Positions 1 through 64,000 of a DNA stretch of 64,000 nucleotides are shown here, piece by piece (the stretch's first letter is position 1; each line of letters starts with the position of its first letter). The position numbers and the translations under genes are program-made. Source of the stretch: Myxococcota bacterium (lineage in GTDB: Bacteria; Myxococcota_A; SURF-8); assembly GCA_963674735.2 (NCBI GenBank), contig CAXXQS010000002.1, positions 1,760,001-1,824,000 of the forward strand, in the 5' to 3' direction. Below the pieces are notes generated by a model. The model saw only the letters and a list, made by a program, of their open reading frames with translations. It was not told the DNA's origin and did not search any database.

Positions 1-2031
1 GGGAAATCGGCTCTGGATGCCATCCAGGAGCGTCCCTACGAGTTTGCCTTCATCGATGGTCTGCTTCCGGGGATCGATGGCTTCAAGCTGTGCGAAGAAA
101 TCCGTTGGATCAAGCATTCGGAGAAGATGCCCATCGTGATGATGTCGGGAGTTTACCGTGCCAGTACCAGTGCGGTGGAGGCGCGTCAGAAGTATAAGCT
201 TTTGGATTATCTGGAAAAACCGATCGCACCGGCGGTCATCATCAAACTGTTGCGCAAACATTTCGGCAACGAGTATCCCAAGCCGTTGGATATGATGGAA
301 AGCGATGGCTTTCACTCCATGATCAACACCTATTTTATGTACGATGCAACGAATCTTCCGTTGATCGGTCGTTTGGAAGCCGTGCCGCTTCCGGTGTTGC
401 TCAACCAGATCTGGGCCCGCAAACTGACCGGGCAAATGCTGATTTCGTGGAAGAAAGCCAAGAAAATCGTCAGCTTCGAAAAAGGACGGCCGGTGTCGGT
501 TAGCTCCAATATCATCGGCGAATGCTTGGGGCAGCAGCTCCTCAAAGACTCCGTAATCGATCAAAACCAACTGGATGCGTCGCTTGAGATCATGAAACAG
601 GTCGTCAAACGCCAGGGTGAAGTGTTGCTGCAGATGCATGCCATCAGTTCCCTGCAATTGGCCGAAGCCTTGCGGCGGCAATTCGAGATCAAACTGTTTT
701 CCGTGTTTCAATGGCAGGACGCTTCGTACAGCTTCAAGGCCTTGGAGGCTTTGCCGTCGGTTCCCAGTAAAATGGATCTGCATCCCTACACCCTGATTCG
801 TAACGGCGTGATGCAGCATGTGACGGTCGACCGACTTCAGCTCTGGTTGAAACCCTATCAAAGTGCCGAAATTCACGCCACCGAAAACTGCGAAAGCCTG
901 ATGCGGGAAGGTGGATTCAATCTGAAGGAGACGCGTTTCGCCCAAAATCTGGACGGGCTGGAGACGTTGAAAGAGGTGCTGGAAACGCCGTTCAAACGCA
1001 AAGATGATATGGCGGCCTTCATTTTCACTCTGATCGCCATCCGTGCCGTACAATTGGGCCAGCCGAAAGAAGACGACAGCGAGGTGGATGGCGAGACAAA
1101 GGTGTTCAACGGCGAACGCGAAGAAAGTCTGCTCGTTGCTCATGCTCACCACTTGCGTGATATCAATCAGGTTCCGACCGAACGAAACGATATTTCCGTC
1201 ATGGGCGCATCGGGAAAAACGCGGGCGATGAGCAAAGAAGACATCGAACGCCTTGAACTGATGCAGATCTTGCAACGGCTGACACCGGAGCAAAAAGGCC
1301 AGTACCAGCGGCTGTACGAATTTTACAAGAAGAACCAGGAAAAAAACTATTTCGAGATTTTCGACAGCGATCGACAGACGCCGATCGAGCAGATTAAAAA
1401 GCGGTTTTTGGAATTGGCCAAAACCTACCACCCCGACACGATCGCCCATCAGGATGTGCCCGAGATTCGGCGGTTGGCGGATGAAATATTCACGCTGCTT
1501 TCCAAGGCCCATGAGAATCTGACCAACAAGAAGAAGCGGGCCGAATACATGGAATATCTCAGCGGGGGCGGCAATGAAGACGCCACCGAGGAAGTCGCCA
1601 AAATCCTGGCCTCCGAAGAGCATTTCATGGAGGCCAAAACCGCCATCAAGCGCAAAGATTGGACGGCCGCCAAGCGTTCCCTGCTGGAAGCGCTGAAACT
1701 CAACTCGAACGAAGGCGAGTATTATTGCGAGTTGGGTTGGGCGCACTTCAACCTATCGGCCAACGACATGGTTTCGCGGCAGGAAGCCATCAAGTATCTG
1801 GAAAAAGCCATCGAGGTGACGCCGCGACTCGCCGACCCGCATTTTTATCTGGGGTCGATCTACAAGTCCGTGGGCGATCTGGGTAAGTCGGTGGATGCCT
1901 TCAGAGAATGCCTGCGCATCGATCCCAAGCACCATCGTGCCAAAAGCGAGATGCGGCTATTGAAAATGCGCCGCGAGGAAGAAGTCAGGGCGAAGGCCAA
2001 GGGCGGCCTTTTCTCTCGCTTCAAGAAGTGA
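1..2031 (+). CDS. Multidomain protein: receiver (REC) domain (5'-truncated by window edge), DUF4388-like region, J domain, TPR repeats
   Basis: Frame is open from base 1 (GKSALDAIQERPYEFAFIDGLLPGIDGFKLCEEIR...PIVMMSG...YLEKP, a REC motif set). J domain NYFEIF...LAKTYHPD carries HPD. C-terminal TPRs (EALKLNSNEGEYYCELG, ECLRIDPKH). Confidence 0.85.
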   Translation, partial: GKSALDAIQERPYEFAFIDGLLPGIDGFKLCEEIRWIKHSEKMPIVMMSGVYRASTSAVEARQKYKLLDYLEKPIAPAVIIKLLRKHFGNEYPKPLDMMESDGFHSMINTYFMYDATNLPLIGRLEAVPLPVLLNQIWARKLTGQMLISWKKAKKIVSFEKGRPVSVSSNIIGECLGQQLLKDSVIDQNQLDASLEIMKQVVKRQGEVLLQMHAISSLQLAEALRRQFEIKLFSVFQWQDASYSFKALEALPSVPSKMDLHPYTLIRNGVMQHVTVDRLQLWLKPYQSAEIHATENCESLMREGGFNLKETRFAQNLDGLETLKEVLETPFKRKDDMAAFIFTLIAIRAVQLGQPKEDDSEVDGETKVFNGEREESLLVAHAHHLRDINQVPTERNDISVMGASGKTRAMSKEDIERLELMQILQRLTPEQKGQYQRLYEFYKKNQEKNYFEIFDSDRQTPIEQIKKRFLELAKTYHPDTIAHQDVPEIRRLADEIFTLLSKAHENLTNKKKRAEYMEYLSGGGNEDATEEVAKILASEEHFMEAKTAIKRKDWTAAKRSLLEALKLNSNEGEYYCELGWAHFNLSANDMVSRQEAIKYLEKAIEVTPRLADPHFYLGSIYKSVGDLGKSVDAFRECLRIDPKHHRAKSEMRLLKMRREEEVRAKAKGGLFSRFKK
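1990..2031 (+). repeat. att-like direct repeat copy 1 (last 14 codons of the J/TPR gene)
   Basis: GCGAAGGCCAAGGGCGGCCTTTTCTCTCGCTTCAAGAAGTGA, repeated identically at 4243-4284 and with synonymous changes at 6529-6570. Confidence 0.9.
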
Positions 2032-2146
2032 AAACCAAGAAATTACAAGATATTTCGGCGACGTAAGCGGTTGCCCCGAAGGCGTGGTCGGTGACGGTCC
2101 GGAGACCGCTACCCGCGAGGGGATCGTGTAGTTGCGTGCGGCCGCT

Positions 2147-2797
2147 TTACGGGCAGGCGTGGTCGCTGCAATGCCACAGGCCGGTTTTGCATTCGCAGCG
2201 GTTGCAGCCGGTATCGCGACCGGCAATGGCGCCTTCATCATCGCAGGCGGTCGCCTGGGCGACGGGTTCCACACAGCTTTCGCCGTCATCCGCCGCTTCG
2301 GCTTCCAGACAGGCCATCACGCATGCGTTGCAATACAACGCTTCGTCGGTGGCGCAAAGCCACTCGGCCGAATCATTGGAGCAGGCCTCGCAATCATCGA
2401 AACACTCCGGCGCGGGGATTTCGCAGAGGGATTGGTCCTTTACAATGCCGTCAAGTTCGCTCGGTGGCAAACATGGCGACAGCGTGCATCCATCGTCACG
2501 AAAATGGGCAATCCCGTAATGTTCTTCTTTACATGCAAGTCCCAAGTTCGGCTTGCGACAGTGCATCATCGACGGCGCCGCCGAAACGCTTTCGCAGGCC
2601 ATCTGGCATTCGTTGGCATAGACGTAGCCGTCCTCACCGCAGATACCGGATACCGTGGAGGCGATCCATCGTGTCTCGGAAAGCTGGCAATCGCCGACGC
2701 AAGACGTATAGGCATCGATGTCATTTTCGTCGCCACAGGCAGAAAAAAGAAACAAAGAAATGACAATGAAAACGAAATATTCTTGGATTTTTTTCAT
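2147..2797 (-). CDS. Cys-rich lipoprotein with Kazal-like and pacifastin-like domains; putative serine protease inhibitor (cassette 1)
   Basis: Lipobox FSAC. Kazal-like CGEDGYVYANEC and LCATDEALYCNAC. Pacifastin-like CNRCECKTGLWHCSDHAC. AGGAGG RBS upstream. Confidence 0.75.
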   Translation of the reverse strand: MKKIQEYFVFIVISLFLFSACGDENDIDAYTSCVGDCQLSETRWIASTVSGICGEDGYVYANECQMACESVSAAPSMMHCRKPNLGLACKEEHYGIAHFRDDGCTLSPCLPPSELDGIVKDQSLCEIPAPECFDDCEACSNDSAEWLCATDEALYCNACVMACLEAEAADDGESCVEPVAQATACDDEGAIAGRDTGCNRCECKTGLWHCSDHACP

Positions 2798-2812
2798 CTT
2801 TACACCTCCTGA

Positions 2813-4155
2813 CTATTCGTCGCAGCGGACAAAGGGATAGCCGTTATCTGTATGCTCGTCGCAATCCAGCCCCGTCTTTTCACGTATCCAGGAAATTTTG
2901 CGGTCGATTCGGCAAGCGACTTGATCTGCACCCGTTGGGGCAGCGCAATTTGATGGTTCTCCATTTGCACAAACCTGCCTTGCGGCACCTGAATGGATTG
3001 CATCAAAAAGCCACAAGTTACCTGTGTACCTCGCCCAACCCGTTCCAGAGTCACCAAAGCAAGTTCGGTAATTATCGTTAGCATCATCCTTAACCATGTA
3101 ACTATATACAGAATCAAGCGAGAAACTTCCCCATCGCTTAACACCATCTCCAGAGTCAATGCACATGGAATTGTATCCACTTCCCCAAATCGTTTGAGCC
3201 CATCCTTGCGAGGGTGTTCCATTATACAGTCGGGCTTCGCTTATATTGCGATTCCAGCCAGGGGAAAAATATATCAGGCCAATGTCATCGTTTGTATCAA
3301 CCGTTCCTCCACCGCCCGAGTAGTCAATATGCATACGAAACCAAGCTGTCTTTGCATTATCACACTCGGTATGGCCTGCGATTGAATCAGTGATACATTC
3401 CTTCGCGCCGGTATTTTTATTCCACCAGTAAACTTGCAGACAACCGGAACATGTTGCAGCCAAATCTGGATCATCATTCGGAATGGCCATATCAATGCAA
3501 TGCGCTGCTGTTAGAATCCAATGATCGTTAATAATAATTCCATTGCAATAGCTAGGCTCTGGAGCATTTGGAATATTCCAATAGTTAACCCATATCTCCA
3601 CCACACTCTGGCTTGAATTCCAACTGGGAGTATCCCCCTTCCAGATCATCGGAACGATTTCGCCTTCTTCGGTGTCATGGTCGGGTTCTTCGTGCATCGA
3701 CGCTTCCGAGGCGAGAAAGGCCTGTTCCTCCGGGTCCACCGGTTCGATGGCCGGATCGGGCTCGAAGAATTCTTCGCGGGTGTTCAGGTAGTTTTTGGCC
3801 TGGATCGCCAGATTGGCCTCGGCGCAGGTCGCCACCTCGGTCAGGCCAGTCAGTTTCACGGCAAGCGGGTTTTTGCTCAGGAAACGGTTGATGGCGTCGT
3901 AATGGTAGCGGTAATCGACGCCGTTGATGCGGCAGATGCCGAGATGCTCTTGCGAGTAGTCGTCGGGCGGCATCTCGCCTTCCTCGTAGCCGCAATGCCC
4001 GCCGTCGGAAAACGGTTCCACATCGAAACCGGAAATCAGCTCATTCAAGGCGATTTCATCGGGCGGGTCGATGCTTAAGGGGGGGGGTCACCACCGCATC
4101 CGTGGAACAGAAAAACCGCCAAAGCCGCACTTGCAAACACCATTACTCGCCGCAT
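2813..4155 (-). CDS. Lipoprotein trypsin-fold (S1) serine protease, frameshifted at a poly-C tract (cassette 1)
   Basis: Catalytic motifs TAAHC, DIGL, GDSG. Signal peptide MRRVMVFASAALAVFLFHGC starts at ATG 4155 behind AGGAG but is out of frame with the body at the 9-C run (4079-4087). Confidence 0.85.
4079..4087 (-). repeat. Poly-C (G9 on + strand) homopolymer within protease 5' coding region
   Basis: Nine consecutive G on the + strand; 10 would fuse the signal peptide to the protease. Confidence 0.9.
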
Positions 4156-4200
4156 GAGCATCTCCTATCGATTATACATCCAATATGAGACATGAAAGAA

Positions 4201-4229
4201 ACTTTAGCAGTCGAATGAGGAGGTGTCAA
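4201..4229 (-). promoter_or_regulatory. sigma70-type promoter of cassette 1
   Basis: TTGACA-17 nt-TAAAGT with TGn extension on the minus strand; a TATAAT also lies at 4171-4176. Confidence 0.65.
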
Positions 4230-4242
4230 TCGAAAAAAGCGA

Positions 4243-4284
4243 GCGAAGGCCAAGGGCGGCCTTTTCTCTCGCTTCAAGAAGTGA
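4243..4284 (+). repeat. att-like direct repeat copy 2
   Basis: Identical to 1990-2031; high identity continues downstream to ~4683. Confidence 0.9.
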
Positions 4285-4399
4285 AAACCAAGAAATTACA
4301 AGATATTTCAGCGACATAAGCGGTTGCCCCGAAGGCGTGGTCGGTGACGGTCCGGAGACCGCCACCCGCGAGGGGATCGTGTAGTTACGTGCGGCCGTT

Positions 4400-5077
4400 T
4401 TATGGGCAGGCGTGGTCGCTGCAGTGCCACAGGCCGCTTTTGCATTCGCAGCGGTTGCAGCCGCTGTCGCGACCGGCAATGGCGCCTTCATCATCGCAGG
4501 CGGTCGCCTGGGCGACGGGTTCCACGCAGCTTTCGCCGTCATCCGCCGCTTCGGCTTCCAGACAGGTCATCACACAGGCATTGCAATACAGCGCCTCGTC
4601 GGTGGCACAAAGCCATTCGCTCGTATCGTCGGAGCAGGCCTCGCAGTCATCGAAACATTCCGGTGCGGGGATTTCGCAGAGGGTGGAGTTCTCGGTAGGC
4701 CCGACATCACTGTCCCCAACGTCCTCACATAACTGAAGCGTACAACTATCAGATTGAAAAATCGCAGTATCGTAGTGCTTACAGCTATGGGACAGTTCCG
4801 GACGGCGGCAGTACATCATCGATAGCGCGGCTTCATCGCCGTAACATTCCATCTGGCATTCATTGGTGTATATGCTTCCATCTTGCCCACAGATACCAGA
4901 TTCATATAGACTCATTAGGCTGTCTTCCAGTTCTCCACAGGTTTCCAGGCAGACGGCCAAAGGATCGTTGTCACCGTCGGCATCGCCATCTCCGAGCGAG
5001 TCGTCATCCCCGCCGCAGGCGGAAAGGAGAAATACTGACAAGATAATGAAAATAAAATTTTCTTGTATTTTTTTCAT
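4400..5077 (-). CDS. Cys-rich lipoprotein with Kazal-like and pacifastin-like domains; putative protease inhibitor (cassette 2)
   Basis: Lipobox LSAC. Kazal-like CGQDGSIYTNEC. C-terminal ~94 aa nearly identical to the cassette 1 protein, ending CNRCECKSGLWHCSDHACP. Confidence 0.75.
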   Translation of the reverse strand: MKKIQENFIFIILSVFLLSACGGDDDSLGDGDADGDNDPLAVCLETCGELEDSLMSLYESGICGQDGSIYTNECQMECYGDEAALSMMYCRRPELSHSCKHYDTAIFQSDSCTLQLCEDVGDSDVGPTENSTLCEIPAPECFDDCEACSDDTSEWLCATDEALYCNACVMTCLEAEAADDGESCVEPVAQATACDDEGAIAGRDSGCNRCECKSGLWHCSDHACP

Positions 5078-5092
5078 TTTTCCACCTCCAGG

Positions 5093-6441
5093 CTATTGGT
5101 CGCAACGGACAAAGGGATAGCCGTTGTCTGTATACGACGGACAGGACAATCCTGTTTTGTCCCTTATCCAGGAAATCCTTCGATCAATACGACAACCGAC
5201 TTGAGCCGCACCGGTGGGTGCTGCACAGAAAGTTCTTCCGTTAACATCACCGCCATTACTACAAGTACCTTTTGCAGATGCTGAGTGAATGGCATCGAAA
5301 AGCCACAGATTTCCCGTATACTTTACCCAGCCTCCACCGGAATCGCCGGAACAGACTCGATAATCATCACCAGCGGCCACATAATCAACCACCGTATAAC
5401 TGGTCACGGATTCGAGAAAAAAAGCGCCTACCCTTTTAGTACCCAATCCAAGTGGAGTGCATAAGGAATTGAATCCAGCTCCCCAAATCGTTTGAGCCGA
5501 GTACCAGGGCGGTGTGCCGTTAAAAAGTCGAGCTTCACTGATGTTTTCGTTCCAGCCCGGCGAGTAGTATATAAGAGCGATATCGCTTCCTGAGTCCGGA
5601 TTGCCAGCATAGTCGATATGATAACGAAAAGTGGCGGTTTTTCCTGTTTGGCATTCGGCATGTCCCGGCGTTGAATCGGTAATGCACTCTTTCGTTCCCG
5701 TGTTTTTATCCCACCAGTAAGCCATCAGGCAACCCGAGCAACTATAAGATTTGTCGGGATCGTTGGGGGGAACCGCCTGATCGACACAATGAGCCGCCGT
5801 TAGAATCCAGCGATCATTGATAACAATCCCTGTACAGGTATTTCGATCATTAGGATCATCCCATTTGCCGGAATGAACTAGAACTACACTTTGGCTGGTG
5901 TTCCAATTCGGGAAATTGCCCGTCCAGATCATCGGAACGATTTCGCCTTCTTCGGTGTCATCGTCGGGTTCTTCGTGCATCGACGCTTCCGAGGCGAGAA
6001 AGGCCTGTTCCTCCGGGTTCACCGGTTCGATGGCCGGATCGGGCTCGAAGAATTCTTCGCGGGTGTTCAGGTAGTTTTTGGCCTGGATCGCCAGATTGGC
6101 CTCGGCGCAGGTCGCCACCTCGGTCAGGCCAGTCAGTTTCACGGCAAGCGGGTTTTTGCTCAGGAAACGGTTGATGGCGTCGTAATGGTAGCGGTAATCG
6201 ACGCCGTTGATGCGGCAGATGCCGAGATGCTCCTGCGAGTAGTCGTCGGGCGGCATCTCGCCTTCCTCGTAGCCGCAATGCCCGCCGTCGGAAAACGGTT
6301 CCACATCGAAACCGGAAATCAGCTCATTCAAGGCGATTTCATCGGGCGGGTCGATGCTTAAGGGGGGGGGGGGTCACCACCGCATCCGTGGAACAGAAAA
6401 ACCGCCAAAGCCGCACTTGCAAACACCATTACTCGCCGCAT
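5093..6441 (-). CDS. Lipoprotein trypsin-fold (S1) serine protease, frameshifted at a poly-C tract (cassette 2)
   Basis: TAAHC, DIAL, GDSGG. Same signal peptide from ATG 6441, out of frame at the 12-C run (6362-6373). Confidence 0.85.
6362..6373 (-). repeat. Poly-C (G12 on + strand) homopolymer within protease 5' coding region
   Basis: Twelve consecutive G on the + strand; 10 or 13 would be in frame. Confidence 0.9.
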
Positions 6442-6486
6442 GAGCATCTCCTATCGATTATACATCCAATATGAGACATGAAAGAA

Positions 6487-6515
6487 ACTTTAGCAGTCGA
6501 ATGAGGAGGTGTCAA
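6487..6515 (-). promoter_or_regulatory. sigma70-type promoter of cassette 2
   Basis: Identical to 4201-4229 (TTGACA-N17-TAAAGT). Confidence 0.65.
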
Positions 6516-6528
6516 TCGAAAAAAGCGA

Positions 6529-6570
6529 GCGAAGGCCAAGGGCGGCTTGTTTTCTCGTTTCAAGAAATAA
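6529..6570 (+). repeat. att-like direct repeat copy 3 (synonymously diverged, displaced 3' end of the J/TPR gene)
   Basis: GCGAAGGCCAAGGGCGGCTTGTTTTCTCGTTTCAAGAAATAA still encodes AKAKGGLFSRFKK*. Confidence 0.85.
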
Positions 6571-6582
6571 TGTATCCCGGAA

Positions 6583-7185
6583 TCACAGAATACCCCAGCG
6601 CTTTTGAATGATTCGCGATACGGCGAACAACACCAGCGCGGCAGCGGCGACGAGCAGCAGGGCCGCCGGATGGTAGGGGGCGATCTGCCAGCGCATCAGC
6701 AGCGGGCTGTAGGAAGCCAGCGACGCCAGAACGACCGCCAGGGCGAACAGACGCGATCGGGGCGCTTTGTCTCCCAGGTGGGCGAAAGCCAGCGTGGCGG
6801 CAATGGCGGCAAAGGTGATGGCGAAGAGGTTGCCGGGATGCACCCAGGGATCGAAATTGTCGAGGGAGGTCTCGTGCCAGGCGATGAAGGCTTTCAGGGT
6901 GGCAAAACGGTAGGTGACCGCGCTACTCGAAAGCAGCAGCGACAACAGCAGGGTCCAAGGCATCCGCTTGCTGGAGTCGACCAGCGGTTTGCCGCGAAAG
7001 GTGATGTGTTGCGGAAGATTGAAGCTGCGAAAGACGATGGCCAGTGCGGCGAACAGAAACACCGCCAGGGTCACTTCCTGCGCCTGCAGCAGAATCGGCC
7101 AGTAAGGGTCGGGAAGACGCTTGGCCAGTCCGAGCATGGTGAAAGTGAGAGTCAGGCTGGCAAGCATCACGTACAGCATCGGCAT
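6583..7185 (-). CDS. Hypothetical integral membrane protein (~6 TM)
   Basis: Multiple hydrophobic helices. Likely start MPMLYVML at 7185; the ORF extends to 7374. Confidence 0.65.
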   Translation of the reverse strand: MPMLYVMLASLTLTFTMLGLAKRLPDPYWPILLQAQEVTLAVFLFAALAIVFRSFNLPQHITFRGKPLVDSSKRMPWTLLLSLLLSSSAVTYRFATLKAFIAWHETSLDNFDPWVHPGNLFAITFAAIAATLAFAHLGDKAPRSRLFALAVVLASLASYSPLLMRWQIAPYHPAALLLVAAAALVLFAVSRIIQKRWGIL

Positions 7186-7467
7186 CCTTGACGTTGCGAT
7201 TTTGTCGAGATTCGATCCTAAACCAAGTTCTTCGTGCAAGCAATAGACGCCCCGATTTTTATCTCCTCGTTTACTACTTACCGTTCCATGGAATTCTTTT
7301 TCTTCTTGTCTCCGTTTAGCGTTGACCCATTCCGGCAAACGCGGTAGAGCATACTCGGGTAGGCCGCCTCGCACGATTCGGGCGGTAATTGGGAAGAAGA
7401 GACCCGCTTGGGCGCTCTTCTTCTTCGAAAGCTAACAGGACGCGCGAAGGCGCGGAAGGAGGACGCG

Positions 7468-9414
7468 GTGGCGGTTGGGCATACACAGGCGGGAGCGGTT
7501 TTGGAAGCAGGCAGTACGGGTGAGGCCTTTCTCGCTTTCTGCCGGGAAAACCTGCAAGAGGCCGATCGGCTGCGCAGCCGTTTGAAAGAGGGTAACGCTT
7601 CCTCCGAGGTCGCGACGCTGGATTTGTACAATCGGATGGAAGAATGCCTGCAGGATGTGCAGGAATTCGCATCCTTGGCTCAAAGCGTGCATCCGGTCAA
7701 GGAGGTGCGCAAGGCCGGTGAAACCGCCGAGCAGGAGGCCGTCGCCTTGTCGTCCGAGATCGGGCTCGACCACGAATTGTATGCTGTTCTGGCGGCGCTC
7801 GATTCGACTGCGGCTGAGCTGGATGCCGATGCGCGCCGGACCCTTGAAAAGTCCTTGCGCGATTTCAAACGTGCCGGGGTCGACCGCGACGAAGCCACGC
7901 GCCGGAAAGTGCGTGAGCTGAACGAACGCATCACCAAGCTGGGCCAGACCTTTTCGCGCAACATCCGCGAGGATTCGCGCACGATCGAGCTTGCCGATGC
8001 CGCCGAACTCGCCGGAATGCCGGACGATTTCATCAGCGCGCACAAGCCCGGCGACGACGGCCGCATCCGTATCAGCACCGACCACGCGGACTTCATTCCC
8101 ATCATGAGTTACGCCGAAAACGACGCGTTACGCGAAGGCCTGTTTCGCGAGCGCAGCAACATCGGTTATCCCGCCAATGGCGAGGTGCTCGAAGCGCTCA
8201 TCGCCGCCCGCAACGAGTTGGCGCAGACCCTCGGTTATCCCAGTTACGCCGCGTATGCCACCGAGGAATTGATGATTCAAGACACGGCAAAGGCTCGAAC
8301 ATTCATCGAACGAGTCGCGGAACTGGCCGCCCCGGCGGGCGGGCGCGATCTGGCGATTCTACTCGACCGCAAACGGGCGGGCGACACGGGGGCCGAGGCG
8401 GTCATGCCTTGGGAAAGCGCCTACCTCACCCGCTTGGAGAAAGCTGAGCGTTTCAACTACAATCCGGCCGAAGCACGCCGCTATTTCGATGTCGAGAAGG
8501 TGACGGCCGGGATTCTGGATCTGAGCGCCGATCTGTTCGGGGTGGCTTTCGAGCTTGAAGCCGAGGCTCCACGCTGGCACGAAGATGTACGGGTTTATGC
8601 CGTTTCCGAAAACGGCGAAGCCATCGGCCGTATTTATCTCGACCTTCATCCGCGCGACAACAAGTTCAAGCACGCCGCCATGTTTTCCATGACCGCCTAC
8701 AACGACCGCTTGCCCGAGGGAGCCATCGTCACCAACTTCCCCGACCCGAAAAAGTCGGAAGGTCCGGCGTTGATGGAGCATAGCGAGGTGACGACCTACT
8801 TCCACGAATTCGGACACTTGCTGCACTTCATTTTCTCGGGACGGCAGAAGTGGGTGCGGCTCGGTATGGTGGCGGAATGGGATTTCGTCGAGGTGCCTTC
8901 ACAGCTTTTCGAGGAATGGGCCTGGGATGCGCAGGTTTTGCAGCGCTTCGCCACCGATCCCGACGGCGCGGTCATTCCGGCCGATCTGGTGGAACGCATG
9001 CGCGACGCCAAAGATTTCGGGCGCGGCATTCATTCACGCCAGCAGATGTACTATGCCATGCTGGCTCTGACCCTCTACACGGACGATCCGGCGACGCTGG
9101 ATCTACGTGCCGTGGTGGACGGTCTGCAGGCGCAATACAGTCCTTTCCCGGTGATCGAAGATACGCATTTCGAATGCGGCTTCGGGCATCTGTATGGCTA
9201 TTCGTCCAATTATTACACCTACATGTGGTCCCTGGTGATCGCCATGGATCTCTTCGCCAACATCCGCGAAAGGGGTATGGCCGACCGCGCGGTGGCGCTC
9301 AATTACCGGCGCAAAGTGCTCGAACCGGGTGGTGCAAAGGACGGCGCGCAACTCGTCCGCGATTTTTTGGGCCGGGACTTCAGTTTCGAGGCGTTTGAGG
9401 AGTGGCTAAGCTGA
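7468..9414 (+). CDS. M3 family metallopeptidase (thimet oligopeptidase/oligopeptidase A-like)
   Basis: FHEFGH zinc motif, DFVEVPSQLFE, YYTYMWS. GTG start after AGGAGG. Confidence 0.92.
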   Translation: MAVGHTQAGAVLEAGSTGEAFLAFCRENLQEADRLRSRLKEGNASSEVATLDLYNRMEECLQDVQEFASLAQSVHPVKEVRKAGETAEQEAVALSSEIGLDHELYAVLAALDSTAAELDADARRTLEKSLRDFKRAGVDRDEATRRKVRELNERITKLGQTFSRNIREDSRTIELADAAELAGMPDDFISAHKPGDDGRIRISTDHADFIPIMSYAENDALREGLFRERSNIGYPANGEVLEALIAARNELAQTLGYPSYAAYATEELMIQDTAKARTFIERVAELAAPAGGRDLAILLDRKRAGDTGAEAVMPWESAYLTRLEKAERFNYNPAEARRYFDVEKVTAGILDLSADLFGVAFELEAEAPRWHEDVRVYAVSENGEAIGRIYLDLHPRDNKFKHAAMFSMTAYNDRLPEGAIVTNFPDPKKSEGPALMEHSEVTTYFHEFGHLLHFIFSGRQKWVRLGMVAEWDFVEVPSQLFEEWAWDAQVLQRFATDPDGAVIPADLVERMRDAKDFGRGIHSRQQMYYAMLALTLYTDDPATLDLRAVVDGLQAQYSPFPVIEDTHFECGFGHLYGYSSNYYTYMWSLVIAMDLFANIRERGMADRAVALNYRRKVLEPGGAKDGAQLVRDFLGRDFSFEAFEEWLS

Positions 9415-9445
9415 AAGAAGGGAGCGCGACTGACGGAAACAGCGG

Positions 9446-10654
9446 TCAGTCGCCTTTCTTTTCTTCCGATCGGTCGGTGGGGCAGGGCTCGATAAGCACC
9501 GGTGGACCGTTCGGGTCGGTTCCAACGCGTAAGGTCAGTTCACCCCGTGCGAAATCCCACAGTTTTTTACCCACCAGACGACCGCGCCAGCCTTTCATCG
9601 ACGGCAGGTCGGGACGCCGGGAGCTTTCGGCTGCGGCTCGGCAGAGCTCTTCCACCTCTTCGGCGCGGGCGACCAGTCCCGGCGCGATGCCGGCTTGCGT
9701 GGCCAGGACTTCCAGAGCCAGCTTGACCACCGGCGCGCGCGAGGAACTGCGTTCGCGATTGCTGTGTCGACGACGAGGGTTCGGGAGGTGGTCGTCGGGC
9801 AGGTTGCGGGCGGCCTGGCAGATGTCCGTGAGGATCGCGCCATAGCGTTTGACGGCTTTGTCCGAGACCAGGCGCAGATTTTTGAGATCGTTGCGGCTTT
9901 GCGGTTGCTGCTCACAGACCGCTATCAAGGCTTCGTCACTCATGACCTGGCGGCGCGGGATATTGCGTTCGACGGCAGTCTCTTCACGCCAGACGATCAA
10001 TTGGCGCAAGGCGGCCCGTTGGCGGGCGGACAGGCGCGGCTTGTCGAGTATTTTTTTAAAGCGTGCATCGATATTGATCGGCTGGGTCCATTGAGTCGAG
10101 CGCAGGACCATTTCCTCTTCGAACACCCGCCATCGCTTGAGCCGGTTCAAGCGTTTGCTGAGCGTTTGAGCCGCCTCTTCAAGGTGAATGACATCTTCGG
10201 CGGCATACTTCAGCTGCTTGTCGTTGAGCGGGCGTTTGAGCCAGTCGGATACCTGCTGCCCTTTACTGAGTCGCTGGCCGGTCAGGCGGCGGATCAAGGT
10301 CGAGAGGCCGACGCTTTCGCCGAGACCGCAAAAAGCGGCCGCCAACTGGGTATCGAAGACATTCGTCAGCGTGATACCGGTGGCGCGTTTGAGAATCTGG
10401 ATGTCGATTCCACCGTCGTGAACGATGATTTTCGAATCGGGATTGGCCAAGGCTTCTCCCAAGCCGTTCAAAGCTTTGACGGCTAGCGGATCGATCAGGT
10501 AGGTTTGTCCATTTACGGCGATCTGAATCAGCGCCAGCGTGGGGAAGTAGCTGTGGTCGCCGACGAACTCGGTATCAAGGGCAATGAAGGTCGCTCTCGA
10601 AAGAGTGTCGCACAAAGATTTCAGGTCGTTGGTATTATCGATATAGATCGCCAT
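9446..10654 (-). CDS. rnd: Ribonuclease D (3'-5' exonuclease plus HRDC domain)
   Basis: ALDTEF, LIQIA, FDTQLAAAF, SDWLKRPL...YAAEDV, HRDC WREETAVERNIP, C-terminal GWR. Confidence 0.92.
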   Translation of the reverse strand: MAIYIDNTNDLKSLCDTLSRATFIALDTEFVGDHSYFPTLALIQIAVNGQTYLIDPLAVKALNGLGEALANPDSKIIVHDGGIDIQILKRATGITLTNVFDTQLAAAFCGLGESVGLSTLIRRLTGQRLSKGQQVSDWLKRPLNDKQLKYAAEDVIHLEEAAQTLSKRLNRLKRWRVFEEEMVLRSTQWTQPINIDARFKKILDKPRLSARQRAALRQLIVWREETAVERNIPRRQVMSDEALIAVCEQQPQSRNDLKNLRLVSDKAVKRYGAILTDICQAARNLPDDHLPNPRRRHSNRERSSSRAPVVKLALEVLATQAGIAPGLVARAEEVEELCRAAAESSRRPDLPSMKGWRGRLVGKKLWDFARGELTLRVGTDPNGPPVLIEPCPTDRSEEKKGD

Positions 10655-10848
10655 GGGAACTCCAGAAAAAACGCGGGTGCACGACGGATTCGGCACGGGA
10701 ATGGCAGGGACTATATGCCAGTCTCTTGGGAATTGTCAACGGAGAAGATAGGTCTGCGGTTTCTGACGGGTATCCGAAATGAAAACAGGCACAATCTTAT
10801 GTGTGGGAGTAGGATAAAAGTTCCGAGAAACGGATCGAGCCATTTCGA

Positions 10849-11040
10849 TCAATCGTCGAACACTTTGTCTTTATCTTTGACGGTCAATCCAAGCGCTTCG
10901 AGAATGCGGCGTTTGGTGGCGACGCGACAACTGTATCCCTTCTCGATTCGGTCGATGGTGACGGTGGAAACTCCGGCTTTGCGGGCGAGTTCCGACTTCG
11001 AGATCAGTCTATCTTCCCGAATCTGCTTTAATTTGCTCAT
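10849..11040 (-). CDS. Small XRE/Cro-type helix-turn-helix regulator
   Basis: LKQIREDRLISKSELARKAGVSTVTIDRIEKG. Confidence 0.85.
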   Translation of the reverse strand: MSKLKQIREDRLISKSELARKAGVSTVTIDRIEKGYSCRVATKRRILEALGLTVKDKDKVFDD

Positions 11041-11189
11041 GATATGCCTTGTTCATCCTAGAGAAATTTATACAAAATTTATTAAAACTTAGCTCTCTTT
11101 GCTGTATCTGTCAAGCAAAAAGCACTATCAGTAGCTTACAAAGCAACAGTAGGTTGGCTGGCGGATTCCTATTTGCCATGTATGGGGAG

Positions 11190-11372
11190 TAGGGCGTTTC
11201 AATTCTGATTGAGTCTCGAATTATCTTCGATTGGTGATGGGTGGCACGGGCTAAACCGTCAGGTTTGCCCGTGAAAACAGCATGGGCAAGCCAAAGGCTT
11301 GGCCCATGGCACCCCCTAAGCCGAATTATAGTAGGTGGAAAACGGTGAAAAGCTTAGAATTGAAACGCCGTG
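11190..11372 (+). mobile_element. MITE copy 1 (~183 bp)
   Basis: Terminal IR core GGCGTTTCAATTCT / AGAATTGAAACGCC. 9-bp target duplication TATGGGGAG. Homologous copies at 31014 and 41279. Confidence 0.9.
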
Positions 11373-11464
11373 TATGGGGAGCTATGCGCTTGACAAGTTC
11401 GCCAGGATACCCTACCACCATCAGAGAGAATCGAATCATGATCGGTCAAGCGGGAGGCGAGATA

Positions 11465-11941
11465 ATGAGTTGGCGCGAGGCGGCGGGTTGGATGAAAATC
11501 GGGTGGCGGTGGTTGGTTTTGGTGAGTGTGATCGGTTTGACGGCCTGCTCGTACTGTTCGGAGTCTAGGCCTGATCTGGTTCCGGCTGTTGAGGATTTCT
11601 GGCAGATGCAAGTCGATGGCCGTTTCGAGCTGGCTTATACCCGCTTTTTACCCGCGGCGCTGGAGCGGCTCAAGAGCGACAATCCCGAAATGTTTGCGTC
11701 TCCCGAGCGTTACGCCAAGATGCGTGGCCGTTGGGCGATCAAAAATCCGATCTCCAGTTTTCGCGTATTGGAAACGCGCCTGGATTCCGATGGCTTGACC
11801 GGTCGGGTGAAAATCGGGTTGGTGATCCATGGCCGCGACGAGGCGCTGACGTTGATCCAGCATTGGCGTTTGGATAAACCGTCGAATCAATGGCGTATCG
11901 ATCGGCCCGCCGTAAAAACAGCTGGCGTCGTCGCCCCATAA
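11465..11941 (+). CDS. Hypothetical lipoprotein
   Basis: GGAGG RBS then ATG 11465; hydrophobic stretch with LTAC lipobox. Confidence 0.65.
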   Translation: MSWREAAGWMKIGWRWLVLVSVIGLTACSYCSESRPDLVPAVEDFWQMQVDGRFELAYTRFLPAALERLKSDNPEMFASPERYAKMRGRWAIKNPISSFRVLETRLDSDGLTGRVKIGLVIHGRDEALTLIQHWRLDKPSNQWRIDRPAVKTAGVVAP

Positions 11942-12005
11942 ACGATCCCGACCATAACCTGTGGGTGCGCTGTCGCCCGGATGGATTCAGCTGAATGAGG
12001 GAGCG

Positions 12006-13127
12006 ATGAAACAGATTTTCACACCTTGGAACTTCGGATCGTTGACCTTGCCCAACCGGTTGATCCGTTCGGCCACCTGGGAAGGCATGGCCGATCGCGA
12101 CGGTCTGGCCGGGGATCGCCTAGTTCATCTTTACCGGCGCTTGGCCGAAGGCGGAGTGGGGTTGATCATCACCGGTTACGCTTATGTGCGTCCCGAAGGC
12201 AAGAGCACACCGGGGCAACTCGGCATCTATTCCGACCGGCACATTCCGGGGCTGGCGCGCATTGCGGAGGCGGTGCATGCCGCGGGTGGACGGGCCATCG
12301 TGCAGATCGTCCACGGTGGCGGGCAGTGCCAACCCGCCGTAAGCGGCGCTTCGGAAACGCTGGCGCCCTCGGCCTTGTCCTATCCGCCCCACGCTACCGT
12401 GGCGCGCGCCATTACGCCGGACGAAATCCCGGTACTGGTGGAGGCTTTCGCCGACGCGGCCCGGCGTGCAATGGCCGCGGGTTTCGACGGAGTACAGATC
12501 CACGGTGCTCACGGCTATCTCATCAGCCGGTTTCTATCGCCGAAAAGTAACCGGCGCGACGACAGGTACGGGGGTGATGCGGTCGCCCGCGCCCGTTTCG
12601 GCCTGGAAATCGTCCAGGCGGTACGGCGCGCCATCGGCGATGCGCCTTTGTCGATGAAACTCAATGGCTCGGACTTCGAGGACGGCGGTCTGGAATTGGA
12701 TGAGGCGCTGGCGGCCGCCAAACTGTATGCGCAGGCTGGACTCGATCATCTGGAGATATCGGGCGGAACCCCTGCGGCGGGCAAACTGGCTGCGGCACGA
12801 CCCGGTATCCGGCAACCCGACCAGGAAGCCTATTTCCGTTCGCAGGCGGCGGCGATCAAGGGTGCGGTAGCGATTCCGACCGGTATCGTCGGAGGCATCC
12901 GCTCGATCAACGTGGCGGAGAACCTGGTGGCCAGCGGCGATGCCGATACGGTGTCGTTGTGTCGTCCCCTGATCTGCGAACCGCATCTGCCCGCTCGCTG
13001 GTTAAGCGGCGACGAACGGCCGTCCATATGTAAAAGCGATAGCGGGTGTGCGCTTGCGGCGCGTAAAGGCGGCGTCACCTGCGTTATCCACGAGTTGGAT
13101 GAACTGTTCGGGGTGCCGGAGGAGTAG
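12006..13127 (+). CDS. NADH:flavin oxidoreductase (Old Yellow Enzyme family)
   Basis: LPNRLIRSAT, AGFDGVQIHGAHGYLISRFLSP, NRRDDRYGG. Confidence 0.93.
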   Translation: MKQIFTPWNFGSLTLPNRLIRSATWEGMADRDGLAGDRLVHLYRRLAEGGVGLIITGYAYVRPEGKSTPGQLGIYSDRHIPGLARIAEAVHAAGGRAIVQIVHGGGQCQPAVSGASETLAPSALSYPPHATVARAITPDEIPVLVEAFADAARRAMAAGFDGVQIHGAHGYLISRFLSPKSNRRDDRYGGDAVARARFGLEIVQAVRRAIGDAPLSMKLNGSDFEDGGLELDEALAAAKLYAQAGLDHLEISGGTPAAGKLAAARPGIRQPDQEAYFRSQAAAIKGAVAIPTGIVGGIRSINVAENLVASGDADTVSLCRPLICEPHLPARWLSGDERPSICKSDSGCALAARKGGVTCVIHELDELFGVPEE

Positions 13128-13161
13128 TCGTTCGGAATACCTGTTTCCAACCCATTCCACT

Positions 13162-14244
13162 TCACGGGATTGGCGGGATCTCGGGGGCTTGATCGGCGAA
13201 CAGCAGCGCCTGTTCGATGATGCCGTCGCGCTCGAAAACCGCCGCGATCTCCTTGGCCAGCGTCAGATGTCCGATCTCCGAGAGTGTCCAGCCGCCGGGG
13301 GTGTACAGCTCGAAGCGGTCGGCCAGTCGTCGGAAACTGGGCAGCAGATCCACCGCCATCAGCCGGTGGCGACGCACCAGCATGTGCAGCGTTCGGTTGG
13401 GGAGAGCGCCGTCGAGGCGGTCGGGACTCAGGCCTTCCGCCAGGGCGCGGCGTTTGAGGCGGTCGGGATCGGTTTGGATCTGGGCGGGGATGACGGCCAG
13501 CACCCAGGGCAGCCGGGCGACGCGGCAGGCGCGGTCGAGTTGCGTGATCCACTCGGGAAGATCCGTGAGACCGTCGCCGGAGTCTGATGTTTGAAGATGC
13601 ACGGTAGCCGGTCCGCCGTCGGGCAGGCCGGGGGCGGGGCTTAGCGCGGTCCAGAGGGCCGAGAGCTTGGCCAGCTTGGCATCCAGGCCTTGGCGCGGTC
13701 TGGCGCCGATGCTTCCGGCGTCCCCACCGGGGTCCAGATCGGTGGCCAGTGACGTGACCACCAACAGCAGGTCGGGTTTGAGTTCCGGGCTCAGAGCCTT
13801 GACGGCGGAAAGATAATTCGGCCAGCCCCAACCGGGAGCGGAGGCGGATTGCAGGTCTATTTTCACGGGCTTGACCGATTCAGCCAGAAGACCCCCCAAC
13901 ATGCCTGCGGCGGTTTCGTGATAGGCATGATCGGATCCCAGCCACATTTCATCACCCACGGCCAGGATGCGGAAGGTGTCGTCCGGTTTGGGTTCGACGG
14001 GTTCGGGGCTGCGCAGGCCGAGTCGGTTGGTGGCGAGTGTGACCGGTCCGTTTACACCGGCCAGGGACAGATTCAATCCGGGTTGCAGGCCGTAACCGAT
14101 GACGGGTCGGGGAGCGCAACCGGGAGGCAGGGATGGTCCGCTCAGGCGCAGGCCGATTTCGGCGCAGATCAAGAGAGTGGCAAGCAGGATTCCGGCGATG
14201 AGGGCGCGCCGCCGGGGTCGGTTGGATCGGCGTTCGCGTGTCAT
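13162..14244 (-). CDS. Membrane-anchored SGNH/GDSL-like protein with degenerate catalytic residues
   Basis: N-terminal TM (AEIGLRL), TNRLGLRSPE, RILAVGDEM (block I, GDS replaced by GDE), C-terminal LSEIGH. ATG overlaps the rnhA stop (ATGA). Confidence 0.65.
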   Translation of the reverse strand: MTRERRSNRPRRRALIAGILLATLLICAEIGLRLSGPSLPPGCAPRPVIGYGLQPGLNLSLAGVNGPVTLATNRLGLRSPEPVEPKPDDTFRILAVGDEMWLGSDHAYHETAAGMLGGLLAESVKPVKIDLQSASAPGWGWPNYLSAVKALSPELKPDLLLVVTSLATDLDPGGDAGSIGARPRQGLDAKLAKLSALWTALSPAPGLPDGGPATVHLQTSDSGDGLTDLPEWITQLDRACRVARLPWVLAVIPAQIQTDPDRLKRRALAEGLSPDRLDGALPNRTLHMLVRRHRLMAVDLLPSFRRLADRFELYTPGGWTLSEIGHLTLAKEIAAVFERDGIIEQALLFADQAPEIPPIP

Positions 14245-14939
14245 GCCTCTTCTCCTTTGCTCCGCCAACGTTGGCTTTGGCGGGTTTCCACCGCCAACCG
14301 GGCCAGTTCGTCGGCGCGTTCGTTTTCCGGCACCCCCGCATGACCCTTCACTTTGATGATCTCGAGGTTCTTGAAACGTGCCAGTTCCTGGCGGATCGTT
14401 GCAACCAGTTCGGGATTCTTTTTGGCTTTCCAGCCTTTGGTGAGAACCCCCAACGCATAGGCGGAATCGGTGAACAGCCTCACCGGTGTGCGCGGATCGG
14501 TGACAGCCTGGAGGCCGAGGCGGATCGCTTCCAATTCGGCGATATTGTTGGTGGCTTTACCGAGATATTCCGAAATTTCCAGGCGGCTGCCGCGATAGCT
14601 GAGCACCGCACCGCTCCCCGCATCGCCGGGATTGCCCGAGCAGGCTCCGTCGGTCCAGATGTCAAGCTGGGTGCCATCGGCTTTCACGGTGGAACGGCTT
14701 GGTGTCTCGGCGGTGGCGGATGCGCGGTTGGGTTTTTTCGCCGGGGTCGCGGTTTTGGGCGGCGTTTTCGGAGGCGGATCGTCGAGCTCGCGGATGTTGG
14801 CGGGCGAGGCCTTGTACACGCGCGGATCGTCGGGCTTGTAACACACCTCCACGCGGCCGTTTTCCATGATCGGGCGGTCTGTATCGTCGACGCGCACATA
14901 GGCTTTGCTCGCTTTGAACCAGACGCGTTTCCAGGGCAT
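14241..14939 (-). CDS. rnhA: Ribonuclease HI with N-terminal extension
   Basis: WTDGACSGNPG, TNNIAELEA, TDSAY, VKGHAGVPENERADELA. Confidence 0.93.
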   Translation of the reverse strand: MPWKRVWFKASKAYVRVDDTDRPIMENGRVEVCYKPDDPRVYKASPANIRELDDPPPKTPPKTATPAKKPNRASATAETPSRSTVKADGTQLDIWTDGACSGNPGDAGSGAVLSYRGSRLEISEYLGKATNNIAELEAIRLGLQAVTDPRTPVRLFTDSAYALGVLTKGWKAKKNPELVATIRQELARFKNLEIIKVKGHAGVPENERADELARLAVETRQSQRWRSKGEEA

Positions 14940-15937
14940 CAGGGGGTATCCTCCTCGGCGGACCCCGGGAGATCCGTCGCGTTTTCCAGGGTTCGCAGTC
15001 GTTCGATGCCGGTGGCCGGTGGATAGAATCCGCCTTTCAGGCCTTCCTGCTGCAGCAAGCCTCGAACGAAGCGTTCATCGTAAATCAACAACATGGCCAA
15101 CACCCGCTCCAGGCGTTCGAGCAGCTTCCGCTCGCGTGCGGTGCTCCGATCGATCGCTTCGGCGAAGGTGGCAAGCTGGGCGTCGACGCGTTCCAGGCTG
15201 CCGGGAGTGAGGGTGGCCAGCTCGGTTTGAAGCGCGGCAATGGCGCTGTGTGTACGGCGGATACGGGTTGTCAGCGTATCGAGTCGCTCGGGCCAGGACG
15301 CGGCTGTCGTGAGATCCGTCTTCGTCAGACGGGTGAGTGCGCGCGCCGTTTTTCGCAGGTGGCCGCCGATTCGTCCGAGACCCTCCAATGTCTGGCGACC
15401 CTTTCCGGCGAGTTGCGCCAGACGGTCCGGGTCGTAGTCGCAGGTTTCGATCCAATCGGCCAGCGTGAGCAATTCGCGCAGCAGACCGTCTTGCCCTTGC
15501 AGTAAGTCGGCCGCCTGTGCTCCGATTTCGTCGGGCATCACGGGCGAGGCCAGGGTGGGCAGCTCGCTGTTATCGGGTAGCGGGGCGGCGTTTGCGGGGC
15601 CGGGTTTCAGTTCGATGAAACGACCGCCCAGAAAGGTTTTGGTGCGTAGTCTGGCGCGGGTGCCGTGAGTCAGCGAAACGCTGCGGTCGAGTGCGAGCGT
15701 CAGGCGGGCGCGCCCGTTGTCGGCTCGCATCCCGGCCACATAGCCGATCCCGACGCCGTTGAGGCGGACGGGATTGCCGATGGTGAGACCGGTGACGTTT
15801 TCGAAGACCGCTTCGACGCGGCGGGCGGAAGTCTGCCCGTCGGCTTCGCGCAGGAAAGTGGCGAAAAACAAGACCGCACAAACGCTCAGCATCACCAGTC
15901 CGGTGATCAGCGCTTTGTCCGAAGCGGCGGTTGCCAT
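14939..15937 (-). CDS. MlaD/MCE-domain protein
   Basis: N-terminal TM, FENVTGLTIGNPVRLNGVGIGYV, KTFLGGRFIELKPG, helical C-terminus. Confidence 0.85.
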   Translation of the reverse strand: MATAASDKALITGLVMLSVCAVLFFATFLREADGQTSARRVEAVFENVTGLTIGNPVRLNGVGIGYVAGMRADNGRARLTLALDRSVSLTHGTRARLRTKTFLGGRFIELKPGPANAAPLPDNSELPTLASPVMPDEIGAQAADLLQGQDGLLRELLTLADWIETCDYDPDRLAQLAGKGRQTLEGLGRIGGHLRKTARALTRLTKTDLTTAASWPERLDTLTTRIRRTHSAIAALQTELATLTPGSLERVDAQLATFAEAIDRSTARERKLLERLERVLAMLLIYDERFVRGLLQQEGLKGGFYPPATGIERLRTLENATDLPGSAEEDTP

Positions 15938-16040
15938 AAGCCGGGATCCTTCCCCTGGTCGTTGGTGAAACAAAAAAACGGGCCGGAGCCTTTATACCCG
16001 CTCCGACCCGTTCGATGCAAGAGACTGCTTTACCAGAGGA

Positions 16041-17201
16041 TTATTTGCCTGCCTCCGGTTTGGTTTTGATCAGGGGTTTGAGCGGCATCTTTTTGACTTT
16101 CAAATTGCCCGGACCTTTTTTACCCGCAGAGACGGAGGCGTTGAAGAAAACCGGCAGTTCGAAGGTCGGCTGGTCTTTCCGGTCGGTGGTGATGACGACG
16201 CGGGTGCTGAAGTTTTTGCCGAGTTTTTTTCCGGCTTCGCTCAGCGCCACCTTGATGGCGTATTCGCGTTTCTTCGTAATCGTTTCCACCGTTACGGTCA
16301 ATTTGCCGTCGGGATCTTCGGCCTTGATCAACTTGAACGGCTGCTTCTGGCTTTTGAGGATCACCGTGCGCGAACTGTCTTTGTTTGAGCTTTTGCGCAG
16401 GGTCAGCCGTTTGGGTTTCAGACCGATATCGCCCTCGATATTGGCCCAGGTGCGCAATTCGATAGTCGGCAGCTTGGGATGGTTGGTCTTGACGCGCACT
16501 TTGCCGTGCAAACTACCTGTTTTCGCCGGTTTGTAAGTGAGTTCGAGATCGAACACCTTTTTGCCGTCGGCATCTTTCGATTCGACGACTTTCCCGTCCA
16601 TGCCGGGCAACGTGGATGTCACTTCGCCAAACGACACTTTTTCGGGGTTTTTGACCGAGATACGTTCCTTGCGCTTGATTGTTTCACCCACTTTGATGGT
16701 GCCCATGCGCAGGAAGCTCTTTTCGAAACCGACATCCACGACAACGTCGGCTTTGAGGGTCAAACGGACAACGGCGTTTGTCGGATCGTTGGTTTTAACG
16801 GTAACGGTTTTCGTGATTTTCCCCTGCCGCCCGGCAGTGGAGAGACTGACATCGATTTTTCCTTCCCCACCCGGGGGAACGTCCGCCTTGGAAGCAATGA
16901 CGGCGGTGCAGCCTCAAGATCCTTTGGCACTCAGAATCTTCAGATTCTCGGTGCCTTCATTCTTGAGTTTGAACGAGTACTCGGCCTTTTGGTCGCGCGG
17001 CACATCGCCGAAATCGTGTTCCAGTTCGGCGAAGACCACCTTGGCAGCCGAACCGCTGGGCGCGGCTTTTTGCGAGTCGGTCCCGATGGCGGCAGTGGTG
17101 TCGGACGGCTGGTCCGTCGACTGACCGCTGTCGCATCCGACCGCGAGCGCCAAAACGGCCATGGCCGCGAGCGCGATCAGCCACAAGAGGGTGCGTTGCA
17201 T
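16041..17201 (-). CDS. DUF1573-like Ig-fold lipoprotein, probable selenoprotein (in-frame TGA at 16914-16916)
   Basis: Lipobox AVGC. HDFGDV...FKLKNEGTENLKILSAKGS-TGA-GCTA...VPPGGEGKIDV...GKITKTVTVKTND continues in frame into the 16041..16763 ORF. Confidence 0.8.
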
Positions 17202-17357
17202 GAAAACTCCTTTCATCCGGGCGAAGCCGTGCCAGCTTCGAGGTTGATTTTCGAAGCTTTTACCTGTAGCACAGTCTATGGCGGCGGGCAAGGAAAGCTT
17301 GCATCTTCCCTTGGGAAACGCTACCTTAACGTGCTTTTGCTCGATGAAGGAGGATTT

Positions 17358-17699
17358 ATGCGAGCTTATATTATCGGACTAATAACAATTCTATCCCTGT
17401 CCCTTGTCGGGTGCCAGAAATGCGAGGAACCCGAGGCCGCGAATAAGGCGATCGACGTACCTAAACAGCTGAAAATCGTCGATTCCGGCAAAACACCGAA
17501 GGGAACTTTTCCTCTGATTCATATCTGGAGGGATCCCAGCCCGCGCAAACGGGCTTGCTCGGTCAAACCGAATACGCCCGCCGAACATTTGGGTCATCGC
17601 AAGGTGAAGGACGATCACTGGATCAAAGTGAAAACCGAGAAGTGCAGCGGCTGGATTCGTTCGAAACACGTGCGGCCGCAAAATTCAAATAATCCGTAA
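17358..17699 (+). CDS. Small lipoprotein, possible SH3-like C-terminal domain
   Basis: AGGAGG RBS, lipobox LVGC, WIKVKTEKCSGWIRSKHV. Confidence 0.65.
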   Translation: MRAYIIGLITILSLSLVGCQKCEEPEAANKAIDVPKQLKIVDSGKTPKGTFPLIHIWRDPSPRKRACSVKPNTPAEHLGHRKVKDDHWIKVKTEKCSGWIRSKHVRPQNSNNP

Positions 17700-17758
17700 C
17701 CGCTACGGCATTTGTGTCCGGACGGGAAGCGGTTTTAAAGAAAAAGATAGGACTTGCC

Positions 17759-18631
17759 ATGTCATGGAAACAGTTGTTGAAACAGGAGCGATTTCCGCTC
17801 TCATCTTCCTATGATCCTGAAATTATTGGACAAAACCACATGGGTCCCAATGCCTTGTGGATCATGGAATGGCTCAGCGAGGCCGTAACACTCAAACCCG
17901 GAATGCGGGTTCTCGATCTGGGCTGCGGGTCGGCGATCAGCTCGATTTTTCTGGCGAAGGAGTTCGGGGTGACGGTTTTCGCCGCCGATTTGTGGATTTC
18001 AGCCGAAGAGAATCTCAAGCGCATCGACGCGGCGGGAGTGGGGGACAAGGTGTTCCCCTTTCAGGCCGAAGCGCACGCCTTGCCCTTCGCGCCGGGCTTT
18101 TTCGATTTGGTGTTGTCGGTGGATTCTTACCAGTATTACGGCACGGACAACCTTTACCTGGGCTACCTCCTGCGTTTTGTCAAACCGGACGGCCGGGTGG
18201 CGGTGGCCATGCCGGGGTTGACTCGGGAATTCGGCGAGGAACCGCCTGCGCATCTTCTGACGCCGCAGAAAAACGGTGCGGTTTTCTGGGAACCCGAGAT
18301 GTGGACCTTCCATAGTCCCGCCTGGTGGCGGCGTCACTGGGAGAAGCTGGGCCAGGTGGATGTGCTGACGGCCGACAACCTGGAGGACGGCTGGCGCTAT
18401 TGGATGATTCACGATCAAGCGATGGAACAGGCAGGTCAGGCGTATTTTCCTTCCGGAGCCGAAAGCCTGGAAGCGGATGGCGGACGCTATATCGGCTTTG
18501 TACGTCTGGTCGCGGCGCCGAAACCTCAGGATGCCGAGAGCGCCGGGATGCCGCATGTGTGGGAGAAGAGCTTCGAGGCCGTGGCCAGCGAAGTGATGAA
18601 TGCCCGCGGCGGTGCACCGGATAAAGATTAA
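17759..18631 (+). CDS. Class I SAM-dependent methyltransferase
   Basis: GMRVLDLGCGSAISSIFLAKEFG, LPFAPGFFD. Confidence 0.9.
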   Translation: MSWKQLLKQERFPLSSSYDPEIIGQNHMGPNALWIMEWLSEAVTLKPGMRVLDLGCGSAISSIFLAKEFGVTVFAADLWISAEENLKRIDAAGVGDKVFPFQAEAHALPFAPGFFDLVLSVDSYQYYGTDNLYLGYLLRFVKPDGRVAVAMPGLTREFGEEPPAHLLTPQKNGAVFWEPEMWTFHSPAWWRRHWEKLGQVDVLTADNLEDGWRYWMIHDQAMEQAGQAYFPSGAESLEADGGRYIGFVRLVAAPKPQDAESAGMPHVWEKSFEAVASEVMNARGGAPDKD

Positions 18632-21600
18632 ACGCGGTTTTTTCTTCGTCGCCAAGCGACGAGACCTGCAAGTAGCGTCAACCAAGGGGCCCATGCGGCC
18701 CCGGTTGGCGCTGCGCATCCTCCCCCTCCTCCGCCGCTGTTGCCGACGGAATAGCCGTTGCCGGAGTCCGCTTCCGGCAAGTCGGGGTCACCGCCCGGCG
18801 GGGTGATGTCACCATCCGGTTCGTCGTCGTCCCCGTCTTCAGGTGTTAGGTCTCCATCCATTTCACCATCTGCGTCCCCATCGTCGTCTTCGTCGCCATC
18901 GACATTCGCCGTGAGGTCGCGATCGGCGTAGAAACGGACCACCTGTTCGTCGGTCATGCCGCCTGCCCGGATACTTAGACGGACGAAATAATCGCCTACG
19001 CGGTCGGGAACGAGCGTGGCCTGCGGACCGCCGTCGTGTTCGAGTTGCGCCGTGCTGGGCCAGGGCGACTCGATCAGGTCGAAGGTGTAGGCGATGTCGT
19101 CATCACCGCAGGAACGGGAGGCATCGAAGGTGACGCGATCGTTGATTTCGATGGCTTGTCCCTCGACCGGTGCGAGGATGTCGGCCACCGCATGCGGATG
19201 AACGATCGGCGATGAACTGCCGAAAACCACCGAAAAATCGGATTCTTTGCGAATGGTGAAACGATACCCGCTGTCGTCTTCTTCAACCGCGCAAGCCCCC
19301 CGGACTTCAACCGGATGCAGGTCGGAGACGGCAGGCAGCCACAACGCCACTTCACCCGAAGGGGGTGCGTCGATTTTGACGTTGAAGCTCCGTCCATCCG
19401 GTTGCGGCGTCAGCCACAGACGCGCCGGTTGGCTGGCCTTGGCCAAAATGGTTCCATTGGCCGTGGCCAGTTGGGTTCCGCCGATCAGCAGCGCATGTTG
19501 GAGACCGTCCGGAGTGGCGGCAAGGTAGAACAGACGTGCTTGTGCCGTGTAGTCGCCCACGGTTAGGGTTTGCGAGACGGCGGCGGCGGCCACGCCTTCG
19601 CTGAGGTCTGCTGGAAGTTCGGGGGCCGTGTCGTCCAGGTTCCAGGCCGGTTGCGCCTCCGCGCGCGTCGCCGTGACCCGTTGCTCACCGCCTTCGCTGG
19701 GTGCCAGCAGCGACAGAAAAGACGTATCGGTGCCGTTGACGGTGCCGGTCAGGCGGGTATGGGTGGTGGCGTTACGACCGCCTTTGTCGTGGTAGGACTC
19801 GCTCTCTTCCCAGCTAATCGTGCCCTCGGCCGACAGGGTCGAGACGTTTACCGAAGCCCCGGAGAAACTCCAAGTGCCGCCGTCGGCATGAGCGCTGAAG
19901 CTACCGTCCGACTCGCCGCCGCCGTTGCCGTGCCACAGGATGGAAAGATCGTGGGCTTGGCCGTCCTGCGGATGTGCCTCGTCGTAAACCAGGGCGAAAC
20001 GGCCGCGCAGGAACAGCAGGTGGCGGCTGATGGCGGTTTCGGGAACGTGGATGAAATAGCGGGTGTCCATGCGGGCATAGGCCAGCTCCTCGTCATCGAA
20101 CCAATCGCCGAGATAGGCCTCGCCGTCCTCGCCGGGAATATACCCGCCTTCACGGTCGCCGACGATCACGATTTCGCCGTTTTCGTCCGTGCCCAGTTCC
20201 GGGAAAATGAAGGTGTACTTCTGCGGTCCCTGACCGTCCACCAGCAGGATGTTGTGGTCGTCGGGATCGCGGACTTTGTCGTGTTCGCCCCAGCCCAGAT
20301 AACCCGGATCCAGCAGCAGGTGCTGACCGTCGGCGTAAAGATGCAACCCGCCCGGTTCGTTGTGTTCGTGCCCGCCCACGCCGTCGATGGGTTCGCCGTC
20401 GCGGCGCATGGCCCAACTGTTGGCCTTGCCGTGCTCGGCCATCATGATCAGGTAGGTGGCGTCCGGGCTCCAGTCGCTGCGGAAGATCGCCTGTCCGGCG
20501 TCGTAAAGAAACTGATTGCGAGTCCAGCCCAGATCCTCGGGTGTTTGCGGGATGACGGAGTCGTCATAGGCCACGATCGCATCCGCGTCCTGCGCCACGG
20601 AGCCGGAGGCGAAGGCGTAGGTCGGCTGATTTTCCCAGGCCCAGCGGTACAGGCCGCCGTGGGGCAGGTCGGTGACGAGTGCGTAGGTGTACTGGCCGTT
20701 GGGGTCGCAGTCGTCGTGGGGTGGAAAGGTGCCGTTGGGCAGGCGTGCACGCAGCATCCAATCGTGCAGGCGGGCGTTTTCGGGACGTGTGTAGAGGTCG
20801 CCGTACTCGAAGCCGTCCACCGCCCAGCCCTGGGGACCGACGTAGCGATGGAGGGCGCGCATGAAATGCATGTGATTGATGGCGGTGTAGGCATAATACA
20901 CGCCGCCCTCGGCGAAACCGCCCTCGCGTGTGGTGAGGGCGTCGAGGATGACGAAATCGACCTGCGAGACGGCGAAGTCGATCCAGTTTTTCGAATCGCC
21001 GTAGCCTTCCGGGTCTGTTTCGGGCAGGTAACCCTCGTATCCGTTCAACACGATGGCAGCTACTCCCAAAGACGCCGCCGACTTGGAACGGTGGTTGTTG
21101 TTGAGGGCGACGGCCTGCATGTACTTGTCGAGCATCCAGTCCTTGTAGAATTCGCGTGCGTAGGTTTGCAGGTTGGCGGCGACGCGGCCTTCATCCTCGA
21201 AAGGATAGGCGGCCCCGCGCAGCAAATCGTAGGCCACGGCGTAGAGGGTGAGTTCCTGAGCCGAGTGAATGTCGTCGATGTTGCCCTGCAGCGCGGTATT
21301 GAAATGCGGCTCCAGATTCATGTTGTGCAGCAGTTCCTCGGCCTTGCGACCGTAGGCCAGACGGTCGTCCGTCTCGTCGAAGGGTGTGACTTCGAATGCG
21401 TCGCCGACGGCCTGCACGTGGCGGTCCATGGCGTAAACGAAGGCCGCTGCTTTGGCGATATTGGCTTTGATCTGCTCGGGCACGATTTCGTGGTCGTCGA
21501 GATCATAGCCGCTTTGGTTGGCCCGGCTTAAAACGCGCCGATACAATGTGGTGTAAGGATCGCGTGACAAGCGCGCCCGGATGGTGTCTTCGTCGCCCGG

Positions 21601-21726
21601 CCCGTACATCACACGCGGAACGCTCTCCCAGTCCATCGTTCCACGCGACCAGTGCCCGGCCATCGCCGGTGACGCGAACATCGAAAGGATAAATGCGGCG
21701 AAGATGACGAAAGTTATTCGTGGCAT
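18628..21726 (-). CDS. Secreted heparinase II/III-like polysaccharide lyase-family protein with acidic linker and MYXO-CTERM-like anchor
   Basis: Signal peptide; NNH, EGGVYY, FRSDW, GHEH, LLLDPG, HNILLVDG motifs; DGD repeats; GGGGGGCA...LLAGLVAWRRRK tail. Confidence 0.75.
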   Translation of the reverse strand: MPRITFVIFAAFILSMFASPAMAGHWSRGTMDWESVPRVMYGPGDEDTIRARLSRDPYTTLYRRVLSRANQSGYDLDDHEIVPEQIKANIAKAAAFVYAMDRHVQAVGDAFEVTPFDETDDRLAYGRKAEELLHNMNLEPHFNTALQGNIDDIHSAQELTLYAVAYDLLRGAAYPFEDEGRVAANLQTYAREFYKDWMLDKYMQAVALNNNHRSKSAASLGVAAIVLNGYEGYLPETDPEGYGDSKNWIDFAVSQVDFVILDALTTREGGFAEGGVYYAYTAINHMHFMRALHRYVGPQGWAVDGFEYGDLYTRPENARLHDWMLRARLPNGTFPPHDDCDPNGQYTYALVTDLPHGGLYRWAWENQPTYAFASGSVAQDADAIVAYDDSVIPQTPEDLGWTRNQFLYDAGQAIFRSDWSPDATYLIMMAEHGKANSWAMRRDGEPIDGVGGHEHNEPGGLHLYADGQHLLLDPGYLGWGEHDKVRDPDDHNILLVDGQGPQKYTFIFPELGTDENGEIVIVGDREGGYIPGEDGEAYLGDWFDDEELAYARMDTRYFIHVPETAISRHLLFLRGRFALVYDEAHPQDGQAHDLSILWHGNGGGESDGSFSAHADGGTWSFSGASVNVSTLSAEGTISWEESESYHDKGGRNATTHTRLTGTVNGTDTSFLSLLAPSEGGEQRVTATRAEAQPAWNLDDTAPELPADLSEGVAAAAVSQTLTVGDYTAQARLFYLAATPDGLQHALLIGGTQLATANGTILAKASQPARLWLTPQPDGRSFNVKIDAPPSGEVALWLPAVSDLHPVEVRGACAVEEDDSGYRFTIRKESDFSVVFGSSSPIVHPHAVADILAPVEGQAIEINDRVTFDASRSCGDDDIAYTFDLIESPWPSTAQLEHDGGPQATLVPDRVGDYFVRLSIRAGGMTDEQVVRFYADRDLTANVDGDEDDDGDADGEMDGDLTPEDGDDDEPDGDITPPGGDPDLPEADSGNGYSVGNSGGGGGGCAAPTGAAWAPWLTLLAGLVAWRRRKNRV

Positions 21727-21833
21727 GGCAGAACAACCTCTCGATATTTAGCAAAGGTTCCGAACAAAGTGTAGCGTGCCGGGTTCCGCTCCGCAATGGG
21801 AATCCGTTCGTCGCCGGGTCGAATTCCAGCGGT

Positions 21834-24419
21834 TTATGGACCCACTTCGACCAGCGCGTAACGATCGAGCGTGATCAGACGTTTGGCTACGGATAAAACG
21901 TCTTCACGGGTTACCGCCGCGATGGCGTCGGGATAGGTGAGATGGGCGTCGTAGCCTACGTCGTACAGTTCGTTCAGCAGAATCTGCCCCGCCTGAGAGC
22001 CGTTGGTTTGCAGCGAGATGGCGTTGGTGCCGATCAACAGGCGCTTGGCGTGCTGGACCTCTTCGTCGGCCAGATCGCCCTCCAGGATCCGGGCGAGTTC
22101 GCCGAGCATGCCGTCGACCGCCGTCTGGCGTTTGTCGGGGCTGGTGCCGATATAGACGGCGAAATAGCCGGGATCCAGCGATTCGAGATGCAGCGAACTG
22201 ACCGAATAACACAGGCTCTGGCGGTCGCGCAATTGCAAAAACAGGCGTCCCCCCTGACCCGAGAGAATGGCGTTCAGGACGGATAAAGCGTGGCGGTCGT
22301 TATCGCCGAAGGTGAGGCCGGGGAAGCCGAGAATCAGGTGCGTCTGCTGTTTGTCGAGGCTGCGTTTGGCCTCGCGCGGTGCGTCGAGCGGCGGCTCGGC
22401 GGGCGGATCGGCGAAGGCCGTTGCCGTTGATTCCAGTTTGCCGAAGCGCCGTTCGACCAGACGCAGCGCCTCGGTCGGGTCCACGTCGCCAACGAGGGTC
22501 AGCACCAGTCGGTCGGGCTGCAGGCTGCGGGTGAAATTCTCGGCCAGAACGGCAGGCGTCAGGGTGTCGAGGCTGTCCGCCGTGCCCAGCAGATTGAGGC
22601 GGAAGGGATGGGTACGGTAGAGGGTTTCGTGAAACAGGTCGAAGGCCAGGCGCGCGGGCTGTTCGTCCTGGGCGTTGAGTTCTTCCTTGATCAGCATGAT
22701 CTCGCGTTCCACGTCCCGGTCGGGGAAGGTGGGCGTGAGCAGGCAATCGGCGAAAATGGCAAAGCCGCGGTCGAGGTCGCGGGAGATGCAGGAGCCCTTG
22801 ATTCCCAAGGTGTTACGGCCCGAGAAACCCGATAAGCCGCCGCCCATGCCATCCACCGCTTCGGCGATTTCAGCGGCGCTCATGCGCGCATTGCCCAAGG
22901 TGAGCAGACGTGCGGTGAGGTTGAAAAGGCCGTTGGGGGCTTCGTGCTCGTAACGCAGGCCGCCTAAAAGCGCGGCTTGAAAGCTTACCAGCGGCGCGGC
23001 GTGATTGGGTTTGACGATGACGCGGATGCCGTTTGGCAGTTCGGCACGCACGATGCCGAAGGCGTCTGCCTTAGGGATGGGCGTGTACGCGGGTCGGGCG
23101 GTTTGTTCGGCTTGCGCGACGAGCGCGAGCAGGTTTTCGGCGTTGGGTGCGTCGCCTTTTTCGCGGGGCCACAGCAAGGCGAGGTTGGCCGTGGCGGCCT
23201 TGAGATAACGTTGCGCCGCCTTTTCCAGGTCGCCGACGCTCAGGTCGCGCACGCGCGTCATGTAGCGCTCGAAAAAGCGCCAGTCGCCGGTATGGGTCTT
23301 AAAATAACCGAAACGACGTGCCTTGCCCTGGACGGTCTGAGCCTGAAAGATCGCTTCGTTTTCCAAAATCGTTTTCGCTTTGGTCAGCTCCGCCTCGTCG
23401 ATCCCATCGGTGGCGATGCGGAAGGTTTCGACCGCCATCCGCTCCAATGCCGTTTCCAGGTTTTCGGAAACCAGCTCCGCCTCTACCATGAAGAGTCCGG
23501 CCGTTTTGGCGGGGTAGGGGTAGGCGTAGATATCCGTGACCAGTTCGTGCTCGCGTTGCAGGATGCGCGTGAGACGCGAACTGTCGCCTTGACCGAGGAT
23601 CACCGCCAGCGCTTCCAAGGCGGGGATTTCGTCGATATTGATCGATGGAATGGGAAAACACAGCGCCAGGTGCGATTGCTTGACGTCCTCCGGCAGCACC
23701 AGTCCGCGCGGCTTCGTTTGCGGCGGTTCTTCGGCCTGAATCCGTTCGGGCGGATTGCGGACGGCCTGATCGAACAGCCGGGCGGTTTCGCGGCGGACGG
23801 TGGCCTCGTCGGCGTCGCCCACGACCACCAGAGTCATGTTGGGGGGGGTGTACCAGCGGCGGTAAAAGCCGTGCACGGCCTCGCGGGTGAAGGAACGCAC
23901 CGATTCGTCGCTGCCGATGATCGGGTTGCGGTAGGGATGGGTGCTGAAGGCCAGGCGGAACAGTTCTTCGGACAGCCGTCGTTGGGGCGAGTCTTTGCCG
24001 CGCTTGATTTCCTCGCGGATGACTTCCAGTTCGTTGGCCAATTCGTCGGGATCGAAGGCGGAATGCTGAACTGCATCGGCCAGGATATCGAGGCCGCGAT
24101 CGAATTCGGCCGAGGGCATCACCAGGTGGTAAACGGTTTCATCGTGGGAGGTCCAGGCGTTGATGTCACCCCCCGCTCCTTCCACGTCGCGGGCGATTTC
24201 GCCGACGCCGCGGCGGTCGGTGCCTTTGAACAACATATGTTCCAGCACGTGAGCCAACCCCGCTTCTTCGGGACGTTCATCGGCGCTGCCGACGCCCATC
24301 CACATCTGGAACGCCACCACCGGCGCGAAGCGGTCTTCGAGAAAAATGACCGTCAGGCCGTTGTCCGTGGTCCATTCCACCGGCTGGGGGGTGGCTTGCG
24401 GGGTTTGCGTGTCTGTCAC
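21834..24419 (-). CDS. M16 family zinc peptidase (pitrilysin-like, two-lobed)
   Basis: GLAHVLEHMLFKGT inverted zinc motif, NAWTSHDET; second lobe LPNGIRVIV, RLFLQLRD. GTG start after AGGAGG. Confidence 0.92.
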   Translation of the reverse strand: MTDTQTPQATPQPVEWTTDNGLTVIFLEDRFAPVVAFQMWMGVGSADERPEEAGLAHVLEHMLFKGTDRRGVGEIARDVEGAGGDINAWTSHDETVYHLVMPSAEFDRGLDILADAVQHSAFDPDELANELEVIREEIKRGKDSPQRRLSEELFRLAFSTHPYRNPIIGSDESVRSFTREAVHGFYRRWYTPPNMTLVVVGDADEATVRRETARLFDQAVRNPPERIQAEEPPQTKPRGLVLPEDVKQSHLALCFPIPSINIDEIPALEALAVILGQGDSSRLTRILQREHELVTDIYAYPYPAKTAGLFMVEAELVSENLETALERMAVETFRIATDGIDEAELTKAKTILENEAIFQAQTVQGKARRFGYFKTHTGDWRFFERYMTRVRDLSVGDLEKAAQRYLKAATANLALLWPREKGDAPNAENLLALVAQAEQTARPAYTPIPKADAFGIVRAELPNGIRVIVKPNHAAPLVSFQAALLGGLRYEHEAPNGLFNLTARLLTLGNARMSAAEIAEAVDGMGGGLSGFSGRNTLGIKGSCISRDLDRGFAIFADCLLTPTFPDRDVEREIMLIKEELNAQDEQPARLAFDLFHETLYRTHPFRLNLLGTADSLDTLTPAVLAENFTRSLQPDRLVLTLVGDVDPTEALRLVERRFGKLESTATAFADPPAEPPLDAPREAKRSLDKQQTHLILGFPGLTFGDNDRHALSVLNAILSGQGGRLFLQLRDRQSLCYSVSSLHLESLDPGYFAVYIGTSPDKRQTAVDGMLGELARILEGDLADEEVQHAKRLLIGTNAISLQTNGSQAGQILLNELYDVGYDAHLTYPDAIAAVTREDVLSVAKRLITLDRYALVEVGP

Positions 24420-24595
24420 CGGAACCTCCTGTGATCGAAGCGAGATCATGCGCACGTAGGCGGCGCGGTTTTGTTGATACTTAGAGCGGTTGGGCGGTCC
24501 GTCGATTCCCGGTGAATCATCTGTCGTTGATTCCGGACCCCTCTGTATGGTATAATACATTAACTTTACGAGGCCGCAAGCCAGGGAGTCCGAAA

Positions 24596-25291
24596 ATGAG
24601 TGAACGGCGGCAGCATCCGCGCATTCCGGTGTTGGTTCATGCCACGATCGACCGGCAGCGTGAAAACAATAAACACGAGGAATGGCGCGGGAGTGTGACC
24701 GATGTATCGCTGGGCGGTATGGCGGTGGCGTCGCGGCGGACTCCGAAAATCGGCGATATCCTGACGGTGGTGGTGGTTCATGAGGACGGACCCATTATCC
24801 TGGAGTCGCAGACCCAATGGGTGCGGCGCATGTCCGTGGGCGTGATCGGCGAATTGCGTTATGAATTCGGCGTTCGCATTCTCAAAAAGGACGATCATTA
24901 CGTTCGTTTCGTGAATGCCATGATGCGCAACTTCAGTGATCGGCGGCTGTTTTTCCGTTTCCGCGACAGCTTGTCCGTCTCGTTTCTCACGCGGCGTGAA
25001 CTGGTGCGTGACAAAACCGTCAATCTGAGCAAGGAAGGCCTGTTCGTGTGTTCGACGCATCCGCCGCACAAGGGCGACAAGGTGGATATGAAACTGACCC
25101 TTCCCGATGCGGAAGAAGGCCTGCGGCTATCCGCCCAGGTGCTGCACGTGGTGCCGGTGGAACATTTCAGCTTGCATTTGCAGATCCCCGGTTTCGGGGT
25201 GCGCTTCACGGATTTCACCGATAACGGGCAGGAACGGCTGAACGATTACCTGGCCAATGCGCTCGAGCATTACCCCTTCGCCAAGGGCTGA
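24596..25291 (+). CDS. Tandem PilZ-domain protein
   Basis: ERRQHPR...DVSLGG and DRRLFFR...NLSKEG. Confidence 0.85.
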   Translation: MSERRQHPRIPVLVHATIDRQRENNKHEEWRGSVTDVSLGGMAVASRRTPKIGDILTVVVVHEDGPIILESQTQWVRRMSVGVIGELRYEFGVRILKKDDHYVRFVNAMMRNFSDRRLFFRFRDSLSVSFLTRRELVRDKTVNLSKEGLFVCSTHPPHKGDKVDMKLTLPDAEEGLRLSAQVLHVVPVEHFSLHLQIPGFGVRFTDFTDNGQERLNDYLANALEHYPFAKG

Positions 25292-25319
25292 GACCACCAA
25301 ATACGGAGGCGGTAGTCAC

Positions 25320-26006
25320 ATGGATCTGATCAACGAACGTAAGCATAAACGCATACCGGTCCGCTTTAAAACCGAAATTCAGCGAGCTGCGCTGCCCACC
25401 TTGGGTTTTCTGACCAATTTGTCGGAAGGAGGAATGTGTATCCTTGCCAGCGAGGAATTGAAAAGCGGCGACAAACTCGAGCTGGACATTCATTCCGACC
25501 TCTGCGGGGTGGTGAAAGTGGCGGGATCGGTGCTTTGGTCGCGATCCCTTAAAATCGACCTCGTACAGGTGAATCTGTTCGAGTCGGGGGTTAAATTGCT
25601 GGCGCCGCCGCCTGAATATCTGGAGTTGGTCCGCTCGGTGGCTCATGCCTTCGTCGATCGACGGGTCCACCCGCGTTTCCGTTCCGTATTGCAAGTGCGT
25701 GTGGAGGAATTGATCTCCGATGTGGACCTCTTTACGGTCAACATTTCCAAGGGCGGTGTTTTTGTGCAATCGGAAAAACTGCCCAGCCGCGATGAGGTGG
25801 TGGAACTTTTAATTCGTCTGCCCGGGAGCGGGGCGGCGACTTTGCGCCTGGAGGGAGTGGTTCTGGATACCTGCGATGCATCGCGTGCGCGGCGTGAAAT
25901 GCGGGTGCCCGGTTTTTCGTTGCGCTATACACGTTTTCGTGAAGGCGACGACCTCAAACTCTTTTTATATCTCGATCACCTGCAGAAACAGGCTTTGTCG
26001 GCCTGA
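25320..26006 (+). CDS. Tandem PilZ-domain protein
   Basis: ERKHKR...NLSEGG and DRRVHPR...NISKGG. Confidence 0.85.
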   Translation: MDLINERKHKRIPVRFKTEIQRAALPTLGFLTNLSEGGMCILASEELKSGDKLELDIHSDLCGVVKVAGSVLWSRSLKIDLVQVNLFESGVKLLAPPPEYLELVRSVAHAFVDRRVHPRFRSVLQVRVEELISDVDLFTVNISKGGVFVQSEKLPSRDEVVELLIRLPGSGAATLRLEGVVLDTCDASRARREMRVPGFSLRYTRFREGDDLKLFLYLDHLQKQALSA

Positions 26007-26169
26007 TTTTCCACCAGACGGATGGTTCTCCGGGAATAATCCGTTCTGGGTGCCTTTCCATAAAAGAAATTATTGCAATTTAGTAAGACTTGCTGTAGGC
26101 AGTTGGACCTGTTTGGTTTGGGATGCTTGATTGAAACATAACTGAAAATGGATGAGGAGGAGGCGGAAC

Positions 26170-26754
26170 ATGAAAAAAATTATGATGGTGGTGGTGTTGG
26201 CGATGGGGTTTGTCCTTTTCGGCCAAGCACCTGAAGCGCGGGCCGATATCGCGCGTGAGATGGACCTGGGTATCGGCGGCCATATGTTCTTGGGCGGTAC
26301 GAACAATTCGCAGTTCACCTTTGGCCTGGTGCCGCAGATTTCCTTCGCACCGATCGACAATCTGCAGATATTCTCCCGCCTGCCTTTCTGGATGGGCAAC
26401 TTCCATGTCGACGACAGCGACTTCCAGCTGCATGTCTTCCCCTTCCTGTTCGGAGCCAAATACAACATCAAATTGATGGACAAGCTTTACTTCTATCCCG
26501 CTTTGGCTATGGGTTTCAGTATTTTGCATAGCAAGACGAATGTTGCCAGCATAGCTGGGTTTAGCGTACCTGGCGTATCTGGCACCAGCACGACGGTACG
26601 CTTCACCATCGACTTCCAGAGCGGTATCCAATACGAGATCATGGATAACCTGGCCTTCGATGGCGGTCTGGACATCATGATCTACAATGTCGAAGGTGGG
26701 GCGACGGTGGCCTTCGGCGTGATGGGCGGCGTTATTTACTATCTGCCGCTCTAA
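26170..26754 (+). CDS. Small outer-membrane beta-barrel protein
   Basis: Signal peptide ending ARA; alternating amphipathic strands; aromatic C-terminal strand GVIYYLPL. Confidence 0.75.
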   Translation: MKKIMMVVVLAMGFVLFGQAPEARADIAREMDLGIGGHMFLGGTNNSQFTFGLVPQISFAPIDNLQIFSRLPFWMGNFHVDDSDFQLHVFPFLFGAKYNIKLMDKLYFYPALAMGFSILHSKTNVASIAGFSVPGVSGTSTTVRFTIDFQSGIQYEIMDNLAFDGGLDIMIYNVEGGATVAFGVMGGVIYYLPL

Positions 26755-26777
26755 CCCATTAAAAACAGTGATGAATA

Positions 26778-26804
26778 GCGCGGGTAACCCCCGCGCTTTT
26801 TTTT
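26778..26804 (+). terminator. Rho-independent terminator
   Basis: GCGCGGG-loop-CCCGCGC followed by a T run. Confidence 0.8.
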
Positions 26805-26871
26805 GTGGCTGGCATCCTGCCGGTATTCGTTTTTCGTGGTGGTTTTCGGGTGAACGGATGGTCTTTGAGCA

Positions 26872-27041
26872 TAAAAGGAAGGGAGGGGAGCCGAAGCTCC
26901 CCTCTGCAGAATGGGTAGGATACAGTTTCTAATGCCACGTTAGGTGCCAGGAAGAATGTCGACCCTGACGATTGGTGCAGATCATCAGGATCGAAGTGAA
27001 AAGAGTCGTCGGTGATGTCGTTCCCGTTGTGACTCCCTTCA
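26872..27041 (-). ncRNA. Candidate small RNA
   Basis: Intergenic. ECF-like promoter upstream (GGAATA-N17-GTCTAA) and terminator GAGGGGAGC-TTCG-GCTCCCCTC plus a pyrimidine/U tail. Confidence 0.4.
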
Positions 27042-27118
27042 CTTAATTAGACAGATTCCAGATGGGAATTATTCCGGAAGCGACTTTTTTCGGTTTTTTT
27101 TGTCGGAAAAGGGGAGAA

Positions 27119-27922
27119 TTATTTGGAAGGCTTGCTTGTCTCGACCAGCTCGAAAGATCGGGGATCGAAGCGGAAGGTCCGCCCGCCGTTGTAACGGAAT
27201 CCGCCGACATTCACCAGACGCGTGTTTCCCCTTTTGGTTTCAGGTACTTGCGGATTATGGATGTGGCCGAACAAGTGGAGGCGGGGCTGGTAGCGGTCGA
27301 GGTAATCGAGCAGGGCGCGGCTGCCTCCTTCGCTGCGCTTGGCCACCACGTCATAGGTTAAACCATCGATATCGGGAGGGAAATGGGTGCACAGCATGTC
27401 CACTGGTCCCAGGCTGAACAGCTTTTCACGGTAGGTGTCGTCATCGCTTTCCCCCGGCAGGTGCATCGAATACGGGTAGGAGCCGGTTCCCGATAGAAAA
27501 CCCACCCGAACGCCGTCGATTTCTTCCACGCCCACATCCCGGTAGCGTTCGCCCAGCGCTTCTTCCAACAGGTCGGGCCAATCCACGTTTCCATGGATTA
27601 CCCGCGCCGATTCGGGTAGAATTTTGGCCAATTCTCCGTAATCCTTCAGGATTTCAACACGCGCGCGGGCGATTTTCTCCGGATTCCGAAAAAACAGCTT
27701 GTCGGCCAGTTTCAGCGCTTTTTTAGGCCCGCCGGTGGCGATGGCCAATACGATGCGTCCGATGTCGGCTTTGCTCAGCACTCGGGCCGCGACGCCGGAA
27801 AGAGTGTGGAAATCCACTAAGTTGAGGTTATCTCCTAAAAGAAACAAGGGACCGTTATGCGGCCGTTCGGCTGCCAGCAAGTCGTGTGCTCCATGAACGT
27901 CGGCACAGATGGTCCAGGGCAT
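27119..27922 (-). CDS. Calcineurin-like metallophosphoesterase
   Basis: ADVHG, LGD, HGNVD, THFPP, FGHIH. Confidence 0.88.
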   Translation of the reverse strand: MPWTICADVHGAHDLLAAERPHNGPLFLLGDNLNLVDFHTLSGVAARVLSKADIGRIVLAIATGGPKKALKLADKLFFRNPEKIARARVEILKDYGELAKILPESARVIHGNVDWPDLLEEALGERYRDVGVEEIDGVRVGFLSGTGSYPYSMHLPGESDDDTYREKLFSLGPVDMLCTHFPPDIDGLTYDVVAKRSEGGSRALLDYLDRYQPRLHLFGHIHNPQVPETKRGNTRLVNVGGFRYNGGRTFRFDPRSFELVETSKPSK

Positions 27923-28083
27923 GCAAGCCTCCCGATTGACGGTTGACGATGCCCCAGCCTAACAGATCGGGCTCGGGTGTCAATGCCTGAGTGCCGGGCT
28001 AATCCGGGCAATTACAGTAAATAGAATTATAATTGTTTCGATTTCAATTGAAGATAAGGAAAAAATATCCGAATATGTAAGGT

Positions 28084-29934
28084 GTGCCGTGTGCGAATAC
28101 AATGGACTGGGTAGTTAAGCCGAAGGATCGGCAGGAGTTGGACGTGGGTCCCAATCGCAACAAGCAAGTCATTTCGTTGGTCGCGTCTCCAACTGAGCCG
28201 TCCGATCCGCGTATCCTTGTCGTGGATGACGAAAAAGTAATTCGTACAGTTTTCAGTCTGGCACTTCGCAAGTGGTCTTACCAGGTCGATATCGCGGCCG
28301 ATGCGGAAACCGCCCTCGAAATGATGCGGGAAATGCATTACCAGTTGGTGCTTTCCGATATCTCGATGCCGGGTCACGACGGTATCTGGTTGCTTTCGCA
28401 GATCAGCGACTGGCCGGACAAACCGTTGTTCATCATCATGACCGGCAACGCCGATCTGGATGTGGCCATTCATTGCCTGACCAGCGGTGCCCATGATTTT
28501 CTGGTGAAGCCGGTAGAGTTGGATTATCTCAAGCGCAAAGTCGAAGACGCCTTGGCCTTGTGGCAACTCGACCATGAGCGTCGCCGCCAACAGGATCTGC
28601 TGGAGGAGGTGGCCATCACCGAGCGCTGGAAGGCGCAGCAGCTCTTCCTCAATGCCATCGATGCGTTGATTCTGGCGCTGGAAGCCAAGGATCCCTATAC
28701 CGAAGGCCATTCGTCGCGCGTGGCGGCGATGGTGGAAGGGATGGCTCGGCAAGCCAACTTCCGTTCCCACGACGTGGTCAATATCGTCAATGCCGCACGC
28801 TGCCATGATGTGGGTAAAATCGGCTGGCCCGATGCGATTCTGCTCAAGGACGGCAAGCTGACGGATGAGGAATACGAGCGGGTCAAAACCCACCCCGAAA
28901 AGGGAGAGCATATTCTGGCTCCGATCTTCAAAGATTATCCCGATATTCTGGACGGCGTTCGTCATCATCACGAGCGTTTCGACGGCAAGGGCTACCCGAG
29001 CGGACTCAAAGGCGAGACGATTCCGTTATTTGCACGCATGATTACGGTTGCCGACTCTTTCGATGCGATGACCTCCACGCGGACGTATCGTAAGGCCCGC
29101 TCCAGCGGGGAGGCGGTTAACGAGATCATCGCGTGTAGCGGCAAACAATTCTGTCCGCAGGTGGTGCGCTATTTTCTGAATTTCTACAATGAATCGCTTG
29201 CCGGAAACGAAGAGAGAAACTGGATCGATCGCCGTCGGCAGCCGCGCTACGAAAAGCGGGCTCAGGTAAAATTGAGGCAGAACGACATCAAATTCGACGG
29301 GCGCTCGCTCGATTTCTCCACCCAGGGGCTGCAAGTGGAAGTCGATGGCCAGTTGCAAGTCCAACACGGGGTGAATGTGCATATTGCGGCCGGCCGCTCG
29401 CTGGACGCCTGGGTGAAATGGTCTGAGGATGACGATAATGGCGGTTGTCTCGCCGGACTTTCCATCCGAGCACAGCAGGATGATTATCTGGAGCTTTTAC
29501 GGAAACATTCGCTGACCCTGACCGAACAACGCGGATCCCATCGCCTCTCGGAGGTGATTACAGCCGAGATTATGACGGATGCGGGTATCGACCGGCACAA
29601 TATCCTCAACCTGAGCTCTGCCGGTGCGTTCATTCAGACACGCCGTGCCTTGCCGATCGATGCGGAACTGGTTGTGCGCTTTCGGCTGGAGGGCGAGGTT
29701 CGGGGGTTGGTTCAAGCGCGGGGAGTGGTGGTGCATCAAGTAAGCATGCAGGAAGCCATCATGACCGAGGGAATCATTCCCGGTATGGGGGTGCAATTTA
29801 TGGAATTCGTCGATGATTCGCAGGCCAGGCTGGCTGCTTACATCCAGTCGAAAATATTGCGCCGCAACGTTTCCAGACTGGATGTGTCCCAAACCGAGAG
29901 TCCGGAGAAAGACAAACGGGAAAACGCCGGGTAA
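28084..29934 (+). CDS. REC - HD-GYP c-di-GMP phosphodiesterase - PilZ - PilZ protein (start uncertain)
   Basis: ILVVDDE...SDISMPG; KDPYTEGHS, HDVGK, HHERFDGKGYP; DRRRQPR/DFSTQG and EQRGSHR/NLSSAG. Confidence 0.88.
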   Translation: MPCANTMDWVVKPKDRQELDVGPNRNKQVISLVASPTEPSDPRILVVDDEKVIRTVFSLALRKWSYQVDIAADAETALEMMREMHYQLVLSDISMPGHDGIWLLSQISDWPDKPLFIIMTGNADLDVAIHCLTSGAHDFLVKPVELDYLKRKVEDALALWQLDHERRRQQDLLEEVAITERWKAQQLFLNAIDALILALEAKDPYTEGHSSRVAAMVEGMARQANFRSHDVVNIVNAARCHDVGKIGWPDAILLKDGKLTDEEYERVKTHPEKGEHILAPIFKDYPDILDGVRHHHERFDGKGYPSGLKGETIPLFARMITVADSFDAMTSTRTYRKARSSGEAVNEIIACSGKQFCPQVVRYFLNFYNESLAGNEERNWIDRRRQPRYEKRAQVKLRQNDIKFDGRSLDFSTQGLQVEVDGQLQVQHGVNVHIAAGRSLDAWVKWSEDDDNGGCLAGLSIRAQQDDYLELLRKHSLTLTEQRGSHRLSEVITAEIMTDAGIDRHNILNLSSAGAFIQTRRALPIDAELVVRFRLEGEVRGLVQARGVVVHQVSMQEAIMTEGIIPGMGVQFMEFVDDSQARLAAYIQSKILRRNVSRLDVSQTESPEKDKRENAG

Positions 29935-30122
29935 ACGGCCTGCCGCTCCGATTCCGAATATTGGAGCCGCTTCCTCTCCTGCCGGTCCCGCGAAAACGGG
30001 ATCCGATTACCTGAAACAACAATAAATTCAAATTATTGTGGGAATGGCGACATGGTGACCTGTGCGTGAGGTTCCGGTCCGGTTCGTCTCATCCCAGCGG
30101 CACGATTCCGCTTGCCGGGTCG

Positions 30123-30908
30123 CTATCCTTTCTCTGAAACGGACTGATTGAGATGGGCCAGGCGCGAGGATAAATTGCGGGCGATATCCATCAGGGCCGT
30201 GGGGTTGGTGGTGGCCAGTTTGTTGAAGTCTTCACCGCCGAAGGACATCGTTTCGCAGTCGGTGGTGGCCACGACGGTGGCGCTGCGGGGGTCGCCGGTC
30301 AGGCGGCTCATTTCACCGAAAATTTCGTTTTCACCGATTTCTCCCACCTTTCGTCCATCCACCACCACATCCGCGCGACCGGACAGCATCGAATACACTT
30401 CCGAATCGGTATTTCCCTGGTGAATGATGGTGGTTCCGGCGGGGAAACTGCGCATCTGGAAGTTGGGACGCACGGTGGCGACGGTGGCGCCCAACAGCAC
30501 TTGGAAGAGGTTCGACTGGACCGCCCAGTACTCGCCGAGCAGTTCGAAACGCTTGGGATCCTTGCGGATTTTCTTCAGCGCGGGAGCCGCTGCGTAAACA
30601 TCGGCCCGGACGGCGAATTCCAATGTGCCGCGAATCTGGCCGGCGCCCAGGCAGTTGTCGAGACCCACCAACTCGCCCTGCTCGTAGTAAAACAACAGTC
30701 GGTCGCCCCAGTAAGCACTGACAAAGCCCTCCGTTAACCGGTAGAAATACGCGTGCCCGATGCGATCGGGACCGGCCAGGGTTTCGGTGTTGGGGATCAG
30801 CACGTTTTCCTCTGCCGGTTTCAAACCGTCGCAGAGCTCGTCGGCCAGGCCTCTCAGGCGTTTCGCCAGGGCGTCCGCCTCATCGGTAGAGGGAATTTGG
30901 ATGATCAT
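30123..30908 (-). CDS. Cyclic nucleotide-binding domain protein
   Basis: FPAGTTIIHQG...FGEMSRLTGDPRSATV; a degenerate second cNMP-like domain lies N-terminally. Confidence 0.85.
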   Translation of the reverse strand: MIIQIPSTDEADALAKRLRGLADELCDGLKPAEENVLIPNTETLAGPDRIGHAYFYRLTEGFVSAYWGDRLLFYYEQGELVGLDNCLGAGQIRGTLEFAVRADVYAAAPALKKIRKDPKRFELLGEYWAVQSNLFQVLLGATVATVRPNFQMRSFPAGTTIIHQGNTDSEVYSMLSGRADVVVDGRKVGEIGENEIFGEMSRLTGDPRSATVVATTDCETMSFGGEDFNKLATTNPTALMDIARNLSSRLAHLNQSVSEKG

Positions 30909-31013
30909 GGTATTTCGGGCCTTTCCCCAAAATGACAGGGTTCCAGAACCGCGCGCGAATCCACACCTATTCTATCATACTTTGGCTCCGGTGCAATGCC
31001 CCATTCCCATCGG

Positions 31014-31197
31014 CAGGGCGTTTCACTTCTAAGCTTTTCACCGTTTTCCACCGAACTATAATTTGGCTTACGGGGTGCCATGGGCCAAGCTTTTGGCTTG
31101 CCCATGCTGTTTTCACGGGCAAACCTGACGGTTTAGCCCGTGCCACCCATCATCAATCGAAAATTAGTCGAGACTCAATCAGAATTGCAACGCCCCA
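31014..31197 (-). mobile_element. MITE copy 2 (more diverged)
   Basis: Homologous to 11190-11372 in reverse orientation; 10-bp target duplication TTCCCATCGG. Confidence 0.88.
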
Positions 31198-31491
31198 TTC
31201 CCATCGGAAACTCCGGTGCAACGTCCCGTTTCCCATCGGATATTTGGAGTGTTTTGAAATTATGAGCGAAATCAATATGTCTATAAAGCTTTATGCATAA
31301 GCGACGACGGGGAATGTGCTTGACAAAGATTCGGCAATGACATACAAATCAGGTACTTACTTGCGGTAACCGAGCGAACTAAATTACTGATTATCAAAAG
31401 AAAATCCAGATCGTGAAGGGATTGTTTCCGCCTGCGGTCCTTTATTGCCGCTGGGCAGGCGATCTCGCTCCACAACCTGTAAGGATGACCC

Positions 31492-31965
31492 ATGGCCCTG
31501 GAATTCTCGGCGGAGTCGGAAGCGCGGATTCAGCGAGCCCTCGAAGAATACTACGATCGCCAGGCGGCCTTGCTCCCCGTTTTGTACGTGGCGCAGGACC
31601 AGTTCGGGCATGTCACGCCCGAGGTGACCGAATTGGTGGCCAAGCGCCTCCAGTTGCCGCGCATGCATGTGGAATCGGTGGCGTCGTTCTACACGATGTA
31701 CTACAAGGCGCCGATCGGCCGCTACCACGTCCAGATTTGCCGTACCTTGAGCTGCGCCATGTCGGGTGCGGGTGCGGTGATTCAGCATGTGAAGAAAAAG
31801 CTGGCCATCGGTCCCGGCGAGGTGACGCCCGACGGGAAATTTTCGATGGAAGAAGTGGAGTGCCTCGCCTTGTGCGGATCCGCTCCGGCCATGATCATCA
31901 ACAAGACGAATTACGAAAATCTCACGATTGAAAAAGTCGACCAGATTCTGAACGCCTGTGACTAA
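31492..31965 (+). CDS. nuoE: NADH-quinone oxidoreductase subunit E
   Basis: VASFYTMY, CRTLSC, VECLALC 2Fe-2S motifs. Confidence 0.95.
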   Translation: MALEFSAESEARIQRALEEYYDRQAALLPVLYVAQDQFGHVTPEVTELVAKRLQLPRMHVESVASFYTMYYKAPIGRYHVQICRTLSCAMSGAGAVIQHVKKKLAIGPGEVTPDGKFSMEEVECLALCGSAPAMIINKTNYENLTIEKVDQILNACD

Positions 31966-31980
31966 CGCGGGGAGTGCTCC

Positions 31981-33255
31981 ATGAGCGAACTGGTTCTCTC
32001 GAAGCGTTTCGGTAAACCCGATTCCCAACTGTTGGCCACCTACCTGGCCGACGGCGGTTATGAAGCCGCGAAAAAAGCCTTGGCCATGGATCCCGATGCC
32101 GTCATTGAGGAGGTCAAGAAGGCCAATCTGCGCGGCCGCGGCGGGGCGGGTTTCCCGGCCGGTATCAAGTGGAGCTTCATGCCGAAAGACGACGGCAAGA
32201 CACACTTCCTGTGCGTCAACGCCGACGAAGGCGAGCCGGGCACCTTCAAAGATCGCGCCCTGATGCGTCACGATCCGCATCAGTTGCTTGAAGGCATCAT
32301 CATCGGCTGCCATGCCATCCGCGCCGATTATGCCTATATTTACGTGCGCGGCGAGATGTGGGAAGAAAAAGCCATCCTGGAACGGGCCATCGGCGAATTG
32401 CGCGAAAAAAACTATCTCGGCCAGGGCATTTTCGGTACGCAGAAGAACCTGCATATCGCCGTCTGTACCGGTGCGGGAGCGTATGTCTGCGGCGAAGAGA
32501 CGGCCATGATCAACTCGATCGAGGGCAAACGCGGGGAACCGCGCCTCAAGCCGCCCTTTCCGGCTCAGGTGGGTGTTTTCGGACTGCCCACCACCGTCAA
32601 CAACGTCGAGACTCTCTCCAACATCCCGCACATTCTCAAAAACGGCGGCGACTGGTTCGCCGGGCTGGGCATCGAAAAGGACGGCGGTACGCGCCTGTTC
32701 GGCGTGTCGGGTTGCGTGAAAAAGCCGGGGCTCTACGAGTTACCCCAAGGCACCAACCTCAAATACATCATCGAGGAAGTGGCCGGAGGCTTGCTCGACG
32801 GCAAAACCTTGAAAGCCGTCATTCCCGGCGGGTCGAGCTGCCCGGTGCTCAAACCCGACGAGATCGATCGGCCGCACAGCTACGATTCCATGCGCGACGT
32901 GGGCAGCATGGCCGGGTCGGCCGGGATCATCGTGATTCCCGAGGACACCTGCATGGTGGCCGCCATGACCAACCTGGCCCATTTTTACGCCCATGAATCC
33001 TGCGGCCAGTGCACTCCCTGCCGCGAAGGCACCCACTGGCTGCACCTGATCATTTCGCGCATCGAAGCGGGTGAAGGGGAAATGGAAGACATCGACCTGC
33101 TGTTGGAGGTCTGCCATAACATGATGGGCACCACCATCTGCCCGCTGTCGGATGCGGCAGCGATGCCGATGGAGTCGTTCGTCACGAAATTCCGCGACGA
33201 GTTCGAAGAGCACATTCGCTTGGGACGCTGCCCCAAAAACGGACAGCTGTCGTAG
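31981..33255 (+). CDS. nuoF: NADH-quinone oxidoreductase subunit F
   Basis: LRGRGGAGFP, NADEGEPGTFKDR, GAGAYVCGEETA, ESCGQCTPCREG. Confidence 0.97.
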   Translation: MSELVLSKRFGKPDSQLLATYLADGGYEAAKKALAMDPDAVIEEVKKANLRGRGGAGFPAGIKWSFMPKDDGKTHFLCVNADEGEPGTFKDRALMRHDPHQLLEGIIIGCHAIRADYAYIYVRGEMWEEKAILERAIGELREKNYLGQGIFGTQKNLHIAVCTGAGAYVCGEETAMINSIEGKRGEPRLKPPFPAQVGVFGLPTTVNNVETLSNIPHILKNGGDWFAGLGIEKDGGTRLFGVSGCVKKPGLYELPQGTNLKYIIEEVAGGLLDGKTLKAVIPGGSSCPVLKPDEIDRPHSYDSMRDVGSMAGSAGIIVIPEDTCMVAAMTNLAHFYAHESCGQCTPCREGTHWLHLIISRIEAGEGEMEDIDLLLEVCHNMMGTTICPLSDAAAMPMESFVTKFRDEFEEHIRLGRCPKNGQLS

Positions 33256-33266
33256 CAGGAGTCACC

Positions 33267-34919
33267 ATGTCCGAAACGGTGAAGATGATCAAAGCCAAGT
33301 TCAACGACGTCGAGTACGAGTTGCCCGCCGGATTGACCGTTCTGCAGGCGGCCCAGCAAATCGGCGTGCCGATTCCGTATTTCTGCTGGCACAAGCATCT
33401 GTCCATTTCGGGCAATTGCCGCATGTGTCTGGTGGAAACGAAGCCCGGCCCGCCCAAACCGGTGGTGGCCTGCGGTACGCCGCTCAACGACGGCATGGAG
33501 GTCTTTACCGAGACCGATACCATCAAGAATGCGCGTCGGGCGGTGTTGCAGTTTCTGCTGCTCAACCACCCGCTCGACTGCCCGGTCTGCGACGAGGCCT
33601 ACGAATGCAAGCTGCAGGACTACACCTACGCGTACGGTCCCGAAGTCAGCCGCTTCGTGCCCTTCCACGATAAGAAGCGCATTTACAAGCGCGAGGATCT
33701 GGGCAAGATGTGGGTGGAGATGAACCGCTGCATCGAGTGCACCCGCTGCGTGCGTTTCCTCAAAGAGGTGGCGGGCGAATACGAGCTGGAGCGCATGCAC
33801 CGCGGCCACAATCTCAAGATCCACACCTATAAACAAGCCTTCGAGTCCGACTTCGCCTTAAATGCCGCCGACCTCTGTCCGGTGGGAGCGCTGGAAGACA
33901 AAAAATATCATTTTTCGGCGCGCAACTGGGATCTCATCAAGGTGCCGTCGATCTGTCCGAGCTGCTCCATCGGCTGCAACATCGAGATCCATTCTCTCGA
34001 CGGCCGCATCCGGCGGTTGCTGCCGCGTGAAAACGAGGCGGTCAACGCCTGTTGGATGTGCGACGCCGGTCGTCACAACTTCGATTTCGTCGCCGACAAT
34101 CGCTTGAGCGGAGCCCAGGCGCGTCTCGACGCCGATCTGGAAGCGGTCGAGTTGGACGCGGCCCTCGATTTCGCCCATGCCAAGCTCGAAGAGGTCCGCT
34201 CGGTGCACGGCGGGGAAACCATCGGTGTTTTGACCTCGCCCTGGATGACCAACGAAGAGCTGTTCGCCGCCAAAAAACTCGGGACGCTGCTGGGCGCGGG
34301 CAAGGTGGGTGTTTTGACCGGTTACAACCATCGCCCGGTGGTGCCGGTGATGTCGGACATTCTGCCCAAGACGCTGGTGAGCGACGACAAGTCGCCCAAC
34401 TCCACCGGCGCGCGGCTGCTGAATCTGACCGAGGGCGAGGAGGAATTCACCTTCGCCCACGAACTGATCACCGCCATCGAAGACGGCAAGATCAAAAGCT
34501 TGATCCTTTTCCACGAGGATCTGCTTGTACGGCCCGACTTCGATTCCACCGCCCTGCGCAAGGCTTTGGCATTGCTGGACTTCCTGCTGGTGGTCTCCAC
34601 CCGGCCGTTGACGGTGGCGGCGCAGGCCCATCTGGTGTTGCCCGCGCAGACCTGGGCGGAAAAGAACGGTACTTTCACCAATCATGGAAAACGCGTGCAG
34701 CGTATCCGCAAAGCGGTGACTCCGGCGCAGAATACCTGGGACGAACTGAGCCTGGTGACGGCTTTGGGCCGCCGCTTCGAGGCGGATTTCGGATACGAGA
34801 CGTTCAAAGACGCCTTCGCCGCAATGGCGGCCGAGGAAGCGGCCTTCGCCGGATTGACGCTCAAAGGCGTCGGTCAGCTTGGGACCGTGGTGCAAACGGA
34901 AAAACCGTCCGCCGATTAG
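33267..34919 (+). CDS. nuoG: NADH-quinone oxidoreductase subunit G (short form)
   Basis: IPYFCWH...GNCRMCLVE, NHPLDCPVCD, RCIECTRCVRF, CPSCSIGC. Confidence 0.93.
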   Translation: MSETVKMIKAKFNDVEYELPAGLTVLQAAQQIGVPIPYFCWHKHLSISGNCRMCLVETKPGPPKPVVACGTPLNDGMEVFTETDTIKNARRAVLQFLLLNHPLDCPVCDEAYECKLQDYTYAYGPEVSRFVPFHDKKRIYKREDLGKMWVEMNRCIECTRCVRFLKEVAGEYELERMHRGHNLKIHTYKQAFESDFALNAADLCPVGALEDKKYHFSARNWDLIKVPSICPSCSIGCNIEIHSLDGRIRRLLPRENEAVNACWMCDAGRHNFDFVADNRLSGAQARLDADLEAVELDAALDFAHAKLEEVRSVHGGETIGVLTSPWMTNEELFAAKKLGTLLGAGKVGVLTGYNHRPVVPVMSDILPKTLVSDDKSPNSTGARLLNLTEGEEEFTFAHELITAIEDGKIKSLILFHEDLLVRPDFDSTALRKALALLDFLLVVSTRPLTVAAQAHLVLPAQTWAEKNGTFTNHGKRVQRIRKAVTPAQNTWDELSLVTALGRRFEADFGYETFKDAFAAMAAEEAAFAGLTLKGVGQLGTVVQTEKPSAD

Positions 34920-34994
34920 GCCGGGCGTGACAGGCGGCCGCCTTGGGCGTGTCGCCGTGGATCCGATAACGATCCGAGGGAGAGAAGGGAAACC

Positions 34995-35486
34995 ATGGAC
35001 GCGATCATCTTCTGGCCGTTTGCGCTTCTGGCCCTTTTGGGAGCCGTGCTGCTGATCTTCCATAAAAACCCCATTCATTCGGCATTGGCGCTGATCATGA
35101 CGCTGTTTTCGACGGCGGCCCTGTTCGTGATGCTGCATGCCGGGTTCGTGGCGGTGTTGCAGATTCTGGTCTATGCCGGAGCCATCATGGTGTTGTTCAT
35201 CTTCGTCATCATGATGCTCAACCTGCAACGCGAGGAACTGGGGCTCAGGCGGCATGCGGCCAAAAAGATCGTGGCGACCGTCCTGGCGTTGGGGATCGGG
35301 CTCAAATTCGCCCTGGTCCTGACAGCCCAGCTTTTGCCGCGCGCCGAATTGGCGGCGTCCTTCGGATCGGTGGAAAACGTCGGGATGATGGTGTTCAACG
35401 ACTATATGCTGCCCTTTCAGGCGATCGGCGTGCTTCTGCTGTCGGCGGTGATCGGGGCGGTGGTCGTGGCTAAAACGCGGTTTTAA
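34995..35486 (+). CDS. nuoJ: NADH-quinone oxidoreductase subunit J
   Basis: KNPIHSAL, QILVYAGAIMVLFIFVIMML. Confidence 0.95.
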   Translation: MDAIIFWPFALLALLGAVLLIFHKNPIHSALALIMTLFSTAALFVMLHAGFVAVLQILVYAGAIMVLFIFVIMMLNLQREELGLRRHAAKKIVATVLALGIGLKFALVLTAQLLPRAELAASFGSVENVGMMVFNDYMLPFQAIGVLLLSAVIGAVVVAKTRF

Positions 35487-35507
35487 CCCGCTTGAGCGAG
35501 GTTTGAG

Positions 35508-35825
35508 ATGAGCTGGTTGACGACAATCACGCTGAACCATTTTCTGGTGTTGGCGGTGCTTCTGTTCACGCTGGGCATGATCGGTGTGATGCTGCGCAAA
35601 AACGGATTGATCGTGTTTATGTGCATCGAACTGATGCTCAACGCGGTCAACCTGGCGTTCATCACGTTCGCCGCCATGCACGGCAACGAGGTGGGCCACA
35701 CGATGGTCTTCTTCGTCATGACGGTCGCGGCCGCCGAAGCGGCGGTCGGGCTGGCGGTGTTCGTCGCCCTGTTCCGCAACAAGGTGACGGTCTACGTGGA
35801 CGAAGCGGCGGATCTGAAACTGTAA
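35508..35825 (+). CDS. nuoK: NADH-quinone oxidoreductase subunit K
   Basis: CIELMLNAVNL, VAAAEAAVGLA. Confidence 0.96.
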   Translation: MSWLTTITLNHFLVLAVLLFTLGMIGVMLRKNGLIVFMCIELMLNAVNLAFITFAAMHGNEVGHTMVFFVMTVAAAEAAVGLAVFVALFRNKVTVYVDEAADLKL

Positions 35826-35861
35826 CAACCCTTCCCGCATGCAAATCGGCGAGGAGCGAGC

Positions 35862-37940
35862 ATGACGCACCACGAATCGGAACATGAAGCGGTCGCCGCG
35901 GCCCCCATCGGGCCCGGACGTATCGCGCTGTGGGTGATCGCCGCCGGACTGGCGGCCCTGTTTATCACCCTGCGGCTGAACCTGAGCGCCGGAATCGACG
36001 TGACCCGCTGGCTGGTCCTGATCCCGCTGATGCCGGCGGTGGCCTGCCTGATCAACGGCGTATTCGTCAACAAGCTGCCCAAACCGCTGGTGACGGCCCT
36101 GGCCGTGGGCTCGGTGGGCGTCTCCTTTTTCATTTCGGTGATTCTGTTCATCCACCTGAAAATCACCGGCGAACCGATCCAGCAGGTGATGTACAGCTGG
36201 ATGGCGGCCGGAGATTTCAGCGTGAACGTGAGCTTCACGCTGGACGGTCTCTCCGGTCTCATGGCGCTGGTGGTCACGGGCGTCGGCTGGCTGATCCACA
36301 TCTATTCGATCGGCTACATGGCCCACGACGAGAGCTATTCGCGCTATTTCACCTACCTCAACCTGTTCACCTTCTCCATGCTGGTGCTGGTTCTGGGCGA
36401 CTCTCTGCCGCTGATGTTCGTCGGTTGGGAAGGTGTGGGTTTGTGCTCGTATCTCTTGATCGGCTTCTGGTTCACCGACAACGAAAAAGCCACGGCGGGC
36501 AAGAAGGCCTTTATCGTCAATCGTATCGGCGACATGGGCTTCGTGATCGCCATGCTGCTGCTGTTCTGGATCGTGGGCGCGCTCGATTACACCACCCTGG
36601 CGGCGCAGGCCAAAACCGTTTCGCCCATGTGGGCCACGGTGATCTGCTTGCTGCTGTTTTTCGGCGCCACCGGTAAAAGCGCCCAGATTCCGCTGTATGT
36701 CTGGCTGCCCGACGCCATGGCCGGTCCGACGCCGGTCTCGGCCTTGATCCATGCCGCCACCATGGTGACGGCGGGTGTCTACATGATCGCGCGGCTGAGC
36801 TTTCTGTTTGTGCTCGCCCCCTCGGCCATGATGACCGTCGCCATCGTCGGCGCGTTGACGGCCCTGTTCGCCGCCACCATCGGCTTGTTCCAGTACGACA
36901 TCAAGAAGGTGCTGGCCTACTCCACCGTCTCGCAGCTCGGCTTCATGTTCCTGGGCGTGGGCGTGGGCGCGTTTGCGGCGGGGATCTTCCACCTGATGAC
37001 GCACGCTTTTTTCAAGGCCTGCCTCTTTTTGGGCTCCGGTTCGGTGATTCACGGCATGCACGGCGAGCAGGATATCCGCAAAATGGGCGGACTCGACAAG
37101 CTGATGCCCATTACCTCGAAAACCTTTTTCGTCGCCTGTCTGGCCATCGCGGGTATCCCGCCCCTGGCGGCCTTCTTCTCGAAAGATGAAATCCTTTATA
37201 AAACTTTCGCCGTGCATTACGGCGCGCCCAGTTGGCTGGGGGCGGCCCTGTGGCTGACGGGAGCGTTGGCGGCGGCCTGCACCAGCTTCTACATGTTCCG
37301 GCTCTATTACCTGACCTTCAGCGGCGAGTCCCGCGCCCCGGAAGAAATCAAGAAGAAGGGCATTCACGAATCGCCCTATACCATGACCATCCCGTTGATC
37401 GTGCTGGCCTTCCTGGCCATCGTCGGCGGCTGGGTCGGCATGCCGCACATCTTCCACGCTCTGCCCAATTACTTCGAGCACAACCTGGAAGAGACGCTGT
37501 CGGTGGCCAACAACGCCGTGGGCGTGGTGCACGGTTCGGCCATGCTCGAATGGGGCCTGATGCTGATCTCCACCGCCATCGCCCTCGGCGGCTGGATCGT
37601 GGCGCGCGCGCTGTACAAAGACGCCCGAAGCGACGTCCCGGCGCGCATGAAAGAGAAATTCGCCGGTATCCACAAGGTGATCTTCAACAAGTACTACGTG
37701 GACGAGGGCTACTTCTACGCCTTTATCCGTCCCACGCTGAACCTGGGCCTCTTTTTGTGGGGCTTTGTGGATACGTATCTGGTGGACGGCGTGCTGGTGA
37801 AGGTGTCGGCCTGGCTGGTGCGGTCGGCCGGTATGGGCCTGCGGCTCGTGCAAACCGGTAACGTGCAGACCTACCTGCTGGCATTCTTGGTGGGGGCGGC
37901 GGCGCTTTTGGCATACCTGTGGCAAGGCACTTCGCTGTGA
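35862..37940 (+). CDS. nuoL: NADH-quinone oxidoreductase subunit L
   Basis: GWEGVGLCSYLLIGFW, WLPDAMAGPTPVSALIHAATMV, HLMTHAFFKA. Confidence 0.96.
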   Translation: MTHHESEHEAVAAAPIGPGRIALWVIAAGLAALFITLRLNLSAGIDVTRWLVLIPLMPAVACLINGVFVNKLPKPLVTALAVGSVGVSFFISVILFIHLKITGEPIQQVMYSWMAAGDFSVNVSFTLDGLSGLMALVVTGVGWLIHIYSIGYMAHDESYSRYFTYLNLFTFSMLVLVLGDSLPLMFVGWEGVGLCSYLLIGFWFTDNEKATAGKKAFIVNRIGDMGFVIAMLLLFWIVGALDYTTLAAQAKTVSPMWATVICLLLFFGATGKSAQIPLYVWLPDAMAGPTPVSALIHAATMVTAGVYMIARLSFLFVLAPSAMMTVAIVGALTALFAATIGLFQYDIKKVLAYSTVSQLGFMFLGVGVGAFAAGIFHLMTHAFFKACLFLGSGSVIHGMHGEQDIRKMGGLDKLMPITSKTFFVACLAIAGIPPLAAFFSKDEILYKTFAVHYGAPSWLGAALWLTGALAAACTSFYMFRLYYLTFSGESRAPEEIKKKGIHESPYTMTIPLIVLAFLAIVGGWVGMPHIFHALPNYFEHNLEETLSVANNAVGVVHGSAMLEWGLMLISTAIALGGWIVARALYKDARSDVPARMKEKFAGIHKVIFNKYYVDEGYFYAFIRPTLNLGLFLWGFVDTYLVDGVLVKVSAWLVRSAGMGLRLVQTGNVQTYLLAFLVGAAALLAYLWQGTSL

Positions 37941-37954
37941 AGGGGTGACTCGAT

Positions 37955-39550
37955 ATGGACCTGCAAGCTATTCCGATTCTGTCGCTACTGACCTTCCTGC
38001 CGCTTCTGGGCGCGCTGCTGGTGGCCCTCATGCCGTCGAAGGAATTCGGCATGATCAAGGTGTTCGCCGTGGCGTGGTCGGCGCTGGTGTTCGTGTTGTC
38101 GCTGCCGCTTCTGGCCGCCTTCGAGCCGGGCACGGCCGCCATGCAGTTCACCGAGATGCAGGACTGGATTCCGGAACTGGGTATCGGCTATCGCGTGGGC
38201 GTGGACGGCATCTCGCTGCTTTTGGTGATGCTGACCACCTTCCTGACGCCGCTGGTGATTCTGTCGGCCTTCTCGGCGGTGGAAAAGGGCATGAAAGGCT
38301 TTATGTTCTCGCTCTTGTTCCTTGAAACCGGCATGCTGGGCACGCTGGTGGCCACCGACATCTTTTTGTTCTACGTCTTTTGGGAACTGATGCTGATCCC
38401 CATGTACTTCCTGATCGGCATCTGGGGCGGAGCCAACCGCATCTATGCCGCGGTGAAATTCTTCATCTACACCATGGTCGGCTCGCTGTTCATGCTGGTC
38501 GCCCTTTTATACCTCTATATGGTGCACGCCGGGCAGTTCGGCGGTTACACCACCGACCTGCTGGCGCTGGCCAAGACCGCCCTGCCAGTCCAGGCGCAGA
38601 TCCTGATGTTCGCCGCCTTCGCGCTGGCGTTCGCCATCAAGGTTCCCATGTTTCCCTTCCACACCTGGTTGCCCGACGCCCATACCGAGGCTCCCACGGC
38701 CGGGTCGGTGATTCTGGCGGGCGTGCTGCTGAAAATGGGTACCTACGGTTTTCTGCGCTTCGCCATTCCGCTCTTCCCGGTGGCGGCCTACTACGCCTTG
38801 CCCTATATCGCGGGGCTGGCGGTGATCGGCATCATCTACGGCGCGTTGGTGGCCATGGTGCAGAAGGACGTCAAACGTCTGGTGGCCTATTCGTCTGTCA
38901 GCCATCTGGGTTTCTGCATGCTGGGCATCGCGGCGATGAACGTGCAGGCCATCGAGGGCTCGATCTACCAGATGCTCAATCACGGTATTTCCACCGGCGC
39001 CCTCTTCCTTCTGGTGGGGGTGATTTACGAACGCCGCCATACGCGGTTGATCAGCGAATTCGGCGGTCTCTCGGCGGTTATGCCCGCCTTCGCCACCGTG
39101 TTCATGATCACCACGCTGAGCTCCATCGGCCTGCCGGGCTTGAACGGTTTTGTGGGCGAGTTTCTGATTCTGGTGGGCAGCTTCAAATCGATGGCCTTGC
39201 CCTACGCCAAAATCTTCACCGTCCTGGCTTCGACGGGCATCCTGCTCGGCGCGGTTTACATGCTGTGGATGTTCCAGCGGGTGATGTTCGGCCCGGTGAC
39301 CAACGAGAAGAACAAGGACTTGAAAGACCTCAACCTGCGCGAGTTCGTGGTGCTGATCCCGCTCGTTCTGTTGATGTTCTTCATGGGTCTTTTCCCCAAT
39401 TATTTTCTGCGTAAGATGGACGCCTCGGTGGAAAACCTGGTGAGCGTGTACCGCGCCAAGGTGACCGCCCAACTGGCCGTCGAATGGCCCGACGAGGCGA
39501 AGCCGCTGACGCTTTCCGAACTGCTCGGAACGTCGGACGACGCAGACTGA
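37955..39550 (+). CDS. nuoM: NADH-quinone oxidoreductase subunit M
   Basis: FYVFWELMLIPMY, PFHTWLPDAHTEAPT, AYSSVSHLG. Confidence 0.96.
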   Translation: MDLQAIPILSLLTFLPLLGALLVALMPSKEFGMIKVFAVAWSALVFVLSLPLLAAFEPGTAAMQFTEMQDWIPELGIGYRVGVDGISLLLVMLTTFLTPLVILSAFSAVEKGMKGFMFSLLFLETGMLGTLVATDIFLFYVFWELMLIPMYFLIGIWGGANRIYAAVKFFIYTMVGSLFMLVALLYLYMVHAGQFGGYTTDLLALAKTALPVQAQILMFAAFALAFAIKVPMFPFHTWLPDAHTEAPTAGSVILAGVLLKMGTYGFLRFAIPLFPVAAYYALPYIAGLAVIGIIYGALVAMVQKDVKRLVAYSSVSHLGFCMLGIAAMNVQAIEGSIYQMLNHGISTGALFLLVGVIYERRHTRLISEFGGLSAVMPAFATVFMITTLSSIGLPGLNGFVGEFLILVGSFKSMALPYAKIFTVLASTGILLGAVYMLWMFQRVMFGPVTNEKNKDLKDLNLREFVVLIPLVLLMFFMGLFPNYFLRKMDASVENLVSVYRAKVTAQLAVEWPDEAKPLTLSELLGTSDDAD

Positions 39551-39602
39551 GACGCGCCGCTTTTGGCGGAGCGGACAACGAAGAAGGTAAGGAGCTGACT
39601 CG

Positions 39603-41090
39603 ATGCCGATCGTGTTTACCCCAGCCGATCTGATGCATGTGCTGCCGTGGATCGTAGTCGTGGCCTTCGCCATCGCCGTGCCGGTGCTCGACGTGTTTGC
39701 GCACGCCGAAACCAACCGTGCCTACGCCGGTTATCTGGCGTTGGTGGGGATCGGGGCGGCGTTTGCGCTGACCTTGTGGCAATGGGGCGCGCCCCCGACC
39801 TCGGCTTTCGGCGGGATGCTGCGTGTGGACGCCTTCGGGCTGTTTTTCAACGCGCTGCTGCTGGCGGCGGCGGGTGTGACCGTGTTGCTGGGCATCGGCT
39901 TTTTCCACGAGCACGGCTTGCATCGCGGCGAGTTCTACGGCCTGTTGCTGATGGCGCTGTCCGGCATGATGCTGATGGGCATGGCCAGCGACCTGCTGGC
40001 GTTTTTCGTCGCTCTGGAACTGATGTCGATTCCCATCTACGTGCTGGCGGCCTTCCAACGTCACTTGAATCAGAGCGTGGAGGCGGCGCTGAAGTATTTC
40101 CTGATGGGCGCGTTCTCCACCGCCTTTCTGCTCTTCGGGATCGCCTTCGTATATGGCGCGGTGGGCGCGACCGGTTACGACGCGGTGATGCAGTTCATCG
40201 CGGCCAAGGGCGTGACGGGCTCGGCCTTTTTGCCCCTGGGCATGATTTTCATCCTGATCGGTTTCGCCTTCAAAGTGGCGGCGGTGCCCTTCCACATGTG
40301 GACGCCCGATGTTTACGAGGGCGCGCCGACGGTGGTCACGGGCTTTATGGCCACGGCGGTCAAGGCGGCGGCCTTTGCGGCTTTCCTGCGGCTGTTCATC
40401 ACCGTGTTTTACGACATGAAGCTGGTGGGCTTCGGCTGGTTCCACATCCTGTGGGTGCTGGCGGTGGCCACCATGACGCTGGGTAACTTGACGGCCCTGA
40501 TGCAGGACAACATCAAGCGTATGCTGGCCTATTCGTCCATCGCTCATGCGGGTTATCTGCTGGTCGGTTTTCTTTCCATCACCCGGTCGCCCGACAACAA
40601 CGGCGCGGCGTCGCTCTTGTTTTACCTGGTGGCTTATGCGGCCATGAACCTGGGCGCGTTCGGAGTGGTGATCCTGGCCGGACGGCGCGACAAGGAAAAC
40701 CTGCTGGTTTCGAAGGGCTGGGCGGGCTTCGGCTTCCGCGCTCCGGCGCTGGGTGTCGCCATGACGATTTTCATGCTGAGCCTGGCGGGCGTGCCGCCGA
40801 CGGCCGGTTTCATGGGCAAGTTTTACGTGTTCAAATCGGCCATCGACCAGGGGCTGGTGCTGATCGCCGTGATCGGCGTGATCAACTCGTTGCTGTCGGT
40901 GTATTACTACCTGCGCATCCTGGTTTTCATGTATATGAAGCCCGCCGAAGAGGGCGCGGAGCTTGCGCCGCTTCGGTCCATGCCGGTGCAGGTGGCGGTG
41001 GTGATCGCGGTGGTGGCGACGCTGCAACTGGGCTTGCTGCCGTCGAGCTTCCTGGTTGCCGCGCAGACGGCCGTGCGCTCCCTGTTCTAA
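39603..41090 (+). CDS. nuoN: NADH-quinone oxidoreductase subunit N
   Basis: EAALKYFLMG, FKVAAVPFHMWTPDVYEGAP, KRMLAYSSIAHAG. Confidence 0.96.
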   Translation: MPIVFTPADLMHVLPWIVVVAFAIAVPVLDVFAHAETNRAYAGYLALVGIGAAFALTLWQWGAPPTSAFGGMLRVDAFGLFFNALLLAAAGVTVLLGIGFFHEHGLHRGEFYGLLLMALSGMMLMGMASDLLAFFVALELMSIPIYVLAAFQRHLNQSVEAALKYFLMGAFSTAFLLFGIAFVYGAVGATGYDAVMQFIAAKGVTGSAFLPLGMIFILIGFAFKVAAVPFHMWTPDVYEGAPTVVTGFMATAVKAAAFAAFLRLFITVFYDMKLVGFGWFHILWVLAVATMTLGNLTALMQDNIKRMLAYSSIAHAGYLLVGFLSITRSPDNNGAASLLFYLVAYAAMNLGAFGVVILAGRRDKENLLVSKGWAGFGFRAPALGVAMTIFMLSLAGVPPTAGFMGKFYVFKSAIDQGLVLIAVIGVINSLLSVYYYLRILVFMYMKPAEEGAELAPLRSMPVQVAVVIAVVATLQLGLLPSSFLVAAQTAVRSLF

Positions 41091-41278
41091 CCCAATCTGC
41101 AGGCGGGTCGCACTCGCGGCTTTGCGCCTTTTCGCTTTCTACCGGTTGCACCCGGTGACCATTCTGCCCAGTGGGGACCCCCGGCCCGTAAGGGCCGGGT
41201 CGAGGTTTATGGGGGAACCGCATCGCGGAAGGCTGCGCTTGTAATCGTGGAGCCCGTCGAGGGTGCACGCTGGAACAA

Positions 41279-41460
41279 CACGGCGTTTCAATTCTAAGCT
41301 TTTCACCATTTTCCACCCACTATAATTCGGCTTACGGGTGCCATGGGCCAAGCCTTTGGCTTGCCCATGCTGTTTTCACGGGCAAACCTGACGGTTTAGC
41401 CCGTGCCACCCATCACCAATCGAAGATAATTCGAGACTCAATCAGAATTGAAACGCCCTA
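41279..41460 (-). mobile_element. MITE copy 3
   Basis: Near-identical reverse complement of copy 1; 10-bp target duplication GCTGGAACAA. Confidence 0.9.
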
Positions 41461-41505
41461 GCTGGAACAAACAATACATAGACAAAATTATATTACTAAG
41501 CATAA

Positions 41506-42600
41506 TTGCTACATGAATCACAAAAACGTAGAGTGGGGATGATAGATATTATTCTGAATTCCTTAAATGAGATTATTAAAAAAACAGTCTCGGAGTTGAT
41601 AACGATCATGTTTGACTTCATTAAAACGTCTGCGGCTTTCTGCGCCATTATTGCTGGAATATTTGTTGCTTATAATCATTTATTCAGCTTTAGCGAGTTA
41701 CCTACATCTGATCGTATTTTTGGTGCCTTGCAACCTAGATCGATTGGTTCTATTAAACTGGATGCCGCTTCCGGTGGACAGTGGGAAGTAATCCTGCATG
41801 CGCTGGAAGACACCACTGAAGAAAGCAAGTTTTTCGAAAGATCCATACTTGCTTTCGCCTTTCCTATCCACGTTTATTTTATAACCGTGGGTGATGATAA
41901 TTCATATTCTGATGCTGAAAATGAAGGCATTGATGATTACATGGTTCTTATGTTTCTAAGTCGTGGATCGGTGTTTGTAAATTATATGATAAGAGTATTT
42001 TGTTCTGTAACAAGCAGTTCCATTTTTCGTGACACCTTAATTATCTTGCCCGACGAGATCGATAATCCGTATTTTGCGATGCACAATAACCTGCTTATCG
42101 GAAGTACGAGTTTGGAAATGATCAATGATCAATTGACGAGAATTGCAGATATTTGGGAGAAATCACCGAGGTCCAAAGCCAGACAAAATTATGGACTAAG
42201 TGAAAAATATATGAAAGAACATGTGGTAGTCTCTATGACGTCTCATGATATCAAAAGTGTTGTCGAATTAGTCAAAGGAGAAAATGGTAGAAATGATTTG
42301 CTCGAAGAAAATTGTGGTGATGATTCTCAGGGTGATAAAAAATGCCTAGCAACCAAGGTTCTTTTTAGTATGGTTGAAAATTGTAAGCGGTCGAACTTTG
42401 AGGGAAGTATTACCTATAAATCAGAATTAGCGGGTAACATTACATGTTGCAATGATAGAAAAGACTCAAGAAATAACCAGGAAGCAATGTATCAGATAAT
42501 AGCCCTGCTCAAGTCCGATCATGAAGGTGTTGAATTTGAAATAGGCGAAACCGTATTTGACAAAGAAGTGAGGCATCGTCTGAAGTTTCATATGAAGTAG
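41506..42600 (+). CDS. AT-rich hypothetical protein (start uncertain; N-terminal TM near 41588)
   Basis: 364-codon ORF in a markedly AT-rich stretch; no recognisable motif. Confidence 0.55.
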   Translation: MLHESQKRRVGMIDIILNSLNEIIKKTVSELITIMFDFIKTSAAFCAIIAGIFVAYNHLFSFSELPTSDRIFGALQPRSIGSIKLDAASGGQWEVILHALEDTTEESKFFERSILAFAFPIHVYFITVGDDNSYSDAENEGIDDYMVLMFLSRGSVFVNYMIRVFCSVTSSSIFRDTLIILPDEIDNPYFAMHNNLLIGSTSLEMINDQLTRIADIWEKSPRSKARQNYGLSEKYMKEHVVVSMTSHDIKSVVELVKGENGRNDLLEENCGDDSQGDKKCLATKVLFSMVENCKRSNFEGSITYKSELAGNITCCNDRKDSRNNQEAMYQIIALLKSDHEGVEFEIGETVFDKEVRHRLKFHMK

Positions 42601-42798
42601 CCTTTAACTATATTTCAACCTGCAGCGTGCCTACGGCGGGCTCCAGACCCTAAAAGCTCCCCTTCGCCTCTGCAAGTTATTGATATTAAAAGAAGAAAAC
42701 CCGATTTTAGCGGCGAATGGCAGTCGTATCTCGACGCCATTCGGGTGAAACTGAAATACCCGTGTTATTTCAACGAGATAAATCATCCTCTCTCGATT

Positions 42799-42826
42799 AT
42801 GTCTAATATAATATATTATGTATATA
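42799..42826 (+). other. Possible dif-like XerC/D site
   Basis: ATGTCTAATAT-AATATA-TTATGTATATA resembles the 11-6-11 dif layout with a TTATGT XerD arm; the left arm is imperfect. Confidence 0.3.
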
Positions 42827-43237
42827 GTAGCGAGGTCTGCTTTTGCGCCCGAAATCAGGCTGTCCGGTGGCGCTTTCGGACTGAAGGCCTGAACGACCGG
42901 CACGAATTCATCCCCGATTGACGGGGCCTCTCGCATTTAAAGCGAAATCGGGGAGAGAGCGGACGGCCATCCTCCGAGCAACGGCGGTCGAGGAAGCAGC
43001 GGTGCAGGTGTGACGTATTACGGCAATCCTAGTAAAGCCAGGGGATTCCTACTTTACCCCCCGGCGTGCGGCTGAAAAAGCCAATGATTTCGCGAAAAGC
43101 GGCAACGGCGCAGCGGGCGTATCGAGCGCATCGAGCGCATCGAGCGAAAATAAGGGGAAACCGGCCACGCGGTGCAAACGCGCAGGCGACGCAAAACGCG
43201 AAAAACGCCCCGGCGAACAGGCGGCGTCCGCACGGCT

Positions 43238-44149
43238 TCAGACTTTGGATCGCGGGTGGGCTTTTTCATAGATGCGCCGGATGGCGGCACGGTCGAGATG
43301 GGTGTAAATCTCCGTGGTGGCGATGTCGGCGTGCCCCAACAGCGCCTGCACCGCGCGCAGATCCGCTCCGCCTTCCAACAGGTGCGTGGCGAAACTATGG
43401 CGCAAAATGTGGGGACTGATGCGCCGCTTCAAGCCCGCCTTCAAGGCCAACTTGTCCAGCAGTTTGGTGATTGCGTCGCGCGTGAGCCGCCGCCCGCGCA
43501 CCGATACAAACAGCGCCGGACTCAACTCCACCCCGCGTAACAGCGTCGGTCGCGCATGGGTGAGATAGGAGTCAAGAGCCTCCAGCGCCGCGTCGCCCAG
43601 AGGGGCCAGACGCTCCTTGCCGCCCTTGCCGAAAACCTTCAGCAGGCCCGCCTGTGCGTCGAGATGCTGCAGATTCAGGCCCACCAGTTCCGAGACGCGC
43701 AGCCCGCCGCCGTAAAGCGTTTCGACGATCGCCGTGTCACGCAGGCCCAGCGGCGTGTCGCGTCCCGGCGCTTCCAGCAGACGCTCGACTTCGTCGAACG
43801 ACAGCACGTGGGGTAACGGTCGCGGCAGTTTGGGCGGAGCCAGATCGGGAGTGGGGTCGTGCTCGCAGCGGCGATCCTTCACCAGAAAACGATGGAACCC
43901 GCGAATGGCGCTGGTCATGCGGGCGCGCGTGCGGGGCGACAAACCGCGCGCGGCCAGCTGCTGCAGGTAGGCCGACAGCTTTTCGCGCGTCGCCGCAGCG
44001 GGGGACTCGATTGCTTCCTGTAACATATAGGATACATAGACGGTCAGGTCGCGGCTGTAAGCCGCCAGGGTGTTGGGCGACAGACGGCGCTCCACCTTCA
44101 GGTGAGCCAGGTAAAGATCCAGTGCACGGTCCCAGTCGATGGGCCCCAT
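43238..44149 (-). CDS. xerD: Site-specific tyrosine recombinase XerD
   Basis: ERRLSPNTLAAYSRDL, RDTAIVETLYGGGLRVSEL, GKGGKER, SPHILRHSFATHLLEGGADLR, LGHADIATTEIYTH. Confidence 0.9.
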   Translation of the reverse strand: MGPIDWDRALDLYLAHLKVERRLSPNTLAAYSRDLTVYVSYMLQEAIESPAAATREKLSAYLQQLAARGLSPRTRARMTSAIRGFHRFLVKDRRCEHDPTPDLAPPKLPRPLPHVLSFDEVERLLEAPGRDTPLGLRDTAIVETLYGGGLRVSELVGLNLQHLDAQAGLLKVFGKGGKERLAPLGDAALEALDSYLTHARPTLLRGVELSPALFVSVRGRRLTRDAITKLLDKLALKAGLKRRISPHILRHSFATHLLEGGADLRAVQALLGHADIATTEIYTHLDRAAIRRIYEKAHPRSKV

Positions 44150-44173
44150 TTTCGTCGCTCCTTGCTTGCGCGA

Positions 44174-45073
44174 TCAATCCTGTCCGGACTGCCGCATCTG
44201 AATCGACTCGGGTTCCCGCAGCGGGATGGGTTCCTCGATGACCCGCGCCTCGTAGTCGCGGCCGTGCTCCAGAAGCTCCAGGTCGTAAAGCGAGGACATG
44301 GCGCGCACGATACCCAGCGGCGCGACGCGTTGGTGGGACCACAGTTCGACGATGGTATCGCCCGACGAACTGTAGCGCCCGCGCACGGCGTCGAAGCGGC
44401 CCGCTTCCACTTCGAGGCGTTCCTTGCCCAATTCGACGTAGCGGCCGGGATGTTTTTGACTGAGCGTGTATCCATACCCGGCCGGACGCAGCTCCACCGG
44501 CGGATGGTCGCCGGTTTTGACGATCAAGCGATGTACCGGCGGCGCGCTCAGATTCTCCGGATCGTACAGGATACGCAAAACCACCGGCACACCCGAGCGG
44601 CTTTCGGTGGTGATTTCCAGCCAGACGGCGCTTGAGGAACGGCTCGGTTCGGGTCCGGCGACACCCACTTCGATTTCGCGCACGCGGCGCGTGAGCTTGT
44701 CTTCAAAACGGTAGCGGGACCATACGCCGGGTGTCAGTCGCAGGCTGGGCGAGAGTTCAAGCAGAAGAGTTGAGGGCGAAGCCGCGTTCGCGGCAGCGCC
44801 CGAGGCGCGGCCGTTGCGTTTTCTCGCCCGGCGGGTAGCTGGCGTGCCTTCGTCGGGGGCTGCCGCCTCGACGGACGTCGCAGGATTGCCGGACGGTGCA
44901 GGAATGTCGGACGGCGTGTCGGCGGTCGGCGCATGTTCCGCGCTTGGAGTTGCCTCGACGGCGGGGAGTGGGGCGTCGACGGTTTGCGCCAGCGAAACCG
45001 GCATGAGCGATACGCAGGCCCAAAGGAGAAACACGATGGACGCAAACCGCGCGAGAATCCGTTTACCGCTCAT
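44174..45073 (-). CDS. Hypothetical secreted protein with Pro/Ala-rich linker
   Basis: Signal peptide, low-complexity linker, beta-rich C-terminus (ERLEVEAGRFDA); overlaps the TolC-family stop. Confidence 0.65.
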   Translation of the reverse strand: MSGKRILARFASIVFLLWACVSLMPVSLAQTVDAPLPAVEATPSAEHAPTADTPSDIPAPSGNPATSVEAAAPDEGTPATRRARKRNGRASGAAANAASPSTLLLELSPSLRLTPGVWSRYRFEDKLTRRVREIEVGVAGPEPSRSSSAVWLEITTESRSGVPVVLRILYDPENLSAPPVHRLIVKTGDHPPVELRPAGYGYTLSQKHPGRYVELGKERLEVEAGRFDAVRGRYSSSGDTIVELWSHQRVAPLGIVRAMSSLYDLELLEHGRDYEARVIEEPIPLREPESIQMRQSGQD

Positions 45074-46463
45074 CGTTGGCCTCCACTTGCAGGTACAGAC
45101 CGAGGCGCTGCCGCAAAGTCAGCACGCTCAGTTTTTCGCTCAATTCATCCACGGCCAGAGACTGTTCGGCCTGCAACAAGGCGGTCGAGGCGTCGAGCAT
45201 ACTGAGGTTGTCGGCCAGGCCCACGCCGTATTGACGTTTGATCAGGCGGTAGTTTTCCTTGGCCAGTTCGGCCTTGGTGCGGCTGGCGAGAAGCTGGGAA
45301 TGGGCATCCTCCCGTTTCAACCAGGCTTCGCGCACCTCGTTGGCGATCTGGTCGCGCAAACGGCGGCTGGCCAGACGCGCCGAGCGGATGCGCGAGCGGC
45401 GTTCGCGGATATCGGCGATTTTGCGGCTACCCTCGAACAACGGCCACTCGGCGACGAACATCACGCGCCAACTGGTTTCATCGCCCGAAAAGCCGGAGGC
45501 GCTGGTCCAATCATAACTGCCTTGAACGTAGGTATTGGGGAGAAAGCCCAGCCAGGCTTCCAGCTCGCTGCGTTCGGCGATGGCGATAGTCTGTTCGGCG
45601 GCGCGCAAATCTTCGCGGGTTTCCACGGCTTGTTTCACCCAATCTTTTTTCTGCGCTTCGGGAAGGGCGGGTGCGGCGGGCGGCGTCAGAACCAGCGGCG
45701 GTGTCACCCCGATCAGAAAGCCGAGGGCTTGTTGAGCCAGCTGATAGCCGGTATGGGCCTGGATGCGCACTTTTTCCGCGTCGGCGCGTTCCATTTTGGC
45801 GCGCAAAACGTCCACCTCGATGCCCGCCCCCACCTTGAACCGATTTTGGGCCAGTTTGAGGTATTCATCGGCGCGTTCGAGCCCTTTTTCGGCTACGGCG
45901 GTGAGCTTTTCGGCTTGTACCACCGCGTAATAGGCGGCCGCCACCGCGTAAAACAATTCGGCGCGGGCGTGGCGTGCCTGGCGGCGGGCGGTTTGATAGG
46001 ACGCATGTCCGTTGATGATGAGCGGAATGCTGCGCGGGCTCAACAGCGTCATGCTGGCGGTCAACCCGGCGCTGCGCATCCAGCGTTCCTGAATGACGAT
46101 CTGCCGGGTGGCGGCCAATTCGTCGCACAGCGCTTGATCGCCGGCGGTGCAGCCCGCGTCCAGCGCCGCCAAGTCGCCGTCGGACGGTAATTTCACTTCG
46201 CTGTCGTTGCGCGTGATGGCGGCATTGGCTCCCAGATTGGGCAACAGCACCGACCAGGCGCGTTGGATCCCCACTTCGGCGCGCAAAACCACTTCGTCGA
46301 TTTCTTTCAGATCCGGGTTGTTGGCGGCCGCCAGTTTGAGTGCGTCATCAAGCGTCAAGGCTTGTGTGTCGGTCGCCCCGGCCAAGCCGAGCGGAGCCAG
46401 CCAAAGCAAGGTCGAAACCAGCAGCGTCCATCCGTATAAACCGATTCGAGTTCCAGCAACCAT
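45063..46463 (-). CDS. TolC-family outer membrane efflux protein
   Basis: LTLDDALKLAAANNPDL, two OEP repeats, WPLFEG, RQYGVG. Confidence 0.88.
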   Translation of the reverse strand: MVAGTRIGLYGWTLLVSTLLWLAPLGLAGATDTQALTLDDALKLAAANNPDLKEIDEVVLRAEVGIQRAWSVLLPNLGANAAITRNDSEVKLPSDGDLAALDAGCTAGDQALCDELAATRQIVIQERWMRSAGLTASMTLLSPRSIPLIINGHASYQTARRQARHARAELFYAVAAAYYAVVQAEKLTAVAEKGLERADEYLKLAQNRFKVGAGIEVDVLRAKMERADAEKVRIQAHTGYQLAQQALGFLIGVTPPLVLTPPAAPALPEAQKKDWVKQAVETREDLRAAEQTIAIAERSELEAWLGFLPNTYVQGSYDWTSASGFSGDETSWRVMFVAEWPLFEGSRKIADIRERRSRIRSARLASRRLRDQIANEVREAWLKREDAHSQLLASRTKAELAKENYRLIKRQYGVGLADNLSMLDASTALLQAEQSLAVDELSEKLSVLTLRQRLGLYLQVEANDER

Positions 46464-46775
46464 CGTCGATCGCCTCCATATTGGGTTTTCGCTTCGCGGA
46501 GCTTAGCATTTTTAGCTTTAAAAGGCTACCGTTGAGCTTAAGGACAAAACGCAGGAGATTTCGCCCCTGCGCCATTCGGTCGACAGGATCGAATCCGAAT
46601 CTGCAATATTGGGGTAATCTCCTTGAAATTATAGAGGAATTGTTCCGGAAACGGAACGCAATTGCCGGGTGTTCGAGCTAAATTAACTTGCCTTTTTCTT
46701 AAAAATCCCTATCATGGTGGCAATGGGGGAAGGGGCCGTTTCGGGGGTAAGCATCATTTGGCTTGATGGAAAGAA

Positions 46776-47462
46776 GTGATGAGTCAACACCAATTCGCCA
46801 TTCGAGTAAATGGCCGAACGCTCGGCGTGAAAGACGTGCAGCAGCTGGCCCGTCTGATCACGAAGGGATCGTTGGGTCCGAACGATAAGGTTTTCAGCCT
46901 TTCCGACAAGCGCTGGCTGTCGGCTACGGATATTCCCGGCTTGAATGCGCGGCTTGAAGGCGGCGGCGAGTCGGATGTCTTCACGATCGACGAAGACGAT
47001 ATTCAGGTCGAGCCGGTTGTAGAAGCCGCTCCGATCAAACCTGAACCCATTTCAGTCAAGCCTAAAGCCGATGCCGTGGCGGTCGATCCCGATCGTACCC
47101 TCACCGGTCAGGCGCTCAACTCTCTGCTCGACAATCTGGACGGGGGTGTGGAAGAAGAAAGCGAAAGCATCAGTCCCAGCGAGCCGTCTCTGTCATCCAA
47201 GACCATTCACAAAATGTCTTCCTCCAATAAACGCAGCACCCGGCTCACCGATGCCGTGGTGGCCGCGAAGGTTCCCAATCCCGAAGGGCGTCGCATCGGC
47301 TTGGACAAGGCCGCCGTCTTTGTGGCCGTGATGGCTTTGTTGTTCGGGATGGCGGTCGGCTTGTTCGGCTCCACGCTGGTTCTTTCCAACGGCGATGGAC
47401 AAACGGGAGCCGCCATTTTACAGGCCCAAACGCCGAGTTCGTCGTCGAGCGACACCAACTAA
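46776..47462 (+). CDS. Hypothetical protein, GYF_2/DUF4339-like N-terminus and C-terminal TM
   Basis: FAIRVNGRTLG...LARLITKGSLGPNDKVF...WLSA; hydrophobic helix near the C-terminus. Confidence 0.55.
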   Translation: MMSQHQFAIRVNGRTLGVKDVQQLARLITKGSLGPNDKVFSLSDKRWLSATDIPGLNARLEGGGESDVFTIDEDDIQVEPVVEAAPIKPEPISVKPKADAVAVDPDRTLTGQALNSLLDNLDGGVEEESESISPSEPSLSSKTIHKMSSSNKRSTRLTDAVVAAKVPNPEGRRIGLDKAAVFVAVMALLFGMAVGLFGSTLVLSNGDGQTGAAILQAQTPSSSSSDTN

Positions 47463-47779
47463 ACGAAATCACGAAAAAACAAGTGGGGGAGAGCCTGCCG
47501 GAAAGGCGGGAATCAGTGGCTTTGCCTTGTTTGGCATCTGTGGCGATCGCGATAAACCAGCGGATTGCCGTTTTGCCTGATTTCGCTCATTGTCGGAATC
47601 GATTTGTACGATTAACCTATACATGAGGTGCCAATTATTGCTTGGATGTGTTAATAATATGTACAGACAGAAAAATAAAATGTAAATAATTAAAATTTAT
47701 GCTTGAAATGTCGATATGGATATTGTACAGTGTAGTTGGGTGGAAGAAGTATCACCCGCGCAGGAAAGAGAGGTAGGTT

Positions 47780-48517
47780 ATGATCGGAACATATCGATAT
47801 GCCATTCGGCGCGGCCCCAAAACGTATGGTATCGAGAATCTGGATTTACTTCGCGATCTGGCCAACCGGCGAAAGATTGTCCCCCAGGATTTCATCTATT
47901 CCTATGAGAGGGGCGAATGGATCCGGGCCGGTTACCTGTTCGACCTGTTCGACATCTTCAATTTCCAGAGCCACGGCGGCCTGGTCAGCGGTCCTCCGCC
48001 GAAGGAGCGGCTGAGTGCGCCCGAGTTGATGGAATCGGAGAAAGTGGGGCTCAAGGATGGCAGCTCGCGTCTGACGGCTCCCCAGTATCGCGCCCACCGT
48101 TCGCCGCCGAGGGCTTCTTCTCCGCCGGCTTCGAAACTGGCAACGGATCTGAGTCGTTTGTTTGACGACGTTCTTCCCGAACAACGCCACCCGGTTCCGG
48201 TGGAGGAGGAATTCGAGTTGTCCGACGAAAAATTTTACGAGGCTTTGCAGTCGACCGGCTACCATCCCAAGACCGCGACCTCTCTGATCGGAGAGGAAGA
48301 GATCGTCGATATGGATTCGGCTGAAAAACGGCGCTGGATGCCGGTTAGCGGGACGACCGTCGCGTTATTGGCGTTGTTGGTGATTGCCGTGGCCGGAGCC
48401 TTCGGCTTCTATGCCGGGAAAGCGCTCAATGAAGACAACATCCCGCGCTTCGCCGTGCTGGAGTTGAGCGAGAGTGGTTGGTCGGCTCGGCCGCTGCCGA
48501 TCCGCGACATCAACTAG
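47780..48517 (+). CDS. Hypothetical protein, GYF_2/DUF4339-like N-terminus and C-terminal TM
   Basis: YAIRRGPKTYG...LRDLANRRKIVPQDFIY...WIRA; GAGG RBS; TM near the C-terminus. Confidence 0.55.
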   Translation: MIGTYRYAIRRGPKTYGIENLDLLRDLANRRKIVPQDFIYSYERGEWIRAGYLFDLFDIFNFQSHGGLVSGPPPKERLSAPELMESEKVGLKDGSSRLTAPQYRAHRSPPRASSPPASKLATDLSRLFDDVLPEQRHPVPVEEEFELSDEKFYEALQSTGYHPKTATSLIGEEEIVDMDSAEKRRWMPVSGTTVALLALLVIAVAGAFGFYAGKALNEDNIPRFAVLELSESGWSARPLPIRDIN

Positions 48518-48624
48518 CGCCTGCTCGTGTGGGGAGTGGGCTGAAAAGAAACGGCGATCCAGCCTGAATCGGCCGGACCGCCGGGAGCGTTGTTCATCGA
48601 CGAGCGCGTTCGCGCATATGCATC

Positions 48625-49971
48625 CTAATCAAAACTGGGGGCGTTGGTTTGCAGCCAGGTGACCACCTGTGCGAGCTGATCGTCATTGGCCAGCATGGCG
48701 TCGTGGCCCAGCGCCACGAGGGTGTTGATGGCATCGTTGCAGTCGCCCTGGAAACTCTGGTTCAAACACTGCGTGGTAAAGGGTGTCATGGCGATGCTGA
48801 TGTTGGATACCACGTTGCGCCAGGTGATGCCCCCGCCGTCTTCCACGCCGTAAGGCGTTTCATCGACATCGGCGGTGGCCGGGTCGCCGTTGAGGTTCCA
48901 CTGCACGCTGTTGGTGCTTTGCAATTGCCCCGCGTAAGCCGGATACATTTCCTGATAGCCGACGCCGGCCAGCAGGTTGATCAGGGCCGCGTTGGTGCCG
49001 TGGTTCGCGCCCCCCATCAGGACCACGTCGCGTACGTACTGGTTTCCGTTGCCCGCCGCGATATACTGGCGGGTGCTCAAGGCTCCCATCCCATGTGCGA
49101 CGATGTCCACTTTTTCGCAGCCGGTTTCGGTAAGCAGGGTTTGAACGGCCGCCGCCAGTTCGATGGAATGGGTGATATTGCTGTCTACCGCATTGGTGTA
49201 ATCGATGGCGAACATGTACGAATCGGGATAATTGGCCGCTTCCAGCTTGTCTTTCATGCGGTTCCAGTCGCCGGGTCCGCCCGCAGCCTGGTGGACCATC
49301 ACCACCGGATCATGATCCCACAGATAGGCAAAGCCGTGTTCCAGGGACGCCTGGTCCGCCCCACGCTGCACCGTTACGGTATGGCTGCCGATGTACTGGG
49401 CATCCGCCGGTGGGAAGGTGGCATCGGCGCTGGTGGACGACAGCACGTTGACGGCGGTGGCCTGAATCGGGCCCACCATGACCGTCATGCCGGTTTGGAA
49501 ACCGGTGCCGGTAATCGTAACCGGGTGGGAGAAATTGTAATGGCCGTTTGCCGGTGAGACCGCCGTGATGCTGAGCACGCCCGGATCGGTGTCGCCATCG
49601 GTGTCGCCATCGGTGTCGCCATCGGTATCGCCATCGGTGTCGCCGTCGGTGTCGCCATCGGTGTCGCCGTCGGTGTCGCCATCGGTATCGCCATCGGTGT
49701 CACCGTCGGTATCGCCCTCGGTGTCGTCGTCCGTGTCGCCGTCCGTGTCGTCACCGTCGGGATCGTCACCGTCGGGATCGTCGCCGTCGGGATCGTCGCC
49801 ATCGGGATCGTCGCCATCGGGATCGTCGCCGTCGGGATCGTCGCCGTCGGGGGATTGGTCGCCGTCTATGTCGCCGTCACTACTGCTGTCGCTATCGCCG
49901 CAAGCGGTCAGGCCGCAGCAAAACAGACAGAAAGCGATGAGTAGAACAAGGGGTAAACGGGTATACAGCAT
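48625..49971 (-). CDS. Lipoprotein: DGD-repeat linker, IPT/TIG domain, lipase-like alpha/beta hydrolase lacking the nucleophile
   Basis: Lipobox LTAC; ITAVSPANG...VTITGTGF (IPT/TIG); KVDIVAHGMG, GGANHGT. Confidence 0.8.
   Translation of the reverse strand: MLYTRLPLVLLIAFCLFCCGLTACGDSDSSSDGDIDGDQSPDGDDPDGDDPDGDDPDGDDPDGDDPDGDDPDGDDTDGDTDDDTEGDTDGDTDGDTDGDTDGDTDGDTDGDTDGDTDGDTDGDTDGDTDPGVLSITAVSPANGHYNFSHPVTITGTGFQTGMTVMVGPIQATAVNVLSSTSADATFPPADAQYIGSHTVTVQRGADQASLEHGFAYLWDHDPVVMVHQAAGGPGDWNRMKDKLEAANYPDSYMFAIDYTNAVDSNITHSIELAAAVQTLLTETGCEKVDIVAHGMGALSTRQYIAAGNGNQYVRDVVLMGGANHGTNAALINLLAGVGYQEMYPAYAGQLQSTNSVQWNLNGDPATADVDETPYGVEDGGGITWRNVVSNISIAMTPFTTQCLNQSFQGDCNDAINTLVALGHDAMLANDDQLAQVVTWLQTNAPSFD
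49585..49879 (-). repeat. Coding tandem repeats (DGDT 12-bp and DGDDP 15-bp units)
   Basis: Visible in both DNA and translation. Confidence 0.92.
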
Positions 49972-50149
49972 AGTCACCTCTCCAAGCAAAAGGGAGTTGC
50001 AAAGCGCCGGATGACATCAAGATGTTGACGGATTGCGGTACGTAAACAGCGCAACGAATCTAGTTTATCTTACATGTGAAAGCGTTGCCGCGCAAGCCAA
50101 TGTGAGACTTTCCGATGCTACAAACAGCCTCGGATCGGTTGGAATCGAG

Positions 50150-50506
50150 CTAGGCCGCCAGCCAGACGCGCGCTGCATAGGAAATCAGCAGCGAGAACAG
50201 CAGGTACAAAAGCGAGACACCGATGCCGCCCGCGTAAGAGGTTCCCAGAATCAGCGTGAAACCGGCCGAAGCCAGAAGAAAAGCCACGATCGTGCCGTAG
50301 GTGGGCACCAGCATTTCGCCGACCTGATACAAGATGGCGCTGATCAGCAAGGCCAAGGCGCACCACAGAAAGCCCGTTCGCTTGGCGGCCATCCACATGG
50401 CGGCGAGTTTTACCGGGACCACCAGGATGATGACTTTGATGACTAGAATCAAAATCGTATACAACCCGTTCGCGTCCAGACCCAGACCACGCAATTCGTT
50501 GAACAT
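50150..50506 (-). CDS. Small integral membrane protein (~4 TM)
   Basis: GGAGG RBS; almost entirely hydrophobic. Confidence 0.7.
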   Translation of the reverse strand: MFNELRGLGLDANGLYTILILVIKVIILVVPVKLAAMWMAAKRTGFLWCALALLISAILYQVGEMLVPTYGTIVAFLLASAGFTLILGTSYAGGIGVSLLYLLFSLLISYAARVWLAA

Positions 50507-50751
50507 CGATCATCCTCCCAACCCAGCCCCACCGGGCGCCATGTTTACCTGCAGCGTATGAGTGGCAGTATGCCTTTCCAGGGTGGCGGCGTCAATGCCA
50601 AAGCACGCTTTTTATGGGTCGGGAAGTTGCTGTTGTGGCGCGGATGCGTTAGAATATCCAATCGGAAACAGGTGCGTATTCTCCAAGCAGTCCACGTACC
50701 GACCCATTCGAGTCGGAGGGAGGCGAGATGCATAGGTGGAGCCTTTTGGAC

Positions 50752-53220
50752 ATGACGAAACGCTTGCGTGTGGGACGAGACGGCCGTGTCTTGATCGTGG
50801 CCGTCTGCTCGGCGCTGTTTTTCATGGGTGTCGCAACGGCCGCTCCTGCGGATACGGAAACCCCGACCGACGCGGCGGTTGAAGAAGCTCCGGCCGACGA
50901 TGCGCCCGTTGATGGTGCGGCTATCGCCCCGGTCGAGCCGGTCGATCCGCACCTGGTGATGGCGCAGGCCAAACAGGACTGCGAAATCGGCGATGCTTCG
51001 GCGTGTCTGGCGGTGGGCGAATCGCTGATGATGGGCCGGGCGGGTGTGCAGGACGACAAAGCGGCGCGCCGCTGGCTGCACATGGCCTGCACCGAAAACC
51101 AGTATGGCGGGTGCTATTACCTGGCCGTGCTGTTGGAATACGGTCGGGGCGGGGGAACCCAACCCATCGATGCGGCCAAGCTGTTTAAAAAAGCCTGTCT
51201 GGGCGGTGTTCCCGATGCTTGTCTGGCTATCGCGCGTGTGCGACGCAGTGGCAATGGCGCTCCCAGCGACAAACCCAAAGCGCGTCGGTTGTTTCAAAAG
51301 GCCTGCCACGGACGCAATGCCGAAGCGTGTTTGCGTTTGGGAGAAATGGCGGCGGCGGGTGAAGGCGGAAAGACGGACCGCGATCTGGCGGTCGATCTGC
51401 TCGGTTACGCCTGCGAACGCAGCATCGATGAAGGCTGCTGGCGCAAGGCGGTGCTGCTCGAAGAAATGGATCAGTTCGATGAAGCGCGCTCGTTGTACGG
51501 CTTCAGTTGCGATGTGGGCATCGCGGAGGGCTGCTTGTCGTTGGGTATGATGCTGGTGGAGGGTCGCGGCGGCGATACCGATCCGGCCTCGGCGCGTCAA
51601 CGTTACCTGCAAGCCTGCGACGGTTCGATTTCGGAGGGCTGCTGGCGTTTGTCGCTGATGCACCGCGACGGGATCGGCGGCGAGGTCTCGGCTCCGCAGG
51701 CCCGGTTGTATGCCCTGCGCGCCTGTGATGGCGGCGAAGCGGCGGGCTGTCTGGAACTCGGGCGGGTACTCGATACCGAAACGGCTTCCCCCGCCAAATT
51801 AGGCGAGGCCCGGCGACGTTATTCCAAGGCCTGCGAAGGCGGTATTTTCGAAGCCTGCGCGCGTCTGGCGGACATGCAGGCCGGGGGGCGCGGCGGCAAA
51901 GCCGATACCGAAGGAGCCGAGCGTCACTATGTCATGGCCTGCGACGGCGGCGATCTGGAAGCCTGCTTCTCGTTGGGGCATTTGCTCGATCGTCCCGATG
52001 CGTCCGCCAACCGCCTGATTCGGGCGCGAAAAGCCTATGGACTCGCCTGCAATGACGGCGGGGAAGGCAACATCCCCGAGGGCTGCAGCCGTTTGGCCAG
52101 CCTGCAGGCGGCGGGACGGGGCGGCGCACTCGACATGCGCAAAGCGCGCGGCAATTTCGAGTTGGCCTGCAAAGCCAAAGACAGCCTGGCCTGTTTCCAA
52201 TTGGCGGGCTTGTTCCTAAGCGGCGACGGCGGCGAGAAAGATACCGCCCGTGGCCTGCAAGCCTATGGCGAGGCCTGTACCGGCGGCATTCCCGAGGCCT
52301 GCCACCGCTTGGACGGTCTGACCACCGGAGCAAATAAAAAGAACGAACGTGCCTTGGCACGCAACGGCCTTCTGGCGGCCTGCGACGGCGGCGATATGGG
52401 CGCTTGCTTTTACCTGGGCGACTCCTACGATACCGAGCGGTCAAACGTCGATGAGCAACGCGTGGGCCGTACCTATTTCCAACGCAGTTGCAACGGCGGC
52501 GAATCGGAAGCCTGCGTGCGTCTGGCCTTGATGCTGGTGGCCGGTCGCGGCGGGGTCTCGGACTCGACCGGTGCACGCGAGGCCTTTAAAAAGGCGTGTG
52601 TTCATGGGGGCAATCCGGGCGGTTGTTTTTACTACGGCCAGATGCTGGCGGATGGGACGGGCGGCAAGAAGGACGCAGCCGAGGGGCGGCGCATGTTGGA
52701 GCTGAGTTGCGATAACGATGTGGCCGAAGGCTGCTTCTTTCTCGGACATATGCAAAGCAACGGCGAGGGCGGCATCAAAGACGCCTCTCTGGCGCGAAAT
52801 TCTTACCTCAAAAGCTGCGACCGCGGCATGGCCGCGTCGTGTGCGCGTCTCGGCGAAATGTGGCGCAACGGCGAGGGCGGCGAAAAAGAAGCCCGGCGCG
52901 CGCGCGGGTATTACCGGCGTGCCTGCGTCAACGGCAACGACCCGGATGGCTGTGTGGTTTACGGACAGCTCTGGCGTGTCGGCGAGGGTGGAAAAGCGGA
53001 TCAAGAGCAGGCAATGCGCTATTTCACGCGAGCTTGCAAGGCCGATTACGCCCCCGGTTGTCTGAGTGAGGCGGAATTGCTGGAGCGCACGGCGCAAGGC
53101 CCAATCGAAGCCGACAAGGTTCGCAATCTATACCGCCGTGCCTGTGAATTGGGCGAGGAGTCGGCCTGCGTGAAAATCGGCGCTCCCAAGCCGCAACCGG
53201 CGGCCGACGATCTCGAATAG
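50752..53220 (+). CDS. Secreted Cys-rich Sel1-like repeat (Hcp-type) protein
   Basis: Signal peptide; many ~36-aa repeats of the form KAC-x-GG-xxx-AC-xx-LG...GxGG-xx-D. Confidence 0.88.
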   Translation: MTKRLRVGRDGRVLIVAVCSALFFMGVATAAPADTETPTDAAVEEAPADDAPVDGAAIAPVEPVDPHLVMAQAKQDCEIGDASACLAVGESLMMGRAGVQDDKAARRWLHMACTENQYGGCYYLAVLLEYGRGGGTQPIDAAKLFKKACLGGVPDACLAIARVRRSGNGAPSDKPKARRLFQKACHGRNAEACLRLGEMAAAGEGGKTDRDLAVDLLGYACERSIDEGCWRKAVLLEEMDQFDEARSLYGFSCDVGIAEGCLSLGMMLVEGRGGDTDPASARQRYLQACDGSISEGCWRLSLMHRDGIGGEVSAPQARLYALRACDGGEAAGCLELGRVLDTETASPAKLGEARRRYSKACEGGIFEACARLADMQAGGRGGKADTEGAERHYVMACDGGDLEACFSLGHLLDRPDASANRLIRARKAYGLACNDGGEGNIPEGCSRLASLQAAGRGGALDMRKARGNFELACKAKDSLACFQLAGLFLSGDGGEKDTARGLQAYGEACTGGIPEACHRLDGLTTGANKKNERALARNGLLAACDGGDMGACFYLGDSYDTERSNVDEQRVGRTYFQRSCNGGESEACVRLALMLVAGRGGVSDSTGAREAFKKACVHGGNPGGCFYYGQMLADGTGGKKDAAEGRRMLELSCDNDVAEGCFFLGHMQSNGEGGIKDASLARNSYLKSCDRGMAASCARLGEMWRNGEGGEKEARRARGYYRRACVNGNDPDGCVVYGQLWRVGEGGKADQEQAMRYFTRACKADYAPGCLSEAELLERTAQGPIEADKVRNLYRRACELGEESACVKIGAPKPQPAADDLE

Positions 53221-53386
53221 GGAGGAGCCGGGCTCCTTCTCAGATCCGGATGGCGTCTCCGGTCGGTCAGAATCCAATCCGCCAGCTTGAAATGGGGGAA
53301 ATACGTCGGAGGCGTCGGTGTTTTTCGTTGGAAGTGTTCATATTCTTAACGCAATCAAAAAAATATGTAAAATAGAGTCTTTTTTT

Positions 53387-53413
53387 TCAAGACTTTTCCA
53401 ATTATGCCGATTA
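53387..53413 (+). promoter_or_regulatory. sigma28 (FliA)-type promoter
   Basis: TCAA-N15-GCCGATTA upstream of flagellin; consensus is TAAA-N15-GCCGATAA. Confidence 0.7.
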
Positions 53414-53498
53414 CCTAATTAGTAGGGTGTGCCAGCACCAAGATAAACTGGCTAGGCAAATCGGCAAGGGATGCCGATTCCCGATCACGGAGGACACG

Positions 53499-54320
53499 AT
53501 GGGATTCAAAATCCAAAATAATCTCCAAGCCGTATCTTCGTTAAACAACGTCGAAAAAACCCAAAAATTGATGAGCAAGCTGGTGGAGCGGCTGGCTTCG
53601 GGTGAACGGAGCAGCAGCGCCGCCGACGACGCGTCGGGAATGGCCGCCTCCTCGCGGATGCGGGCAGAGGTGGCATCGATGGAAGCCGCTTCGCGCAACA
53701 TTCAGATCGCCGAGACGACCGCCCAGGCGGCGGACGGGGTGATCAACCAAATCGAGCAGATGGCCGAGCGCATGCGTGAATTGGCCGTACAGGCGGGGCA
53801 TGTGGGAGCCGACCGGAACGCGCTCGACGGCGAGGCGCAGCAGCTCATGGCGGAAATGAATCGCACGGCCGCCTCGGCTTCGTTCAACGGCGAACCGCTG
53901 TTCGATGGCAACTTCAGCCAGGCGATACAAGTGGGCGGTGAAAACAATGCCGACAGTCGCATCGAGATGTCTCTGCCGAACCTGAGCACTCAGGCTTTGG
54001 CCGGCGGGCAGGCGTTCAGCGTCAATCTGCAGTCGCCCGAAGGGGCGCGCGCCGCGCTCGACAGCATCACCAGCGTGCTCGACACCCTTTCCGAGAGCCG
54101 CGGTGAAATCGGCAGCATCAGCAATCGTCTGGCGGTGGCCGAAACCAACCTGACGGTGCAGATCGAAAACAAGGTGGCCAGCGAGTCGGTGATTCGCGAC
54201 GCGGATATCGCCAGTGAAATCGCCGACTTCACCAAAACGCAGATCATGCAGGACGCCAGCTTGGCCATTCACGCGCAAGCCAGCGTGGCCCCGGCCAAGG
54301 TTCTCGAACTGCTGAAGTAA
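53499..54320 (+). CDS. Flagellin (minimal D0/D1 only)
   Basis: RLASGERSSSAADDASG, RMRELAVQA, FNGEPLFDG, SVIRDADIASE...HAQA; GGAGG RBS. Confidence 0.9.
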   Translation: MGFKIQNNLQAVSSLNNVEKTQKLMSKLVERLASGERSSSAADDASGMAASSRMRAEVASMEAASRNIQIAETTAQAADGVINQIEQMAERMRELAVQAGHVGADRNALDGEAQQLMAEMNRTAASASFNGEPLFDGNFSQAIQVGGENNADSRIEMSLPNLSTQALAGGQAFSVNLQSPEGARAALDSITSVLDTLSESRGEIGSISNRLAVAETNLTVQIENKVASESVIRDADIASEIADFTKTQIMQDASLAIHAQASVAPAKVLELLK

Positions 54321-54368
54321 ACCCGTTCGCAGGACTTCCCAGTCCTCACGACAAAACGGCCCTTATGT

Positions 54369-54392
54369 GCCCCCTTATCGGGGGCTTTTTTT
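54369..54392 (+). terminator. Rho-independent terminator after flagellin
   Basis: GCCCCC-TTATC-GGGGGC followed by T7. Confidence 0.8.
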
Positions 54393-54707
54393 GTGAATTC
54401 CATCGAAAAAGACCGGGAGTCGGGTGGGACTCCGATCCTCGATCCGGCTTGGAGTCGCGGAAACGAGTGTGTGTGGCGGTTTGTTTGGATGCTCTCTGCA
54501 TTGATGTTAAACAATGTTATCGTTTCGTATAGAAATGGTGTAACTATTTGCAGTTGCTAACTAATTTAAAAATTATATTAACTATAGCGCTCTGTGTAGG
54601 AGAGCGAAATGTGAAGAGAAGGAAGAACTTGGGCTTGCCGCGCCTCTAAGCTGTTGGTATGCTTTCCGCATCGTGTACGACTTTGGACCCTGGACAGGAG
54701 GATTGCC

Positions 54708-54920
54708 ATGAAAAAGCTGTTGGCCATCGCGATTGTGGCGCTGTTTCTCGCGCCGACCTTCAACGCCGTTGCCGCTGAAAAAGCCCCCGCTTTCAAGAAA
54801 GCCCCCGTGGTGAAGAGCGATGATCAGGCGCGCCACAAGATTCATCCGCAGATGGATCGCCAAAACCACGAGCCGCCCTATGTTCGCTGGCTCAAGTGGC
54901 GGATGCACCACGCGCGCTAA
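54708..54920 (+). CDS. Small secreted protein (70 aa)
   Basis: AGGAGG RBS; signal peptide MKKLLAIAIVALFLAPTFNAVA; basic, His/Trp-rich tail. Confidence 0.7.
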   Translation: MKKLLAIAIVALFLAPTFNAVAAEKAPAFKKAPVVKSDDQARHKIHPQMDRQNHEPPYVRWLKWRMHHAR

Positions 54921-55077
54921 GCGGTACTTCCCGGCTCCTGCGGCGGGCGGTCCGAGCCGCCTGCCGACTTTCCCCTCTAAGCGACGGATACCGCCGGTAT
55001 CCGTTGCGCTTTCATGTGTTGATTAACCGAGACATTTCAGACGGTGGGCGTTTTGTCGCGTTCATCGCGCGGGTTGC

Positions 55078-57369
55078 TCAATGGGCCGCCAGCGGATCGT
55101 CGAGAGGTTCAAGGCCGTCGCCGCACTCGTTGGGACCGAGGGCTTGGACGACCCGCTTGAAGCGGTCGCCGCGCTGGTAATATTTTTCGCCCGCCGGAGA
55201 GGCGCAGGCCGGGGAGAACAACACGGCTTCACCGCTGCGGGCGTCGTCGGCGGCGGCGCGGGTGGCGCTTTCCAGATCGGTGTAGCGTTTGACGGAAATC
55301 GGGGGGGCCAACGCGCAAAAAGCGGCGTCGAGGGCAGACGCCACGTCGCCGAACAGGTAGGCGGCGGCAACGCGTCCGCTGCAGGCGCGCGCGACGTCAT
55401 CGAAGGCGGTGCCCTTGTTGACGCCGCCGGCCACCAGTCGAATGGGCATCGTGAGCGCTTCGACGGCCTTGATGGTGGCGTCGGGATTGGTGCCCTTGGA
55501 GTCGTCGTAGAAATCCACCCCCTGGTGGCGGTGGAAGTGTTCGATGCGGTAGCGCACGCCGCTGAAACCCTGCACCACGTCGGTCAGCGTGCTATCCGAA
55601 ACCCCCAGCAGATAGGCCGCCAAGGCCGAGCCCATCAGGTTTTCCAGGTTGTGTTCGCCGGTGAATCGGCGGGTATGCATGAACGCGGGAAAGCGCCATT
55701 CGGGCCGCGCGCCGTAGCGCAGCACCAGGTCGGGACCCTCGATAAACGCGCCGTGCTCCAGGCGTCGACTGCGCGAGAAGGGCACCATGCGGGCGCGGCA
55801 GCCTTGGGGCAACAGCGTGTTGACGATGGGTTCCGAATCGATGTTGTAGACGGCGAAGGCGGCCTTGTCCAAGAGGGTGAACAGCCGTCCCTTGGCCAGG
55901 GTATAGCCGCGCAGATCGCCGTGGCGGTCGAGGTGATCGGGGGTGATGTTGAGCAGGATGGCCGCTTCCACCGGCAGGGCGGTCAGCTCTTCCAGCTGAA
56001 AACTCGACAATTCGATGGCGCAGACGGAGTTTTCGCCGAGCTTGGGCAGATCGTCCAGAACGGGACGGCCGATGTTGCCCACCAGATGCACGTCGCTTCC
56101 GTATTCACGCTCGAAAAAGCGGTGCGTCAACAGGGTGGTGGTGGTTTTGCCGTTGGTGCCCGAGATGGCCACCTTACGGCCGGGAGCGCGGCGTAAAAAG
56201 AGATCGATGTCGCCCATCACCGGCACGCCGCGACTGCGAGCACGGGCGAATGCGGGGCGATCGGCCGGAACGCCCGGTGAGCGCAGGACCACATCGGCGC
56301 GCCACACGCCATCGAGATACTGTTCACCGGTGATGATTTCAAGGTCGTGAAAGGTGGGGGCCGCGTTTGCAACGTCGCGCTCGATTGCGAGACGGGCTGC
56401 GGGGTCGGCGTCGCGCACGACCAGCCGCGCGGGCCGGTGGCGCAACACGTGGCGTAACAGGCTGCGGCCCGTCGCGCCATAGCCCACGATCTCGACCTGC
56501 TTGCCCGAAAGATCGTTGCGGATGTCCACCTGACGTACCTGGAAGCGGTCGCCCAGGCCCATGCGGGTCAGTTGGGCGATGATGTCCGCCTGCGGGCCGT
56601 TGGTGAAAATACGCGCCGTGTTTTTAGGGGCGTCGCCGTTTGTGTTCGCAGGCGCGTCGAGGGCGCGCACCTTCAGGTAGTCGCGCACGAAGTAAGCCAG
56701 CGAGATGGCCGGATTGATGATGGCGCAGGCGGGACCAACCGCCTCCCGGATCTCGTCGGCGAGACGCGGAAAATGGGTGCAGCCCAGAAACAGGGCGTCC
56801 GGGGGCGGGTCGAGCTGCGGCCCCAGAACCTCGGTCACCGATTGGCGGCGCAACGCGCTTTCGCGGATCGGGTCGGGATCGGGACGTTCCACCCGCTGCA
56901 CCCAGCCTGCCGCCGGAAGACTCACCGTTTGCGCTTCGGGCAGGATTGCGTTGAGCAGGCGCGGATAGACGCCGCTTTCCATCGTGAGGCGCGTGCCCGT
57001 CAGCAGCACCCGTTTGGGTCGACAGGCCACCAGTTCCAAAAGCGCACCCGCCGAGGCAATGGGCACAACATCCACCCCGGCGCGGCGCAGATGCCGTTTG
57101 AGCGGATGGGACTCGGGCAGGGCGTCGAAGACGACCGAGGCGGTATGGCAGGCGATGACCAGCAGTTTGACCCGTCGCAGCAACATGCCCTCGATGATCT
57201 CGCTTAAAAAACGCTCGATTTCTGCGGCCCGGCGCTCGCCGTAGGGATTGTTAACCGTATCGGCGAAATAGTAGATCTCTTCATCCGGTAGAATGCGTTG
57301 CAGTTGGTCGAGCAACTCCAAACCGCCCACGCCGGAATCGAAAACTCCGATGCGATCGTGACGATTCAT
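55078..57369 (-). CDS. murI-murD: Glutamate racemase - UDP-MurNAc-L-Ala:D-Glu ligase fusion (MurI-MurD)
   Basis: N-terminal FDSGVGG, IACHTAS, LGCTHFP; C-terminal GTNGKTTT, ELSSFQL, NITPDHLDRH, HNLEN, DDSKGTN, FSPACAS, all in one ORF. Confidence 0.88.
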   Translation of the reverse strand: MNRHDRIGVFDSGVGGLELLDQLQRILPDEEIYYFADTVNNPYGERRAAEIERFLSEIIEGMLLRRVKLLVIACHTASVVFDALPESHPLKRHLRRAGVDVVPIASAGALLELVACRPKRVLLTGTRLTMESGVYPRLLNAILPEAQTVSLPAAGWVQRVERPDPDPIRESALRRQSVTEVLGPQLDPPPDALFLGCTHFPRLADEIREAVGPACAIINPAISLAYFVRDYLKVRALDAPANTNGDAPKNTARIFTNGPQADIIAQLTRMGLGDRFQVRQVDIRNDLSGKQVEIVGYGATGRSLLRHVLRHRPARLVVRDADPAARLAIERDVANAAPTFHDLEIITGEQYLDGVWRADVVLRSPGVPADRPAFARARSRGVPVMGDIDLFLRRAPGRKVAISGTNGKTTTTLLTHRFFEREYGSDVHLVGNIGRPVLDDLPKLGENSVCAIELSSFQLEELTALPVEAAILLNITPDHLDRHGDLRGYTLAKGRLFTLLDKAAFAVYNIDSEPIVNTLLPQGCRARMVPFSRSRRLEHGAFIEGPDLVLRYGARPEWRFPAFMHTRRFTGEHNLENLMGSALAAYLLGVSDSTLTDVVQGFSGVRYRIEHFHRHQGVDFYDDSKGTNPDATIKAVEALTMPIRLVAGGVNKGTAFDDVARACSGRVAAAYLFGDVASALDAAFCALAPPISVKRYTDLESATRAAADDARSGEAVLFSPACASPAGEKYYQRGDRFKRVVQALGPNECGDGLEPLDDPLAAH

Positions 57370-59948
57370 GGAGTGGCTTCCTTGTTTTCAACGGTGGCTT
57401 GAGATTCGGTCAAGGTTTGAATTTTCCGTTTCAGATCGGGGTGGCGGTCGCCGAGATTCCAGGCGCGTTGGTAATGCATCAGGGCCTGCTTGACGTTTTC
57501 CTGCGCTTCGAAAGTGGCGGCGATACGTCGGTGGATGCCGCTGTTTTGCGGCTCGTAAACGAGGGCCTGTTCATACTCGCGCCGGGCGTCGGTGAAGCGG
57601 CCGCGTGCTTCGTCGATTTCGGCCGACAGGATAAAGGCGTTGGTGCGGTTCGAGGGGTGTTTCCAGGCCACCCCGTAAATGCGTAAGGACAGATCCTCGG
57701 CTTCGTCCAGGCGCCCCAGTCGGATCAGGGCGCGCGCCTCATAGAACCATGCGCCCAGATTGATGGGTTTGTAACGTTCGGCGCGCTTATACCAGATCAG
57801 GGCTTGCTCGTATTCGGCACGCCGGAAAAAGATTTCCGCCCGTAATTGGTAGCCTTCGTGCTGCTTGGGGAAATGACGGATGAGCCGATCGGCCACCTGT
57901 TCGGCGCGTTGCAACTCCCCGTTGTCGAGATCGATCTTGCCGATCAGGAATTCGATTTCCCGGTCGTTGCCGTCTTTGTCGGTGTGGTCGGCCAACAGGC
58001 GGCGCGCCGGGGCGTAGGCGTTGTGTTGCACCAGGAAACGCGCCAGTTCCACGCAGCGTTCCCGATTGTCGGTGACGGTTTGAATCAGCTCCTCCGGCCG
58101 CAGGCCGACCCGCAGCATGTCGCTCCACAAGTCGGCGAGCGGGATGTGGGCCTCGGTTTTTTGCAGGGCTGTCCGATACGCGTTCGTTGCGCTATCGCGG
58201 TTATCCATCTGGGCCAGCGCGCGGCCGAGATAGCGATCGACCAGCGGATCGCTGGGATTCAATTCACCGGCCTTGCGCAGGTGTTGCAATTTCAACGGCA
58301 ACGCGCTGTACGAGCCGGACGGGTAGCGTTGCGAGGCCAGTAGATGCAGGTAGAAATCGGCCGGGTGACGCTTCAAGGTGGCTTGCAGGCGCTCATCGAA
58401 GGCTGCCTGCGGTGTGGTGGCATCATAGACTGCGGCATGCAGGCGCGCCTGATCGCGGGGCAGGCGATAGCGAATCCAGGTCGCTTCGCCGACCAGCGCC
58501 GTGACGACCGCCACCAGTGTAAACACGATCAAAAGCCCGGTCGGCAACGCGCGCGCCTTAAACCAGCGGCTGGGTTCGCGTTCCGTAATCCGCAGCGTCA
58601 GCATGCCCAGCATGGCCATGAAGGGGACGGCGATGGCGAAGGTGCTCAGATTGAAATCGACGTAATTGTGAATGGCGATGACGAACAGAGCGCAGACCGT
58701 AGCCATTTCGATGCGCTTCAAATGCCGCCGTCGCAGAATCAGGATGAACGCCAGGGCGATCGACAGCACAACCAGTCCGCCCACCACCAGCCCCGATTCG
58801 GCCAGGGTTTGCAAAACGATGTTTTCGGGGTAGACGAACAGGCGGTCGTGGCGGGTGGTTTTGTAGATGGGGTAGGCGACTTTGAAGCTTTCCGCCCCGA
58901 TGCCGGTCAGCGCGTAGCGGTGCGCCAGGTCGGCCGTGTCTTCCCAGAGAGTGGGTTTGGCCGATACCGCCGACCCGGCTTCGTCTTCGAGCACGGCGAA
59001 TTCATGAGTGATTTCGTGCAGCGCCAGCCAGGCCGACAAAAGCAGAACGGCCAAAACCGCCGCCTGCACCCAGACGATCTTGCGGCGGTCGGTTTTGCGT
59101 CGCCACATCAAAATCGCCAATAACGCCTGTCCGGCGATGAAAGCGATGATACCCCCGCGTGAAAGCGACAGAAACACGCCCACCGACGTGATGATGGCCA
59201 GCACCAGAAAAACCAGCCGCTGCTGGCGGTTGACGGATTTGAGGGCGAAGCCGATTTGCAGCGGGACGCACATGCCCAGAAAACCGGCCAGATTGTTGGG
59301 ATTGACGAAGCTGGCGAAGAAGAAGGGCGGCTCCTGGGCGAAGGGAATCAGTCCGAATACTTTATCGAGTCCCAGCGACTTCTGAACGAAGCCGATCATG
59401 GCCAGTAAAAAACCCATCACGGCCAGCGTTTTCAAGAAGCGCATCATGCGTTCGTCGTGGGCCAGGAGGTTACCGCCCAGCAGATACACCATCAGCAGGG
59501 TGAAAAAGCCCGAAACCCCCAGCCAGGTTTCGACCGGATCGAGCGAGAGCGGCCGCCATTGCCCTTGGCCGTAAAGACCGAGGGATTCCAGCGAGATGCG
59601 GAAGATGCGATCGGCTTCGGGCGACAGCGAGGCCAGCAGGCTTTGCGGCAGCGGCATAAGCTGAAAGAGCGTGAACAGCGCCCCGCCGAGTAAGACGATG
59701 AACAGCCCGGTGGTTTTCAAGCGCACGTCCGCAAACAGGAGTTGGACCACGTAGGCGGTGAACAGTCCCGTGATGACGAGACGGGCCGCGAACATGGGCC
59801 AGGGCCGAGTGGTGGTGGTGCCGAGCATCAGTGGCAGCAGGACGACCAGAGCCAATAGGCCGATTTCGACGATGTGCTCGATGCGGCCCGGCTGTACCAA
59901 GTCGCGTGTGCGGCGGTTGCGGCGTTTGGTCACTTTTTTGAGCGGCAT
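57366..59948 (-). CDS. O-antigen ligase/Wzy_C-like membrane protein with C-terminal TPR repeats
   Basis: FVNPNNLAGFL, LSLSRGG, GIGAESF, PENIVLQTLAESG, HNYVDFNL; TPR tail. Confidence 0.82.
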   Translation of the reverse strand: MPLKKVTKRRNRRTRDLVQPGRIEHIVEIGLLALVVLLPLMLGTTTTRPWPMFAARLVITGLFTAYVVQLLFADVRLKTTGLFIVLLGGALFTLFQLMPLPQSLLASLSPEADRIFRISLESLGLYGQGQWRPLSLDPVETWLGVSGFFTLLMVYLLGGNLLAHDERMMRFLKTLAVMGFLLAMIGFVQKSLGLDKVFGLIPFAQEPPFFFASFVNPNNLAGFLGMCVPLQIGFALKSVNRQQRLVFLVLAIITSVGVFLSLSRGGIIAFIAGQALLAILMWRRKTDRRKIVWVQAAVLAVLLLSAWLALHEITHEFAVLEDEAGSAVSAKPTLWEDTADLAHRYALTGIGAESFKVAYPIYKTTRHDRLFVYPENIVLQTLAESGLVVGGLVVLSIALAFILILRRRHLKRIEMATVCALFVIAIHNYVDFNLSTFAIAVPFMAMLGMLTLRITEREPSRWFKARALPTGLLIVFTLVAVVTALVGEATWIRYRLPRDQARLHAAVYDATTPQAAFDERLQATLKRHPADFYLHLLASQRYPSGSYSALPLKLQHLRKAGELNPSDPLVDRYLGRALAQMDNRDSATNAYRTALQKTEAHIPLADLWSDMLRVGLRPEELIQTVTDNRERCVELARFLVQHNAYAPARRLLADHTDKDGNDREIEFLIGKIDLDNGELQRAEQVADRLIRHFPKQHEGYQLRAEIFFRRAEYEQALIWYKRAERYKPINLGAWFYEARALIRLGRLDEAEDLSLRIYGVAWKHPSNRTNAFILSAEIDEARGRFTDARREYEQALVYEPQNSGIHRRIAATFEAQENVKQALMHYQRAWNLGDRHPDLKRKIQTLTESQATVENKEATP

Positions 59949-59968
59949 AAGGCTGCCTTGGCTCGGGT

Positions 59969-60961
59969 TTAGCGAACGGGCCAACGCCCGTCGGCGATCA
60001 GTTCGGCAACGCGCGGCGCGTGATAGGTGAGGATCAGATCCGCCCCGGCACGCTTGATGGCCGTCAACGATTCGGTGATGCTGCGGTCGCGGTCCAGCCA
60101 GCCACGGGCGGCGGCGGCCTCGATCATGGCGTATTCACCGCTGACGGCGTAAGCCGCCACCGGCACGCGCGTGGCATCCTTCACGCGCCGGATGACGTCC
60201 AGGTAGGCCAAGGCGGGCTTGACCATCACGATATCGGCTCCTTCTTCCACATCCTGGGCCACCTCGCGCAGGGCTTCGTCGGCGTTGGCCGGGTCCATCT
60301 GATGCGAGCGGCGGTCGCCGAAGGCCGGAGCCGAGTCGACGGCGTTGCGGAAGGGTCCGTAAAAGGCGGAGGCGTATTTGGCGGCATAGGACATGATGGG
60401 CAGCATGTCGAAGCCTTCCTCGTCCAGGGCGGAACGAATGGCCGCCACGCGACCGTCCATCATGTCGGAGGGGGCGATCAGGTCTGCGCCCGCCCGCGCA
60501 AAGGAGACGGCCGAACGCGCCAGCAGCGGCAGGGTGGCGTCGTTGTCGATGGCTTCGCCGTTGAGCAGGCCGCAGTGGCCGTGGGAAGTGTATTCGCACA
60601 GGCAGACGTCCGCCGCCAGCAGAAGCGGCAGCCCGGCCGCTTTGAGTTTGCGCAGCGCCTGTTGCACGATACCCTCGTCGTCGTAGGCCCCCGAGCCGCG
60701 CGGGTCTTTTGCGGCGGGAATGCCGAAGAGAATGAGGGACTTGAGGCCGCGCTCCACCAGCCGTTCGGCTTCGGGGATCAAGCGGTCGAGGGAAAGTTGG
60801 TACTGGCCCGGCATGGAGGAGATTTCGCGCTTGATGTTGGCGCCGTGATGCACGAACATCGGATACATCAGATCGTTGAGCGTGACGGTGGTCTCGCACA
60901 TCAGATCGCGCATGAGTGCCTGCTCGCGCAGACGTCGGAAACGTTGAGTCGGAAACGGCAT
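59969..60961 (-). CDS. hemB: Porphobilinogen synthase (ALA dehydratase)
   Basis: DVCLCEYTSHGHCG, APSDMMDGR, EGADIVMVKPA, SGEYAM. Confidence 0.97.
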   Translation of the reverse strand: MPFPTQRFRRLREQALMRDLMCETTVTLNDLMYPMFVHHGANIKREISSMPGQYQLSLDRLIPEAERLVERGLKSLILFGIPAAKDPRGSGAYDDEGIVQQALRKLKAAGLPLLLAADVCLCEYTSHGHCGLLNGEAIDNDATLPLLARSAVSFARAGADLIAPSDMMDGRVAAIRSALDEEGFDMLPIMSYAAKYASAFYGPFRNAVDSAPAFGDRRSHQMDPANADEALREVAQDVEEGADIVMVKPALAYLDVIRRVKDATRVPVAAYAVSGEYAMIEAAAARGWLDRDRSITESLTAIKRAGADLILTYHAPRVAELIADGRWPVR

Positions 60962-60995
60962 ATTTGCGTCCTTTTCGGGGTGGTCCCGCTCCCCT

Positions 60996-61691
60996 CTATT
61001 CTTTGTAAAGATAGCCCCGACCGCGCACGGTAATGATATGTTGCGGGTTGTCGGGGTTGCGCTCAAACAATTTTCGCAGACGGACGATGAAGTTGTCAAC
61101 CGTTCGTTCGGTGGGCGACGCCTCCATGCCCCATACTTCTTCTAGAATGTCGGCGCGGGTGAGGATCCGGCCGGGGTTACGCACGAACAATTCGAGCAAC
61201 AGCGCCTCTTTTTCCGACAGCCGCGTCGATCCCTCGCTGTTTAGGCTTTCGCGGGTTTCGAAGTTGACCGTAAAGGTTCCGATTCTGGCATGACGATTGG
61301 AGGGCAATTCGCGCGAGCCTTGACTGCGACGGATAAGCGCCCGCACGCGAGCTAAAAGCTCTTTCATATCGAAGGGTTTGGTGAGGTAGTCGTCGGCTCC
61401 GGCATCCAGCCCGGTCACTTTGTCGAAGACGTCGGCGCGGGCGGTGAGCATCAGAATCGGAGTGCCGATATCCTGGCTGCGCAGGCTTGCGGCCACCGCG
61501 AAGCCGTCCATGCCCGGCAGCATCACATCCAGCACGACCAGGTCGAAAGGGTCGCCGGACAGATTGTCGGCCACTGCGTCGCCACGTGTCAGCCACGTGA
61601 CGGCATAGCCTTCGTGGCGCAGGTTGAGCTGCACCATTTCGCCGATCAGGGTGTCGTCTTCCACCAAAAGGATGCGGGGTTCCATACTCAT
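60996..61691 (-). CDS. OmpR-family response regulator
   Basis: ILLVEDD, LDVMLPG, GADDYLTKPF, winged helix RTVDNFIVRLRK...TVRGRGY. Confidence 0.94.
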   Translation of the reverse strand: MSMEPRILLVEDDTLIGEMVQLNLRHEGYAVTWLTRGDAVADNLSGDPFDLVVLDVMLPGMDGFAVAASLRSQDIGTPILMLTARADVFDKVTGLDAGADDYLTKPFDMKELLARVRALIRRSQGSRELPSNRHARIGTFTVNFETRESLNSEGSTRLSEKEALLLELFVRNPGRILTRADILEEVWGMEASPTERTVDNFIVRLRKLFERNPDNPQHIITVRGRGYLYKE

Positions 61692-61693
61692 TG

Positions 61694-62842
61694 TCAGTCC
61701 CGGTTGAACGTGATGGTAAAGCGGCTGCCGCGTCCCGGTCCGTCGCTGGCGGCGGTCAGGCGCGCTCCCATGGAGCGCAGCAGCTCAGGGACGATGAAAA
61801 GCCCGAGGCCGTAGCCGCGCGCATCGCCGATGGTTTCACCGTTGCCGCGCCGAAATTTCTCGAACAAAGCGGCCTTGTCCGACTCATTAAACCCGATTCC
61901 CCGGTCGCTGACCTCGATCGATACCGTATCCGCCGCGATCGTGACGGCGACCGCCACTTCGGGATCGGCGGGCGAGTATTTGAAGGCGTTGTCGAGCAGG
62001 TTGTGCATCACCTGGCGCATCAAATCGGGGTCGGCTTGCACCGTGGCTTCATCGCCGCCGCTACTTGTGAAACTGGACTGCTGCGTGGGAAAGATCTGGT
62101 TGCGGCGCTCGACGAACTCGCGCGTTTCCGCCACCAGCTTTATCTCGCGCAGGTGTGCCGAAAAAACGTCGCGTCCGAGGCGGTTGGCCATCAGCACGTT
62201 TTCCAAAAGGCGCTGCAGGCGCGCGGTTTCGGTGAGTCCCAAGCGGGCATAGCGCGGGATATCCGCTTCGCCGACCGTGTGCGCCGCCAGGGTTTCCAGA
62301 AGCGCCCGGACTCCCGCCAGCGGGGTCTTCAGCTCGTGGGAGACGGCCTGGAAAAAAGTTTCCATCTCTCGCCGGTTGCGTTGTTCGGTGGCCAGCAACC
62401 GGTGGAAGATGAGAATGCAGACGCCGATCAACAAAAGCAGTAGAACACCCTCGCCGAAGATCATCAAGCGTCGCCGTTGGTGTTTCCGGCGAAGTTCGTC
62501 GAGTGCGGGGGCCTGGGTGCGCAGGGCCAAGGCGGGCCACTTGGGGGTGAGCACATAACTGTAAAGGCCTTCGGCCGTTTCGGCGGCGGGTACGATTTCG
62601 AAAGGACCGTCGAAGGCTTTCTGTTCGCGCGGATCGAGGTCGCGGTGCCCCAGTTCCACCGCCTGCAGTCGCGCTTTGGCGGCCAGTTCGGACAGGCGCA
62701 CCCGGTGCAGCGTCTGCACTTCCGACCAATGCAGGATGAACCACCACGAGCCCAGCGCCACAAGCAGCAGCAGCGAAACGCCGAAGAGCAGGTTGGGACC
62801 GCTCAGCAGGCGGCGCGGGTCGATGGGGGTGTGGTGTCGCAC
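61694..62842 (-). CDS. Membrane sensor histidine kinase
   Basis: Two TM; SHELKTPL, NLLDNAFKYS, DRGIG, GLGL boxes. Confidence 0.93.
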   Translation of the reverse strand: MRHHTPIDPRRLLSGPNLLFGVSLLLLVALGSWWFILHWSEVQTLHRVRLSELAAKARLQAVELGHRDLDPREQKAFDGPFEIVPAAETAEGLYSYVLTPKWPALALRTQAPALDELRRKHQRRRLMIFGEGVLLLLLIGVCILIFHRLLATEQRNRREMETFFQAVSHELKTPLAGVRALLETLAAHTVGEADIPRYARLGLTETARLQRLLENVLMANRLGRDVFSAHLREIKLVAETREFVERRNQIFPTQQSSFTSSGGDEATVQADPDLMRQVMHNLLDNAFKYSPADPEVAVAVTIAADTVSIEVSDRGIGFNESDKAALFEKFRRGNGETIGDARGYGLGLFIVPELLRSMGARLTAASDGPGRGSRFTITFNRD

Positions 62843-62856
62843 AAAGACTCCCGTCT

Positions 62857-64000
62857 TTAGTTTGCGGCCAAGGTTTCACGCCAGGCGGCGGCCAGTCCGC
62901 GAAGCTGTTCGGGGGTGTGCGCGGCCGACAGAAACGCGACCTCCCAGGCCGACGGCGCGAGGTAATAACCCCGATTGAGCATGGCGCGATGGGCGATATT
63001 ATAGCGCGAAATGGCCGTTTTCGCCACCCGGTCGGAGCGGCGCGGCATCTCGCCCTCGGCCAGATGCAGCCAGGCGATGGACCCGACCCGGCGGCTGTTG
63101 AAAAACGGAATTTCCGCTTTTACGGCCGCGCAGGCCTCATCGAGTACGCCACCCAGCCGTTCCAGGTCTTCGTAGATGCGGCCGTCCTGCAAAATGCGCA
63201 GGGTCGCGGCTCCGGCCGCCATGGCGACGGGATTGCCCGAGAGCGTGCCTGCTTGATACACTGCTCCGTTGGGGGCCAGCTTTTCCATCAATTCCGCCGA
63301 CCCGACCACCGCGCCGACCGGCATGCCGCCGCCGACGATTTTGCCCAGCGTCACCAGATCGGGCCGGATGTTCACGGCGTGCATGTAGCCGCCGAAGCGC
63401 AGACGCAGCCCGCTGATGACTTCGTCGAAGATGAGCAAGGCGTTGTTTTTGATGGTGATTTCGCGTAAAAATTGCAGGTATTCGGGGCGTTGTTCGAGCA
63501 GGCCCGAGTTGGCGGGCAGGGGTTCGAGAATCACGGCGGCGATCTGTCCGGCGTTTTCGGCGAACAGACGCTCCACGGCGGCTTCGTCGTCCAGCGGCGC
63601 AACCAGCGTTTGTGCCGCGATGGCTTCGGGGACGCCCGCGCTGGAGGCGATGCCTTGGGTGATCAGGCCGCTGCCCGCCTCAACCAGCAGGTGATCGGCG
63701 TGGCCGTGGTAACAGCCCTCGAACTTGATGATTTTGGGGCGGTCGGTGGCTCCGCGCGCCAGGCGAATGGCGGTCATCACCGCCTCGGTGCCCGAGCTGA
63801 CGAAACGCACCCGCTCGAATTCGGGAAAGGCGGCGAGTACAAGCTCCGCCAGTTCGATTTCGCGGACCGAACAGGCGCCGAAACTCAAGCCTTCTTCCAT
63901 CGCTTCGCGTGCGGCGGTCAGAACGGTCGGGTGGGCGTGGCCCAGAATCAGCGGTCCCCACGACTGGCAGAAGTCCACCAACTCGTTGCCGTCCGCATCG
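62857..64000 (-). CDS. hemL: Glutamate-1-semialdehyde 2,1-aminomutase (5'-truncated by window edge)
   Basis: SWGPLILGH, FVSSGTEA, KFEGCYHGH, FDEVISG, LGKIVGGGMPVG, YQAGTLSGNP. Confidence 0.95.
   Translation of the reverse strand, partial: DADGNELVDFCQSWGPLILGHAHPTVLTAAREAMEEGLSFGACSVREIELAELVLAAFPEFERVRFVSSGTEAVMTAIRLARGATDRPKIIKFEGCYHGHADHLLVEAGSGLITQGIASSAGVPEAIAAQTLVAPLDDEAAVERLFAENAGQIAAVILEPLPANSGLLEQRPEYLQFLREITIKNNALLIFDEVISGLRLRFGGYMHAVNIRPDLVTLGKIVGGGMPVGAVVGSAELMEKLAPNGAVYQAGTLSGNPVAMAAGAATLRILQDGRIYEDLERLGGVLDEACAAVKAEIPFFNSRRVGSIAWLHLAEGEMPRRSDRVAKTAISRYNIAHRAMLNRGYYLAPSAWEVAFLSAAHTPEQLRGLAAAWRETLAAN

Follow-up and report, generated by a model that had tools for sequence, protein, structure and literature searches.

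Tandem cassettes of a predicted S1 protease and a Cys-rich, inhibitor-like lipoprotein at the end of a DnaJ-TPR gene

Described systems that resemble the locus

In Tannerella forsythia the genes of the secreted or surface KLIKK peptidases are each co-transcribed with that of a small lipoprotein, a potempin, which is a specific inhibitor of that peptidase and shields the outer membrane of the producer, as given in the parts of that report considered here (PMC9890683). The locus analyzed here lies in a 64,000-nt stretch of DNA (the window) and, like the KLIKK system as those parts present it, has several paralogous pairs in which the non-catalytic parts are near-identical and the catalytic domain differs (PMC9890683). 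An earlier note on this DNA had held the arrangement to be undescribed. A protease with a co-transcribed lipoprotein inhibitor is in fact of a known kind (PMC9890683, same parts), whereas a literature search found nothing on this particular combination with a Kazal/pacifastin lipoprotein. The two systems are not homologous: potempins are β-barrels (OB or eight-stranded) encoded upstream, whereas the window partner is encoded downstream and consists of Kazal-like and pacifastin-like disulfide modules; the window system lacks a T9SS C-terminal domain, has a poly-C tract in each pair and carries its pairs as cassettes that were inserted in tandem.

Bacterial pacifastin-like domains have also been reported, and the parts of that report considered here list flanking genes and name no linked S1 protease (PMC13388995). 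The six-Cys pattern of pacifastin (PF05375), C-x12-CN-x-C-x-C-xx-G-xxx-C-[ST]-xxx-C, stands at the C-terminus of the window proteins, and HMM linkage leads transitively from the window family to bacterial proteins with 3-9 Pacifastin_I domains. Kazal inhibitors (PF00050/PF07648; rhodniin 1tbq, CrSPI-1 3pis) share with the window protein the CG-x-DG-xx-Y-x-N-x-C core, the Cys spacing and the multi-domain array. Unlike them, the window protein is a bacterial lipoprotein with extra cysteines, a predicted activity and Kazal HMM scores around or below the curated cut-offs, and the 15-residue stretch between the second and third Cys of its first Kazal-like module is longer than that of classical Kazal domains.

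Polymorphic toxin-immunity systems (CDI, Rhs, lipoprotein SitA) combine a conserved N-terminal part with a variable C-terminal enzymatic part and an adjoining downstream gene that co-varies; they are mobile and occur in arrays. The window shares these features, but no delivery domain or apparatus was found for it, its "immunity" protein would be a secreted multi-module protease inhibitor, and any action between cells would be hypothetical. Homopolymer tracts characterize the contingency (phase-variable) genes of Neisseria, Haemophilus and Campylobacter. As in these genes, a G/C run of 9-12 just past a surface-protein signal peptide sets the frame in the window; unlike them, both window copies are in the OFF frame and were read as contigs only, and the host is of an uncultured deltaproteobacterium-like lineage. 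Certain integrative elements insert at the 3' end of a gene and rebuild it (compare integron cassettes). Like these, the window array has a core at both ends and at a palindromic tandem junction, a new gene end with the old one displaced, and a relative with an empty site; unlike these, its 2.3-kb element contains no integrase or any further gene, and its target is the end of a protein-coding gene and not a tRNA gene or attI.

Layout, insertion and mosaic structure

The array occupies 1990-6546 of the minus strand as two tandem direct-repeat units with start-to-start spacings of 2253 and 2286 nt and 77.9% identity over 2363 aligned nt (blastn; Table 1), confirming the two ~2.27-kb promoter/protease/Cys-rich units described in the earlier note. 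Both have the same order of promoter-like site, lipoprotein signal, poly-C run, S1 protease and Cys-rich lipoprotein, and in both exactly 15 nt separate the protease stop from the start of the Cys-rich gene, which is preceded by GGAGGTG; the earlier estimate of this distance was thus correct. The promoter said to head each cassette was recovered as a promoter-like site per unit, but such matches are no commoner than in shuffles (4 observed, 3.9 expected). This two-gene module, a membrane-anchored trypsin-like protease with a Cys-rich protein of animal-type inhibitor domains, is rare.

Table 1. Features of the array and of the adjoining DnaJ-TPR gene end (window coordinates).
Feature	Position	Strand	Remarks
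Att-like 18-nt core, copy 1 (GCGAAGGCCAAGGGCGGC)	1990..2007	+	in last codons (AKAKGG) of DnaJ-TPR gene 127-2031
Present 3' end of DnaJ-TPR gene (LFSRFKK + TGA)	2008..2031	+	identical to copy at 4261-4284
Cys-rich lipoprotein 2 (216 aa, 25 Cys, lipobox FSAC)	2147..2797	-	Kazal-like, Kazal-like, pacifastin-like
Variable core, unit 2 counterpart	2439-3647	-	
Protease 2 open frame	2813..4087	-	N block to ~3638; S1 domain 3637-2816; TAAHC, DIGL, GDSGTG
Signal-peptide mini-ORF 2 (26 codons + TAA)	4075..4155	-	frame analysis; Shine-Dalgarno AGGAGA upstream
Poly-C run of 9, unit 2	4079..4087	-	between lipobox and protease frame; out of frame
Promoter-like site 2 (TTGACA, 17-nt spacer, TG, TAAAGT)	4201..4229	-	sequence motif
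Inter-unit junction with core copy 2 (4243-4260)	4225..4300	-	extended hairpin, then U-run
Cys-rich lipoprotein 1 (225 aa, 25 Cys, lipobox LSAC)	4400..5077	-	modules from HMM, profile, structure comparison
Modules of Cys-rich lipoprotein 1	Kazal-like 1 ~4951-4808; Kazal-like 2 ~4657-4526; pacifastin-like ~4498-4403	-	
Variable core of unit 1	4692..5930	-	mature protease + inhibitor signal, first Kazal-like module, linker
Protease 1 open frame	5093..6373	-	N block to ~5921; S1 domain 5920-5096; TAAHC, DIAL, GDSGGG
Signal-peptide mini-ORF 1 (27 codons + TAA)	6358..6441	-	frame analysis
Poly-C run of 12, unit 1	6362..6373	-	out of frame, phase shared with unit 2
Promoter-like site 1	6487..6515	-	sequence motif
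Core copy 3 + displaced native DnaJ-TPR 3' end	6529..6570	+	encodes AKAKGGLFSRFKK*

The array is an insertion in the last codons of a conserved housekeeping DnaJ-TPR gene. The 18-nt core occurs in three copies at the locus, and since the present gene end is identical to the copy at the junction it probably came with the element. The displaced native end shows 6 base differences, all synonymous or stop-to-stop, and is separated by 12 nt from the stop codon of a convergent membrane-protein gene; the site is empty in one relative (G003; L110). The att-like ends proposed earlier are thus upheld by the three cores, the displaced gene end and the empty site. The junction hairpin (-22.3 kcal/mol) resembles a terminator for operon 1 and, in its composition, an attP site. 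Flanking direct repeats of at least 14 nt were not found around the L008 and L009 pairs, so mobility is demonstrated at the window locus only.

The two units are mosaics, that is, partly swapped copies, in agreement with the swapped catalytic block noted before. A core of ~60% identity with saturated synonymous sites, comprising the mature protease and the first inhibitor module, lies between a ~99.5% identical block of the first 600 nt (3 substitutions, the sole indel being the poly-C tract length) and a 3' block of 80-97% identity. The catalytic domains share 65% amino acid identity and the propeptide block 98%, while inhibitor residues 23-135 share 43% and the inhibitor C-terminal half 93%. 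The GC3 of the proteases was 0.36-0.56, compared to a host mean of 0.73.

Protease, reading frame and Cys-rich lipoprotein

Gene 1 is that of an S1 protease of chymotrypsin fold, as first proposed: the Pfam Trypsin model scored 40.2 and 23.7 bits on the window proteases (cut-off 20.6) and the His/Asp/Ser triad is kept in both. Each cassette had been credited with a lipoprotein S1 protease, and signal and protease are indeed both present; however, the signal (MRR...FHGCGGDPPP(P)*) and the protease body are in different frames as assembled, so that neither unit has an intact ORF for such a protein. The longest ORFs with a start codon begin at TTG 6331 (protease 1) and TTG 4048 (protease 2). The lipobox, F-H-G-C, is atypical, and a lipoprotein signal opens each of the relatives P0003, P0004, P0005, P0006 and P0008. 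Gene 1 would encode a lipoprotein pre-pro-protease with a 19-residue signal ending in the lipobox Cys, a Pro-run encoded by the poly-C tract, an N-terminal block of ~115-135 aa that may serve as propeptide, and a catalytic domain of ~275 aa.

The frame break coincides with the slippery tract pointed out earlier, poly-C runs of 12 and 9, lengths that break a frame which 7, 10 or 13 C would keep. Among the 11 G/C runs of at least 9 in the 5.26-Mb genome only the two cassette tracts break a frame. The protein P0003 (CGDAPPAQID...LIIGF) aligns across two window frames, ...CGGDPPPP* in one and PPPPLSID...LISGF in the next, indicating that the tract lies inside an ancestral coding region. Both proteases being out of frame in one shared phase would fit dead genes too.

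Gene 2 is predicted to encode a Kazal/Kazal/pacifastin-like lipoprotein, the support for each module being weak but consistent. Both signatures claimed in the earlier note occur verbatim in each of the two Cys-rich proteins, the Kazal motif as CGQDGSIYTNEC and CGEDGYVYANEC and the pacifastin motif as CNRCECK[ST]GLWHCSDHAC. The HMM searches that it called for gave a divided result: lipoprotein 2 scored 24.7 bits with Kazal_1 (Pfam cut-off 21), lipoprotein 1 scored under both Kazal cut-offs, and Pacifastin_I matched neither window protein at E<=1. Within the inhibitor family, Kazal_2 was found in 6/7 members and Kazal_1 in 4/7, counting Pfam matches at E up to 1, some of them below the curated cut-off. 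A PDB profile search at E<=10 returned serine-protease inhibitors as 15 of its 18 matches, 12 of them Kazal (best 3.1e-4) and 3 pacifastin (0.28-0.87). In a structure comparison with 48,161 chains, all ten with Z>=2 were of Kazal or follistatin type, and the best match of predicted module 2 was 3pis_A (Z 4.0, rmsd 1.4 Å, 39/39 residues). The family profile also matched P0030 (2.9e-11, positions 125-215), a protein with three Pacifastin_I domains at 1.2e-16.

Proposed function and alternatives

We propose, with a probability of about 0.5, that the array is a mobile module of a protease and its cognate inhibitor, possibly phase-variable. Two related 2.25-2.29-kb cassettes without integrase were inserted in tandem into the DnaJ-TPR end, and each would form a two-gene operon in which gene 2, 15 nt downstream of gene 1, is served by a separate ribosome-binding site. 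Both proteins would be exported, lipid-anchored and held in one common envelope compartment, where the inhibitor may restrain the co-expressed protease and so protect the envelope of the producer. The first Kazal-like module would confer cognate specificity, because it was swapped along with the catalytic domain. The poly-C tract may gate protease translation: at 12 or 9 C the signal peptide would stop at the TAA past the tract, and one C more (or two fewer) would fuse it to the protease. The protease would be made only occasionally, in the population or by a slipping polymerase or ribosome, and the inhibitor always.

The inhibitor gene lies directly downstream of all four close protease genes in three genomes (two in the window, L005/L008 and L009), either 15 nt away or overlapping, and the flanks of the L005 and L009 pairs differ. 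This conserved position, and the joint divergence of first module and catalytic domain, argue against an ecotin-like general shield towards foreign serine proteases of competitors, predators or hosts, in which the two genes would be neighbours through co-regulation or hitch-hiking and not for cognate inhibition. We regard such a shield as improbable, even though four of the eight full-length family genes with known context do not adjoin a protease, the related bacterial lipoproteins P0020, P0030, P0098 and P0142 are likewise built as arrays of these modules and have no protease nearby, and the two C-terminal modules are 93% identical between cassettes despite the differing proteases. Protease-less lipoproteins of the family, alone or in tandem, occur in G002 (86% complete; three full-length genes, two in tandem, and a shorter two-Kazal form) and G006 (96% complete; one gene), and the cassette protease was not found in either genome, protease profile search included. 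Members of the family must therefore also function where this protease is missing, so that the inhibitor cannot be a cognate partner in the strict sense.

The same protease-less genes could be orphan immunity genes if the cassettes formed a polymorphic effector/immunity system, with the protease delivered by contact, vesicles or outer-membrane exchange to harm the envelope of neighbours, the downstream lipoprotein as immunity protein and cassette swapping as the source of diversified specificity. The sharp boundary between conserved N block and variable catalytic block, the co-varying adjoining part of the downstream gene and the mobile, tandemly inserted cassette with foreign-looking GC3 agree with this. 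Quite unlikely in our estimate, it is opposed by the Pfam searches, which found no toxin-delivery or trafficking domain in the cassette proteins; by the N block, which was not found joined to another toxin domain; by the housekeeping context of the window, with no secretion-system genes nearby; and by the second cassette, which is complete and not an orphan tip. Moreover, 5.8 billion proteins and the contig collections yielded only 3 protease loci, and the two outside the window have one pair each, at unrelated places and with 46-51% identity, so that no allelic series is known. The expandable, diversifying toxin/immunity system of the earlier note is thus possible but unsupported.

It is also unlikely that the frame breaks are not biological, being either assembly errors (true lengths of 13 and 10 C, genes intact) or post-duplication pseudogenes. 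Each tract is short by exactly one C, as from homopolymer under-calling, and the 12-C tract, the longest G/C homopolymer of the genome, is covered by none of the contigs listed from runs X1 and X2. On the other hand, at least five other G/C runs of 9-11, G11 included, are in frame within long ORFs, indicating that errors are not systematic, and 621-nt contigs of X1 and X2 repeat exactly 9 C, an agreement that is not independent if they share the source sample of the assembly. As to pseudogenes, the protease frames of 411 and 412 codons are both open and the catalytic domains differ in 35% of residues, with a dN of 0.29 against saturated synonymous sites, which indicates past purifying selection.

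Organization and insertion of the two units

Direct repeats spanned positions 1990-6566 with start-to-start spacings of 2253-2286 nt (repeat search), and the sole blastn match of unit 1 in its own genome was unit 2 (77.9% identity over 2363 nt), bearing out the two tandem units proposed in the earlier note. No further copy of any part of the unit was found elsewhere in this genome by blastn. The order promoter, lipoprotein S1 protease, Cys-rich lipoprotein that had been described for each unit held for the sequence of the genes and the 15-nt gap between them; what did not hold was the intact lipoprotein protease gene, as the protease frame is not joined to the signal in either unit as assembled. 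Promoter-like sites were statistically unremarkable (4 found against 3.9 expected from shuffles), and the two sites in the units do not form an independent pair, since they sit in a block identical between the units.

Features of the two units and further inhibitor-family loci
Feature	Location	Strand	Basis
Sigma-70-like site, TTGACA + 17-nt spacer with TG + TAAAGT	6515-6487 (unit 1); 4229-4201 (unit 2)	minus	sequence reading
AGGAGA ribosome-binding site + ATG	ATG 6441 (unit 1); ATG 4155 (unit 2)	minus	sequence reading
Lipoprotein-type signal MRR...LFHGC	after ATG 6441 (unit 1); after ATG 4155 (unit 2)	minus	sequence reading
C-run	12 C, 6373-6362 (unit 1); 9 C, 4087-4079 (unit 2)	minus	
Trypsin-like open frame, 411/412 codons	to 5093 (unit 1); to 2813 (unit 2)	minus	
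Spacer from protease to Cys-rich gene, 15 nt, with GGAGGTG	both units	minus	
Cys-rich lipoprotein genes, 225/216 codons	5077-4400 (unit 1); 2797-2147 (unit 2)	minus	
Inhibitor-family loci without a protease	L099:657-2163 (G002); L104:1507-2163; L106:1246-1773; L090:1501-2169 (G006)		

Three copies of an 18-nt core, GCGAAGGCCAAGGGCGGC (plus strand), are present, starting at 1990, 4243 and 6529. To the left of the core, copies 4243 and 6529 agree (the promoter side of the unit), and to its right copies 1990 and 4243 agree (LFSRFKK-stop, then the 3' flank of the unit). Copy 1990 has the body of the DnaJ-TPR gene on its left, and copy 6529 is followed by 24 nt still coding for LFSRFKK-stop, with six base differences that are all synonymous or stop-to-stop; this displaced end lies 12 nt from the stop of a convergent membrane-protein gene. 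The flanks thus follow the pattern gene/element, element/element, element/native gene end. In the related genome G003 the DnaJ-TPR orthologue (ending ...FLSRFKK-stop) adjoins the membrane-protein orthologue (55% identical) at a distance of about 22 nt, which makes this an empty site. At the loci of the other six relatives the membrane-protein orthologue was absent within the flanks fetched. The array is an insertion with att-like ends, and both its insertion and its mosaic structure have good support; the att-like ends postulated earlier are upheld by the threefold core and by the empty site.

The repeated core and the empty site are features of an integrative element, and an integrase of its own was lacking: neither a recombinase or integrase nor any gene beyond the two described was found in the unit, and the nearest recombinase-like gene, XerD-like, is about 37 kb away. 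The genes of the window context are those of an ordinary chromosome, with RNase D, Nuo subunits, XerD, MurD, HemB/L and flagellin among them. No direct repeats of at least 14 nt flank the protease/inhibitor pairs of the two other loci L008 and L009. At the element/element junction an extended hairpin with a U-run behind it (-22.3 kcal/mol) forms, resembling a terminator of operon 1.

The DnaJ-TPR gene (127-2031, plus strand), whose last codons are the insertion target, encodes a DUF4388 + DnaJ + TPR protein present in 10 of the 10 relatives searched, four of the matches being partial. The AAGGCC...GGCCTT inverted repeat of the core also resembles the terminator of this gene. The convergent gene (6583-7374, minus strand) encodes a predicted membrane protein of 263 aa, without a Pfam or NCBIfam family.

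The predicted protease and the Cys-rich lipoprotein

The first gene of each unit encodes a predicted S1 protease (chymotrypsin fold). Both copies scored above the curated cut-off of Pfam Trypsin PF00089 (40.2 and 23.7 bits against 20.6) and keep the triad H181 (TAAHC), D250 (DI[AG]L) and S331 (GDSG), in order and invariant in 6/6 aligned relatives, confirming the earlier assignment. A profile of six relatives matched 269 S1 sequences of the PDB (best 7.3e-9), the top ones being animal-type S1A enzymes. Pfam domains other than Trypsin and Trypsin_2 were not detected in the two proteases, and a search with the N-terminal block alone found it joined to another domain in no protein. The family is very rare, with P0003 (46%) and P0004 (44%) the only close homologues beyond those of the window in a search of 5.77 billion proteins; the remaining matches were at most 28% identical, bar one covering 4% of the query.

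By reading, 5/5 relatives whose sequences were inspected start with a lipoprotein-type signal. The protease lipobox, likewise by reading, is F-H-G-C and atypical, and I-A-C, A-A-C or V-G-C is found in P0004, P0005, P0006 and P0008. The motif E-[IV]-[VE]-P-x-I-W is conserved in four close relatives and the identity switch between the units falls directly after it; we suspect that it is a putative propeptide cleavage site. The position aligning with trypsin Asp189 holds an Arg that is invariant in all six relatives (window proteases 5093-6331 and 2813-4048, minus strand), which hints, as a lead only, at a preference for acidic (Glu/Asp) P1 residues. The [IV][VE]P-x-IW motif of the mosaic boundary is preceded by a conserved Glu, and C-G-E-L follows the second Cys in four of seven inhibitors. 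The putative P1 residues are inconsistent among the four paired inhibitors, their placement following Kazal numbering.

The second gene encodes a protein with 25 Cys in each unit and a lipobox that is typical by reading (L-S-A-C and F-S-A-C). The two motifs quoted in the earlier note as Kazal and pacifastin signatures occur literally in both proteins, and the six-Cys pacifastin signature was also seen by direct reading. Pfam models gave mixed results for the Kazal and pacifastin assignment: copy 2 exceeded the Kazal_1 cut-off (24.7 bits against 21), copy 1 fell below both Kazal cut-offs (20.9 against 22.8 and 16.9 against 21; PF00050/PF07648), and Pacifastin PF05375 gave no match at E ≤ 1 in either copy. 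Among seven family members at E ≤ 1, Kazal_2 matched six, Kazal_1 four and Pacifastin_I one, P0015, which at 26.2 bits missed the cut-off of 27.9.

A family profile gave 18 PDB matches at E ≤ 10, among them 12 Kazal inhibitors, which cover profile positions 50-81 and 131-166 (best rhodniin, 3.1e-4), and three pacifastin-family entries at positions 194-216 with E of only 0.28-0.87. A word-index search with the inhibitor returned the window's own two proteins only; relatives surfaced when a profile was run exhaustively against 1.84 billion representatives, which gave 145 matches at E ≤ 1e-3, those inspected being multi-Kazal or multi-pacifastin bacterial lipoproteins. The profile reached P0030 at 2.9e-11 (positions 125-215) and P0142 at 4e-4 (positions 194-216), which carry three (1.2e-16) and nine (1.2e-53) Pacifastin_I domains, respectively.

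An AlphaFold2 model of the inhibitor from three sequences was unusable (pLDDT 40.6), and one from seven sequences reached 63.8 overall (module 1, 70-88; module 2, 71-77; module 3, 52-60). Foldseek found no match of the seven-sequence model to the PDB at E ≤ 1e-3, and its list was topped by entries for follistatin, Kazal (3pis_A, with a probability of 0.97) and pacifastin. In a Foldseek-independent scan (VIA) of 48,161 chains, 10/10 chains at Z ≥ 2 were Kazal or follistatin-type, the best being 3pis_A at a Z of only 4.0 (rmsd 1.4 A, 39/39 residues). The ESM Atlas yielded no lead (best score 0.80, a 77-aa cluster without a name). Since these individually weak lines all point the same way, Kazal-like/Kazal-like/pacifastin-like was accepted as the best reading of the Cys-rich protein. 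Complex prediction with the catalytic domain and the mature inhibitor scored 0.00 and gave no verdict.

A wider set of bacterial lipoproteins (P0142, P0030, P0098, P0119, P0020, P0018 and P0025) is built from repeats of both modules, an atypical Kazal-like unit CPAPEYW-CG-DG-LYCNEC and a pacifastin-like unit DDGCN-C-C-G-W-C. In P0030 and P0098 further, unassigned domains are repeated at the C-terminus.

Mosaic structure and frame state

In the unit alignment, block 6530-5931 is about 99.5% identical to 4244-3648 (three substitutions and a 3-C length difference), block 5930-4692 about 60% identical to 3647-2439, and block 4691-4272 about 94% identical overall to 2438-2019 (80-97% per 60-nt window). 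These mosaic blocks speak against a plain duplication, and the swapped catalytic block claimed earlier was recovered as a sharp switch at protease residue 137: residues 1-137 are 98% identical between the units (dS 0.011) and residues 138-412 are 65% identical (dN 0.29, synonymous sites saturated, pS 0.83). The inhibitor is 43% identical and saturated over residues 23-135, which comprise the first Kazal-like module with its linker, and 93% identical over residues 136-225 (dS 0.33, dN/dS 0.10). GC3 of the N block, 0.69-0.82, is host-like (host mean 0.73, 11 long ORFs), and that of the catalytic part, 0.36-0.56, resembles the values for entire protease genes in L008 (0.41) and L009 (0.36). Each unit nevertheless has its closest relative in the other as regards the catalytic domain (65% identity, against 47-51% to those of L008 and L009). 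The array holds either two diverged cassette alleles whose arms were exchanged recently or an ancient duplicate with arms homogenised by gene conversion.

As assembled, the signal frame stops at a TAA right after the C-run, ending in CGGDPPPP-stop with 12 C and in CGGDPPP-stop with 9 C, and the protease is open from the C-run onward in a different frame (PPPPLSIDPPDE...). One more C or two fewer would join signal to protease at both tracts, the in-frame lengths being 7, 10 or 13. P0003 reads CGDAPPAQID...LIIGF precisely where the two frames of the window abut, and the C-run therefore lies inside ancestral coding sequence, encoding a Pro-run. As at a contingency locus, a long homopolymer in the 5' coding region, between lipobox and protease frame, sets the frame. 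Having a ribosome-binding site of its own, the inhibitor gene is independent of the tract.

The read evidence consisted of contigs, which cannot show minor length variants, and among those listed none spans the 12-C tract or 5975-6475. Contigs of 621 nt from sequencing runs X1 and X2 have exactly 9 C at 4079-4087 and lend no independent support, as they may share a sample with the assembly. Unit 2 alone received the shared 621-nt contig, whose depth was 8.45 in X1 against 5.4 + 3.0 for the two core contigs, about their sum, and 24 in X2 against 10.3 + 10.5, somewhat above the sum, as a collapsed repeat would give.

Loose ends of run X3 contigs fell at window positions 2371, 4375-4379 and 6086; of the four, three have GATC at their end and one adjoins the GATC at 4375-4379. 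Being GATC-flanked, these ends resemble ligation chimeras of the library and were not taken as structural variants.

At L008:1451-1480 an 8-nt unit, GCAGGTAT, each copy of which holds an ATG, is present three times plus a partial copy and overlaps the start-codon region of the orthologous protease gene. As a second kind of 5' simple repeat in the protease gene family, it might likewise modulate translation.

Gene pairing and proposed function

A Cys-rich lipoprotein gene lies directly downstream of the protease gene in 4/4 close cases, in three different genomic contexts, as the pairing claimed in the window had suggested; the four are the two of the window, that of L005/L008 (identical proteins, counted once) and that of metagenome contig L009. 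Protease-bearing loci numbered three across all collections searched, and plasmids (tblastn) and viral contigs gave no match. Inhibitor-profile matches at E ≤ 1e-8 were found in 10 of 401 genomes of the phylum, own genome included. The related genome G006 has one full-length inhibitor-family gene without a protease (L090:1501-2169), between purine-synthesis genes and an unrelated lipoprotein. In a second relative, G002, two full-length genes without a protease stand in tandem (L099:657-2163; separated by 106-173 nt according to the choice of start codon) beside a 16S-methyltransferase-like gene, full-length P0031, also without a protease, lies between histidine-kinase-like and DEAD-box-helicase-like genes, and P0020, a shorter two-Kazal-plus-pacifastin form, lies beside a membrane-protein ORF; the neighbours in both genomes were named by reading ORF translations, with no tool assignment. 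A protease-profile search of G002 (86% complete) and G006 (96% complete) returned nothing.

We give a probability of about 0.5 to the reading of the array as a mobile protease/cognate-inhibitor module. Both products would be exported and lipid-anchored, and the inhibitor would neutralise the protease near the envelope of the producer. Module 1 may set the match between protease and inhibitor, since it was swapped along with the catalytic domain. The C-run would make protease production rare or, through phase variation, switchable, and the inhibitor would be made constitutively.

That the frame breaks are errors or decay is unlikely, and this explanation overlaps in part with the two that follow. 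Eleven G/C runs of at least 9 nt occur in the genome, the 12-mer being the longest; at least five of the other nine, G11 included, are in frame within long open frames, and a break between two frames is seen at the two protease tracts only. Since the other runs sit in frame, systematic homopolymer error is improbable. A toxin/immunity system is somewhat less probable again: the layout is of that type, with amino acid identity of 98% against 65% along the protease and 43% against 93% along its partner, but neither a delivery or trafficking domain nor a linked secretion apparatus was found, and the neighbours are housekeeping genes. We rate equally low a general shield to which the linkage is incidental. 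The pairing is conserved as seen from the protease and is not as seen from the inhibitor, four of the eight full-length inhibitor-family genes with known context being protease-linked.

The least probable proposal is that of a new class of mobile cassettes: they would lack an integrase and would insert at and restore the 3' end of a housekeeping gene, the phase-variable lipoprotein S1 protease would be a contact- or vesicle-delivered envelope toxin, the mature protease and the matching immunity module (the first Kazal-like one) would move as a single block flanked by conserved arms for recombination, and the protease-less inhibitor arrays of relatives would be orphan immunity genes.

The module is real, unusual and very rare; its function we infer. 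The closest functional analogue is the KLIKK-peptidase/potempin system, in which the linked peptidases share a transcript with lipoprotein inhibitors that act on them specifically (PMC9890683); it differs from the window module in fold and in its opposite gene order, with no homology. Pacifastin-like domains in bacteria were reported in 2026 (PMC13388995), and the flanking genes named in the available portion of that report include no S1 protease. The module described here offers these recently proposed domains a concrete genomic context. A paper on a bacterial S1 protease operon with a Kazal/pacifastin lipoprotein was not found in the open-access literature searched. If the inhibitor acts on its neighbour, this would be a bacterial protease/inhibitor module wholly of families best known in animals (S1A, Kazal, pacifastin), and would offer natural matched pairs for the co-evolution of protease/inhibitor specificity. 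It may show a dangerous surface protease kept both switchable, by the poly-C tract, and shielded, by an inhibitor always made. The 2.3-kb cassette, which encodes no recombinase and restores the interrupted gene end, is also a small and tractable example of gene mobility.

The high-GC metagenome contig L010 (2465-5694) has a tandem pair of S1 protease genes, for 547 and 511 aa, whose products have the N-terminal domain common to the window protease family and Cys-rich tails at the end. A different Cys-containing lipoprotein gene lies downstream of both.
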